From the NCBI RefSeq assembly GCF_001447785.1, contig NW_015177016.1, positions 524,502-588,501 of the forward strand: DNA of 64,000 bases. Direction: 5' to 3'. The DNA comes from Gekko japonicus. Lineage: Eukaryota. The translations under genes were made by a program, and so were the position numbers. The notes beneath the pieces are model-generated. The model was not told the DNA's origin. It ran no database searches and worked only from the letters and a program-made list of their open reading frames with translations. Below are positions 1 to 64,000 of this stretch, one piece after another (position 1 is the stretch's first letter; every line of letters starts with the position of its first letter).

Positions 1-560
1 GTGAGGCCAGCCGGAAGTGGATGTGTTTGCAACCAGTCAGAATCTGAAATGTTGCCTGTTCTACTCCAGGGCAGGGAGGGACCCTCTATCCCTGGGAGAC
101 AGGCTTCTTTACCCTTGGACCCACAGACACGTGTTACTTCTTTCGCCACTCCCTCTACTCGCCAAGGTGATCAACAAGATAATGAGGGAACAGCCTCAAT
201 GCATCTTTGTGACCCCATGCTGGCCCCACCAGCATTGGTACCCCTCTCTGCTCCACCTGTCCAAGGGCTCCTTCGTCCACTTTCCAGCGGCGCCATATCT
301 CCTCCTTGCGCAGAAGGGTCAGGTACTGCACAACGATGTACACCATCTCAAGCTCACAGCATGGAGGATCCTGTAGCATGGATTAGGAACAGGATAGACC
401 ACATTTTACTGAACTGTCGTAAGCCTTCTACGTGGGCTTCTTATGATGGGAAATGGAAGAAGTTCTTATCTTACCTCAGCTCCCTGGAGCTGCCTGCACC
501 TCCCTCAGACTTGGTCACAAGTTTTGGTTTCCAGTTGTCCCACTTGGATTCGGGATTTAG
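1..560 (+). mobile_element. DIRS (tyrosine-recombinase retrotransposon) fragment: methyltransferase-like C-terminus of the RT ORF plus N-terminus of the YR
   Basis: ORF 17-376 DVFATSQNLKC..F.S....TPCWPHQHWY..L...HLKLTAW is the typical DIRS1 MT-like tail. The overlapping frame LLNCRKPSTWASYDGKWKKF resembles the integrase N-terminal SAM-like region. Confidence 0.8.
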
Positions 561-986
561 TTGTGCATCTTTACCTCTGATGTCGGAACCAATGGAGCCC
601 TGTCGAAGGCTGGGAGCCCAATCCACTGTCCCAGGTTCCCACAACTCAGGTACAGGACCTCCGTCTTAGATGGATTTAACTTCAGTCGGCTCTGAAGCAA
701 CCATCCAGCCACAGTCTGTAACGCCTCCTCCAGCTCTCCAGGGGCCATATCTGGGTGGCCGTCCATCAGTAGATAGAGCTGGGCGTCACCAGTGTACTGG
801 TGACAACCAAGTCCATACTAAGGATAATCTGGGCGAGGGGGAGCATATAGATATTGAACAACATAGGGGAGAGGATTGCTCCCTGTGGCACACCACATTC
901 CAGTGGGTGTCGCTGGGATAACTCTCTCCCAAGCGTCCCGACCTAGGAGAAAGGAGGCTAGCCACTCCAAGGCAAGTCCTCATACC

Positions 987-2206
987 CAGGGCCGGCCCGC
1001 CCACTAGGCCCGCTGGGCGCCCCTTACCACCACCTTGCTTTTCCTCTGCCGCCTCCTCCTCTGCCGCTCCATCAGGAGTGGGGAGGAGGGGAGGGATTAA
1101 GCGCCCCCTCCCTGCCGTGCAGGTGGCTTGCAGGGTGGGGAGGAGGCGGGGGCGCTGCCTGAAGGGCCCAGCAGAAGGGCGGCTCAAAAGCAGGCCTCAG
1201 AGGTCGGTGACGGCGCCGGGAAGGACTCGGGGAGCCGCTGCCAGTCTGTGCAGACTGGCTTTGAAGAAGAAGAAGAAGAAGAAGAGATTGGATTTATATC
1301 CCGCCCTTCACTACCCAAAGGTGTCTCAGAGCGGCTTACAAACTCCTTTCCCTTCCCCTCCCCACAACAGACACCCTGTGAGGTGGGTGGGGCTGAGAGA
1401 ACTCTGACACAAACTGCTTTTTCAAGGACAGCTGTGCCAGAGCTTGTGACTGACCCAAGGCCACATCAGCAGTTGCAAGTGAAGGAGTGGGAAATCAAAC
1501 TCAGTTCTCCCAGATTAGAGTCCGCGCACTTAACCCCTACACCAAACTGGCTCTCACACCAAACTGGCTCTCTTTGCAGCCGCCCGGCCATCCTCCCTCG
1601 CTGACGTGCCACCACTCCACCCACCTTGCTCTCTGCCTTCTGGGCCCCCTTGGTGCCAGGTGGCACAGGGAAGAGAAGAGATCGGCACGTGTGGCTGCCG
1701 GGGCCTGCTGACCGGCCATCGGGGGAGGAGGGGATCCAGTCACGTGGAGTTCCCCAAGCTGCCCGGCCACCCTTCCCCATTGATGCACTACCCCTCCGCC
1801 TCGACCTCGGGCACCACAGGAAAGGGAAGGGAAGAGAGCGGCGTGCGTGGTTCCCCAGGCCTGGAGGAGGATCCAATCGTGCGGAGTTTCACCGGAAGGT
1901 GGAGTGGAGGAGAAACCCGGCGCTGCTCGGGGAGCACGCTCGCCCCACCTTCCAGCCTCTCCGGACCCAGGTAAGGACAGTCCCAGCGGCTCCCCACAAG
2001 CTGCCTGGATGGGTACTTGGGCCGGCCGCCAGCAGCAGAGGCACTGAACCCTCAGGCCAAGGGCCCGCCACCGGCTGCAGCAGATCAAAGACTTCCTTCT
2101 CTCCAGGCCCTGCCTGGAGGTTGGCAACCCCATAATTGGGCACTGCGGGGGCATGCCAGAAGGTAGCCTCGCCTAGAGCACAAAAAAAAACCTCGGGCTG
2201 GCCCTG
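987..2206. mobile_element. Non-autonomous hAT element (CAGGGCCGGCCC termini, Tip100-like), GC-rich
   Basis: TIR cagggccggccc / gggctggccctg; 8-bp TSD ctcatacc (979-986) / ctcgtacc (2207-2214). Confidence 0.85.
1263..1572 (-). mobile_element. tRNA-derived squamate SINE (Squam3-like) nested in the hAT element
   Basis: Minus-strand head GAGAGCCAGTTTGGTGTAG..GTTAAG..GTTTGATTTCCC (A/B-box-like) and (CTT)n tail; the 5'-most 17 nt or so are tandemly duplicated. Confidence 0.8.
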
Positions 2207-2274
2207 CTCGTACCCCAGTGTCGACGAGGCAGTGGCTTAACACATCATGGTCAACCATATCAAACGCTGCTGAC

Positions 2275-2733
2275 TGTCAGCAAGCTGCCATTTCCCGATC
2301 ATTCAATGTATATATGTTCCCTTCTGTTAAGACCCCCCCCCCATGCTTTGTGCGAACTGTTCCTTGTGTTATTCCTTGCTTATTATGTTAAGATGCTGGC
2401 GCATGCGTGAACTATGGTATGACTATGCTTGTTAGAGAAACGCTTACTTCCCAAGGACAGCAGGTGTGAGATAAGGAGTTTCTAGCTTTTGTTTTAATTA
2501 GCTGCTGATAATAAGGACCGTTGCTTTCTCATGGATTGAGCGCGTAAAACTGCTCTGGATGTCAGGGCGGGAATAATGATCATTGGTCAAAAGTGATTAT
2601 GATTTCCCTTTATTATGCTGGGGCTTTCGCATTATGTTATTCCAATCAGAGACCTGTTCAATGATCCATGGCTTCAATAAAGTAACCTTGTTAAATGCAA
2701 AGTGACTCCGTTGATTCCAAGTGAACCCTGACA
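2275..2733 (+). mobile_element. Solo LTR (459 bp)
   Basis: TGTCAG...CTGACA inverted termini, AATAAA near 2676, perfect 5-bp TSD ctgac (2270-2274 / 2734-2738); interrupts the L2 DLSAAFD motif. Confidence 0.85.
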
Positions 2734-3839
2734 CTGACAGATCAAGAAGTATCAGCAGCGCCGATCCGCCTCTATCCAGATGTCTCCAGAGGTCATCCAC
2801 CAGGGTGACCAACACCATCTCTGTCCCATGGGTGGGGCGGAATCCAAACTGGAAGGGATCCAGGACTTCAGTTTTATTTTCTACTCACAACCTTTTTGTT
2901 CTTTTATCTTTATTTCCTCTCTTCCTTCCCTCTGCTAATCTTGGGCGGGGTAATGGCTTTGGCTGGGCTCCAGAGGCAGGCAGTGGCCCGGCTCTGTGGG
3001 ACATGATCTGCCTTACCCTGTAACTGCTACCGGAGTCGAGCAGTGACCGTTGAGAGAATGCTAGCTGACTCCAGTTGACGGCAGAGACTGTATGTGAAGT
3101 CACAGCAACAAAAACAGCCTTGGAGAAAAAGCCGTGCTTATGATAGATGGTGAGATGCTGGCCTCTTTTTCAACCACACCTAAACCCCATTCTGAACGGA
3201 AGTGAGAGATGTAGCTTGTACAACAACAGTGGCAATGGTCTCATTTATAGCTGTGCCTAAGCCCCATTCTCCCTGGAGGTGAGAGGCACAGTTTTGCTGA
3301 CAGCAGTAGTCAACTGTGAGGGACGGCAAGAACTTCTATCGCACCCCCCTGCGTGGCTGTTATAAGCCTACAGAAGGCTCACATGAGTTGCTGCAATTTT
3401 GGCAGGAACTGGGGGCAGCTGGCACATAGAATGGTGGTGAGAATGTGATTAGCACTCCGTTTTCCCTCTGATGAGTTCCAGCCATTCCTTTCTGGAACCT
3501 CCTCTACTTGGGGTGGGAGCCCCAGGAAAGCTCCTTAGGTGCTCTATCCATAAAATATATTAAAAGGCAGGCAGCCTCAGCCCAGAACTATGTGTTTTGA
3601 TGGGATAGTGGTGAGTTTAGCTGCTTTCCAAGCAGTTGCCGTAGTTTAATTCCCTTGCAATGAAACTGGCTGCCACAAAGTGGCCCCTGTTCCTGCTCAT
3701 ACTCTACCTGAGCCTGCTTTGGCGGAGAGGGTGGGGGTACAAATTGAATGAATAAATAAATAAATACATTTCTTAGTATTTGAGCCCTACCCTGCTCCAA
3801 TTCCACTTAACCAAGTGTGCACCTGCTCTGCCTACCCTA

Positions 3840-4032
3840 GGAAGAGAATGTACAGAGTGTTTAACGTTCCTTTCAGGCTCATGACTTGAGCAGAGATGTG
3901 AAGGTCATCCTAGAGGCAAGGTGGCTGAATAGGCCAATAGAACAGAGGACGTTCTGGATTGAGACATTCAGATCCATCATAGCAGTGGTTAGCAAAGGGG
4001 ACTTCCTAGCCTTGGTGGATTTGTTGGAAGCA
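3840..4032 (+). mobile_element. Degraded DIRS RT N-terminal fragment
   Basis: VKVILEARWLNRPIEQRTFWIETFRSIIAVVSKGDFLALVDLLEA resembles DIRS RT RPILDLK.LN....F.METLRS....GD.L..LDL.EAY. Confidence 0.65.
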
Positions 4033-7000
4033 ATTAAGCTGATGCTGTCATCTACACCTAACGAAAAAACAATAGAAAGATACAAATGCCATTAAAAATA
4101 TTTTTCATAAATAAATTGCTGAATTTCCCCATCCATTTTCATATTACTAAGCAAATTTGTTATGGCATTCTGAATTCTTTTCCATAGATCTCATTTGAGC
4201 ACTTAATATTAAAATAGGATACAAATGTATTGTTAAGAAGTTACTGTTGGGAACTAATAGTCATGTAAAACTTGTACATGTCTCCTTTCTTCCATTTTCA
4301 GTTTGTAAGATTTCATGGGGGGAGGAATAAAGATTAGTTCTCCTAAGAAGCATAATCATGACAAATTTTCCTTTGACATAAAATTGTATAATGTCATAGA
4401 AGTTTGTTACATTGAAGAGAGTGGAACTGAAGTGCACAATTTAGGCAAGGCTAAAATCTGGCTGGATTGCACCCATTTCATTTAATATATTTTTTAATGT
4501 ATTAGTAAAGTATTTCTGTCACAATATCTGAAATAAATATATGTTACTGTGAGGAAAACAATGCTGTCTGTTTAGTACTTGGATAAATTTTAAACAAAGA
4601 AATATTCTCTTAACGGTTACATGGATGTAATATCATAGAACTGTAAGTGTGTTTCTAGTGGGATTGTGACATTTTTAAAAGATTACAAAAGCATTAAGCT
4701 TGCTACATGTAATCTTATAGTAGGGGGTAAGATGACAGTAGCTAAGTTACTGAAATGTCAATTGAGCTGAACAAATTTCAAAGCTGGTAGCATGCCTGAA
4801 TTCCTTACTGTTGCTTCAAATCGCTTATTAATCCCATAATGTGAAGCACGACAGTGGAATCCATTATTGACCCCTACTATATTTAAAAGATGGTTTATTT
4901 AGAATCTCATTATTTCTGAATATACTGGTCTGAGAAAAGCTGGCAATTACAGCTATTTTGATATTTGTAGTTGAAATATCTATATTTAGGAATATATCTT
5001 TATTTTGATATTGTATGCTTTATACAGTTGAGTCTTGCAAAAACTAGGAAGTTTCTTGTCTGTAATTTGATTCCTTATATATAAGTTTTTAAAAGGTAAT
5101 TTTAATGTTTTCATTTTTTTGTAAAGAATATTTCCAATTAGGGTACACTAATTATTTTCATCTCAAAGCTTCCTTTGCACACCTGGGTGTTCTTCCTAAG
5201 GGTGAAAAGAACATTTAACTCACCATGCCCCCTAATTATTGCATTCTCCTCCCAAGTATAAAAGATGAAAGTGATTTACTCTTCAATCCGATTTTTCTTG
5301 AGCGGTCAGAGGTCAGTCTGAGATTTATATATTGGAGTACTCTCTTTAATAAAAAAATATAACAAAGAAGTTGAGAGGGAATTATTAACTTGGTTTTTCC
5401 TAGGAACATATATTAGTGTGTAAAGGAAACCGTAGAGAGCTATGAAAGCCAAAAGAAGAAGGACTTCTACAAGGTCTCCTGAAGAGGGTTCTTAAGGCTC
5501 GTACAGTATTGTTTGACAAGAAAATTGTTACATGACTTTTTACATTACTCTATTCAACACACGTCTGCTGTCTCCAGAGTAGAACTTAATTAGGTGCTCC
5601 TTGCTGAGATACTATTAAGTTGTGGGGCATTTTGTATATCTTCATTATTATAAGTCTTGGTTGACTTTAAAAATCTATTTCTTTAACAAAATAGCCAATT
5701 AAAATAACATTTTGTGCAAGTTGAGTTATCTGTGAGAAAATAACATTTATTTAAATTTGTGGCTTGATATATTGGCCCCTCCAAATTCACATGCTTGGTT
5801 TGCATATATTGCTGTTTCTCACAGTAGCCTAGATGTGAACATATCATCTTCAGTCATAATGGTTTAACATGGAGCAGACATTTTTTTAAACAAACGTGGA
5901 ATTAAAAAATATATTCATTAAAGTATTTCAGTTTTGTATATACGTAAGTAAATTCTGATTTTTTTAAAAAAAGCCTTGCATATTTACTATTGTGAGTCAT
6001 CTCAGTGTTGCCTACCCTATTAGGAAAAATTCATAAAGCATAAAAGATATATAAACTAAATTATTGAGGGCAGATATTTTATCGCTTCTCAAGGTCATAA
6101 AACGAAAATTAAAACTGCTAACCATTGAGCCACAAATTAATACATCCTAGGACACAATCCATGTCACTAGCTAAAGACATATCCAACAGCCTTTCACATA
6201 TGTACATCCTACTGCCATTTGGGATTCACCATGCTATTCCTCGACAGGCAAAGCAGGGTTGGAGTGCTGGCCAGCACAGGAAAGTAACATATATGCCACC
6301 TATAGCTGCCAGTTTCTTTTTCATATTTTTCTTATTAGGAGAAGTTGGGTTGTATGTTCATTTTGTTAACAAGTGACGTAATCCATCCTCTCTTGTGCAC
6401 TTCTGTACATGTGGCTGGTCAACCCCCACAGGGAACATTAAGCTCTTCCCTCCTGATGAAGCCTCTGCTGACTGTGCATTGTGCCACGTGTACTGGGTTG
6501 TATTCAATTATCATTATTTGCTGGTGTTGGAGAACTTCTGCTGGTGGAGTGGGCAGATTTTACTTGATCCCCCCCATCCTTCTGCAGACCCATACATTAT
6601 GCCCAGCTTTGTTCCTGGGGCAGCATTTCAGGGAGGTGAAGCAGGAATGGCAAAGCAGAAAAGTTCTGTTCCTTAAGAAGAGCTCCATTCATGGTTGGTT
6701 GAATACATCCCAATATCAATAAAACTTTTTATATTGATGAATACAGCCACTCTAGAATATTTCAAGAGATACATCACATTATATTTTCCAAGCACCAATT
6801 AGTAGCAGTTTATAAAAATAAGCTAATATAAGCCAATGAGCACAATTGAGACTATAGTTGCCTTGGCACATATTTTGGCTACTATGGCACATAATTTTGA
6901 ATTAATGCTTACAGTATGCACAACCTTGCCTATATCTGATGAAATGCATAATCATGCATTTATGTGTCCAGGTCTTAATTACCTCTTCTGTAAAACAGCT

Positions 7001-8481
7001 AGGATATGCTAACATTCAGGGATATCCACTGTGTTTAATTTCTAGCTAGTTTAGATCATACATGTCCTAAAATGAGCATATCTGTGCTGCAGAAAAAGAA
7101 AGTTTGTCTTTATCAGGATATCCTAAACTGTAAATGTTGGTCTGCACATGAATGACCATCTTACATGAACATAATAGCTATGATAGTAAGCTATTAAGGA
7201 ATGACATGGTTAATAATACTGGCTTCGGGATTATTTCTTGTAATTCTTAACACACGAATTGGTGGTTCGTAATTTTCTCCATGATCTCAGGATATAGGAT
7301 TTTAGTGTGTTTGAATATTTAGTGCTTTGTCTGTAGGCAGCATAAGTAAATGTTGTAACATCTAAATCTAGTTTACATCTACACAGAAGAAAGTATTCAC
7401 TTTTTAAAATGAACAGTAGCCAAATAAATTATGCTGTTTTATGTTGTTTGTTCAAAAATATAGAATTTGTATTCGTATTAAGGTTGATATTTTGGTTCCC
7501 CAACTGGTCTCCATATCACAAATGTTCTGTGGCATTTATTTCCATTTTAAGTTATATTAGGGTTCCTGAATTATAACAAAGGATTCTGGAAGACTTGATC
7601 ATTCACATTTCTCACACAAATAGCATTCTTAGAAACCATGTCCAGTGGTTCTTATTTTACTTTTCTGTTTGAATAATATTGCTTTCAAACTAGCCTACAC
7701 CTTCAGAAGTTCTGTCATGTGGCAGAGTGGCAGCTGTTTAGCACCCTTGGGCTTGAGGAATTAGTTGAGCAGTTCTTAAAATGCTGTCCGATGTTTTCTT
7801 TGAGTTGAATAAAGCTTATAGAGTGTTTTGTGATTAATGGCTCTTTTAAAAGAGATTTATTTACTCTCTGTATGGGTTTCTGTAGTTTATAGAAATGGCT
7901 ATAAAGAATAGTATATGCAGAATTTGTGTATGCCTTCTGTGGTTATATAGAGGACATTCCCTTTTATAAGGTTCCTATGACTTTGACATGAAGAAGTAAT
8001 GAATATGTACACATATATACCTAGGATTAAAACTAATAAAATATATTGTTTTCCATATCTATGTCAATTTAAAAAAAATAAGTTGTAGCAGAGGAGCTTA
8101 AATATTAACATAAACTGAAATTGAGAATGGTTGCATGTTTGGTTTCATTTGCATTTTTTTTCTTTAAAGATATTTTCATATCATTATGTTTTAACAAAAC
8201 TAAAGGGAATTGAAAATCAGACCAGTGTTTTTTTTAGAAAAATATGTTAAACACTTTGATAATGGTTTGTATCCATGTGGTTTCCCCTGACACATTGACA
8301 GTTCTTTATGATTCTGTCAGCTTCAATCAGCAGAGAGTCCATGTGATCAGTATATCTGATAAACTTGTCAATGCCTGTTTAAAGCAGGATTCCCCAACCT
8401 ATTCTATTCAGCCCCCTCCCTTCTTTATCATTTCAAGTATAATCTTGATAAGACAGAGATATGTCATGGGCAGCTGTGTAT

Positions 8482-8621
8482 NNNNNNNNNNNNNNNNNNN
8501 NNNNNNNNNNNNNNNNNNNNNNNNNNNNNNNNNNNNNNNNNNNNNNNNNNNNNNNNNNNNNNNNNNNNNNNNNNNNNNNNNNNNNNNNNNNNNNNNNNNN
8601 NNNNNNNNNNNNNNNNNNNNN
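8482..8621. other. Assembly gap (140 N)
   Basis: Run of n characters. Confidence 0.99.
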
Positions 8622-10870
8622 CATGCAATTCCCTTCGCTAATGGTTGTGTGAGGTAGCACTAGGCCTCAGGGGTCATGAAAGAACTGGAAATACCTTACT
8701 GCCAGGCACAGCAATAGAGAGACAGTGCACATAGGAAATGAAGTGGCAATAAGTGCAATCCATAGGGGAAATGTGCTTCACTTGGAGTTTAATATATCAG
8801 CTCAGAGTCTGGCAGTAATCCATGCAACAATTGTTTACCTTTTCGTAAGCATCCGCATCTGTTCTGTTTTGTAAACTGCACTGAAATCTCAGTCAGTAAA
8901 TGCTGGAATCAGTAACAACTGCTAAGGGGTTTCCTTTCTCTATATTTTTGTATTTTATAACAAATGCAATCTATAAATGTTTGCCTTAGATTAACAAGGA
9001 GCAGACGTTGACAAGGTCAAAGAGATTTGCTTACAAACATTTTTATAGCTTTTTTGATGTGTAGTAATTATATGTGGGATTTAAATTTATCCTGTTATCT
9101 AGACAAATATAACTGTTTAGAAATGCTAGTGTATAATACCGAAGCAGATTTTAAAGTAATTCTTTTAAGTCATGTATAGAAAACTGCTTCTAATTATTTA
9201 GGTTGGGACAGTACTGTATCCTTGGTGCAGAAACATCAAACTGCTTTTTGGAGATTTATAGTGCAATCCTGAATAGAAGTATACCCTGCTAAAGCAATTG
9301 AAGTCAATGGGCTTAGAAGGGCACAATTGTGTTTAGGATAGCATTGGTAGGGCGATAATCCCTGCAATCCTCACAAAGGCTGCTTAAGTCCCAGTGAAGT
9401 AATTTGTTGTTCAGTAAAACAAATAAATTAAACCTACAGTTCTCATACAGTTAAGCTGTGCTACTATAATATGAAGGAGGACTTGACTAGTTTATATAAT
9501 ATTATCATTGTGTTACAGAAAACGTGGAGGAATAATAATTTTTAAAATTTTATTAGAGAGCCTGTAGATGATGGCTGATATAAATGAAAGATGGTTATAG
9601 TTTCACTAAAATGTTAGTATCGAGAGTATATAAGCACATTATTGTTGCTATTTTTATTGTTATTATTAGGATTTGTAACTTCTGAATTGCCTTGAACGTT
9701 TGTTTGTTAAATCTCATTGAGCATAGAGGATAGTAAGTGATTACTCATAATATTTTTTGCCAAATATTAGTTACCAAAATAGTTTGCCAAAAATAGAGAG
9801 GAGTATGATTATTTAAATGTAATATATAGTTGAATTTTGGATAATTTTTGGCTAGGATATGGGAGAGAACCATGTGTGTGGCTAGAAGAAGTTTTATCTT
9901 TTCACTGTCGCAATTGCTGAACAGGCAATCGGTTTTTTAAGTTACAAAGCTGGTTTTCTGTTTGGCAGTGGAGCCTACTTCAGAGAGAGGTGAAAAAAGA
10001 GCTCCTGCTGTGTTGTGCAGGTCTATCCTGTGCATGCAGATATCTTCTTTAGATCTTTATCTTCAGCCTTGTTACTCCCCTCCCCATACATTCGTGATAT
10101 TATTTATTTTCTTGGTATTAGTAATGTTTTGGCAATTTAGTATATTCAGTATGAAAAATTATTAATTATCTTAAATGTTTTTCATTTTTATCTTGTAATT
10201 TTATAATGGTAGGCAGCTACTCCAATTTATAATTTCTATCAAACTTTTATCAATTCATCCTTAATCTTGCTAGCAGTGACCTACACATGACTAACAAAAT
10301 GACTGCAGAAATCAGTAATAATGCATCATAATCAGTAATAATGCATCATGCTTTCTCATGCTGGTCTAGTCTTAATACAGTTGGATAGGACTTCTCTCTC
10401 AACAGCTAACAGAATTATCAGACGATCCCTTTGTCCTGTCAGAGTTACCGCAAAAGCGCTCCTTCACTGTTTCAATAGTGCATGTAGTAGGCATGCTTTT
10501 GTAGTTTCATTGAGGGCTGGACATTGAATGTTCAAAATTGTGTTTAGCTCTTGTAGGGTGGGCTGAGTTCCTGCATATATATCTCCTGATTTTATCATTA
10601 AATGATATAACTTGCAGTCTTGAAAGTTCTTTAGTTTGATTCTGTCTTATGCCTGCTAAAAGCCTAACCTTTATTCATGGCAGGTCAAAGAGCCTCACCA
10701 CTCAAAAAAGTAACATCGGTGGTAAATATTAGGTTACGATACAATTTTAGATTTTTTCCTAGTGCCAATTACAATTTGAAGCTCCGATTAGGTAACAGAG
10801 TATCAATTTAATGTGTATGTTACTAGTGAAAACCTGCTGATATAATTGTACACTCAATAAATGTTATTTA

Positions 10871-11033
10871 CAGTAAAACAAAGTTTGAGTCCAGTGGTAC
10901 CTTTAAGGCCAACAAAGTTTAATTCTGGGTATAAACTTTCATGTGTATGTACAACTTTGTTGGTTTTAAAGGTGCCACTGGGCTCAAAATTTGTTCTATT
11001 GTTTCGGACCAAAATGGCTGCCCACCCGAATCT
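10871..11033. mobile_element. Penelope-like palindromic (inverted pLTR) remnant
   Basis: Inverted arms gagtccagtggtacctttaaggccaacaaagtt / aactttgttggttttaaaggtgccactgggctc; same family as 11899-12410 and 47205-47608. Confidence 0.7.
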
Positions 11034-11898
11034 ATGTTATTTACAGTGTTTCACTTCCATTTTTACAATGAAAGGATTTCTTTTCAGAATCTCTGTTTTC
11101 TCTATCTGTAACTTTCTAAATGTTACCTATTACATTCTGAATTAACTGGACTTTGTTATAAGATAAAACCTTGCATAAAACTGTTATTAATTTTGGTATG
11201 TTTCTTCATAGTTGCAAGTGCCCTTCAGTAACTCAGAAAAAATACATGCTTCTGGAAATTCAGTTCTGGTCTGAGAAATGAATAGGTTATAATTTTATTC
11301 ACTGGAATCAGAAAGCCATATTTTTCAACAAAATACTTATGATTTTGGATGTGTAACAGATTTAGTTTGAACTGATAACATAGGATAAGTGCTACTAAAT
11401 GTTTTATGTGTCTGGTTCTTGTCAGTGCTTAAAATAATGTTTAGACAATATACAATACTTTTTCTTAGCCTTGAATTTTCAAAAGGAGGGAATCGTTTGG
11501 GATACATGACTTTTTGAATGAGGAAGTGGGATGAAATAGCAGCATTAGTAGCATGAAATGCCTGCATTCCTTTTTTAAAATATTGGCATAATCCATTAGT
11601 TCATTTCCTGTTTCCTTAAGGAAATCTATAATTTTTCTTGTGGTAGGGGATGTGAGAAATGTCACATCCTGTATCACAGTGTATGCAAAGAAGGAGAATG
11701 AACCTACCCTGAGCCATGGCCGAGATTGTCAAATATATAACTGATTGGGTAATGTATAATGAAACTGTCCAACTGCCTTGAAAACTGTGGTTCTGATCTC
11801 CAGCAATTTTCACTGAGAAGACAGAATCATATATCGAATTCCCAACTTTTCCCCCACCTCATGGATCAAAAAAATCTGTGCAAGGACACTTGGAAATT

Positions 11899-12410
11899 AG
11901 TTCTAGAGAGGTAGCTGTATTACTTACTTGTAGCAAAATAACAGAAGTCCATTAACATCTTAAAGACTAACAAAATTTATTTCAGCCTGAGCTTTCATGA
12001 GTTAGAATTGACTTCTTCAAATACATAGAGGTATACATGCATTGGGCTTGGTTCAATAACCAACAGAAGGGGGGATGAAATGTTACAAAGGGGCTGGTGT
12101 AAAACAAGATCCAAACAAAAGCAACTTTTTAAATCTAGAGTAGATATGAAACATTCCCAGCCAACAACAGCAGATAAGAATAATAATCAAATCTAATGGA
12201 GGATGAAATGAGATAGTGGAACAAATCAACAACTATAAGGGGAGGGGTATGCAACCTATTAGCACCTGTAGTGAGTCCATCAGATCCCTAGAGGGAACAT
12301 TTTCTTGAATTTGTGAATTGCTCCTAATTCAGTACTCATTGTTTGGATCTTACCTGTGAAGTTCTTTTGAAAAACAATAACCTTTAAATAAGCCATAGTA
12401 TGTCTTAGTA
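11899..12410 (-). mobile_element. Degraded Penelope-like element 3' region/pLTR
   Basis: Shares the taaagactaacaaaat..gagctttcatgag..acttcttca pLTR motif; decayed hammerhead-like core on the - strand (TTGAAGAAG...GAAAGCTC). Confidence 0.55.
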
Positions 12411-12874
12411 GATGTTGAAAGTCGGTAGATGTTTCTACAAAAGAAAGATGTTTTTGCAGACAAAAATGGGTTTAAAAACCCTGAAAAATGAATGCGGAAC
12501 AAGATTATATAAGATTACATTGCAAGAATTTTCTTCACCTTTTTAAGTTTCCAGGCAGCATATAACAGCAGCCCCTGAAGTAAGAAGGGTGGACACATGA
12601 AGTACCCACTGCAGGAACAATTGTGGTGGCCAGAAGCTCTGCCAAGAAAGGCAGGGAGGCTACCCAAAGTACCCAATCAGAGTGCTCCATGCCTCTGTAA
12701 GAGGGAGGACAGGAGGACCAATGGGGGTGGGGAAGAGATTTCCCCTCCCTCATGATCAAAGAATCATAAGAATTGGAAGGGGCCATACAGGCCATCTTGT
12801 CACAACACCCTGCTCAATGCAGGATCAGCCTAGAACACCCCTAACAAGTGTCCATCCAGCCACTGCTTGGATCT

Positions 12875-13452
12875 TCTTTTATTTATTTATTTTGTCAGAT
12901 TTCTACCCCACCCTCCCAGTTGAAGCTGGCTCATGGTGGCTTACATAAAGCAATGCATAAATTACAATAAAATGACTAAAACACTTTAAAACAGTACTGC
13001 AACGAACTGATGACATAAAGTGCTAGTATTATTGTCCTTGGTTGTTGTTATTGTTGTTGCTTTAACAATGGCAGCCATACTCAGTTATCTCTCCAGATGA
13101 ACGGCTCTCAGATCTCCTTCGGACATCGTAGAAGCGATTGGCACTGGCACCGTTGTTAAAATTCCAGGGACACGGGGCTCTCTATTCTACTGCTGTTAGC
13201 TATTGATGATATTTAGTGGTGGTGGCGGCTCCAAAGTCCTGGTGGAAGAGCTCCATTTTACAGGCCCCGTGGAACTGTAAAAGGTCCCGCAGGGCCCTGA
13301 TCTCTACTGGGAGCTTGTTCCACCAGAGTGGAGCCGTCACCGAGAAAGCCCTGGCCCTGGTTGTCACCAGCCTGGCCTCCTTGATGCTTGGGAGAGCCAG
13401 CCGGTTCTGGGCCCCTGAATGCAGTACTCTCTGGGGGACATATGAGGTATGC
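12875..13452 (-). mobile_element. L2 LINE 3' end (preceded by a short CR1 3' fragment, about 12759-12869)
   Basis: (TTTA)n tail plus ccaccctcc..gctc..ggtggcttaca L2 3' motif; ORF2 C-terminal remnant (RAFSVTAPLWWNKLP on the - strand); similar to 57590-58045. Confidence 0.8.
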
Positions 13453-13468
13453 TGTTAATGTTAGACCT

Positions 13469-13963
13469 GATGGCTGAGGGGTGACATGATTGAGGTTTAC
13501 AAGATTATGCATGGGAAAGAACAGGTAGAGAAAGAGGTCCTTTTCTCCCTTTCTCACAATACAAGAACTCGTGGGCACTCCATGAAATTGCTGAGCGGTC
13601 AGGTTAGAACGGATAACAGGAAGTACTTCTTCACCCAAAGAGTGATTAACACATGGAATTCACTGCCACAGGAGGGGGCGGCGGCTACAAGCATGGACGG
13701 CTTCAAAAGGGAATTAGATAAGCATATGGAGCAGAGGTCCATCAGTGGCTATTAGCCACAAGGTATAGATAGGGGCTCTGGGGCAAATGATGCTCTGTCT
13801 TCTTGTAGCTTGGAGGAGCCAACAGTGGGAGGGCTTCTAATGTCCTGGCCCCACTGGTGGACCTCCTGATGGCACCTGGTATTTTTGGCCACTGTGTGAC
13901 AGAGTGTTGGACTAGATGGGCCTTTGGCCTGATCCAACATTGGTGTCTCTTATGTTCTTATGT
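13469..13963 (+). mobile_element. CR1 LINE 3' end
   Basis: RGDMIEVYKIMHG...TRGHSMKL...RKYFFTQRVINTWNSLP...FKRELDKHME and a (TTCTTATG)n-type tail. Confidence 0.92.
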
Positions 13964-14876
13964 ACAGTGCAAATCTAATATAGAAAAATTAATATATATC
14001 CTGAGCTGTCTGGTTCTTAAAATGTGGTCCATGAAAAAAAGATCCCTAAATCCGAATCTCATGATGACTTTCATGTCCTTAAATTGTATAATTTATATAG
14101 GTGTGTGTTTGGTCGTGTCTATATGTGTGTTTGAGCGAAAGAGAGAGAGTGTGTTCTATACTGGTGAGGATACAATTAAGCTTCTCAACTTACTTGAATG
14201 TGACACACGCACACCCCAAAAAATGAGGGGGGGGATCTTTGCTTTTTTAAAAAAGAACAGAATGGAAAAACTGAAAAATTTGGGGGAGCACTGAAAGAAA
14301 CTCCTATTAAATATTTACTCTTTTAGAACAAATAAAATGCTTCTTAAGGCAAGTTTTTCCACACATATTATAGTATGAAAAAGTCTTAACAATTGTGAAA
14401 GTTTGGCAGGCACTGGGGGGGGGAAACCCTTCTTGTACCGTAGACAATATTTTCAAGATTTTTTTTGTTAAAATGTAAATATTTTGGCAACAATTAATAT
14501 GCTATGGTTACATCGTACATAAGGTATTTAATGATGAACAATTTTTGCTGACTCCCCATTCCTGTCTCTTTCTTGTCATTCCTCATGATCCCCTATCTCC
14601 CAGGAGCAGTATTTTGTGGAGATCACTGGGCTGCAGTAGGAGGGGGAAGGCAGGAAAGTTCCATTCTGCTATTGGAATATTAGTCTGGACCCAACCCTAT
14701 TAAAGAGTAGAGTGTTTTCAATTGTATACAATTTATCTTAATATCCAGACATGCTGGTAGTCCTATCTGTTGTAACTCTGAGAAAATTCCTGTCCAAATA
14801 CTAAACTTTGTTCAGTTTACTGTACAATTTGTTTTCTACCTTCAGATGGCAAAAATTAAGATACTTGTGCTATGGT

Positions 14877-15093
14877 TAGTTTGCCAACCTCCAGGTATGG
14901 CTGGGAAATCTTTTGGAATTACAACTGATCTCTAGACTACAGCAATCAGTTTCCCTGCAGAGAATGGCTGCTTTGGAGGGTGGACTGTATGGCATTATAT
15001 CCTTCTGAGGTCCTTCCCCTTGCCAGATACCATCCTCCCCAGGCTTTACTCCCAGATCTCCAGGAATTTATCTACCCGGAGTTGGAAACCCTA
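14877..15093. mobile_element. hAT-Blackjack-type MITE
   Basis: Termini tagtttgccaac / gttggaaacccta (consensus TAGGGTTGCCAAC); 8-bp TSD gctatggt (14869-14876 / 15094-15101). Confidence 0.8.
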
Positions 15094-15612
15094 GCTATGG
15101 TAGCGTAAGTTGCTGCTGTTTGCAACTGTTTTTCAAGTATTTGACATACTTGCTATTTTTCTTATAGAAAATGAAGATATTATGCTTTAAATCCTATAAT
15201 TATGCCAAATAGTACAATTTTATATGCTAAGCTATAAATAATGCACTTTATGTTATTAAATCAGTGAAAGAAGTTTTGGTTTCATATGAAAGTAAGAACT
15301 GCATATTTTTCAATCCCCCCCCCCAACACATACATATTCTGTTTGTTTTTCCAGGGGGAGGAGTTCATTTACTGTGGCTTCAAAAGTTCCAGAAAATGTA
15401 TCTCTCTGTACTTGCTCATTTAGAATATTCAATATCTGTGTTTGATAAGAGAAGAATGTATTTGTTTGTTTTTTAGTCCCAGCCTTGAAGCACTCAAAGA
15501 GGCTTAGTCTCACAACAACCCCATTGAGGCTGGTTAAGGAGAGAAGCAGTAACTGGCCTAAGGTCACCACTGTTCTTCATGACACAATTTACTATTTATT
15601 AAAAATGTATAT

Positions 15613-18600
15613 TTTCTCCTTCAGTGGGGGAAGTCATCCAGACTGGTTAGGTCACGCCTCCTCTCGCTCCAGGCAGGGCTATGCAAATTTGTGTAGACTG
15701 TATTGGCTCAGAGTGAGGCTGACTCTCCAGTTTCAATAGCCCTGCCGCTCCAGCAGGACGCTTGAGCCTAGCTCTGCTTTCTTGGGGACTCTTGCCTTAT
15801 ATGGAAGATGGAAAAGCCTTGAAGAAAGGCCCCATCGTCAGCCTTAACAGAAGAAAAAAGAGACCTTTAAGACAAGCCTCTCCCGCCTGAGGTTCCAGGC
15901 ACCAGAGACTGGCCAATGGCAGAAACATCTGCAATGCCACAAACTGCCCTCAGTGAGAGACCGTTGTGGCAGGCCTCTCCCGCCTGAGGATTCAGGCATC
16001 AGAGACTGGCACGGGCCTCTATCGGTGCTGCCAGACCCGAGGCTTCAGGTTGTTTCTGCAGCCGGCCCCCCAACTGCGCTTGAAAAATCAAGCAGAGCTC
16101 TACTGGGCCTGAACCCGGAGCCGGTCTCTTGGAGTCTCTTACCGTGTAAGTATGGAAGTCGGAAGGGCCTTGAGGCAGGGCCCCATGGCCGGTCTTAGAG
16201 AGAAAGGGGAGACCATTGTGGCAAGCCTCTCCCACCTGAGGATTCATGCATCAGAGACCGGCATGGGCCCATCAGTGCTGGCAAACCCAAGGCTTTGGGT
16301 CATTCCCCAGCCAGCCCTTGACTGTGCTGAAAACACCCAACAGAGATCTACTGGGTCTGAACCCAGAGCCACTCTTTTCGAGTCTCTTACCTGTAAGTAT
16401 GGAAGACAGAAGGGCCTTGAGGCAAGACTCCACGGCCAGTTTTAGAAAGAAGGTGAGTCTATTGTGGCAGGCCTCTCCCACCTGAGGCTTCAGGCATTGG
16501 AGACTGGCACGGGCCTCTGTTGGTGCTGCTAGACCTGAGACTTCAGGTTGTTTCTGTAGCCAGCCGCTGGCTGCACTGGAAAAACCCAGCAGAGCTCTAC
16601 TGGGTCCAGCAACCATGAGGAGATTGCAGCGTCTGGCCTGCTCCATACCGACTTGGAGGCTTCCAGGCCTACAGGAAGTGAGAGGGTTGGAGCTGAAGGG
16701 CCCCCCAAGAGACATAGGGGCAGTGGGACGAGGACCCCCAAGGTGAACAAAGGGTCGATCCAAGCAAATGCAGCAGAGCAGGCCCCCCTCCAAGCCTTCT
16801 CTGAGGCCTTCCCCAGTGGTTTTGGCAGTTCCAGTAGGGCGGCTGCTCAGGGTTTTCCCCGCTCTTTTTCTGCCCTCCCTCTTTAGGCCTTTAGTCTGGC
16901 CTCAGCCTCCCCCAGCCCTGTGCGTATGCAACCAGGAATCAGTAGTGGCCGGGGAACACAATGCAAGGATCAGATTGTCCAAGGCAGAGGGAGCCCATTG
17001 GAAAATATGAACAGTATGGATTGGCTGGAACTTGTGGCAGTCAGACTAGCACGGTGTGCTTTCCAAATCCTATCGAGGAACAAGTATGTGCTAAGGCACA
17101 CAGTCAATACTGTGGCCAAGGCACACAGCAATTGGCAAGGAGGCACCAGATCAGTGGTGCTCCTCCATGAGTCCAAAATCCTGTTCGTTTGGACAGGGGG
17201 GGAAATGGTAGGTCTAAAAGGGGAACACCTTTATGGTTTTGCAAACTGCCAAGCCAACTGGCTGAGAAGGAAGGAGTTAGATCCAGGAGAATGGAGTCTA
17301 CACAAAAAGATCTTCTAGCAAAATCACACTTTGTTTCAGGAGCCCTATCTTGGATCCTTTTTGCAACATCAAACTATAATCAAGTTGCCAGGTTTCTAAT
17401 CATTTTCTATGATTCCAGGGCAGAGGGCAAGGGCACACACACTTGTTGTTGATGCAGTGGTCTGCTGTACGCTTTTCCTCTGACCACACTGATCAGCTGA
17501 GGCCTGAACAAAGTGTCAAAGGAGACAACAGAGGTGATTTTCATATCTGCTTTCTGGCACAGAGGTTTTTGGGTCTCAAAGCTTAGTGAAGATGTCAGTG
17601 TGTTCACCGTGGAGATTGCCAAGTGATGGGTTCTCCTTGAACACGAATCCACTTGCCACCTGGACCCTATTTGACTCCAGCTGACAGCTTAGAGATGGAA
17701 CTGGTGGATTTAGTAGGACTGGGCCTTCCAAGTTAAGTAGTTGACACCATGGTGCAGTCCAGAATACCTGCTTCCAGTTGTCTCTATAATCGTACATGGC
17801 AGATATTCAAAAGTGGACCAGTACCAAAAAGCTGGATCCACTGAAACTTATTTACAAAGACATCATTCCCTCGCTACACCAAGGTTTGGAATCAGGTTCT
17901 AAGACCGGATACCTTAAGAGACAGCTTGCAGCACTGGCCTCTATGTGGGACTGCATTAGGCTGCCTAATTTTTCTTCTCATAGGTAATTTTAGCTTCCCT
18001 GAAAGGAACCATACAGTTGGCACCTCCCATTAGGCATTAGTTGTTTACTGGGAACCTGTCTAAAGTGTTACAGGCCTTGAGCAGTCCTCCATTTGATCCT
18101 TTCAAATCATCAGAATCTAAAGTCTCCTTTTTGAAAGACTTCTTTTTTCCTGCAGAGATGACTTCTGCAAGAAGGGTTTCTGAATTAGGGGCTTTATTGG
18201 CCGGAATGGAATTGTGTATATTTCACAAGATCTCAGTGGTACTCAGGAGGGATCCTTCCTTTGTGCCAAAGGTTTTTTCCCTTATCACGTTAACCAAGAG
18301 TTGATACTACCATCTTTTTGTCCTATACCATGTTACCCCAACGAGAGAGTCTGGCACAAACTAGATGTGCTCAGAGCTCTGTGTGCCTCCTTCATAGGAT
18401 GGTGCAAATTACGCTAAAAGATTTTCTGTCTGTGTCTCACAGCTCAGCCTTTAGGTAAAAAGGTCTCAAGCTTTGTATCAGAGATATATGATGTGCAAGG
18501 CCTAGGACCTCCAAAGGATGTTATGGCCCCACTACACCAGATCTGCAGTAACATAGCAACCTTTTGCACCAGTGTTCTACTGGAAAAAATTGTTAGAGTC

Positions 18601-19072
18601 GCATCCTGGTGCACCTTTTATACCTATGTGAGACACTATAGGTGGGGCCAGTTAATCAGCAGACGCTTCATCTGGTAGAAAGGTGTGCAGCATAGTGACA
18701 GAACAGATAAAAATAAGAATGAGGATCCCACCCAGGTTGTAGCTTGGGCATATAACCAGTTTGGATGACTTCCCCCACTGAAGGAGAACGAAACATTGGA
18801 ACTTACCTGAAGGTTTCTTCTCTTCAGTGGGGTGAAGTCATCTACATCCCACCCAAAATAAAATAAAACAGAATAAAATCTAGTTGGATGCAGAATCTAT
18901 TATGGAGCTGGGCTATACTAAGACTGGAGGGTCAGCCTCACTCTGAGCCAATACAGTCTGCACAAATTTGCATAGTCCTGCCTGGAGCGAGAGGAGGCGA
19001 CACCTAACCAGTTTGGATGACTTCACCCCACTGAAGAGAAGAAACCTTCAGGTAAGTTCCAATGTTTCGTTT
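15613..19072 (+). mobile_element. DIRS1-type retrotransposon with complete termini, internally deleted (no RT); decayed RNase H, MT and YR
   Basis: Left ITR about 15614-15733 is inverted at about 18921-19040 and followed by a right extension. ICR about 18753-18843 is complementary to both ends. RNase H WLELVAVRLA..TVNTVAKAHSNWQGGTRS..ANWLRR..EWSL; YR TSARRVSELGAL, HKLDVLRAL. T-rich ends. Confidence 0.92.
15786..16612 (+). repeat. About 247-bp tandem repeat (two full and two partial units) in the DIRS 5'/ORF1 region
   Basis: Recurring gcctctccc(g/a)cctgagg..caggcatcagagactggc and tatggaag..gccttgaggc; ATGGAAG at 15801, 16152, 16399. Confidence 0.85.
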
Positions 19073-21379
19073 CCATTGGTGGCTTACAAATCCAAATTTA
19101 ACACATGATTGTTTAAGAATTACAATGTACCAAAGCATTTAATAAGAAGTAATGAAATGTTCAGCTTCAGCAGTGTCAGTGCTGGACTGTGGCAGCTGAG
19201 TGATCAGACAGGAGGAGAAATGAAGTAAAGAAGGAGAACTGAAACAAATTTTACAGAAAGCCTAACGCAGAATCTTGGAAGCATCATTGTTCAGAAGGGT
19301 CAGTCCAGTGACAGGACAGGGAAATGGCAAGCTTAAAAGTGGGAGTCAGAGAATAAACTGTACTTTGGTGCATAATAATGTCCTTTTTGTAATTGTTCTG
19401 TTGCTCACCACAAGGGGTGCCAGTTTGCCTATCAGAAGCTGTTTGGCTTAAAGTTCCAGCTGAACCTGACTAATAACCAAGAACTGAGGCTTTTTCATTT
19501 TTTGTGGAAGAACTGAGTTTCTTCCCAGACAGCAGTGGTCTTTATACAGTTATGTGTCATTTTTACTTTTATTTGTTCACAGCTGTATGTTGCAAGAACT
19601 GTCTGGAGTCAAAATAAAAATGCTGTAATGATATTTACAACATGAGATGGATTGATTCCACAAGGAAGCCCTGGCCCTCTGTTTGCAAGACCTGAGAATG
19701 GCTGTTAATAATAGGACATTTTGAAGGACATTAATTCATAGGGTCGCTGTAAGTCAGAAGTGACTTGACGGGCACCAGCACATACAGAATGATATTTTAT
19801 TATTCCCAACATATATAAATTTGCATTTCCTTCCTCATGGAATCTCAAAGCAGTTAAGGTGTAAACACGTAACTTGAAAAAACTATTCTAAACAAAACTA
19901 TTATCATCTAATGATCTAAATGCCTTCTTTGGGAAGAGTGTGATGACTGTGGTGCCAGCACCAAGAAAGCTATGCTCCTCTCATAAATTTCACTGACTCA
20001 GAGAATAGAACCTGTAGGTCCTCCATTAGAGCTTAATGGCCAGTGGCAGACTGGCTGGAGGTATCAAGGATTCTAGGCAGAGATAGTACTGTATTTTGAA
20101 AAGTAATAACCAGCACAGACTTTGTGCCCCAAATCTAAGTAATATGCAGGGAAAATAGCAAAGCACAAATTGTGTGTACCGACTCAAGCTATTTTTTGCA
20201 GTTTCTGATCCATTTTCAAGGGCAGCTGCTTGGAGCATATTGCAGCAGCCTTTCCTCAAAGTTATAGAATCTTTTATTTATATAAGAAGTTATAGAAGCC
20301 TGAAGGACTGAACGTAGGTTCCCAGGAGGTCTTGCATCCAGATGCTGACCAGGTCTGTACCTGCATAATATCAACAAGGTTGTTGCATTCTATGCCTTAC
20401 AGCTATACTCTGGAACCAGATTGGCAGGTTCCTACCCCCCACATACACACAGAGGATCATAGCTGGCATACAGATTTTACTGACCAAAAGCACTATTGGC
20501 CACAGTCACCACTTGAGTTTCCATATGTACCTCCATGTTGTGAATTTGCTTCTTCTGTCAGAATAGGTGATCTACTAACTAGATTGCAAAGTTTATGTAA
20601 TATCTTTTACCATGTCTATTTTAATCAACTCAGTTCATTAGGGATCCAGGCATGGTTTTAGGATGGAGATGATTGATTTTGTATCTGACAATTTAAAAAA
20701 AAAATAGAATTGGGTATCTTGATCATATTGAGAATACTTAATTCCAAATAGTGGATTCATATAGAGACTTGAATATTGAACATGATCAGTGAAAAAGAGA
20801 GATCCTTGTTGCATAACGCAGGATGATTCCCATGAATATGAAAAGTAGCTATATTTTTTTAACTTCCCTGGGTATCAGAGATTTGAATCACTTACAAATA
20901 CTACCCCGTGATGCCTTTCCAGTAACCTTGGATGACCAATGGTATTGAAGGCCTTTGAGAAATACAGTAGAATTAGCAGTATTATTTCCTTTGTGAGTCT
21001 TTATATCTACATTGTCTGCTGGGGACCATCCGCTAGATCTTGGTTCCAAAAGAGGACCAAATTTGATTGGAAAAGATTATGAACAAAACTTTTTCTATAG
21101 TGAACTCCTTCAAAGTGCCGTTCTAGCTAGTGTGCTTTCATTCCCTGAGCTACTCTTTGCCCCATTTTTAATGATTACAGAATTAAAATAGTCAAAATAA
21201 TTTTAAATAATCTTCATCCTTTGTGTTCTGCAATCACTACAATCTAATTATTAATAGTAATAATGATATAGGAAGTTGTGTATTATTGTGCACCTCATTT
21301 CAGTGATGGCTTGATCAGTTTCATAAGATAATGCATATACATTTTTTTCAAAACTAAACTTCCGTTACTTCTTTTTCAG

Positions 21380-21532
21380 TGTCTCAGGAATATCCTAGAG
21401 AAGGGAGAAACTTTAGTTTAACAATAAATCAACTGCGATGCCTCTCCCAACTTGTAAAACTGTTTTTGGTGATGGAAGAAAAGATTGAAGAGCTTGTTTC
21501 ACCATGTTTTTCTGACAACAAAAATGTTCAAG
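21380..21532 (+). CDS. KIAA0825: KIAA0825 internal coding exon (1st in window), phase 1 to 1
   Basis: Acceptor ttcttttcag|TG, donor CAAG|gtaata. Encodes (V)SQEYPREGRNFSLTINQLRCLSQLVKLFLVMEEKIEEL..NVQ(G), resembling the recalled KIAA0825 segment GRNFSL..LSQLIK.F. Phase fits the next exon. Confidence 0.85.
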
Positions 21533-22419
21533 GTAATACATATTTTCCTCATTTTCATTCAAAAGAATCACCTTTTATAAATTCAGTAGTTGGAATAACT
21601 GAAATGGGAAAGTAGCATAATATCTCTTTCTTTGTCATAACAACTTCTGATATATTCCAGTGTTTTCTGAGATAGTTCATCCTGCAGTGTTCATAATTAC
21701 TTAAATGAACATAAGCATGAACTTGCTAGCACATCAGATTAGTTGAAATAGTGGGGGAAAGTGAATATTTCTTTTTAGTTTTGAACCATAGACCTCCAAA
21801 AGCATGCAAATTAGTACAACAGGAAGAAACATGATTGGGTGAATTGTCATCACATCAGTACCTCAGCTTACTTTTCTGTTCAGTAGAGCCCCAAGTCTTT
21901 GCCCCTTCCTAATCCTCATTGTGGCTGTCCAAAATGGAATGACAGTTAAAAAAAACCTTGGCCTGAATTGCCTGAGAGGGAAGATATAAAGTGAAAATAC
22001 CTTCTTGAAAGCACTATTCTATATAGGGAAAAAGAATGTTCCAATTGGGTAACGTGAGGAATTTTGAGGCAACACCGAGGTGGAATAGTACTATCTTGGG
22101 AGACATCACCACATTTCCATTAAAAGAATTACAGCATCAATAAAAGACAGCAAAACAGCTGTGCTGTTTTGTCAATGACTTGGCTTTTCAGCGCATGGGA
22201 TAAAATGAAGTTCTGAACTCTGGTGAAAGTGGCCTTTATTAGCTCTGAATTGAAGTCATGCCAGGTAATTACAAAAAGGGGAAATTGAGTATAAGAATAA
22301 AAAGTTTAGTTATTCTTTGCTCCGTATATTATATGGAGCCTTTAGGCTTGATGTACAAAACGTTTGTAAAGGACCCTCAGAAATAAAGTAGTTTTTTGGG
22401 AAGTTCCTCATATTTTATT

Positions 22420-22885
22420 TTATTTTTGCCAGAGGTGGTATCTGAGTTTTATCTAAACCAGGAGGTTTCTTGGCCATCATTTTTCCCTAGACCCAGCAAT
22501 GACAAAGAGCAATGGCTGCATAAATTGGATGTAAGAAGAACACTTAGGGTTTATCTCAGAAAAATCAAAGATTTCAGATCTTCTGACAGATTGTTTGTAC
22601 TCTTAGGGGGTCTTAAGAGGGGTCAAATGGCTTCTAAGAGATCCTTAGCTAGATGGTTAAGGAACTGTATTAGGGAGGCGTATATAGTTAAGGGTAAAGT
22701 GGCTCCCAGGGTTTGTAAAGCTCATTACACTAGGACTATAGCTGCTACTTGGGCGGAGAGGTCGAAGGCTTCCACATTGGAAATTTGCAAGGTGGCCACC
22801 TGGGCTTCTCTTCATACGTTTTCATAGGATTATCACTTGGATGTAGTCTGTTCTGCAGATTCTGCTTTTGGTAGGAGGTTGCTTG
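22420..22885 (+). mobile_element. DIRS tyrosine recombinase C-terminal fragment
   Basis: FLPEVVSEFYLNQ..LHKLDVRRTLRVYL..SDRLFV..RWLRNCI..AHYTR..EICKVATWAS.HTF: H-x-x-R and W motifs of the DIRS YR. Confidence 0.88.
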
Positions 22886-24858
22886 TGAACCAAAAAAAAA
22901 AGAACTGTGAAGAAAAGAGAGATGCATAGTTCACACTACTTCTAGCTGCCGTCAAGACAAGTTCCTTTGCAGTTTGCACAATGGAAACCTATGAAGGCCA
23001 ATTTAGGTGGCTGAAAATAGAAGTTACAACTCAAGGAAGTACTGATCACTGATGCTGTCTGACTGTAATCCCATGGCAGATAATAGCACCAAGGAACACA
23101 GTAGAAAAAAGTGAATGTTGACAGAAAATACATGTTAACAGCCACACTGAAGTGATCTAGATTTTTTAATTTGAAATTTAATTTGTATCTCCTGTGATTC
23201 AATAATTAAATTTAGTACATTTTAGATTCATTTCTGGAAAAAGGTATCATTTAGAAGAACAATAATATCAAAAACATTTTATCGAACTTTAGTATACTTG
23301 TTCTTGTTTATTTAGTTATTTTTATTCATATTACATTTTGTTTCTGATTGACGATTACCGTCATGTGAAGTGGTAATTATCAAACTGAAAACATATTTGA
23401 ATAATGTTCACATGATGTTCTTTACTCAAACTGTTGACTTCCAATGCTGTTGACTTTAAAACTGAGGCTGGAAGCATCATAAATTCCTACCCCAGAGCAA
23501 TTTGAGTTGAAAAATAAAAAAGTTAAAAAATTCCACCATGAATATAGAACCAAAAGGTAACATTTTCCTTTCCCAGAAAAGATTTAGGATTTTTTTCTAA
23601 GATGTATTCACCGATTCCTCATCTCTGTTCTTCCAGAATTAACAGAAAATTCAAGAAAATGACAGAACTGTAATTCACTTTCATCTGGGGCACTGAGAAA
23701 AAAATTCTTTGCTGGTCTTTGACCATTCGTGCAGTTCTGTTCTAGTTGATTTACAGTACAATTAATGAAATGTTCAAACATACCTAGTACATTCATTATC
23801 ACAGAAGATACGATCCTTTGAAGAAACCTGGAACATTCAGCAGCAGCAGAATGGATAAAGCAGAATGTCCTATTTAGAATGAAGAATGCGTGACCAAATT
23901 ATATTTTCCTTCTGCCCTTCTGGTGCGCTTTCCTTTTCCTCCTGGTGTATCAGAAGTCTCTTGTTGAGATTTTCAAAAATCAAAAACATCTAACACACTT
24001 TTCATCTTCCTCTCACCTTCCCCCCCCCCATTTCAATGAGAAAGGTGAACTTTAGACAGATCTGATAATGAGTGCCAAAAAAAGCTTTTTCCAGTGGAGC
24101 TCTTTGAAACCACACTGGGCTAACTTGTCAAGGCCTAAGGTTTTCAAGCTTTGCCTCAGGGGACTAGAAAGATTTGCAAAGGTCTTTCCTTCACACTTTA
24201 AGAAGACATCTGTTTTTTCATATAAATCTCTAGAAAGGGCTATAAAAGAACAACACAATCAGATTTACTAAGTCATTGCCCTAATGGGTAGCTTTTCAAT
24301 GCTTCCAACTAAATGTGTTCAGAATTCCAGTGAGAAGTATACTGCTTCTATGTTTTCTTTTGCACCCTTACTCCAGCTTTACTCATGATTGGGTAGAACA
24401 GTATTTAAAGATAAAAGGACCTGCTGCTCTCCTGTACTTTACTGCCGTGGAGAATAAGAACAGGGCAGATTCTACCATTCTAAGTACTAAGGCTTTTTTT
24501 TATTATTTACAAAGTTTGTGTCCCACCTTTCTGCCCTTACAAGGGCCACCAAGGGCTACCAAATCACATTGCCATATCTTTTTATAAGCATTTTAATGGA
24601 CAGTTGATCTAAACATCAGTTATGAAATCAAATATTACATACATTTATGAATCCTGTTAATGAAAATGCAAAATGGAATGTGGAGCTTATAAAAGCAACT
24701 ATTGTTTGTTACCAGAATTTTACTTTCTTTTACTCCTAACTTTCCATTACAGTTTACTGAATACCTTTGTAGGACACACTGGTTTATGAAAGTGTTGCAA
24801 GCTAGCAACTTTCTTGAGAATTAATCTTAACTTTGATCCTCTTTGTCATACTGCACAG

Positions 24859-24953
24859 GAGTTCTGAAGAAAGCTGGTGGAGATCTTTTAATAGGGGAGA
24901 GTAGAACAAATGGAGCCAGTGTGCTTCCTGAACAGTTACTTCAGATAAAAGAG
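24859..24953 (+). CDS. KIAA0825: KIAA0825 internal coding exon, phase 1 to 0
   Basis: ctgcacag|GA ... AAAGAG|gtgagt. Encodes (G)VLKKAGGDLLIGESRTNGASVLPEQLLQIKE with no stop; bridges both neighbouring exons in frame. Confidence 0.8.
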
Positions 24954-25141
24954 GTGAGTGGAAAAACAATCTGAGACCCTGGAAGTCTGTTTGACTGTGC
25001 CATCAGGAAGTGCAAATTAGAATATTAATTACAAATTCTTACATTCAGCTAATTTCAGTGGTATTACTTAATTCTGCAAAGACTGAAGTTGTGAAGAAAA
25101 TGTATATAATGTTGAAAATAACATAAATTATTTTTTATATA

Positions 25142-25333
25142 CCGTATTTTCCGGCGTATAAGACGACTGGGCGTATAAGACGACCCCCAACTTTTCCAGT
25201 TAAAATAGAGAGTTTTCCAGTTAAAATATAGAGCTGTGCTGATGCTTCTGGCGTACCGGCGTATAAGACGACCCCCCACTTCTGAGAAGATTTCCCTGGG
25301 TTAAAAAGTAGTCTTATACGCAGGAAAATACGG
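25142..25333. mobile_element. Tc1/mariner-superfamily (Tc2-like) MITE
   Basis: TIR ccgtattttccggcgtataagac / gtcttatacgcaggaaaatacgg, TA on both flanks, internal repeats of ggcgtataagacgac. Confidence 0.85.
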
Positions 25334-26014
25334 TATATATATAATGTGTATAACAGTTGTGAATATAAAAGAGGCTGTTTAAAAGTCATTTTTTCAGTGC
25401 CGCTATCAGGAAGGGCAAAGAACACAAGTGAAACTAATTGTGCAAGTTTTTATTTATCATTTTAGTTGTTTTCATGGCAATGGTGGAAAGTCCTGTCAAG
25501 TTGCAACTGATTTGTGATGATCCCCATAGAGTTTTCAAGGCAAGAGATGAACATAGGTGGTTTGCCATTGCCTACCTCTTCATTGCAGCCCTGGACTTGT
25601 TGGAAATATGTGTGTGTTGCAAGGTCTAATTTAGTCATCGTAGGGTTAATCTGTTTACCTTGTGTGCTGTTGTTTAGACTGACCTGGAAGGGAAACCTGG
25701 CTCAGAGCCAATGCAAACAATGCCCTCGAAATCTAAGTCTGTTTACTCACAATCATTGGTTAATGTATTCAGTTGATTTCCTTCTAGGGGTCAAGAAGAA
25801 GAATCTCCATTACAGTTGTTGTTGTGATACCGTGTGGTTGGTCTGTTCTGTAGCTGTAGAGATGTAGCCTTAGGTCTTTTACTTTGCAGCTTTTCCTGTG
25901 TACCCTTCCCTTAGAAATAAAGATTTTTACACAGAAATAAATACCTCCTCTCCAGTGAAGCAAAGATCCATTGCAAACTCTGAATATCTATGTATTTTTG
26001 CCAATTTTTCCAAC

Positions 26015-26098
26015 AGGACTTCCTTGGTGATCTCTAATACATACTAACCAAATACTAACCCTGCTTACCTTCCAAGATCTAATGAGACCAGGCTAGAA
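26015..26098 (-). mobile_element. Degraded 5S-rRNA-derived SINE head
   Basis: actaaccctgcttaccttccaagatctaatgagaccaggct resembles antisense 5S CCCTGCTTAGCTTCCGAGATCAGACGAGATCGGGC. Confidence 0.5.
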
Positions 26099-28299
26099 CG
26101 TAGTCACATGAAAACTTGCTAGTGGAAACTGAGATTGCTATTTCACACAGGACCCTTTTACTATCAACATACTAGTTATCCTATATGTAAAAACTGCTTT
26201 TATTTTTCACATTGTAGCATAACTAAGGAACAGTAATCACTTTGTGTACCTTGTGCATAGAGAGAAACACTGCCTAGAATGTTTCTTCCAGATCAATAGA
26301 TGGGGCAAATGACACTTCTGTTTTGAAGTGGGTGCCTTAAGGCAATGCCTCTTGCTTTATACTGCACTCTTATGTTTATATCCAATCAAAATTAATCCCT
26401 CAGTTTCATCACTTAATCCCCCCCCCATTTTAACAAAACTTTCAACAACTGTTTACTCTGTATAAAATAGGATAGTTACTAGTTCAATAGGCCAGAAGCA
26501 AGAATCAAACACCTTGGACAAACTGGAGAAAGCTCTGATATAAGGTTTTAGATCCTTAGAAAAGTCTGAAATCAAATGGGTTACAAAGCCAATTCTTGAG
26601 AAACTCAGTGGCCATTCTCAATTTTGATCTGTCTAGATACAGGAACCTAAGATTCACTTAATGGACATCCAAGCGTGCCGGCATTTCCACTTTGATTTGT
26701 AGTCCCCCCCCCTTTGAGTAGCATTCCTCCATACTGTATCACAAAATGCTTGAAAAGTCCCTTTACTTTCAAAAGGTGTTGTGTGGGATGGAGACTTGAG
26801 AAAGAGCCAACTTGTGACACGCAGAAGTATTTAAATCTTTGAATCTCCATCTGTGTTGATTCATTCTGTTAGAACTCACCCAACAGGGATAGTCAAAAAT
26901 CCTATTAAATCTGATTGATTTGATTTATATCTCACCCTCCCCCACGAGCGGGCTCAGGGCAGGTCACAAAATACTTCTAACCCACCCTCCCTTGCACGGC
27001 AGGGCTTAGGGTGACTAACAAGTGAATCTGCCCCCCCCATTCATTGGGTCAGTGAACAGTTGAATCTGCCCCCACACACAACTGTTCATTGAGTCAAAAC
27101 TCAATATATGGGACTTCTGATAAGGAGTCCGAGCAAGGTTCCGCCCCAGTTTTCTTTGCTGTCATCTTCAAAGAGAACATACATTGGGGGAGGGGAATGG
27201 AAAATATGTGTTGTGTGTGTATGGTTTTGAAAACCTACATTCCAGACATAATTGGAAAGTGTATTCAGGTGTTCCTTGATTTCTTCCAAGCATGTACACC
27301 TGCGGAGGGGGGAACTCCTTTAAGTTCCTGGATGTGTAATTGTGTGACTGTGGCCCTGCTAGGGGGCAGCAGGACATCCAAAGTGTCTTCTGTGGTAAGC
27401 AGAGACTCACTTAGACTCAGTGGTGCTCTTTAAGGCTTTCTTTATTACCATGAACCAAGGCTACAAAGGCATCCACACAACTGCAGTTCCCTTAACCCTC
27501 CTGTTCTGCATCTTCAAAACCTCAGGAGACTTCTGTTATTGGTATGTTCCACCAGGCCTGAGCAGGTCTGGCTGTCTTGTGTTGCCTAAGGCCATAACTC
27601 CTCCTTTAGGTTCCTCTTCATCCCTTCTCTGTGCTGCCTTCTCAGCCTTTCCCACCCAGCTCACCATTGGAGCAGGGCCTGCTACCTCGCTGAGATTGGG
27701 CCTGCTACCTCGCTGTCGCATGCACACACATGTTCATCATATCCTTCCTCTAAGCAGCTCAGAGTGGTATACGTGGTACTCTCATCATCTGTTTTATTCT
27801 CACAACAATCCTGTGAAGTAAGTTACTTGAGAAAGTGTGACTGGCCCAAGGATACTCAGTGAGCTTTGTGTTTTAGCAGGAATTTCATAATGATCCCTGA
27901 CTCATGGCATTCTCTAAATATGTACTCATGTCACTCTGAATATATTTTTCCTGGTGCGAACAGTGAGTGATTGGAATGTATAAGATACTTGTTCCTGAAC
28001 TGTAAAAATCTAGGGAATTTGGACATAAATGTCTTGTAGAGCTTCTGTAAAGATGCTGGGGCCCTAACTCTGGCAAGTTTCCTAGAGGAGGAAGTTCATA
28101 GCTGGGGGACAGCCATTTAAAACACCTCTCTGAAGGTCAGTGCTCTGTGAAAAAGGCACAACGGTGGTAATCGTGCAACAACACTGTTTATTATAACGTG
28201 TGCTTTCATTTTTCCAGTCTAGATGCTCTGTATAGTTTGGGGATCATTCATATGTCAATAGACACTGTTGAGTTTTTGTTGTGTGTTTATATATTTCAG

Positions 28300-28527
28300 T
28301 CTACCTTATTAGCTTTTGGCTGGAGAAATGCGTTTAAAGATCTGTCCTCTTCAGTGGCATACTGTATAACAATTGCTGTTGAAGATTTTTCCACTAAAAT
28401 TCTTCAAAATGAGCAGAAAGAACAGTCCTCATCTTTCAACTGTGTGATAAATCTTGTAAACGTACAATGCATGGAGAAATCTCAGGGAGTTCTTCATGAG
28501 AAAGAGCAACCAAAACAAATTTTAAAG
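28300..28527 (+). CDS. KIAA0825: KIAA0825 internal coding exon, phase 0 to 0
   Basis: tttcag|TCT ... TTAAAG|gtatgt. STLLAFGWRNAFKDLSSSVAYCITIAVEDFSTKILQNEQKEQ..EQPKQILK matches recalled KIAA0825 motifs TLL.FGWR.AFK and FSTKILQ.EQ. Confidence 0.92.
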
Positions 28528-29132
28528 GTATGTATCTAAAGGTCTAAAATGTGAGGATTTATAGAATGCCAGACCTTGAAGTACTTGCAGTACCAGTAAT
28601 ACTCCAGAAATCACATAAACAGAATTAATAAAAAAGTAAAAAAGAAATTGTGCTAAATTATTGAACAGAACATTATAGATCTCAAGGCTATATTAAAAGA
28701 AAGCAGACATTAGAAGGTACCAGTTTTTAAAATTGTTGTTAACACCCTTCTTCTTCTGCAAGCAAACACTTGTGAAATTTAGATGTGCAAGACATTTTCT
28801 TTCTTAAACATTTGAGCTATATTGAGAAACTGAAGATTGTACACAAGCAGGCCAGTTTACCCATTTAAATGGAATGAAGAATCTATTTTTGTTGCTTGTG
28901 TGATTGCATGGTTTTTAGACTGTGTTATACATCCAGCAAAATCTTTGATTTTATATAAAATTAAACCTAAAATTAAATATAATGCTACTTGCAACCAAAT
29001 TTGGGCATATGGGCAACAATCTACTTTGTCTGTGGATCACACACTAGAGGCTGCATTTCCTATTGCTCTACAACTGCCACCTCTCCCCCATTACTGGAGA
29101 AACTGAAATGATAAACTGTGTTAAGAAGAACC

Positions 29133-30582
29133 TAGAATCACAGAATCACAGAGTTGGAGGGGCCATAAAGGCCATCTAGTCCAGAGGTGTCAAACTCATT
29201 TGTTACAAGGGCCAGATCTGACATAAATGTCACTGTGTTGGGCTGGGCCATGTGTGCCATAAAATATAATGCCAGGTAACAGAAATATCAACTTTATAAA
29301 GGATACAGGCTGACCCAATTAACAATATTATTTTTAACTCAAAATACAAACAAAAGCAATTGATTCCCAGCAGTGAAAAGAATTGACTTACTAGGGAGCC
29401 CTCAGAAGCACCCAATAAATGTATTTAATCATATGCACGGCTAGTTTTTTCCATACATAATAATTGCTTGCGGGCTGGGTAAGAGCCCTGGATGGGCTGG
29501 TTCTGCCCCCCGGGCCTTATGTTTGACAGCTTAGATCTAGTCCAACCCACTGCTCAATGCAGGACCAGCCTAGAGAATCCCTGACAAATGTTTGTGCAGC
29601 TGCTGCTTAAAGACTGCCAGTGAGGGGGAGCTCACCACCTTCCTAGATAGCTGATTCTCCTGTTGAACAACTCTTATTGTAAAATGTTTTTTCCTAATAT
29701 CCAGCTGGTACCTTCTCGCTCTTTATTTAAACCCATTATTGCAAGGCCTATCCTCTTCTGCCAACAGGAATAGCTCCTTGCCCTCCTCTAAGTGACAGCC
29801 CTTCAAATACTTAAAGAGAGCAATCATGTCCCCCCCTCAACTTCCTCTTCTTCAGACTGAACATTCCCAAGAGCCCTCATGGATCAGACCAGGGTGCCAT
29901 CTGATTCAGCATGCTTTCTCACATAGTTGCCAACCAGTTACTCTGGAGGATCAACAATAGGGCACAGAGACCTTCTCCTGATGTCGCCTCCTGACACAGA
30001 GGTTTACTATGAATGTGGAGGTTCTTTAGTTACCTTCGCTAGTAGCCACTGATGGACCTGTCTATCTGATTCCCCTTTAAAGCTGTCTATGCATCCTCTG
30101 GCTGTGAATTCCACATTTTAGTATTTTGTTTTGTCCATCTTTAATCTACAGCCCTTCAACTTCATTTGGTATCCCCAAATTCTAATATTTTGTGAGAGGG
30201 AAAGTTCTCTCTGTCTACTCCATGCGTAATTTTATAAACTTCTATCATGTCTCCCCTTGGTTGTCTCTTTTATAACCTGAAAGAGCCTGGACTCTTTAGC
30301 CTTTCTTCATAGGAAAGGTGCTGCAAACCCTTAATCATCTTGGTTGCCCTCTTCTGTAATTTTCCTAGTTCAGCAATGTCCTTTTTGAGATACGGTGACC
30401 AGAACAGCATACAGCATTCCAGCTGAGGCTGTTTTATTTTCAATCTCTTTCCTAGTAATTCCCAGCAGAGAGTTTTCCTTTCCTTTTTCACTATTGCTGC
30501 TGCACTGAGTTGGCTTTTTCATTGAGCTATTCACTTTGACTACAAGGTTTCTTTCCCTCTCAGTCTCAGCAGGTTTTGACTC
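29133..30582 (-). mobile_element. Two adjacent CR1 3' fragments; the second continues after the Gypsy insertion at about 35350-36020
   Basis: (AGAATCAC)n tail at 29133; WSPYLKKDIAELGKLQKRATKMIKGLQHLSYEERLK on the - strand; CR1 RT remnant after 35354. Confidence 0.85.
29182..29534. mobile_element. hAT-Charlie-type MITE inserted in a CR1 3' UTR
   Basis: cagaggtgtcaaac / gtttgacagcttag termini; 8-bp TSD atctagtc (29174-29181 / 29535-29542) with Charlie-type NTCTAGNN target. Confidence 0.82.
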
Positions 30583-30860
30583 TGAAAAGTACTGGGTTTG
30601 CCGCATGGAGGACTCAGACAACGACATGCGTTTGCACACGTTTATTGTACTTAACATTGAAACTGAAAAATTGCCCTGCAAGGCCAACTATATACACACC
30701 CACCCAGCACACCCACACTCCCATTGGACGGTTTGAATTTCCTGCCAAAGTAGCTATTGGTGAATGCTGGGGGAACTAGGATCGTAGGTTCCTATTGTTT
30801 AGAGGAGCTAAGCTCCTGACTGTAGCTGCGGATCCCTAGTGGCAGTCCGTGTACGTAACA
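30583..30860 (-). repeat. Gypsy 3' LTR (278 bp)
   Basis: TG...CA; direct repeat of 35075-35349; AATAAA on the - strand (tttatt near 30641). Confidence 0.95.
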
Positions 30861-30899
30861 CCCCTCCCCCCATAGTTCCGACCCTACCTATGTAATATA

Positions 30900-33155
30900 G
30901 TCCTTTATATAGGCGGTGGGGGGGTCCGTCGCTCTCTGAGGGAACGACGGGGGGGGCTGGTATTGGGTCACTGGCTATGGGTTCCAGTTGCCTTGCTGTG
31001 ACCTGGGACTGAAACGCCTGTTGTGGTGGCTGAAGTGTCTCTGGTTCTGTTGGTTCTGGTGTTGGTTCACTCGGGGAGGCTTCCTCCATGCTCGAGGGGT
31101 CTGGATGAATACTGGACTTGGGTGTGTGAGTGCCAGTTCCTGCAGCCAACGGTAGTTGCTCTCCTGCCTCCGGGAGCTGTCGCCGCCTTAGTTGGTCAAG
31201 GTGCTTCTTTAAGAGCCTGCCATCTTCCGCCGATACCTCGTAAAATACCGGCCCTGTGACTTTGATCACTCTTCCTGCCAACCAGGGGGTTCCAGTTCTG
31301 TAGTTCCGGATGAATACTGGGTCACCCGGGAAGAACCCTCTCAGATCATCTCGCTGTTCCACCATCCTCTTGGAGTCTGGTACCCGGTCCAGGTGTAGCC
31401 GATCCAACAAGGTCACGGCGCGTCGACCCATCATTAATTCTGTGGGGCTGTGGCCAGTGACGGGGTTAAGTGTTGTTCTCTGGGTCAGGAGAAAGCGGGC
31501 TAGCCAGAACTCCCAGTCCCCGTCTTTTATCCTGTTGAGGGATTCCTTTGCTGTCTGCATCATCCTCTTGGCCTGGCCGTTGGTCGCGGGGTGGAAGGGT
31601 GGGGATCTGATGTGCTGTATCAGGTTCTTTTGGAGAAATTCCTGGAACTCTACCGAAATGAAGGATGCCCCGTTGTCAGAGACTATCGTGTCCGGCAGCC
31701 CGTGCGTAGCGAAGATCCAGCGGAGGGATCGAATCACGGCCTTCATCAAAGTGGTAGACACATGGCTGATCTCCAGCCACTTCAAGTAGGAGTCAACCGC
31801 CACTAAGAATAACAGTCCCTGGAATGGTCCGGCAAAATCGATGTGTAGCCAGGACCATGGTTTGCGGGTTGACTCCCAAGGCTGTGTTGGCGTGCTTGGT
31901 GGTTTGGGTCGTACTTCTTGGCAGGTTTGGCACTGTTGGACCCACGACTCGATGGTGGCATCGATTCCCGGCCACCACACATAGCTCCTGGCCAGTGCCT
32001 TCATCTGGACGATGCCTGGATGTGCCTCTTGGAGTGCCGTGCAGATTTGTTGTCGCAGGGGTTCAGGGACCATGACCCTGTCCCCCCACAGCAAACATCC
32101 CTTCAGGGCTGAGAGTTCATCTTTCTGGCTACTGAAAGCTGCAAACTCGGGCCCCGGGGATGATGTGGGCCAACCCCTCACCACCCAGCCCCAGCCCTGG
32201 GAGAGGACAGGGTCACGCGCTGAACGTGCAGCACTGTCGGCAGCTTGCAGAGGAGGCTCCGGAAGACCTTCGAGGAGCAGGACCCCAGGAGCAGGATCGG
32301 TGTTAGTGGACGGCAGTGGCAGCCGGCTCAGGACATCGGCATGTCCCATCGCCTTGCCCGGGCGGTGCTCCAGGCGGTAGTGGTATCCAGCCAGGAAGAG
32401 GGACCATTGGAGGACTCATGGCGTGTCTGCTTGTGTGCAGCGAAGAGGCTGAGGAGAGGCTTGTGGTCTGTTGCGATCGTGAATGGGCGCCCGTAAACCA
32501 AGTTATGAATCTTCTTGACCCCGGCTGTGATAACGAAACCCTCCCTGTCGATTTGCGCGTAGTTGCGCTCAGCGGCTGTTAAGGTCCTGGAGTAATAGGC
32601 CACGGGAACCTCGCAGCCGTCAGGGAGGATATGGCCCAGGACCGCACCAATGCGGTAGGGGGAGGCATCACAAGAGAGGACCACCAGCAAGGATTCATTG
32701 AAGTGGGCCAGCACGTTGTTGGAAATTAACAGTGACTTAATCCCCCTGAACGCTGCTGCTTCTTTCGGGCCCCAGGACCAAGGAGCCGACTTGTCAAGGA
32801 GGTGGTTTAGGGGCTCTGCAACTTCAGCCTTGTGCGGCAGAAAGGTGTGGTAGAAATTAATCAGTCCCAAGAACGTCTGTAGCTCTGCTTTACAAGTGGG
32901 TGTGGGGGCCTCCATGATGGCCTTCACCTTGTCCTTAGCTGGATGGAGGCCGGCTGCATCGACCCGGAACCCCAGAAAGTCCACTTCGGGGACCCCAAGG
33001 AGACATTTCTCCCATTTCACTTTGAGGCCAGCCGAATCAAAGCGTTGCAGGACGGCATGGAGGTGGGAGGTGAAGTCATCAGGGGAAGCCGCGGAGACAA
33101 GGACGTCATCAAAAAATGGTGTCACTCCACGGATCCCTTTTAACAAGGAGTCCAT
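30900..33155 (-). pseudogene. Gypsy RT C-terminus / RNase H / integrase (frameshifted)
   Basis: FFDD; CDASPY.IGAVL, AERNYAQIDRE, TDHKPL (RH); HPGIVQMKALARSYVWWP..CQTC, HIDFAGP, VSDNG, NGQAKR (catalytic E replaced by K). Confidence 0.92.
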
Positions 33156-34900
33156 TCATTGTTGGAAAATCTCCAGGGTACACTTACACCGAACTGTAGC
33201 CTCTTTACCTTTAAAAGCCTCCCTGTGCGGACTATCATCTGGGCCGTGGCCTCATCAACCGGCAACTGTTGATAGGCCTGTGCTAAGTCTAGTTTGCCAA
33301 AAATCTTAGCTCCTGCCAGAGAAGCCAGGACATGACTTACGACTGGGACCGGGTAGGAGTGGTCGTGGAGGGCCTTATTAAGTGTACATTTGTAGTCCGC
33401 ACAGATGCGGACGTCGCCATTTGGCTTGACAGGGGTAACTATCGGGGTATCCCAGATGGCGTGTGATATTGGCTCTAGGACCCCCTGTGCCACTAATCTG
33501 CCAACCTCCGCATCAATTTTGGGCCAGAGTGCAAGCGGAGCTGTGCAAAATCGCATGCAGAGAGGGGCTACGGTGGGGTCTAATTGCAATGAAATTGGGG
33601 GCCCTTTATAACATCCCAAAGCCCCATCAAAAACGGCGGGGAACTCCCCGCAAACCTCCGCAAAATCCCTCTGAACACATTTATTAACCTCCCCAATCGT
33701 GATGCCCAATGGCGCAAACCAGGCCTGCCCCAAAAGACTTACAAGGTTCCCCTCCACCACAATCAAGTCCAGCAATCCCTCGAAACTCTGGTACTGCACC
33801 CAGAAGGTTCCCACACCCCGAATTGGGACTGGGTTCTTTTGAAAGTCCACCAAACATAGAGGGGAAGGGCGTAAGTGGGGTCCCCCAATAGGACAAAGTC
33901 TGTGCATCATGTCCACTGAAATGATGGATGCCACCGACCCCGAGTCCACTTCCATAGGGCAGGGGGACCCCTCAATCTGGACCGTGACTTGGATCTTCGG
34001 GGTAGCAGACAGGTTGGGGAGGCATAATACCTGAAGGGATGGCCAGTTGGTGAGGTGGTAGAGTTCGGAGGTTTTTGCTGTGGTCTCGTAGGTGGCAGCG
34101 ACCTGGTGTTGGGGCTGGGCTGGAGGTTGCTGGTGCCAGTTTCCCTTGGACTGGCAGATGCGGGCGAGGGGACCCTGTTTTCTGCAAGTGTGGCAAGTTG
34201 TGTCCCGGAACCGGCATGACTTGCGCTCGTGCAGCTCCCCGCAGCTGGCACACAAGGAACGGCCGGCGGCTTTGCGAGGTATCCTGGAGCTGCGGGTCCC
34301 GGTGGTTTCTGGCGAGTGGGTTGGCAGATGAGACGGATGTCCTCCTCATCGGAGTTCTCGGGCGCCGAGTCAGGAAGCACCAGATGAGAAGCTGCCAAGG
34401 GTCGGTTACGGTGGGAGGCCTCGTGTGCAATGGCGAGTTGAAGGGCCTCGTCGATCTTTATGTCGGCGGTGCCAATCATTTTCCTGCACAGCTTTATGTC
34501 ACTGATGCCCCAGGTGAACTGTGTCAGGAGGTTTTCCTCCACCTTGGTGAAGGCACAGTCCATTGCAAGCTGGCGCAAGGCAGCCATATATGCAGTGGCT
34601 GACTCATTCAGCTTTTGGATGCAGCCCTGGAATTCAATCCGTCTGGCAGCATTGTTGGCCGGGGCCAGAGGTATCAGGTCAGGGTGTCAATGATTTCCTC
34701 GTAGGTACATTCGAAGATCGCCCTAGGTGCCAGGAGACTCTTTGCGAGTTGAACAGTGTTCATGCCGCAGGAACTGAGGAGAAGGGCCCGTCGTTTGCCC
34801 AGATCGGTTACCTCATTGTAGTCGAGGTGGCAGGTCAGCTGGTCCATCCATGAGTCCCAGAGTTCTGGATGGGGTGGATCGAAGATCTCCAGGTTTCCTC
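33140..34900 (-). pseudogene. Gypsy gag / zinc knuckles / protease / RT N-terminus (frameshifted)
   Basis: YMAALRQLAMDCAF (gag); CASCGELHERKSC..CHTCRKQGPLARIC (two knuckles, second H to P); MEVDSGS (aspartic protease); VRICADYK, KLDLAQAYQQ (RT). Confidence 0.9.
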
Positions 34901-35074
34901 AAGTGGAGGCCATGGCTTTGGCGTGGAGCATGGAGCGGTGTCCTGGGTGTGGTGCATGGTGCGGTGCTGCTCGGGAGCGATGCGGGGCGTGGTGACATCG
35001 GCTGGATCAATGCTCAGTGCTGCACTTGGATGTGAGCCAGGCCTGGCTCAGCAGTATCCCATCCTCGCCGCCAC

Positions 35075-35349
35075 TTAAAAGTACTGGGTTCGCCACATGG
35101 AGGACTCGGACAACGACATGCATTTGCACACATTTATTGTAAACACTGAAACTGAAAAACGGCCCTGCAAGGCCAAGTATATACACACCCACCCAGCACA
35201 CCCACACTCCCATTAGATGGTTTGAATTTCCCGCCAAAGTAGCTATTGGTGAATGCTGGGGGAACTAGGATCCTAGGTTCCTATTGTTTAGAGGAGCTAA
35301 GCTCCTGACTGTAGCTGCAGACCCCTAGTGGTGGTCCGCGTACATAACA
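35075..35349 (-). repeat. Gypsy 5' LTR (275 bp)
   Basis: Direct repeat of 30583-30860 with about 20 substitutions and one 3-bp indel by manual count. Confidence 0.95.
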
Positions 35350-36226
35350 GACTCCATTAGCATGTGCTTAAAGTTAGGATTTTTTGTTCCAATGTGCATT
35401 AGCTTACACTTAACCTACATTAAACCACTTGTCACTCACCTAAACTGTGGAGATTCTCCTGGAGCTCTTCACAGCTGGCCTTTTCACCACACTGAACAAT
35501 TTTACGTCATCTGCAAACTTGGCCACTACAGTGCTTACCCTCAGTTTCAGACCATTTATGAATTAAATAGCGGTGGTGCAAATACCAATCCTCATGGGAC
35601 CTCACTGCTTTCCTCCATTGAGAAAACTGCCCAATTATTCCTAGCTAATTTTTAATCCATAAAAGAACACATCCTCTTCTCCCATGACTGCTAAGCTTAC
35701 TTAGGAGTCTTTGGTGAGGTCAAAAGCATTTTGAAAGTCTAGCTATATAATGTGTACCAGGTCAGCATTATCTTGTTGACTTTCTCAAGGACTTCAAAAG
35801 GTTGGCTAGGCAGGACTTCCCCTTGCAGAAGCCATGCTGATTTTCTCCGGGCAGGCTTTGTCCCTCTATTTGCCCAATAATTCTGTTTTTGACAAACATT
35901 AGGGACAAACATTTTGACAAACATTAGGGACAAACATTAGGCTAACTGGTCTGTAATTTTCTGGTTTTTCTCTGGACCTTTAAAAAATGGTGTAACATTT
36001 GTTTCTCTCCTGTCTGCTTCCCAGTTTTTAAAAATTATTTTTCTAGCAAGTATTTTCTGGGATTTTTTGTATTTTACCTTTACGTTTTAATGTCAGGAAG
36101 TATAACGGTTATTAAAACCTACAAATCTATTTGTTCTGTGACAAGTACATTATTTGTTGTGCTGTATGTAAATTAAAAATCGCTGTCAAACAAAAAGCAA
36201 CTGAATGCCACATTTATTTTCCTTAG

Positions 36227-36492
36227 TTTTGTTCTGACATCCTGGAAGAACTTGACACATTGCTACCACTGGCTCTGGCATGCAGAGATGAATCTCTTCA
36301 GGAAATTAGAGCCAACTTTGTAGAGGCTTCCTGCAAAGTAGCAACAGCTGTCCTGGAAAGGTTGGAGGAGAGAAGTAAACACATCCCTTCCAGAGCTCCA
36401 CTGCAGAACTTGTATGCTGTTCTCTCCACCTCAGTGCATGTCTGTCAGCATTTTAAGATGTATCATAATTTAATGAAAGAGAAGAGTAAGAA
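36227..36492 (+). CDS. KIAA0825: KIAA0825 internal coding exon, phase 0 to 2
   Basis: ttccttag|TTT ... AAGAA|gtgagt. [57 protein letters not shown] is highly characteristic of KIAA0825. Confidence 0.95.
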
Positions 36493-37265
36493 GTGAGTCT
36501 CCTCCATTCTATTGTTTTATTACACTATAAAATGCCTGTATATTATTTCATTCAGCAGTGGAACGAATTACTTAAAAAGTAAACAGAACTTCAAAGAAGA
36601 GTGCCACGTTCCTTTCTGTCTTGAATTTCTCTTTGTTGTAATGTCTTTCTTGGCCTGTTATATAGTTTTCAACCTTTGTACTCCACTGGAACTGGCAATT
36701 TCAGACTCAGTAGCTGTGATCAGATGTCATGAACAAACCACCGTTTGTTAGTGTTGACAAGAAGCCTGGCAATGGTTGGGCTGTCATCCTCTCTGCTTGT
36801 GCACACTGCTGTCGAAGGGGTCCTCATTTACAACTAACTGAAATTTGTTGTGACATCCACAGTGGATTGTTTAACAAATTGCAGTTTGTTTCTTGCTTAC
36901 TGATTAGGATTCTCAGATAGGATTAAGCTACATATCACATTGTTTAGAAATCAGCATTTAGAATTGCACTTCACATTTCAGCAGCAGCAAAATAGCTATC
37001 CGAGATAATGACAAATAGTGGATTGACAGTTCTGTTTGCTTAAAGCAGAAGTACAGTACATATTTGTAGAATAGCAGATGTAGATTTTCAAAGAGCCTTT
37101 GTAACAAAAAACAGATTTTAAAGTGAATGCGGGTTTGGATTCAAGAACTGAGAGGAAATGAATGATTGATACTTAATAATACAAACCATTTGTAGAACTG
37201 TAGATTGATACCTCCAACTGCACTGGCCTTAAATCTTTTTCTCTTTGATCATTCCATTTAAACAG

Positions 37266-37416
37266 GCCTTTATTCCTGGTGCCTCTCCAGCGATATCAGG
37301 AATTGATCAGTGTTCTGCAATTTCAAGTTAAAAACTACTGCATCAGAGTTTGTGCTACAAGCATTTTACAGGATGCTGAGAGTCACTATTGGGATGACTA
37401 CAAAGCTTTTTATGAG
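37266..37416 (+). CDS. KIAA0825: KIAA0825 internal coding exon, phase 2 to 0
   Basis: aacag|G CCT ... TATGAG|gtgtgg. [50 protein letters not shown]. Not in the ORF track (no start codon) but read directly. Confidence 0.95.
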
Positions 37417-40400
37417 GTGTGGGGTTAACTTTTTATCCTGTTTTATACAATATGTCTTACTCTTTTCTGTTTTCTGAGTAATTTGAAACATAACTTCAGC
37501 ACTACCTGGACAATATAACAATATTGAGAGAATCCAGTAGCAGCTTTAAGACTGCTCAGCCATTTTTAAGCTTTGGCAATGTGAGGACTCCCATTTTGAT
37601 TAAAACATTTGCTAAGACTTCAGAGTTCTCTGCTCCTCTCTCACTGGTGTCTGCCACACATTGAACAGTTTCTTTTCAAAATGCATGTGGTAGAATTTGT
37701 ATGCATCACAGGGACCTCCATCCCCTTATTTCCTCAGAGCAGTATGAGCTACACAAATAAAGCAAGTTTAAGAAAAGCTTGCGTACTGTGCATACATGGC
37801 CTGTAAGCTCATTTCTCAGAGGAGTTGATTCTGTAGGGCCACAACTGAAACTCACCACTTATCTATTGTGCACAGCTTGAAACTCACCACTTGATAGTGC
37901 TGGAGAGAGTAAGAAACATCTTATTGGCAATCTCTACTCTTCTAACCGAATTAATGGGTGGGAAGGCCTGCAGGTTTTTTCAGAGCTGCTCATAGAAATA
38001 GAAGAAGGCTTGCATCACATAAAACCTGAACTTCTGGTATTGAATTGAAGACCACAATTGGCTATGGATGCAGAGCAGTATCCACCTATCTCTATGATAA
38101 AATCTTTTGGGTAAGAAAATATACTAAAATTCTATTCAGTTTTATACCAGAAGTAACAATGACAGCTGCATTAGGACTGTACTTCTTCTGTGTTACTCAG
38201 CCAACTGGAGCTCCTAGGGCTGTTATTGGTCCCCAGCAAAAAATCACCCACTTTCTCTGACCCCCCATGAGTGTGCCTCCTCTGCCACCTACCTGTGCAC
38301 CCTTCCCACACCCACTTGCTTGTGCATGCTCTTGCTTGCAGCTGCACATGCAGCTGCACATGCTCCTGGTGAACACAGTGCCAGCAGTCCCAGCTGCATG
38401 CATTGCCCAATGCCATTGGGGAAAGGGTATCCTAGCAGCTATGAGCACAAGTGATTGGAGGGCTTGTGAGTAGGCTGGGAAAAGTTGAACAGGTTGGGGG
38501 GCACATGGATGGGGGTTGGGAGGCACAAGTGAGGATCTTGGTGGTAGGCAGAGAACAAGAGCCCTGAGCATTCTGCCCCCTCAATACAGAACTGGCCCTG
38601 GAGTGGGTTCCTCTGAAGAAACGTAATTCATATTTTATCCTCTAAAATATTTTTTACATGTGTAAGAGTAAAGTGTACCTCCAGCTTTAATTCAGAAACA
38701 AAGTGTACCTCAGCTATCTGAAGTTTGGGAAACAGGTTTAACTACATGGAATATATCATATATTATTTATCATCTAACATTCAGTTCTGTTTTGGAGCTT
38801 GCTCAGGGTAGTATTTTCATTTCAGCCTCTGATTGAAAGATGATCTAATTGGTTAGCTAGGAGAGCTGGGAGTTGTATAAGTCTTATGTCATTGTTATAT
38901 GGAACGGGGATATGTGAAGCTATCTTGGAACCTCTAAAACAGAGGGAGTATCGGGAAGCAATGTATTTTCTTGCAATCTGCTCCCAATTGCTTAACTATG
39001 GTTTGGAGTGTTTCAGCCATACCAGTCCATGACAGAATATAAGCACTGCAATATCTCACCAGCTGAATGTATACTTCCTTTGCCGCCCAAATGGCCCTCC
39101 GTTTTATATCTTAGAATCAAACTTTTACAAGCATCTGCTGTAATTTCAAAACTTGCTTTCTAATTGTAAAAAAAAAAGTCTATTTGCAGATTATATTTTG
39201 TGGTTTATGTAATACTGCCCAACTGCCTGTTTCCTGACATACAATTTGAATGAAAGTTAACATCTGTCTTATTGTATGAAGCTTGCAAAAATAGCAGATG
39301 TTTATCTGTTTGAATACTTACAAGTAACAACAAACAGCAAACAAGAAAAAATTCAAATCTCCCATGAGTACTTTGAAACTGATCACATTGTTTATTATTA
39401 AGTTTATACTTTGAGGTAATGTAATGTGAGGTATCATTAATAATAATGAAAGGTAATATATACTGTTCTATGGAACTTCAGATCATTTATAAACAGTCTT
39501 AAAAATAACTATATGGGTTAAAATACAATAAATTAAATGTAAAACACATAGGACATAGTATGTACATAGAACATATAGTATATTTAAATGTATTGCAGGA
39601 ACCCAAAAACTTGTTAAAAAGGAGCTTGTTTCAGAATGCTTCCAATGCATTGAATAGTATGAATGAAAACAGATTTTTTTAATGTCCGCTAGGGCAGGTG
39701 ATTGACTCATAATACCTACATATTCTTTTACTGCCGCTGCTGAAAATCTACAATAGTTAATGATTTTATTAGCATATCATAAAATACATACATGTTGAAA
39801 TACAGAACATTAATAAAGTGTCCACATATAATCATATGATATGATAATAATCTTAGAAACATAATGTGCAGAGATCAGTATCGGTAAGGTTATTTTTTTG
39901 ATACTTATACTTATTATAGTGACCCATAATAACAGAACTGTATAGTATATTACATATTAGACAGGAAATTATTATAATCTCTGGTCTCAGGCTATGTATG
40001 AAAAAAATCTACCAAGACATTAAATTGTTCAGAGTTTAGAATGTTATTATATTTATTTCTGGTATTGTTAAAACATAATAAAGATATATCAGTCTATTTT
40101 TTAAAGAATCCTAACAATGGATAGACATTTACATATCCAGCAAGAAGTGCTGGATGCACTACTGACACTTCTGCTGTTCTTTCAGCTATAGGGAAACAGG
40201 ACATTGTCATAATCTGGCAGTTTAGGGAAGCAAGTGTATGAGCATTAACTGGATTTGTTAGTACGAGAAGTTGTTTCACTTTTGCTGAGGCAGGATGAAA
40301 GCTTCCAACAACTATAGGTCTGTTGCCCAAAGCAAGGCTTATTATGATATACATTTCATTTATTTACTGCATTTGTATTCTTCTGTGGAACTTGATGCTT

Positions 40401-40739
40401 TATATAGGGTAAAGGCACCTCAATGATTTCCCTTCCAGGTACTGACTAGAGCTAGACATGATTAGCTTTAGCAAGGTTGCTATATCAAACAAATTCCCCT
40501 AAACTTTTATGGATACCATCTGTCTGTCTGCCACTAATACTCCCAGCTTCATGAGTAACATTAATTAAAACTTTACATACAAAAATGGTTATTAATTCCT
40601 TCACTGGAAATAATTGGCTCAAGCTATTCAGTAGGGAAGATGGAGCATATCAAATAACAATTTGCACTGTCTTAGACCTTCCCCCTGGATGTTCCATCAG
40701 CATCCTGCGCTCACCAGCAAAATTAGAAAAGATAAAATG

Positions 40740-40995
40740 AATTCCAACTCTGGCCATTCCCTTTGTTTAACCAACATGTTGTGACCGCTATACAATTCTA
40801 TAATATTATTACTACCTATTCTAGCTCTAGCACCTTGCACTTTAAGTTTGTTATAACTGTACGATAAATTAAGATGTTTTATGTGTGATTTTATGTATTT
40901 TATACTTTTATGTATTTTATGTAAGCCGCCCTGAGCTTGCCTCAGCGGGGAGGGTGGGATATAAGTAAAACAAATAAATAAATAAAGAAAATAAA
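40740..40995 (+). mobile_element. L2 3' terminal fragment
   Basis: tgtaagccgccctgagc..gggagggtgggatata followed by (AAAT)n. Confidence 0.7.
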
Positions 40996-41492
40996 TGGGA
41001 ACCTTGGGATAGGGGAATATTTGGTATGCAAGTGAAGACTGGATGAAGCCTTAGCTATCATGTATGTGGGCTAAGTCATGAGCTGAGAGTACCAAAGAGA
41101 CACACTAGGGACTTGCTCCTGTGGAAATTGTCTCACAGTTGGTCACCCTTTTGCAGTTAAATTTTCACAGATAACAAATATATGTACTGCTGATTAAAAA
41201 ATGTTATTTTGGAAATGAAATATTACAGTTATAGGGAGACAAATTTATGATAGTTCAGATGTTTGTGGCTTGAATTTTTGAAAGGACACCAGTTTGCTAA
41301 CTGAAATAGAACATAGTGTTTATGTGTGTGTCAAAAATATGTTTTACATCATGTGAGGATTCTGTTCTGGTAGTTTACCATCTCAAATTCTTTAGCAATT
41401 TCCTTTCAACCTGAATGGATTAGTTTCACTGAATCCAAGCTGACGTTTCGAAAGATGTGTTTCTATTGTTTAACATTTGGTGGTTTTGCCAG

Positions 41493-41683
41493 GGGGAAAG
41501 ATGCTCATTCTCAGTCCAGATGTGGCATTATTTCTGCTGTGCTCTTCGTCATGATCTATGGACTGTTCTACCCCCTGTGTTAGCCCAGGAAATTCTATCA
41601 GAAGTGCTAGAGGAATCTTTGGCAATCTTGACTTGCAGATATTTTCAGGCCCAGCCCAGCTACAAAAGAACTTCACAGATAAG
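41493..41683 (+). CDS. KIAA0825: KIAA0825 internal coding exon, phase 0 to 2
   Basis: ttttgccag|GGG ... ATAAG|gtaatg. [63 protein letters not shown](R), DUF4495 core. Confidence 0.95.
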
Positions 41684-42370
41684 GTAATGATACTTTGTTA
41701 TTAATTTTGCCTTTTGTTGTTCTGTGCCTGAACATAAAACTATCTGGTTAAAATCCAAAGCAAAATTAAGCATGTGTGTAAACTAAGTTAATCTTGACAC
41801 ATAAAGAACTCCTGGAGACTTCTGGGGAAAAGCTCTTCTCCTGGGTAACAGGGAGCTCTCATTGAGAAATGGTGGCATTCATACTTTGCCCAAACATGAA
41901 CTTCATCTTGTTTCTTACCCACCTTCCCACATCTTTACTCTGATGGAGAATTCTCTCATTAAAACAGTTTTGATGACATACAAGAAAGGAGATACTAAAC
42001 TATAACAGAAGGCAGACACGCATAGAAGTGAACATTGCAAAATAGACATGTTTGCTGGTACAATATTAGAAGAGTTTTAATTTAACATAAAAAGAAGTCA
42101 ACTGCAAAGCTGAAGCTGAGCAAAATTTTCTAATTTCACCCATTTTCCAACATATGGGTACAAAATGTATTGCTGAGGGTCACAGAACTCCCGGGAACTG
42201 TGTGGGATAAATGCCACAGTGCTTTCATGTTATTAATTATGCCTCAGGATACTGTTGAGTTTTAAGCAAACAGAAAGATTTCTTTGTTTTTGTTTTTGCA
42301 AATGACATCACATTATGGATTGTATTGCAGCTTTTAATGGGTTTTGGGACTCTTCTTTTGCCTCTTACAG

Positions 42371-42553
42371 AATAGATTGTACAGCAATTCTGATGACCTG
42401 TGAAAACATGCTGTGGTCAGTCTGTAGCTCTGTGCAAGAACTCTTGAGCCCACATAAAGACAAAAATCCTCGCATTTATAAAATACACAAGTATTGCAAT
42501 GATCTTCTTATAGCAGCTGTCATTTTAACTGCCCCAGTGAAAAATCTTTATGA
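42371..42553 (+). CDS. KIAA0825: KIAA0825 internal coding exon, phase 2 to 2
   Basis: cctcttacag|A ATA ... TATGA|gtaagt. IDCTAILMTCENMLWSVCSSVQELLSPH..IYKIHKYCNDLL..VILTAPVKNLY(E). Confidence 0.95.
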
Positions 42554-43231
42554 GTAAGTGTGAATTTAATATTTTAAATATAAAAATTCATTTAAATGTC
42601 CATCCATCCTTGTGTGGTGGTTGTTTTTCAATATGGTGATGATGACGCATCAGTCTGTCCTGTTTATGAAGACAGCAGCAGTTTATGTGAGTAAGAACTT
42701 AATTTTTAAGGTGCTTTTACTGTTTTGTTTGTAACCTGCCCTTTAATCCACTATGTTGAGACAAACTGAACAAATAAAGCAACCAGTATTTCACAGTTTT
42801 CTGAAGCATTCATTAGTAGTTTTACTTCAGCATTAAGGAAGAAGTCATCTTCACATAAGATTTTATTATATAATTCAGGGTACATCTATAGAAAGTTTAC
42901 AATGCATCAATAAAATTAACTGATATTCTTTTATCTGATATAATGATATTCCTTAGTATAATTCCATAAACAGTTTCGAAGGGAAGAACATTGAGCAAGG
43001 AGTCATACCAAATCATAATTCAGAAAGTTCTGAGAAAGGAGCATGTATTTCCTCACATTTGACTAACAGACTTTTGAATTAGTTTCCTAACTGAGGAAAG
43101 AACATTTATTCCTTCCAATTTTTATGCATCTGTGTGCTGATACACAGTCCTTTCCTTTTCTGGATGCATTTCGATCTGGCTTCAGGCTCAGGTTTGGTTG
43201 CTTTGATTGATGACCTCTACTGACAACTAGA

Positions 43232-43280
43232 AGGAGCTGCGGTGGCTCAAGGGGTTATCGAGCAAGAGAACCTTTACCTT
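43232..43280 (+). mobile_element. 49-bp internally deleted Sauria-like SINE (head fused to tail) within a degraded L2 (about 43170-43560)
   Basis: GGAGCTGCGGTGGCTCAAGGGGTTA joined to TCGAGCAAGAGAACCTTTACCTT; perfect 14-bp TSD tactgacaactaga (43218-43231 / 43281-43294). Confidence 0.8.
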
Positions 43281-45332
43281 TACTGACAACTAGACAGGGC
43301 AAATGTGATCCTGCTATATCTCTTAGTGCTTTTCATACTATTGACAGTAATATCCTACTGAACTGCCTCTTAGCACTAGGACTGGGAAGCACTGTGTTAT
43401 GGTGGTTCGAGCCCTATCTGGGGGGACGGTCTCAAAAGCTGGAGCTGGAGGATTCCCGCTCTGTTTCATGGCCACTGATGTGTGGGGTTCTGTAGGGTTT
43501 GATCTTATCTCTCCCATGCTGTTTAATATCTGCATGAAGGTGCTGGGAGAGGCAACCAACAAGAATTTCCTTTAGCAATAGTAGATATTGGAAGCAATCC
43601 TAAGCAGGTCTACTCAGAATTGCCCTATTTTATTCAGTAGAGCTTACTCCCAGGAAAATGTTATTGGTATTGCAGCCATTATGTCTTAATAGATGAGAGA
43701 AAGGAACTAAGCAGACAGTGATGTCTGCTGCTAGTGGAAAACTTGAGTTATGTGGTCACTAAGGTTGCTACAAATAGAAAAAACAAGCACAAGATTAATG
43801 TAACAAACACCAATTACACTAAGCTCAGACCAGAATGTAGTTAACTTTTACAGTGTCATAATTTCAGGGAGAAATCTTTCTCTGTTTAATTAAAATATTT
43901 GTACACAATCTTTCCATATAAATATTCATGACTCTCCTTACAACACACCAAACCAATTAAAAATAAAACAATAATATACTAAATATCACAGTATACTAAA
44001 AACAGCAATAAAAGCAAATGGGCAGATATCCCCATTAACCCAGCATCAAAGTAAACACAAAATCTTAACCTGAAAAAAACCACCAGACAGTAAGCCCTTA
44101 AAACAATGCTGATATAATTCAGCCCTATTTTTAATCTTTTTAAATTCTTTCATGCATCATGCTGTTTTGTATTTCTGTATTTTTGTAATAAAAATGATGA
44201 CCTAAACGCAGAATGACTAATAAAACTCTACCCAGAAAAAAGGTATTTAAAACTGCAGCAATATAAAAGCAGGCAGCTAACAAAACCATATCAGGGAGTG
44301 GGAAATTTGTAAAAGAGAAAGTGAAAAATAAAATAAAAAAATCTTTGCCAGCTCCTTAAAAGATTGTAGGTTAAGTGCTAGATGACCTTCAGGAGACAGT
44401 TCCATGTTTTAGGCATCACTGTTGAAAAGACTTCTGACTCAGACTACATTACGTGGGTCTGGACATTGTTACTGTGTATGGTCAGTACAAGTATCAGGTA
44501 GGCATGTGCCCTGTGTGAATGATCCTAGTTCCCAAGCTGGACTCAGAGTCACAAAGTAGCCAGCCATAGGAGAGAAACCTGTCTCTCGCTTTCTCTTCCT
44601 GGCAAGAGTTGCTGACTTAGATTTAACACCTGGCCAGATACAAGTAAGAGCCCAAGCCTAGACTTAGACCACTGCACTTTAATTTAGAGTTGAGAATCCA
44701 TCTCTTCTCCAAGTATTTGCCCAGTTTTAAACTGGCCAGTGTTTATTATATCAGGACAAAAGCCTTGCCACAGCTTCTTTGGAAAATGGAGGCCTTGATC
44801 TTTCCATTAGTGAGGCAGATCCTCCCAGGGAGACTTCACAAGCCAGGGTGGTCACGTATCAAATAGACGTGGTGGGTCTCATCCTCTGGCTGCAATCCTA
44901 ACTGAAATGTATTCCTATGAACATGTCAAGTGGAAGCCTCAGTTATCATTAATAATATCTGTATCAAATATAATCAGTTTTATCTGCAAACTATTTACAA
45001 ATTGGTCACAGTGAGGGATCCTCTTTTTCTGCCTGTGTACCAATGTATAAGAAGCCTCTTACCTATTACCTATTAAAATGACATTGCTGGATAGCACTGG
45101 AAGGATGCAGTGGTAGTAGAAAAGTATAATTGCTTTGCTGGTGTAATTACCCCAGAATGGACACAATGGACATTGTGGACAATAGACATTGATTTCTAGT
45201 TTGTATTCTGTCAGCTTGGATATGAGTTTTCTTCCACAGTCACTTCAAATGTAACCTCTGCCACTTCTTTGCCACAATCTCTTTTGAGAAAAAAGGAGAC
45301 GAGTGGGCTCTTGTGCATGAAAGAGAATGCTT

Positions 45333-45563
45333 AGGAGCCAGTTTGGTGTAGTGATGTAGAGAGCGGTGCACTCCAATCTGGAGAACCGGGTTTGATTCCC
45401 CACTCCTTCACATGCAGCTAGCTGGGTGAACTTGGGGCAGTCACAGTTCTCTCAGAGCTCTCACAGGTTGTCTGTTTTGGGGAGAGGAAGGGAAGGAAAT
45501 TGTAAGCTGCTCTGAGACTCTGAGTGGCGGGAGGGGTATAAATCCAATCTCCTCCTCCTTCTT
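45333..45563 (+). mobile_element. Squam3-like tRNA SINE
   Basis: ggagccagtttggtgtagtg..ccgggtttgattcccc head; ataaatccaatctcctcctccttcttc tail. Confidence 0.8.
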
Positions 45564-45667
45564 CTGTCTGTTTTCTGTGTGGCTTCTTGATTCCAGAGGT
45601 CCATCTGGACATTGTCTGAATTGCCAGCCATGTCAACAGGAAATTTCCCCAGAGACTTCAATTTTGA

Positions 45668-45905
45668 GGGGAGTAAAGCCAACCTAGCAGTTCGAAAGCA
45701 AGAAATTGCAAGTAGATAAATAGGTACCACTTCAGTGGGAAGGTAACAGCGTTCCGTGCGCCTTGGTGTTTAGCCATGCCGGCCACATGACCACGGAAAC
45801 ATCTTCGGACAGGGCTGGCTCTTCGGCTTTGAAACGGAGATGAGCACCGCAACCCTAGAGTCGGATTCGACTGGCTCTCGAGCAAGGGAACCTTTACCTT
45901 TCCCT
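45668..45905 (+). mobile_element. Sauria (Squam1)-like SINE, 5'-truncated
   Basis: tagataaataggtacc..ggccacatgacc..gagatgagcacc body and GGGAACCTTTACCTTT Bov-B-type tail. Confidence 0.82.
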
Positions 45906-47204
45906 TTAAAGCCATTTTAATTCATGACCTAGGTAGCATACATTCATGAGCTAAAATATTGAGACCTCACAGCCCTTGACCTCTACATTTCAATAACAAA
46001 TAAAAGTTTCTAATGGTTTTAGAAAATAATTTATAAAACATCCCATTATACTGTATTTGTTTTAATGTTGTTAATTTGTCTCTAAATACTGGTATTCTAA
46101 TTATCTTTCTATTTAGTAATTGCACTTGTCCACTATATATGTCCCAACTGTTATTACCAGATTTCCTGCAGGGTAAACATGTCTTGTTCTTAGTTTTCCA
46201 TTCCATAAAGCACTCTGAATAAATACAGCATAGGTGACATATACAGTAGTCTGAACTGTACTGTCCAATATTAATTTCCAGTCATTCTTGATGTTTTCAC
46301 TATATCACCATATATGCAACAGGTTTCGATCTACTAATGTGCCTTGATAATTTATCTCCTTTTTTATGAATTTATCTCAATTAATTATTCTGTTTCTTTA
46401 AATACTTCATATATAGCTTAGCTTCTGAAAGTATTTTTGTATTTTCAAAAAGAAATCAACTTGATATTATACTGAATTTAAGATTATTTCTAACACAAAT
46501 TTCTTTAAATTCTACAATTCAACATTATTAGGAGTCTTTATTTAAGCATTCATCATTTCACACTCGCACTGAGATTTATAAGATCAGTTCTCACCTTGTC
46601 ATATATTGCACAGGAACAACATAACTCCAGCACAGAATTTTTTCTTGGTATCAAATATTCTCACAGATGCTTTCCTCATCTTTGAGACTAGAGGCAGCTG
46701 CTATAGCATATTTTATACATAAACAGTGCTATCTTAAGCAGAGTTAAACCCTTTTAAGTTGATTGAACTTAGTGGGTGTTGAAAGGTATAACTCCACTTA
46801 GGATTGCACTGGAAGTATATTTCCTTATATCTATGGTTATGATATAATTATCATACTAAGAAAACTTAAACTTATAGATTTACTATTAATATTTTCATTG
46901 CTAGCACCAGTCATAGAGATCCACTAAGCCAAACCTTCATTGACATTATCATTTAGATTATTTCTCTGGTATATATTAAGAAATTATTAAACTCTTATAG
47001 TCCTTCTTTAAAATGTATCACAGTTTCAAAATGGTTTTAGAAATTTGGTTAGAATGGTTTCATCCAGTCATAGAGTTCTGGCTTTAAAGGTTTTGCCGTG
47101 TGCTCTTAGAGAACTCTGAAGAATTATACCTAATTGATTCTATTCATCCAGATTCATTAATCACTCAGTAAATAGGGCATGTTCTTTCTACACATTTTAA
47201 AGAT

Positions 47205-47608
47205 GGGTAACGACGTTAGTCTGTCTGTAGCAGTAGAAAAGAGCAAGAGTCCAGTAGCACATTAAAGACTAATAAAATATGTGCCAGGGCATGAGCTTTC
47301 TTGAGTCACTGCTCACTTATGAAGAAGCTCATACCCTGCCACCAATGTTCCCTCTAAGCTGTGGAGTCTTGTGAGCAAAAATTCTACTTTATGAGCTCCT
47401 GGCATTAAAGCTGTGAGAGAGCAATTTGGCTAATGCATCAATTAGTTTGCTCTGGAGCCATCCTTCCTGAGCTGAGACAAAAATGTGTGAGCTGGAGGCT
47501 AAAAAACTGTGAGCTAGCTCACTCTAACTCAGCTTAGAGGGTACATTGCCTGCCACATATTTTATTAATCTTTAAGGTGCTACTGGACTCTTGCTCTTTT
47601 CTACTACA
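47205..47608. mobile_element. Penelope-like palindromic remnant with a nested hAT MITE
   Basis: Arms agtagaaaagagcaagagtccagtagcac..taaagactaataaaatatgtg / cacatattttattaatctttaaggtgctactggactcttgctcttttctact. Confidence 0.8.
47343..47548. mobile_element. hAT MITE (206 bp)
   Basis: TIR caatgttccctctaagctg / cagcttagagggtacattg; perfect 8-bp TSD cctgccac. Confidence 0.9.
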
Positions 47609-47719
47609 CATTTTTAAAGTATAGATCCCCCCCAATTGGGGCTTGTCCTATTCCTTACACTGTACAAAAGTTATTGGGTTGGATCCTACAGTACTGCAAA
47701 TGGTATCAGTTTTCAGAAG

Positions 47720-48044
47720 TAGGGTTGCCAAGTCCCCGCTACATGTACAGCGGGGGACTCCAGTGCCGCAACCACGTCACCCAGAAGTGACGCAACCACG
47801 TTGGGCATGCCGGGGGCGGGGCCACAATCATCTGAGGGAAAACCATAGAGTTTTCCCTCGGATGACTGCGGCCACGCCCCCAACGCCCCCAACGCGACTG
47901 TGTCACTTCCGGGTGACGTGCTGACACCGGGCATGTCATGTGCTTTGGGGGTGGGGTTCCCCCCGGGGCCCAATCCGCTGGCGGCAGGTAACGGGCCTCT
48001 GGGGCAGGGGGTTCCCCGCTCCCCGGGGGGACTTGGCAAGCCTA
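47720..48044. mobile_element. hAT-Blackjack-type GC-rich MITE with internal palindrome (copy 1)
   Basis: tagggttgccaagt / acttggcaagccta; perfect TSD ttcagaag (47712-47719 / 48045-48052). Confidence 0.9.
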
Positions 48045-48909
48045 TTCAGAAGTTATTTTTGCTTACTCCTCCTTTTCATTGCAGCCCACTAAGTCCCACT
48101 CTTAGCCATTCCTGAGGGCTAGATATCTTTGGAAACAACATGGGTTGTGCCATTGTTGGTTGCTGTACCCAGAAAGAGAAGTTAGTAGAAGTGACCCCCC
48201 CACCATTTGTGTTAGTTTTGTAAGAGAGGCTGGGTATTTCTCCTACAGTCTTTTCAAGAGCAACACCCCATGTTGTTTCCAAACACCCTGTGTCCTTAAT
48301 GATAGCATAGGCTCCAGTGATGAAGAGGACATCCCTTCTCCAAACTTGTTATGTTTACAGTAGTATAGGATCCAGCCCATAATGGTCTTCTAATTTAAAG
48401 CATACCTATGTTACAAAGTTGCAATTATGTGCTTGGAATTGAGTGTGTGCAGCACGTAGCCAGAATCAAGTAAGTATGTAACTGTTTTGTATGTATAGTT
48501 GGAAATGTACGTATTCCACTGCATACATTTCATCTGTATTTGTACATGTAATTTTGCATGCATTTGTAAACAATGTAATATGAAGGCTAGTTGAATAGTC
48601 TCCCTGATGTTCTGGTTATTGGCACACAGTGAGTTCTATTATAACATTGAAACATACAAGCTCACACCCATAGCCTGAAGTAATACTGTTCAGGAGCAAC
48701 TTTATCTATTGATTGTGTAAACCATTCCAGGAGTAGAGCAGCTAAGAATAAAATTGAGCAGTTCTTGCCATGGAATTGGACCGTTAAAATTATGGTGTGA
48801 CAGCTGGGAACTGATGGGAACTTCTGACTTTCCTGTTCTTCTCTGCAGAACTTGAATGGGAAAAATTGTGGAGTTTGAAGTAGTAAGGGGCATAGTCACC
48901 AGGGACTTA

Positions 48910-49866
48910 CCGTATTTTTTGCTCCATAAGACACACTTCCCCCCCACTTTCTTGGGGGTCTTATGGAGCGAATACTGCAAAATACTGCCCCCGCCAGGTA
49001 CTCCCACGCTGACAGCTGCCTAGGCAACTTGATTACTCACTGGGGACCGCTCCATCTGGCCCGCCCTGGGCCCCCCCAAGCCACATCGCTGCCCGCCCTC
49101 AGCCGCTTGCCGGCCTCGGACAGGCCAGGCCAGGTGCCCCAGCAGAGGCCAGCCAGCGGACGGGTGTCGTCCTCTGTAAGCGCATGCGTGATGGCACCAG
49201 CACCGCCTCAGCTGAGCCCTGCTGCGCTTGCCCTCCTCTTTCTCCCTCATGCACAGCCCTGAGGAGCCGGAGGCCAGCACCTCTTCCCTTTGCTCCCGGC
49301 CCTCTTCCACAGCCGCTTCGCGGTGTGGGCTGACTGTGCTGAGGTGCCACCAGCCTCGGAAGCAGCCTCGAAGGAAGCGGGGGCAGGGCGGCAGCTGCTA
49401 CTGCAGCAGGAGGCTGCCCCTTCGCTGGCAGCCCTTTCGTCATCATCTGGCTCAGCCAAAGCAGCTCTGACACCGCTCTGCACTGCGTCCACCACCACTA
49501 CCACCAGCACCACTGCCAAAGACACCGCGAGGCCTCCCTGATGCAGACCTGCCACTGCACCAAACACCTCCTCCTGTCCAACCCCGGCTGCAGGAGCTGG
49601 GATGCCGGCGACAGAGGAGCAGCGCTGATCTACCCACTGCTGGGCCTGGAGAACGAGGCCACCGCCGCCCCTTCTTCTCCCAAGGGAAGGGCTGGCAGGC
49701 GGCGGCCCAGCTAGAGCTCAACTGCCTATTAACATACAACAAGCCTCTATTAAAGGGACAGGACATTTTCCTCAATTGTTTAGCTGGGGAAGGATTTCCT
49801 GTTTTCCTCCCCAAAAAAATAGGTGCGTCTTATGGTCAGGTGCGTCTTATGGAGCGAAAAATACGG
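48910..49866. mobile_element. Non-autonomous Tc1/mariner (Tc2-like) element with GC-rich interior
   Basis: ta|ccgtattttttgctccataagac ... gtcttatggagcgaaaaatacgg|ta; subterminal gtgcgtcttatgg repeats. Confidence 0.85.
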
Positions 49867-50657
49867 TACACTGCAAATTTTGGGTCAAAGGAGAGTAGGC
49901 ATCTGTAAATGTCGTCTTTCTCAAGAACCCAGAGTTCCTTTGAGGGTATAGATGCCTAATGAATAGATGCCTAATCTGCTAGATGGGTGGCAAACTGGGA
50001 AAAGGCCTTCTCAGTCATGGCATAAAAATTATGTAATTCCCTCCCAGGGAGATTTATCTATCCCCCTCCATCATTATCTTCCACCAGCAGGTGAAATCTT
50101 TTCCATTTTATTTGTCATTTCCTCACTGATCCTCTTTCCCATTTAGGTATTTTTAAAATTGGTTTTATTTATATGTATTGTCAAGAATTTTTAAAATGTT
50201 TTTGATTGTTTGCTGTCTTCGGGAAACATAAAAAGTGTTTTAAATAAAATAATTATTTAATTTCAGATCCATGCTTCCAAATGTATTCAGAAATAAACAG
50301 TAGAACTTAGTACTATTTTATTAGACTTTGCTGCTTTTCATAAATATTTGTGGTGGCATTGTAATATCCAGCAAAAATTAAACAATTGATGTTTGTATAA
50401 CAACAACAACAACAACAATAATAATTTGGCTTTTTACCCCGCCCTCCCGGCTGAGACCGGCTCAGGGTGGCTTACATAAGAACAGAATAAAATCCCAACA
50501 ATACAGTATAAAAGTATAACATTGGTTAATACAATAACAGTTCTTAAAACCATAAATATAGAAATATAATAATAATAGATGTATTGTTTATGGAGCATTT
50601 ATAATAGGGCTGCAAGGGGTTCTCTCCTTCTCTGTGCCACCTTCCATACTCCACTCC

Positions 50658-50986
50658 TAGGGTTGCCAAGTGTATCTTCACCGGGAGCGGGGGGCTCCCG
50701 GCCGGCATCTTGTGTGTGTGTGCACGCACTGCGCGCACGTCACCTGGAAGTGACGGGAGGACGCCAGGCACGCTGGGGGCGGGGCCATGGCCATACAAGG
50801 GAAAACCATAGAGTTTTCCCTTGTATGGCTGTGGCCCCGCCCCCAGCATGCCCGGTGTGCTCACGTCACTTCCTGATGACGCGAACGCTGGGGTGGGGTT
50901 CCCCCGGGGGCCCGATTCCGCGGCGGCAGAAATCGGGCCTCGAAAGCGGGGGTTTACCCACCCCCCGCCCCCACTTGGCAGCCCTA
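50658..50986. mobile_element. hAT-Blackjack-type GC-rich MITE with internal palindrome (copy 2)
   Basis: tagggttgccaagtg / cacttggcagcccta; perfect TSD tccactcc (50650-50657 / 50987-50994). Confidence 0.9.
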
Positions 50987-51205
50987 TCCACTCCTGAAAG
51001 ACGGGGAAACATTATGTAATGACATTATGGGGTACACAGGACTGCTGCTGACGGGAATTGGCAGAAATCAGACATCTCTCCCCCCTTGTGTGAGCTGAAC
51101 TTTTGTCTGAGCAACAAGCTGTTTTGATCAAAGTGTTTCTATCTTTTTTCAGTGTCTGCTGCTAAACATAATGTTTTATGCTTCTGAATTATTTTTATTT
51201 TTCAG

Positions 51206-51319
51206 AACATTTCAGAGTAGTTTTAATGATCCCATTCCTTCACTTGTTTTGGAACCTCCTGTTAGCCAACCATTACACTGGTTATACGGAATAACAGAAT
51301 TTTCCCCTTCATTTCTTAA
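51206..51319 (+). CDS. KIAA0825: KIAA0825 internal coding exon, phase 2 to 2
   Basis: tttttcag|A ACA ... CTTAA|gtgagt. TFQSSFNDPIPSLVLEPPVSQPLHWLYGITEFSPSFL(K); phase-compatible on both sides. Confidence 0.88.
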
Positions 51320-51842
51320 GTGAGTATCTCCAGGTGATGTTGTAGAATGGAAACTGTTATATTCCTGTGTTGCATACTGATACTTTTATTGCCAATAAAG
51401 TTTAATATTTTAAATCTAGTGTGAAAAAGCTATTAGAATTTTATGAAATTATATCTTCTGTATAAATGGAACCAGTCCAGATAAGGAATGTAAACCATTC
51501 TTTATCCATATCCAAGGGATTCGGAGTGAGTCATGGGACCATGTAAACCTTCATCTTGCCTCTTCTGTGTATAATTCAAAGTCTGTCTATCCCTTCCTCA
51601 CTGGACATTCACCTTAACTATGGTTAATGCCTACTAAATCTGGCAACCGTAGTTTCAAGCCAGTTTGAAACCTTGTTCATGTTAACTATGTTTAGGACTT
51701 GTGATGGGGATTCATACCAGGTAGAGAATGTTCCAATGCCCATAAGCTGTTAACAAACCATGATAGATTTGTTCAAGCCCCTAAAAATTCAAAGCTGTCT
51801 TTAGTTTACAAATATATTTGTAAGATGGTATTTAATTGAGTT

Positions 51843-51990
51843 AGAATCATAGACTCAGAGTTGGAAGGAACCTCCAGCATCATCTAGTCCAACCCCCTGC
51901 ACAATGCAGGAAATTCACAAATACCTCCCTCCACGTCCCCAGTGACTGCTGTTCCACACCCAGAAGATGACAAAAAACCTCCAGGATGAG
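51843..51990 (-). mobile_element. CR1 3' UTR fragment
   Basis: agaatcatagactcagagttggaaggaacctcc..catctagtccaaccccctgc. Confidence 0.75.
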
Positions 51991-53399
51991 TGGTTTTTAG
52001 GATCCCAGGCTGGGGGTGGGAAGCTGACTTTTACCTGCTGAATTAAAGCTGGAGGGTGGAGGTGATTCTAAATCAGCTTTCTACTGCAAGTCCAGGAAAG
52101 GAATGCCACCACCTCATTTTCCTGGTGGCTTCTGTGAACTCTGGGATGACTACACAGGGCCCCTCTTCCTCTGAGGAGTCCTCACTGTCACTGAACCCTG
52201 GCTGGTCCATGACACCTTGTTTCTTATGTAAGCAGTGGTTTGGAAATAATATAACTCAGCAAGGATGATTGTACTCCAGGGGTCTGCAACCTATAGCTCC
52301 TGAACCAAATGTCTCTTTGAAAATAAAACAAAATATTTAAATTAAGGGATATTGGAGGAATAGGTTGGATGCTAAATAACCAGTATATTAAGCGAATAAC
52401 AGGAAAACTCAAGGAGGAAGGGGGCTTGCCTTGCCCCTTCCAGGCTGCAAGTGCCATTGAGTTGCTGAGGGGACTACAGTTCCAAAGGGACCTTTGTCTA
52501 GGGCAGCTGTAGTAGAAAAGCCCCTGTCTGCCTGATGTCCTGAAGGGTTTGTCATAGAGTTGGGAATTATCGCAAACTAACTTTCTAGCATTTTGGATTA
52601 GGGGAATGGTGAGGTGCCTGAATGCATACATGCATGTATGTATTGCAGTAACTACGACCAAGAATATTTATGGGTTTGACTTCTATGTGCTTTACAAATT
52701 GTGGTATTAGTGTGTTTTTATAATATTTTATTTATATTGTTAAGCAGCTTTGCATTCCGCATAGGAAAAAGGCAGCTAATAAATGTTTTAAATCAATAAA
52801 TAAAGCAAAGGTTTTTATAGGACTAAAGGGCTTAGATATGCTTTACAGAAAGGGAAATGATAGAGGTGAACAGTTGCCAGTAATCCAGGTGCAAATCATG
52901 TGCAGATTTATGCCTAAATCATTTAGGGTGCTTCTGTGTATATTTATTACGTATTGGGATACATTGTCTGTGCTACTTCCTATTAAGGGACTTGCAACAA
53001 CCAATGTGGCCATAGAAATTATGAAATACGTGTGTTATGTGTTTTCAGTTATGCAAACTAGCTTCCTTATGCTGGCTATTTGTTGATCTCCTGTTGATGC
53101 TGTTTGGCTCTTTGATTTTAAAAGGTTACTGACCCTTGCTGTAATATTTTATGGTTTAAGGAAATAGGCAAACCTTTATTTGAATAAGTAGCTATTTTGG
53201 GATAGGCTACATAATTCTGGAAAGCACTCCTTTTCATTGTGTTGTTCAGATTGGTATTTTTAGAAGTTATCACATGTTTAGAAGCAAATGAATGATTTTC
53301 TTGCTGTTTGAATAAGTATAATAATGATTTACATATGAGACATATGCTATCAGCTGTACTGTCATTCCCTGGCTAACTTTGGACCAGTGGTCCTTCCAC

Positions 53400-54510
53400 A
53401 TCCATTTTACAGTCTATTTATGCTCCCCACAACATTTTGGAGTGTGCATTTTCCCCGGGGACTTCCATTTTTGGGAAAGTGAATGTTATTTTTCACCACT
53501 ATCAGGTGGCCCTCTCTAAAAGCTTGCAATTTATCGAGAATGTCTTGGAGGAAAATAATCTGTACTGAATTTGGAGCGTAAATGGAGGCAAAGGTCCATA
53601 TCAAGCCATTTATTATACCTTTGATGAAGCTATAACGCCCCATGGGATCTAAGAGACGCCAATGTTGGATCAGGCCAAAGGCCCATCCCCTCCAACACCC
53701 TGTGTCACACAGTGGACAGAAATACCAGTGCCATCAGGAGATCCACCAGTGGGGCCAGGACATTAGAAGCCCTCCCACTGTTGACCCCCCCAAGCACCAA
53801 GAAGACAGAGCATCACTTGCCCCAGAGCTCCTATCTATACCTTGTGGCTAATACCCACTGATGGACCTCTACTCCATATGCTTATCTAATTCCCTTTTGA
53901 AGCCGTCCATGCTTGTAGTTGCCACCACTTCCTGTGGCAGTGAATTCCATGTGTTAATCACTCTTTGGGTGAAGAAGTACTTCCTTTTATCTGTTCTAAC
54001 CCGACCGCTCAGCAGTTTCATGGAGTGCCCACGAGTTCTTGTATTGTGAGAAAGGGAGAAAAGTACCTCTTTCTCTACCTGCTCTTTCCCATGCATAATC
54101 TTATAAACCTCGATCATGTCACCCCTCAGTCGTCTTTTCTCCAAGCTAAAGAGCCCTAAGCGCCTTAACCGTTCCTCATAGGGAAAGTGTTCCAACCCTT
54201 TTATCATTCGAGTTGCCCTTTTCTGCACTTTTTCCAAAGCTATAATATCCTTTTTAAGGTGTGGTGAAATCTGTACTGAATTTGGAGCGTAAATGGAGGC
54301 AAAGGTCCATATCAATCCATTTATTGTGCCTTTGATGAAAATATGATGTCCCATGGGATCTACTTCCTTCTCTTTCAGAATAAAATTAGTCCGTTTTGCC
54401 AAGATTATGGCCACTCCTCTCGATTTTGAGGAACCCGAAGCCATAAACTGTTGTGGGAACCTAGCTGATTTTAACAGAGGGTGTGTAGTTGAGCTGGACA
54501 TGACCTGGCG
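53400..54510 (-). mobile_element. L1/Tx1-type endonuclease fragment split by a CR1 3' fragment (53651-54267)
   Basis: APE motifs SKSRGVAIIL..DPMGHHIFIKG..ASIYAPN..FLQDILDKL..GHLIV; CR1 ORF2 C-terminus of the same subfamily as 13469-13963. Confidence 0.85.
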
Positions 54511-54539
54511 GATGCAATGGAGGCAGAGAAATAAGAGCG

Positions 54540-55320
54540 CTTTGCTGCCTTCACTGCCACTTCATAGGACTTCAAGCGGGCTATATAAAGTGTTCTTGTT
54601 GCTTTGTCATGTTCATTGCCAGCACCAGTCTAGCCTTCTAAGCCCCCTTTTTACGATCCTTAGTTCATCCTTATACCAGGGAGCCAAGGTAGTATGATAG
54701 CAAAGAGGGCACTGGGGAGCAAATGGGGTGAATGGTCTCCTGAAGGCCCAGATTTCAGGCATCAGTGATTTCATCAAGGGAGATGCCAGCAGAGCCAGAC
54801 AAATCCCACAGAATGTTCTGAAATCTGATTGGATCCATGATGCTCTGCAGCCCAGCATAATTAAGTTCCTGCAGAGGGAGGAGGCAAATCTCAAACTGAC
54901 CTTCATAAGGTAAATGATCAGCCCATGGCACTGGTTTGCAAAGTGATGCTGAATCCAGTTCAATAGCTGCACAAAAGATCAGATCCAGCGTGTGGCCTGC
55001 TCTGTGCATGGGGACCAGTATAACCTGGGAGAGTTCTAATGATGCCATGGCAGTCATAAAGTCTAAAGAGGTACCAAACAAGGCAGCGTCAGCGTGGACA
55101 TGGAAGTCTCCCAAAACTATCAGTTTGGAGAAATGCCAGGCCCACTCTGCCACCGCCTCTAGTAAGCTGGGTGGATGGTAAACCTGCAAGACTTCCACTC
55201 TCTCCCTGGCACCCCACGCCAGGTCTACACATTCAGTGCTGGCAATATTTGGTGCAGGAAGCTGCTTGAAGGAGAAAGAATCCTGGATAAGAATTGCTTT
55301 CCTCTCCATCTTCCCATTTG
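54540..55320 (-). mobile_element. L2 LINE endonuclease-region fragment
   Basis: VYHPP..LIVLGDFHVH..LSQVI..PMHRAGHTLDLIF; APWYKDELR..KR.LRRL. Confidence 0.85.
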
Positions 55321-58045
55321 CAGTTGATGAAGGACCAAGTATCCTGGGGGAGTCAGCTAAGTGAGAGCCACCACTTCACCCTCATCCACCCAGATCTCAG
55401 TCAAGCATGCCAGGTCAAAATTGCCTTTCCTAATAAATCCTGTTGTTGTTGTTGTTGTTGTCTAAATAGGCACCACACAAGGCTTTTACTGTCAGAAACC
55501 AAGTCTTGAAGGCTGGCAGTGCTGTGGTAGTTGCCTCGCAGCTGTGCTGCAGATTTATAGTGCACCAAAAAAAACCACAGTCAGTATGACTGATCCAATG
55601 TCATCTAGTGAGCACCATGACAGAGTAGGAATTGAAACCAGGGTTCCCAGATCCTCTTTCAAAACTCTTAACAGCTACACCACACTGGCTTTAACACTTG
55701 CCCTTTTATTTCCTATGTGCTTGTAGAATATGTCATTCCATTAGTATTTACTAAAACTGGCTGTTGTTGAACAGTAGCAAATAGCCGGGGCTTGGTGAAT
55801 CATGCAAGCCATGTGGTTGCTGGACCTGATGAGTCCTCCCTCAAAGACCAAAGCAGCCCTGGAAAGATCAGATCCAGCGTGTGGCCTGCTCTGTGCATGG
55901 GGACCAGTATAACCTGGGAGAGTTCTAATGATGCCATGGCAGTCATAAAGTCTAAAGAGGCACCAGACAAGGCTTTTACTGTCAGAAACCAAGTCTTGAA
56001 GGCTGGCAGTGCTGTGGTAGTTGCCTCGCAACAGCCACTGAGGAGATTAGTTTGTTAAAGCCACAGGGATTGCCCCTGTCTTTTGGGTGGGTTTTAACCC
56101 CCCAACTTCTTTTTAAAGATTTCTCTGCGAACCTGGAACTTTTCTCACATTTGTAAAAGTTCTCATCTATCCATGGCTCCAGACTTTAGATTTGAGTATC
56201 CACAGATGGCACCATGTTGAGATTTAGATGAATTGATTATAAATATTGACCTTTATTTAGTGACTGTGCAATATTAAACATAGTTACAGCCTTCTAAATG
56301 CATCAAAATCAATGGGCTTAGAAGGCTATAGTTCAATTTATGACTGCACTGTAAGAACCCTGTCTTAAGCTCTGTTGATTCTCTGTATGTTTGCAGAAGA
56401 GCAGGATTTCCATTTGAACATAGTTATGGTGCAGTAGATTTACAGGGTTTTGTGTCAGTGATTGTTCTGTGGCCCCAGTACAGCTCAGTGATACCATGCT
56501 AGGGTACCTGTACTTTGTTATATGATTTGGAGAAAGTGAGGCTGCCAGTAGCTCTTCTGTGAGGTATCAAATTATAATAGCTGGCCTCAAATTGCACTAC
56601 TTTTATGGGAGTCAATGCAAATCATCACTTGCTCTTTTCTTATTACAGAACTAAACATTTCTGTGTACCATATTTATATATAGTTCACCTTTTGCCTCAT
56701 CATGTGGTTAGCCTTATATTCACAACTACATGAGCTTGGAGGATGAGAGAACATATGCCTCTCCATATGTCCAGTATAAAATTTTCAGGGCCTTTACTGG
56801 TGTTAGCATCCTGACTGCAGGGAATGTCTACAGTACTCTATTTTCCCTCTGAGTGAATAACGTCATTGTACATTTCCATTTGCATGATGCTATAAGAGCC
56901 AAGAACAAGTAAATATACTGAAAGGCAATAACAGCCCATCTGGTCAATGACAGTTAAGTTTTATTACTACCCCCAGTGCTGTATTAGTTGATTTAAATAT
57001 TACTGGTGAAATACCTAACTGTCCAAAGACCTTGATTTTGTCACAGATAGGAATTGGAGGGAAATGCTGCTGCTAACTTGCACAGTGTTACTTATGCAAT
57101 GATAGAAGTGAAGTTGTAAAAGCAAGAGTAATAAAAAGGAGCTAAGACCAATTTACTGAATGTTATGAAATAAATTAGAAATCTGAAATTGTTTGTTTAT
57201 TGGACAATCAATCATAGAATTCAGCTATAAAAGATTTTAAAAGCCTTTAAATTCAATATATATTTCCTGCAGAGATGCAGATATGAGTGAATTTCTCTAG
57301 GCAGTCCAGGTTTGAATATGGAAATAGCTCAGTAGTCTCAAAGAACAACAGTTTGGACCTACATATGATTTTTTTTCTTGCAAATAAATGAAAGCACTAA
57401 TGTGAAGCCAAATGAGCTTACTTTCAAATTTAACTTTAAAAAGTGTATTTTATTTTTCTCTCCCTTTCTGTAAAGAACTTGAGTAGGGGCATAATGTACT
57501 GGGAAGTTCCCCCATATAAGCCTCAGGGAAATCAACGGGAACTGTCCGAGAGAAAGGTAGTTTATCTATTTAAGCATGAAGAGCTGAGAGTAATGTATTT
57601 GATTTGATTTGATTGATTGATTAGATTTTTACCCTGCCCTCCTGGCTGAATTCAGCTCAGGGCGGCTTACACAAGAACAGAATAAAATTTCCAATAATAT
57701 AATATAAAATTATCAAACATCACTTAATACAAATAACAAAGCTAAAACTATAGATATAATAAAGTGCTAGTAACTTGATTTCCTCATCTTGCAGTCAGCT
57801 CCTTGATCTTCTTTAGTTGTCCTGGGCGATTAGCTCAGGCAGTAATTAGAGGATCCAAGGGGTCAGGGCTCTCCCATCATAGGCTGTCAGGTGTTAATAG
57901 TGGTGGTGGTAGCTCCAAAGGTCTGGTGGAAGAGCTCCGTTTTACAGGCCCTGCAGAACTGTAAAAGGTCCCACAGGGCCCTGGTCACTTCTGGCAGTTC
58001 ATTCCACCAGAGTGGAGCCGCCACCGAAAACAGCCTGGCCCTAGT

Positions 58046-58223
58046 ATTTACTAAAACTGGAAAGGGGGGGGGGGCTCAACCCAAGATAAGACTGCGAACC
58101 AAAGGGCTAAGCGAACAACGTATATTATAAAAGTACAAATATTTATTAGGGTGTACACATGTTAAAACATATACTGATAAAAATCTTTATCTAAGTATCC
58201 TACTGAAGACCAAACGCGTTTCT
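58046..58223. mobile_element. Short insertion in L2, possibly a Penelope pLTR fragment
   Basis: Interrupts the L2 sequence gccctagt|...|aacctagcctcc; ends in ccaaacgcgtttc, antisense of the GAAACGCGT motif seen in PLE pLTRs. Confidence 0.45.
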
Positions 58224-58544
58224 AACCTAGCCTCCTTGATGCTCAGAAGGACCAGCCGGTTCTGGGTCCCTGATTGCAGTGCTCTCTGGGGTACATATGG
58301 GGAAAGGTGGTCCCTCAGGTATGTAGGTTTCTGGCCATAAAGGGCATTAAAGGTAATAACCAGCACCTTGAAATGAATCCAGTATGCTATAGGCAGCCAG
58401 TGCAATGTCTTTAGCACAGGTTGGAGGTGTTCCCAAATAAGGAGTCCCATCAAAAGCCTGGCTGCGGCATTTTGTGCTAGCTGCAGCTTCTGGATTTGAG
58501 ACAAGGGCAGCCCCATGTAGAGGGCATTATAGTAATCCAATCTC

Positions 58545-60794
58545 TCTCTCTCTCTCTTTTAATAATATATTTATTGGTTTTTTAAACACAAAAAAATAAC
58601 AAGACATATACACAAAGAGACATATTCATCTTAGCTTCTCCAAAATATTCTCACAAAACATAGCATACAAAATTCGACTTAATTTCGTTTTCTCGTCCAT
58701 ACATCACTAATTTCCAAGTTTCTCCAATAAATTCATCCCTTTAATCTGACTTTGAAACAATTAATTTTGCAAACATATCTTCTTCTATCACACCTAAACC
58801 ATTTACTTATTATTTAATCTCAAAAACCTTACACAAAGAGAATTATTTATTTTCCCTAAATTAATACCCGACATATCAAGTCTCCTCATAATTTTTAGCT
58901 GCTGTTACTTTATACTCTTATTTATTGCTTCTGTTATCATTTTCTAGATTCCAAAATGGAAACCAACACCAGCGCCTATACGCCTATATATTGTTTTTTT
59001 TCAATTAATCTAATTTTCAACTCCTTTATGACTCTACCAAAATGTATACCTAATACTTTACCAAATAAGGCACCTATTCTTATACCATAATCACCTCACT
59101 GGTATCCAATCTTCTTATTTTTCATCCTGAAATCTGTTTAAACTAATATAACTAATACATTTGTTAATACTATTATTAAAGTCCAACTCAAATTTACTTT
59201 CAGTATTAAACAGTATCCAAATAAAAAATTTAAGTCAGCCTTCATATAACCTCAATATATTTCTCAACTATTCATCATTACTCAAAAACAGTTAACAAAA
59301 CCATTATCTAAGGTTCCAACTTAAATTATAGCTGTATTCTAATTCCTTATTTCGTTATTTCTTATTTTGCAGCTTAACATCTGTTTAAACTAATATAACT
59401 AGTGTAATTATTTGAATCTGACTCAAATTTACTTACGTTCAGTGTTTAACAAAATCCTTAAGAAAATTAAATAAACCATCCAATGACACGGATATGTTTC
59501 CCAGCCACTCATCATTACTCCCAGAAATTTAAAAAACATAATCCAAAATTCAAATCATATTGCATTTTTCTTTCCCTGATTTTCTGAAACTTCTTTTTTG
59601 CCAGAACCATACTTACATGTCTTAAATCCTTGTAAAGGTGAGATTCCATTTTTAACTCTTGCCCTTTTATTTCCTATGTGCTTGTAGAATATGTCATTCC
59701 ATTAGCTTTATGTCTTTTCTTGGCTCTGATATTTTTGGTATTTTTCCTTATATATTTCCTTGTATTTTTCAATAGCTTCTTTTTTGCCAGAACCATATTT
59801 AAACGTCTTAGTTCTTTGTAAAGGTGAAGTTCCACTTTTAGCTCTTGTCCTTTTACTTCCAACGTGTTTGTAAGATATGTCTTTCCATTAGCATTCTGTC
59901 CTTTCTTGGCTCTGATATGTTTGGCGTTTTTCCTTGTATTTTTCCCCGTGTTCCATTTAGCCCTCCTGGTCGGTTTATTATGTAGTGAATCTTGGTAGCC
60001 TCCTTTTTCTGTTTCTAACTCCAGATTTGTACTAACCACTTGATTAATTTGGCTCTCACGTCCCATTATAGATTGAGTCACAATATCTTGTGGTAAATTT
60101 TCTTGGTTACATTGCTGCGATAATAAAAGCTCTTCCTCATCCTTCTCCTTTAAAACAAGATCCAGTGGTCTCTCCCGGAGATTCTCGAATGCCGTCTTAA
60201 GTGCTTGTTCAGTTTCATCACATAAAAGTTTTTTAAACAGCTCACAGGTTAATCGCATGATTGGTGTATTTTGCTCTTCCTCCGTTTCCTCCATTTCAAA
60301 TGCCATTTTCTTAATTTCACCTTTTACCCCACTGATAGTTTTTAAGTGCTTTTTACTCCCCGTTTCTCTTCCCAGCCATTCTTCCAATAATGGGGGTCAT
60401 TCAAGGGGTTTTATAATACTAAATGACAGATTTTACAGTTTGAATTTGTACTCACATTTAATTCCTTGTTTTTCCTTGTTTTGTTGCATATCATGTTTTG
60501 TATTAATTCATTAGTCTCTAAAAAGGGCGGTTGCATCTTTGCAATTCATGGTGGCCATGATTGCGCCATTCCCTGTCTCCGCATTGAAACATTCTCCTCC
60601 ACCCTCATTCGTTGCTACTCACGGGGTATCCAAGCAAGTCTCCTGCTCCCAGCCTCCCTCCAGGAGGTCTGGTGAAGCCCAACAAAGGTCCCAGGGACCC
60701 CGGGGAGCCCCCAAAAGACAAGGAAGAATGGGGTTGATCAGGAGCAACCCGAACGAACGCCTGCGACAGCACGCTGCTGCCCCCTGCTGTCTCC
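58545..60794 (-). mobile_element. Non-autonomous non-LTR retroposon (HAL1/half-LINE-like architecture), 2250 bp
   Basis: 16-bp TSD atagtaatccaatctc (58529-58544) / atagtaattcaatctc (60795-60810); GC-rich 5' leader; single ORF; T-rich 3' region ending AATAAA..AAAA(GA)n; no EN/RT. Confidence 0.82.
59674..60387 (-). CDS. 237-aa ORF of the retroposon: acidic/coiled-coil-like N-half plus duplicated basic repeat; unknown product, probably prematurely stopped
   Basis: From the ORF track. The repeat KNTRK..K.IRAKK..ANG.TY..T.E.KGQELK.E.HLYK.LR...MVLAKKK continues in frame past the TAG at 59674-59676. Confidence 0.55.
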   Translation of the reverse strand: MEEWLGRETGSKKHLKTISGVKGEIKKMAFEMEETEEEQNTPIMRLTCELFKKLLCDETEQALKTAFENLRERPLDLVLKEKDEEELLLSQQCNQENLPQDIVTQSIMGRESQINQVVSTNLELETEKGGYQDSLHNKPTRRAKWNTGKNTRKNAKHIRAKKGQNANGKTYLTNTLEVKGQELKVELHLYKELRRLNMVLAKKKLLKNTRKYIRKNTKNIRAKKRHKANGMTYSTST

Positions 60795-61332
60795 ATAGTA
60801 ATTCAATCTCGAGGTGACCATCACGTGGGTCACTTTTTCCAGGTCGTTGCATTCGAGGAAGGGAACCAACTGCTAAACAGCCAAAGATGGTAAAAGGCTG
60901 ACTTGGCAGTGGCTGCTACCTGGGCCTCCATTGTTAAGGAAGCATCTAGAAGCACTCCCAGACTCCTAACCTCTGGCGCTGGACCCAATGGTGCCCCATC
61001 GAAGGTCGGGAGCGGGATCCAGACCCTCGGACCGCTCCGGCTTAGGCACAGGACCTCCACCTTCATTGAATTCAATTTCAGCCAGCTCAACCTAAGCCAG
61101 CCAGCCACAGCTTGTAACACCTGGTCTAGATCTTCTGGTTTGGAGTCGGACTGGCCGCCCAACATTAGATAGAGCTGGGTGACATCCACGTACTGGTGAC
61201 AGCCCAGTCCATGTCTCCGGGCAATCTGGGCAAGAGGGCACATATAGATGTTGAAAAGCATCGGGAACAACACTGCTCCTTGAGGCACTCCACATTCCAG
61301 TGGATGCCTTTGGGACAGCTGATCCCCTAGCA

Positions 61333-61644
61333 CAGGGGTAGCCAAACTGTGGCTCAGGAGCCGCATGCGGCTCTTTCAGACATATTGTGCGGCTCCCGGC
61401 AGGGTGGCTGGGGAAGCTAAGTATCATTAACAGACAAATATCATTGCACAAATAAATATCATTGTCAATATCTGCTTTTACCACTTTTGTTATTATTTCT
61501 GGCAGTCTAGTTTAATGTTAATAAAAAGCAAACCTGCATATTTCCAAGTAAAAACGTGTAATGTTTGTTCATGCCTTGCGGCTCTCAAACATCTGACGTT
61601 TTATTCTATGTGGCTCTTACGTTAAGCGAGTTTGGCCACCCCTG
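61333..61644. mobile_element. hAT-Charlie-type MITE (312 bp) inserted in L2 RT
   Basis: caggggtagccaaact / agtttggccacccctg; perfect TSD ccctagca (61325-61332 / 61645-61652). Confidence 0.92.
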
Positions 61645-63034
61645 CCCTAGCACCACTCTTTGTCCCCAGTCTTGGAGAAAGGAAACAAGCCACTGCAAGG
61701 CTAGTCATTGGACTCCAATGTCAGCAAGGCAGTGGATCAGTAGCTGATGGTTGACCGTGTCGAATGCAGCCGACAGGTCTAACAACAACAGCACTGCCAA
61801 TCCACCCTGATCCAGATGCCTCCGGAAGTTGTCTGTGAGGACGACCAGTGCCGTCTCCGTCCCATGACCCGGGCGAAAACCAGACTGGAAGGGGTCTAGA
61901 ATGGAAGCGTCATCCAAAAAGCTCTGTAACTGAGTTGCCACTGCCCTTTCTATTATCTTGCCCAAATAGGGCAAGTTGAAACTGGCCAATAGCCAATTTG
62001 GCAAGATTCAAGGATGACTTTTTCAGAAGAGGGCACACCACTGCGTCTGTAAGTCCCTTTGGGAACAGCCCCTCTGAGAGGGACTTGTTGATAATCTCCC
62101 ACAAGGCACCTTGAAACCCCTCGTGACCAGCTTTAATTAGCCACGAAGGGCATGGATCAAGGGAGCATGTGGTAGGGCGTACAGTTAGGAGCAATTTGTT
62201 GACTTCCTCTAGGCTGAGTGGGCTGAAATAATCCATAATATGTCTAGAAGATGTGCTTGGAGCCTTGAGTTAATTCACTGTATCAACTGTAGCGGGAAGG
62301 TCGTGGCGGATAGAACAGTTTGGAATTTTTTGTAGTCAGACTAGCTAGTATGGATACCACATAATAATTTCTCTTTAGCTCCATATTCCAGGGGATAACC
62401 TTGTTAATATGTTAGAACCAAAATGAGCTTTTACGAAGTACATTGAACAGCAGGTAACTCAAGTATGTGGTACAGTTTCTAGCACTGGTCTTTAGCTAGC
62501 CATTTCCAGGTCAAACCCACTAGGTGTTTCTGTTTTATAGACTGAACATATCTTTTGATCCTATTATTCTTCCTTAATTGTAGTGTGACTAGTGGGTCTT
62601 AACATATTCTTTTTCTCTATTTGTTACTTATTCATTTTATGGACTTGATTTCAAATATTTTATAACATCATTCTAAACAATTAAATATAACACTGAATTA
62701 AAAATATAATGCGTCAAATTTATTCAGGCATTAAAATCATTTTTGCCTCATGAAACAAGAGTATACATGGTCCCAATGAAAGAGATAAGTGAGGTTACTT
62801 TGTATCAGTTATAAATTTGGCAGTCTACCAAATGTTAATTTGCTTTTAGCTAGTTGAGATTAAATGTAATTCCTTCCCTGAGCAGCCTTAAAGTAAGCAA
62901 CCATGAAAGCATTTTCAGAGTAATCTGGGAGGAATTGACATTTAAAGGAGTTAGCATTACATCTGCACTTTAAGGCTATTAATTTCATAGATAAATTAAC
63001 TACATTATTCTGTCTTTATCTTACATTTTGAAAG

Positions 63035-63174
63035 GACTCCATCAGCCAGAGAAATGGCAGCTTGGGGTCAATTGAAACTGCTCTTATCCCAACCGTATTG
63101 TAATTGGAACTTGCTTTTGGAAACACTGCTACATCATGATTGTCTCTTAGTAAAAATTTTGCTGAGAAGTTCCA
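63035..63174 (+). CDS. KIAA0825: KIAA0825 internal coding exon (last in window), phase 2 to 1
   Basis: ttttgaaag|G ACT ... TCCA|gtaagt. [46 protein letters not shown] matches the recalled [24 protein letters not shown]. Confidence 0.95.
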
Positions 63175-63671
63175 GTAAGTATCGATGCTATCTATAATTT
63201 GTAATAGTATCACTGTGGAAATACAAATACATTATTCAGGGTTGTCACGTTCCACTACTTAAATATTAGTGGATAAATAGTGGGCTGAATGTCGTAAATC
63301 GACATAAGGACATACACTAAGCTAAAGAAAATTGTATACGTTTAATTACTGACATACTTTCCATGCCTGAATATTTGCTTTTTATCATAGACCATGTATT
63401 GAAGGTAGATCAGTTTCATAGCTGTGGCTATTTAAGAAGGAATTAATATGTATTTAGATCATTAGACTTTATTATTCAAACTAGTGTGTCAGATCCAGCA
63501 CAAAATTTATGTTTGCTACCAATTTCTGGGCACTATAATATATAGGGAGGAGAGTGGAAGGTGCTGCACATGCTTTTGTGCAAGCAGAACCGCTAAATCT
63601 CTTTCAATTTATGCATCAGTGGATCCAACCCTGTGGTTTTTGATCTGTCATGATATTCTTTTTTCACCACC

Positions 63672-63829
63672 CCATCAAGTAACTGACTTATGGCAACTCT
63701 GTAGGAAGCAAGAGACACCTCTGCATCATGATCCTGGACTTCCCTGGTGGTCTCCCATCTGAATGCTAACCAGGGCTGACCCTGCTTAGCTTCTGACATC
63801 TGACGAGATCAGGCTATCCAGGTCAGGGC
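63672..63829 (-). mobile_element. 5S-rRNA-derived SINE (SINE3) with RTE-like tail
   Basis: Minus strand gcctgatctcgtcagatgtcagaagctaagcagggtcagccctggttag..gatgggagacc matches the 5S internal control region; followed by a gttgccataagtcagttacttgatgg RTE-type end. Confidence 0.8.
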
Positions 63830-64000
63830 ATGATACTCTTAGGGTGCAAGAAAGATGAGACATGGAAGATCTGAAGTTTTGATTTTACCTTACAAATTAA
63901 CTGTGATCTATTAGATTAGAACAGTGGTTCTTGGGGAGGGAATTTAACTGTTACCAGCATGTTTCCCAGTCCAAGTCATACATGCCTCTGAAGCCACTAT

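Follow-up and report, generated by a model that had tools for sequence, protein, structure and literature searches.

Elements that depend on a LINE for their mobilization while encoding a protein of their own have been described in several LINE clades. HAL1 (half-L1) is non-autonomous, with a single ORF that encodes ORF1p and no ORF2 (PMC5753468, PMC5786205) and, according to the available part of the first of these papers, has arisen several times in mammals. HeT-A, from the Jockey clade, and Ag-Sponge, from the CR1 clade, have been termed 'ORF1-present bipartite non-autonomous LINEs'; they are RT-less LINE derivatives, and it was proposed that the retained protein multimerises with the proteins of the partner (PMC5786205). 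In the available part of that review, all of the protein-coding non-autonomous LINEs covered (HAL1, HeT-A and Ag-Sponge) retain the ORF1p of their partner (PMC5786205). If real, a family carrying a different protein, or one altered beyond recognition, would represent another route onto L1, and its small protein would make it possible to test how an RNA reaches the L1 ORF2 protein in trans.

Here, a candidate for such a family was examined in a 64 000 nt stretch of the Gekko japonicus genome (the window; contig NW_015177016.1, positions 524 502 to 588 501). An initial annotation made from the sequence had proposed a HAL1-like, L1-mobilized retroposon that encodes an unrecognized protein with a duplicated basic module. 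We think it probable, with confidence somewhat above even, that this is a copy of a gecko-restricted, low-to-moderate-copy, protein-coding non-autonomous LINE family moved in trans by the L1 ORF2 protein. The observations behind this view are an insertion with a target-site duplication (TSD), no endonuclease (EN) or reverse transcriptase (RT), multiple diverged copies, and one ORF conserved across subfamilies. As judged from sequence comparisons, the main finding is the conserved, apparently gecko-only protein rather than the duplicated module. No description of such a family was found in the literature at the level of titles and the beginnings of abstracts, outside subscription papers and Repbase Reports, and the available parts of PMC5203782 and PMC12129022 contain no description of the gecko element. 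This hints at a seemingly undescribed passenger of LINE-1 elements, for which a Repbase or Dfam entry may exist.

Insertion site and layout of the element

The element, a whole non-autonomous retroposon copy of 2250 bp (58545–60794, minus strand), is delimited by its TSDs. It splits a reverse-transcriptase frame and is bounded by 16 bp TSDs with one mismatch, as originally proposed, which lie at 58529–58544 (element 3′ end) and 60795–60810 (element 5′ end). None of 397 random pairs of flanks drawn from the window matches over this length, the best reaching 12 bp. When the element is removed, the two flanks join as a single open frame on the minus strand, comprising an upstream part (60811–61375, continuing to approximately 62270 past a MITE) that includes a Pfam RVT_1 match (E 8e-11) and a downstream part (58223–58528) in frame with it. 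The TSD and the rejoined host frame together establish an insertion of the type made by target-primed reverse transcription (TPRT). The further claim that the target was an L2 ORF2 holds as far as the RT frame is concerned, and we take the frame to be L2 from its C-terminal motifs.

Further inserts lie in the same host L2. One of 312 bp (61333–61644) has terminal inverted repeats of approximately 15 bp and very high read depth, and is flanked by a perfect 8 bp duplication (61325–61332 and 61645–61652); from the length of its TSD, it is presumably a hAT-type MITE. Another, which is AT-rich and approximately 175 bp long (58046–58222), is missing from other L2 copies, as seen in read joints and a gap in the self-match, and its end may resemble a Penelope-like repeat.

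Read on the minus strand, the element begins with a GC-rich head of 195 nt (60600–60794; 61 % GC, 8 CpG), which on composition and motifs is a putative internal Pol II promoter, and continues with an A-rich leader containing upstream ATGs (60307–60599; defined by composition and by alignment to the G. kuhli protein P0002, see below), the ORF, and an AT-rich 3′ region of 944 nt (58571–59514; 72 % AT) with a T-rich tract at its end. The terminal segment (58545–58575) consists of AATAAA (58575–58570), a 9 nt spacer, A4 and (GA)6, and the (GA)6 runs on into the GA with which the TSD starts. The GC-rich 5′ leader, the long AT-rich 3′ region and the AATAAA plus A/(GA)n tail of the initial annotation were all recovered, with the qualification that the A run is only 4 long. 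Absent from that annotation was a second, older duplication of approximately 240 nt with which the 3′ region begins (59112–59554, minus strand), where 59359–59554 and 59112–59319 are 69 % identical.

The reported lack of an endonuclease or RT was also confirmed, as none of the EN, RT or ORF1 Pfam models matched any of the six read-through frames of the element at E≤10. An Rfam scan of 58545–60794 at E≤1 gave no match and so revealed no small-RNA (tRNA, 5S or 7SL) SINE head. Part of the 3′ region (approximately 58700–58990) may resemble the C terminus of squamate L1 ORF2, a possible likeness that was left out of the argument.

The ORF and its relatives in Gekko kuhli

The family ORF, recognized from the open frame and from HMMER homologues, extends over 263 codons from ATG to TAA (59515–60306, minus strand; 43 % A) and contains a TAG at codon 211. 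The long frame that had been reported as 237 aa does exist, at 240 codons from stop to stop, but 237 aa is obtained only if a TTG is taken as the start; initiation at the first in-frame ATG (60306) yields a product of 210 aa that is cut short by the TAG. This TAG (59676–59674) falls within the second copy of the basic module, after which the frame is open for 52 more codons to the TAA at 59517–59515, and it is considered premature because the second module and the tail beyond the TAG align with the G. kuhli protein P0003 (40/78). As 13 ATGs lie upstream of the one at 60306, translation from that position is doubtful for the window copy. Approximately 15 codons that precede the ATG align in frame with P0002 and, thus, the start of the ORF may once have been further upstream.

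The predicted protein, encoded on the minus strand throughout, comprises an N-terminal domain (aa 1–48, 60163–60306) that contains a predicted helix and shares 45–67 % identity with all five of the G. kuhli proteins compared, a poorly conserved acidic/polar linker (59971–60162) with pLDDT <50 in both of the structural models described below, and two basic modules. The first module (59766–59951) has 62 open codons, and the second (59580–59765) includes the premature TAG. Together they form a tandem duplication of 186 nt whose copies are 82–85 % identical. The acidic character attributed to the N-terminal half was borne out, with 24 D/E against 9 K/R in aa 1–100, and the C-terminal half is basic, with 32 K/R against 5 D/E. 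The basic module may resemble the ORF1p RRM/CTD boundary, which was likewise given no weight.

With the read-through protein as query, four of 1.84 billion representatives were matched by HMMER, the best of them at E 1.6e-21. All four are hypothetical proteins of Gekko kuhli, and their clusters contain seven accessions. A profile search added an eighth (P0008), making a total of eight G. kuhli accessions and seven sequences in several subfamilies (K2H54_061196, K2H54_050750, K2H54_039771, K2H54_003383, K2H54_075927, K2H54_021696 and K2H54_000856). Four of the accessions are near-identical (P0004, P0006, P0007), and the subfamilies are 30–47 % identical to P0003. Neither the HMMER search of the 1.84 billion representatives nor the profile search found a homologue in any other taxon. 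A word-indexed protein search with the same query scored none of 774 candidates, and scans of metagenome and viral contigs gave 93 and 304 pattern matches, respectively, of which none was confirmed.

In the architecture common to the family, a variable acidic linker joins an N-terminal helix to a basic C-terminal module. The first module of the window ORF shares 34–62 % identity with the three homologues that extend that far. Alignment of the linker is weak for all but P0002, the closest relative (16/31). P0002, P0005 and P0007 terminate before or within the basic module. All of the G. kuhli proteins have the N-terminal domain of the window ORF and the full-length ones share its basic module, but these have one module and no internal stop; they are annotated as hypothetical, and the names shown carry no link to a transposon. 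Hence, while the duplicated K/R-rich module of approximately 60 aa that headed the original description is present as a 186 nt repeat, it is not a hallmark of the family, and on these alignments the duplication appears to be a trait of the sub-lineage to which the window copy belongs. With its duplicated module and nonsense codon, the window copy is probably not fully functional. The protein itself, which is conserved in G. kuhli, was rightly called unrecognized, in that it was not placed in any family by Pfam, PDB or Foldseek.

In P0008 (K2H54_039771), the first approximately 217 aa are 89 % identical to P0003 and the remainder corresponds to a ribosomal S9 protein, of which it covers the C-terminal half. 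This is probably a misfusion by the gene caller, with a family copy lying within a mitochondrial S9 intron, though exonization is an alternative. At least eight 'hypothetical' Gekko gene models, one of them fused with a real host gene, are accordingly probable transposon ORFs.

Could the ORF be fortuitous, an A-rich UTR frame that was lengthened by the duplication and whose protein was never under selection? Comparison of the two modules of the window copy gives a dN/dS of 0.57 over their whole length and of 0.83 for the core (Fisher p 0.79), revealing no significant purifying selection since the duplication, and 10 of 1000 block shuffles reach 178 open codons, the length without the duplication. 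The premature stop and the upstream ATGs would also fit. Against this, none of the 1000 shuffles reaches 240 codons, and subfamilies that share only 30–47 % identity with P0003 keep the frame open and collinear, its ends being conserved and its linker variable. We therefore regard a fortuitous ORF as extremely improbable. When the ORF was evolved neutrally in simulation to approximately 43–51 % amino acid identity, 0–3 of 1000 frames stayed stop-free, which suggests that the source lineages kept the ORF open; the force of this figure is reduced because predicted proteins such as those from G. kuhli are selected for being stop-free and their gene models could skip stops.

L1 as the likely partner and comparison with ORF1p

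Support for an L1 partner comes from the 5′ motifs of the element and its A-rich ORF. With one gap allowed, a start motif within 60765–60794 (minus strand) aligns with the 5′ consensus of the anole clade-2 L1, a score equalled in 27 of 3000 shuffles in this post hoc comparison, and no ungapped match to that consensus was found in the head at up to 3 mismatches. A motif scan with AGRCGT-N11-GCTC, derived from the heads of L1_AC17 and L1_AC18, gave a single occurrence in the window, at 60762 on the minus strand and 33 nt from the 5′ end of the element (22 of 20 000 shuffles, also post hoc). The A content of the ORF, 43 %, is close to the 43.4 % given for mammal and lizard L1 ORF1 in the available part of PMC5381506, from whose supplement the anole L1 consensuses were compared over their first 400 nt. 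Within these limits, the element and the Anolis clade-2 L1s (L1_AC17, L1_AC18 and L1_AC20) are alike in having a short, comparatively GC-rich head that carries similar start motifs, an A-rich coding strand and a T-rich 3′ end with AATAAA. An ATGGCG at nt 226 of the element corresponds in position to the start of clade-2 L1 ORF1 (nt 217–239) but does not share the frame of the family ORF. The element further differs in having no ORF2 or recognizable ORF1, in its tail of A4(GA)6, and in the length of its 3′ region, which is 944 nt compared to 96–154 nt in clade-2 L1 (PMC5381506).

At the 3′ end, AATAAA and a 16 bp TSD are present, the tail is only A4(GA)6, and the target site is not T-rich. A short A tail and a target that is not T-rich are atypical for L1, and L1 is thus the likely mobilizing partner, short of proof. 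The original claim of L1 mobilization is therefore retained at that strength, with the head motifs and the A-rich ORF in its favour and the target and tail against it.

The designation 'HAL1-like' fits the mode of life. Like HAL1, the gecko element is non-autonomous, with one ORF and no ORF2, the latter in all six frames at E≤10 for EN and RT, and its ends may be of L1 type. The ORF of HAL1, however, encodes ORF1p (PMC5753468, PMC5786205), and the hosts are mammals rather than a gecko. For the gecko protein, neither a match to ORF1p nor an RRM was detected by Pfam, by PDB or in two low-confidence models, in searches run without a lizard ORF1p as control, and as far as these go the element is not classed as a HAL1. 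HeT-A and Ag-Sponge are similarly RT-less LINE derivatives keeping one protein, but belong to other LINE clades and their proteins are the ORF1p/Gag of their partners (PMC5786205, as far as available); no sequence similarity to the gecko element was found.

The element might nevertheless be a true reptilian HAL1 whose ORF1p has diverged or been reduced past recognition, leaving the N-terminal helix as a remnant of the coiled coil and the basic module as a remnant of the RRM/CTD end. The L1-like head and A-rich ORF would be expected, a single-module ORF of approximately 200–250 aa falls close to the bottom of the size range of lizard clade-2 ORF1 (762–1125 nt; PMC5381506), and HAL1s have originated repeatedly in mammals (PMC5753468). 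However, the Pfam models Transposase_22 and Tnp_22_dsRBD matched neither the window protein nor its seven homologues at E≤1–10, a result whose sensitivity on lizard ORF1 was uncontrolled. A PDB sequence search returned three chance-level matches (best E 0.019, no significant stretch) and no L1 ORF1p chain at E≤10. In all of the lizard L1s examined in the available part of PMC5381506, the RRM and CTD are conserved. Two AlphaFold2 models, built on shallow alignments of 7–8 sequences (pTM 0.25 and 0.21), consist of an N-terminal helix, a low-confidence linker and one long basic helix, with no beta strands, which is weak evidence against an RRM, and the N-terminal helix has a predicted length of just 25–35 aa. 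On balance, we consider descent from an ORF1p in this manner unlikely. Foldseek with the model of pTM 0.25 found no match in the PDB at E≤10 and no viral match at E≤0.001. A homotrimer prediction for the N-terminal helix scored 0.02, which weighs neither way, and the ESM Atlas returned blanks for the window ORF and P0003, proving neither absence nor novelty.

For the favoured family of L1-dependent elements, the following course can be envisaged. The GC-rich, L1-like head would serve as an internal Pol II promoter, and the transcript would end at the AATAAA. The L1 ORF2 protein would then nick the target and reverse-transcribe the element RNA by TPRT; in the window copy, the TCTC at the end of the nicked strand could have served as a pairing partner for the (GA)n tail. 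In the encoded protein, a disordered acidic linker would separate an amphipathic N-terminal helix from a K/R-rich helical module of approximately 60–75 aa. Charge is all that suggests RNA-binding or chaperone function. The protein would most likely use its basic module to bind the RNA of its own element and thereby aid entry into the L1 particle, a role modelled on that proposed for the proteins of HAL1, HeT-A and Ag-Sponge (PMC5786205, available part). The more specific proposal, that these are gecko-specific L1 parasites in which a selected protein of approximately 25 kDa, retained across several subfamilies, of new origin and unrelated to ORF1p, routes the RNA into the L1 machinery, is put forward tentatively, as we would give it less than an even chance.

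Copies, reads and neighbouring repeats

Reads from 4 of the 24 runs listed were aligned to the element together with its high-copy L2 flanks. The tables list 40 of 721 letter rows and 24 of 2249 loose ends, and in them rows from these flanks displace rows from the element. In the DNA run X3, four of the contigs listed have 0–1 differences at a depth of 64–79 and four others differ by 8–12 %; at least 14 contigs cover 58663 and 59804. Among the contigs listed, those spanning the element are 2–12 % divergent. Summed depth across the element is 328–2147 in X3 but, as the alignment tool warns, does not equal copy number, and it is taken only as showing that the element is present in several to some tens of copies. 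The diverged contigs and the eight G. kuhli accessions uphold the earlier view that this is a multi-copy family and not a single retrocopy. Two of the contigs listed cease to match at 60781 and 60757, close to the 5′ end of the element. In X3, a joint that links 59759 to 59985 across 39 letters falls 186 nt short of the window sequence, as would fit a paralogue with one module or else the placement of a diverged module on the wrong repeat.

The distribution of depth in X3 bears on whether the protein could belong, as an additional and so far undescribed ORF, to an autonomous L1 (or Tx1) lineage of geckos, of which the element would be an internally deleted derivative. In addition to the L1-like head, this would be in keeping with a summed depth that is greater at both ends (1799 at 60594–60720; at the 3′ end 1187, with a local 3926) than in much of the middle (328–1003). 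However, none of 7999 longer proteins (514–2000 aa) carries the domain, in a search that is weak by the tool's own note, Pfam found no EN or RT domain in any of the seven homologous models, and the element retains no trace of an ORF2 detectable by Pfam. Such an origin is, in our estimation, distinctly unlikely.

Repeated copying by L1 of the mRNA of a fast-evolving, gecko-specific host gene would also generate a TSD, an AATAAA and a long 3′ UTR, as these suit any retrocopy. Run X1 yielded a contig of 1200 nt, 98 % identical over 59785–60781, in which the match ends 13 nt from the 5′ end of the element. The last 203 letters of this contig, which is possibly from RNA, lie beyond 60781 and are not among the alignments listed, and they could represent the longer 5′ end of a parent gene. 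Three considerations weigh the other way: homologues were recovered from one Gekko annotation only, where they form several subfamilies with near-identical members; the base composition and head motifs are L1-like; and there is no spliced joint inside the element among the 15 of 85 RNA joints listed. Retrocopies of a host mRNA are accordingly judged a poor prospect. RNA depth is sparse and equal in both directions (0–7 per direction in X21 and 0–1.6 in X22) and therefore indicates neither a promoter nor expression of the locus; the run search found no matching run recorded as RNA.

A 55 bp match to the element at 55690–55744 was considered as a separate family copy and rejected. It is part of a patchwork (55380–56050) of short pieces that are 97–100 % identical to nearby DNA, with sources at 54974–55084, 55460–55540, 58042–58060 and, in the element, 59651–59705 including the TAG. 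As it lies within this locally copied patchwork, the shared TAG is not independent evidence. The arrangement would be typical of templated insertion during break repair.

Other repeats were noted in the window. A full-length 5S rRNA match (63723–63835, minus strand; 47.9 bits, compared to a gathering score of 38) may be either a 5S pseudogene or a 5S-headed SINE. Direct repeats of 279 bp, 92 % identical (30582–30860 and 35074–35349), surround a broken pol-like region (30582–35349) that, by eye, appears to be a decayed LTR retrotransposon of Ty3/gypsy-like type. Inverted 480 bp copies, 93 % identical (13474–13952 and 53650–54129), correspond to a LINE RT C-terminal fragment that looks RTE/BovB-like by eye, and imperfect direct repeats of approximately 250 bp, 74–86 % identical, form an array at 15780–16606.
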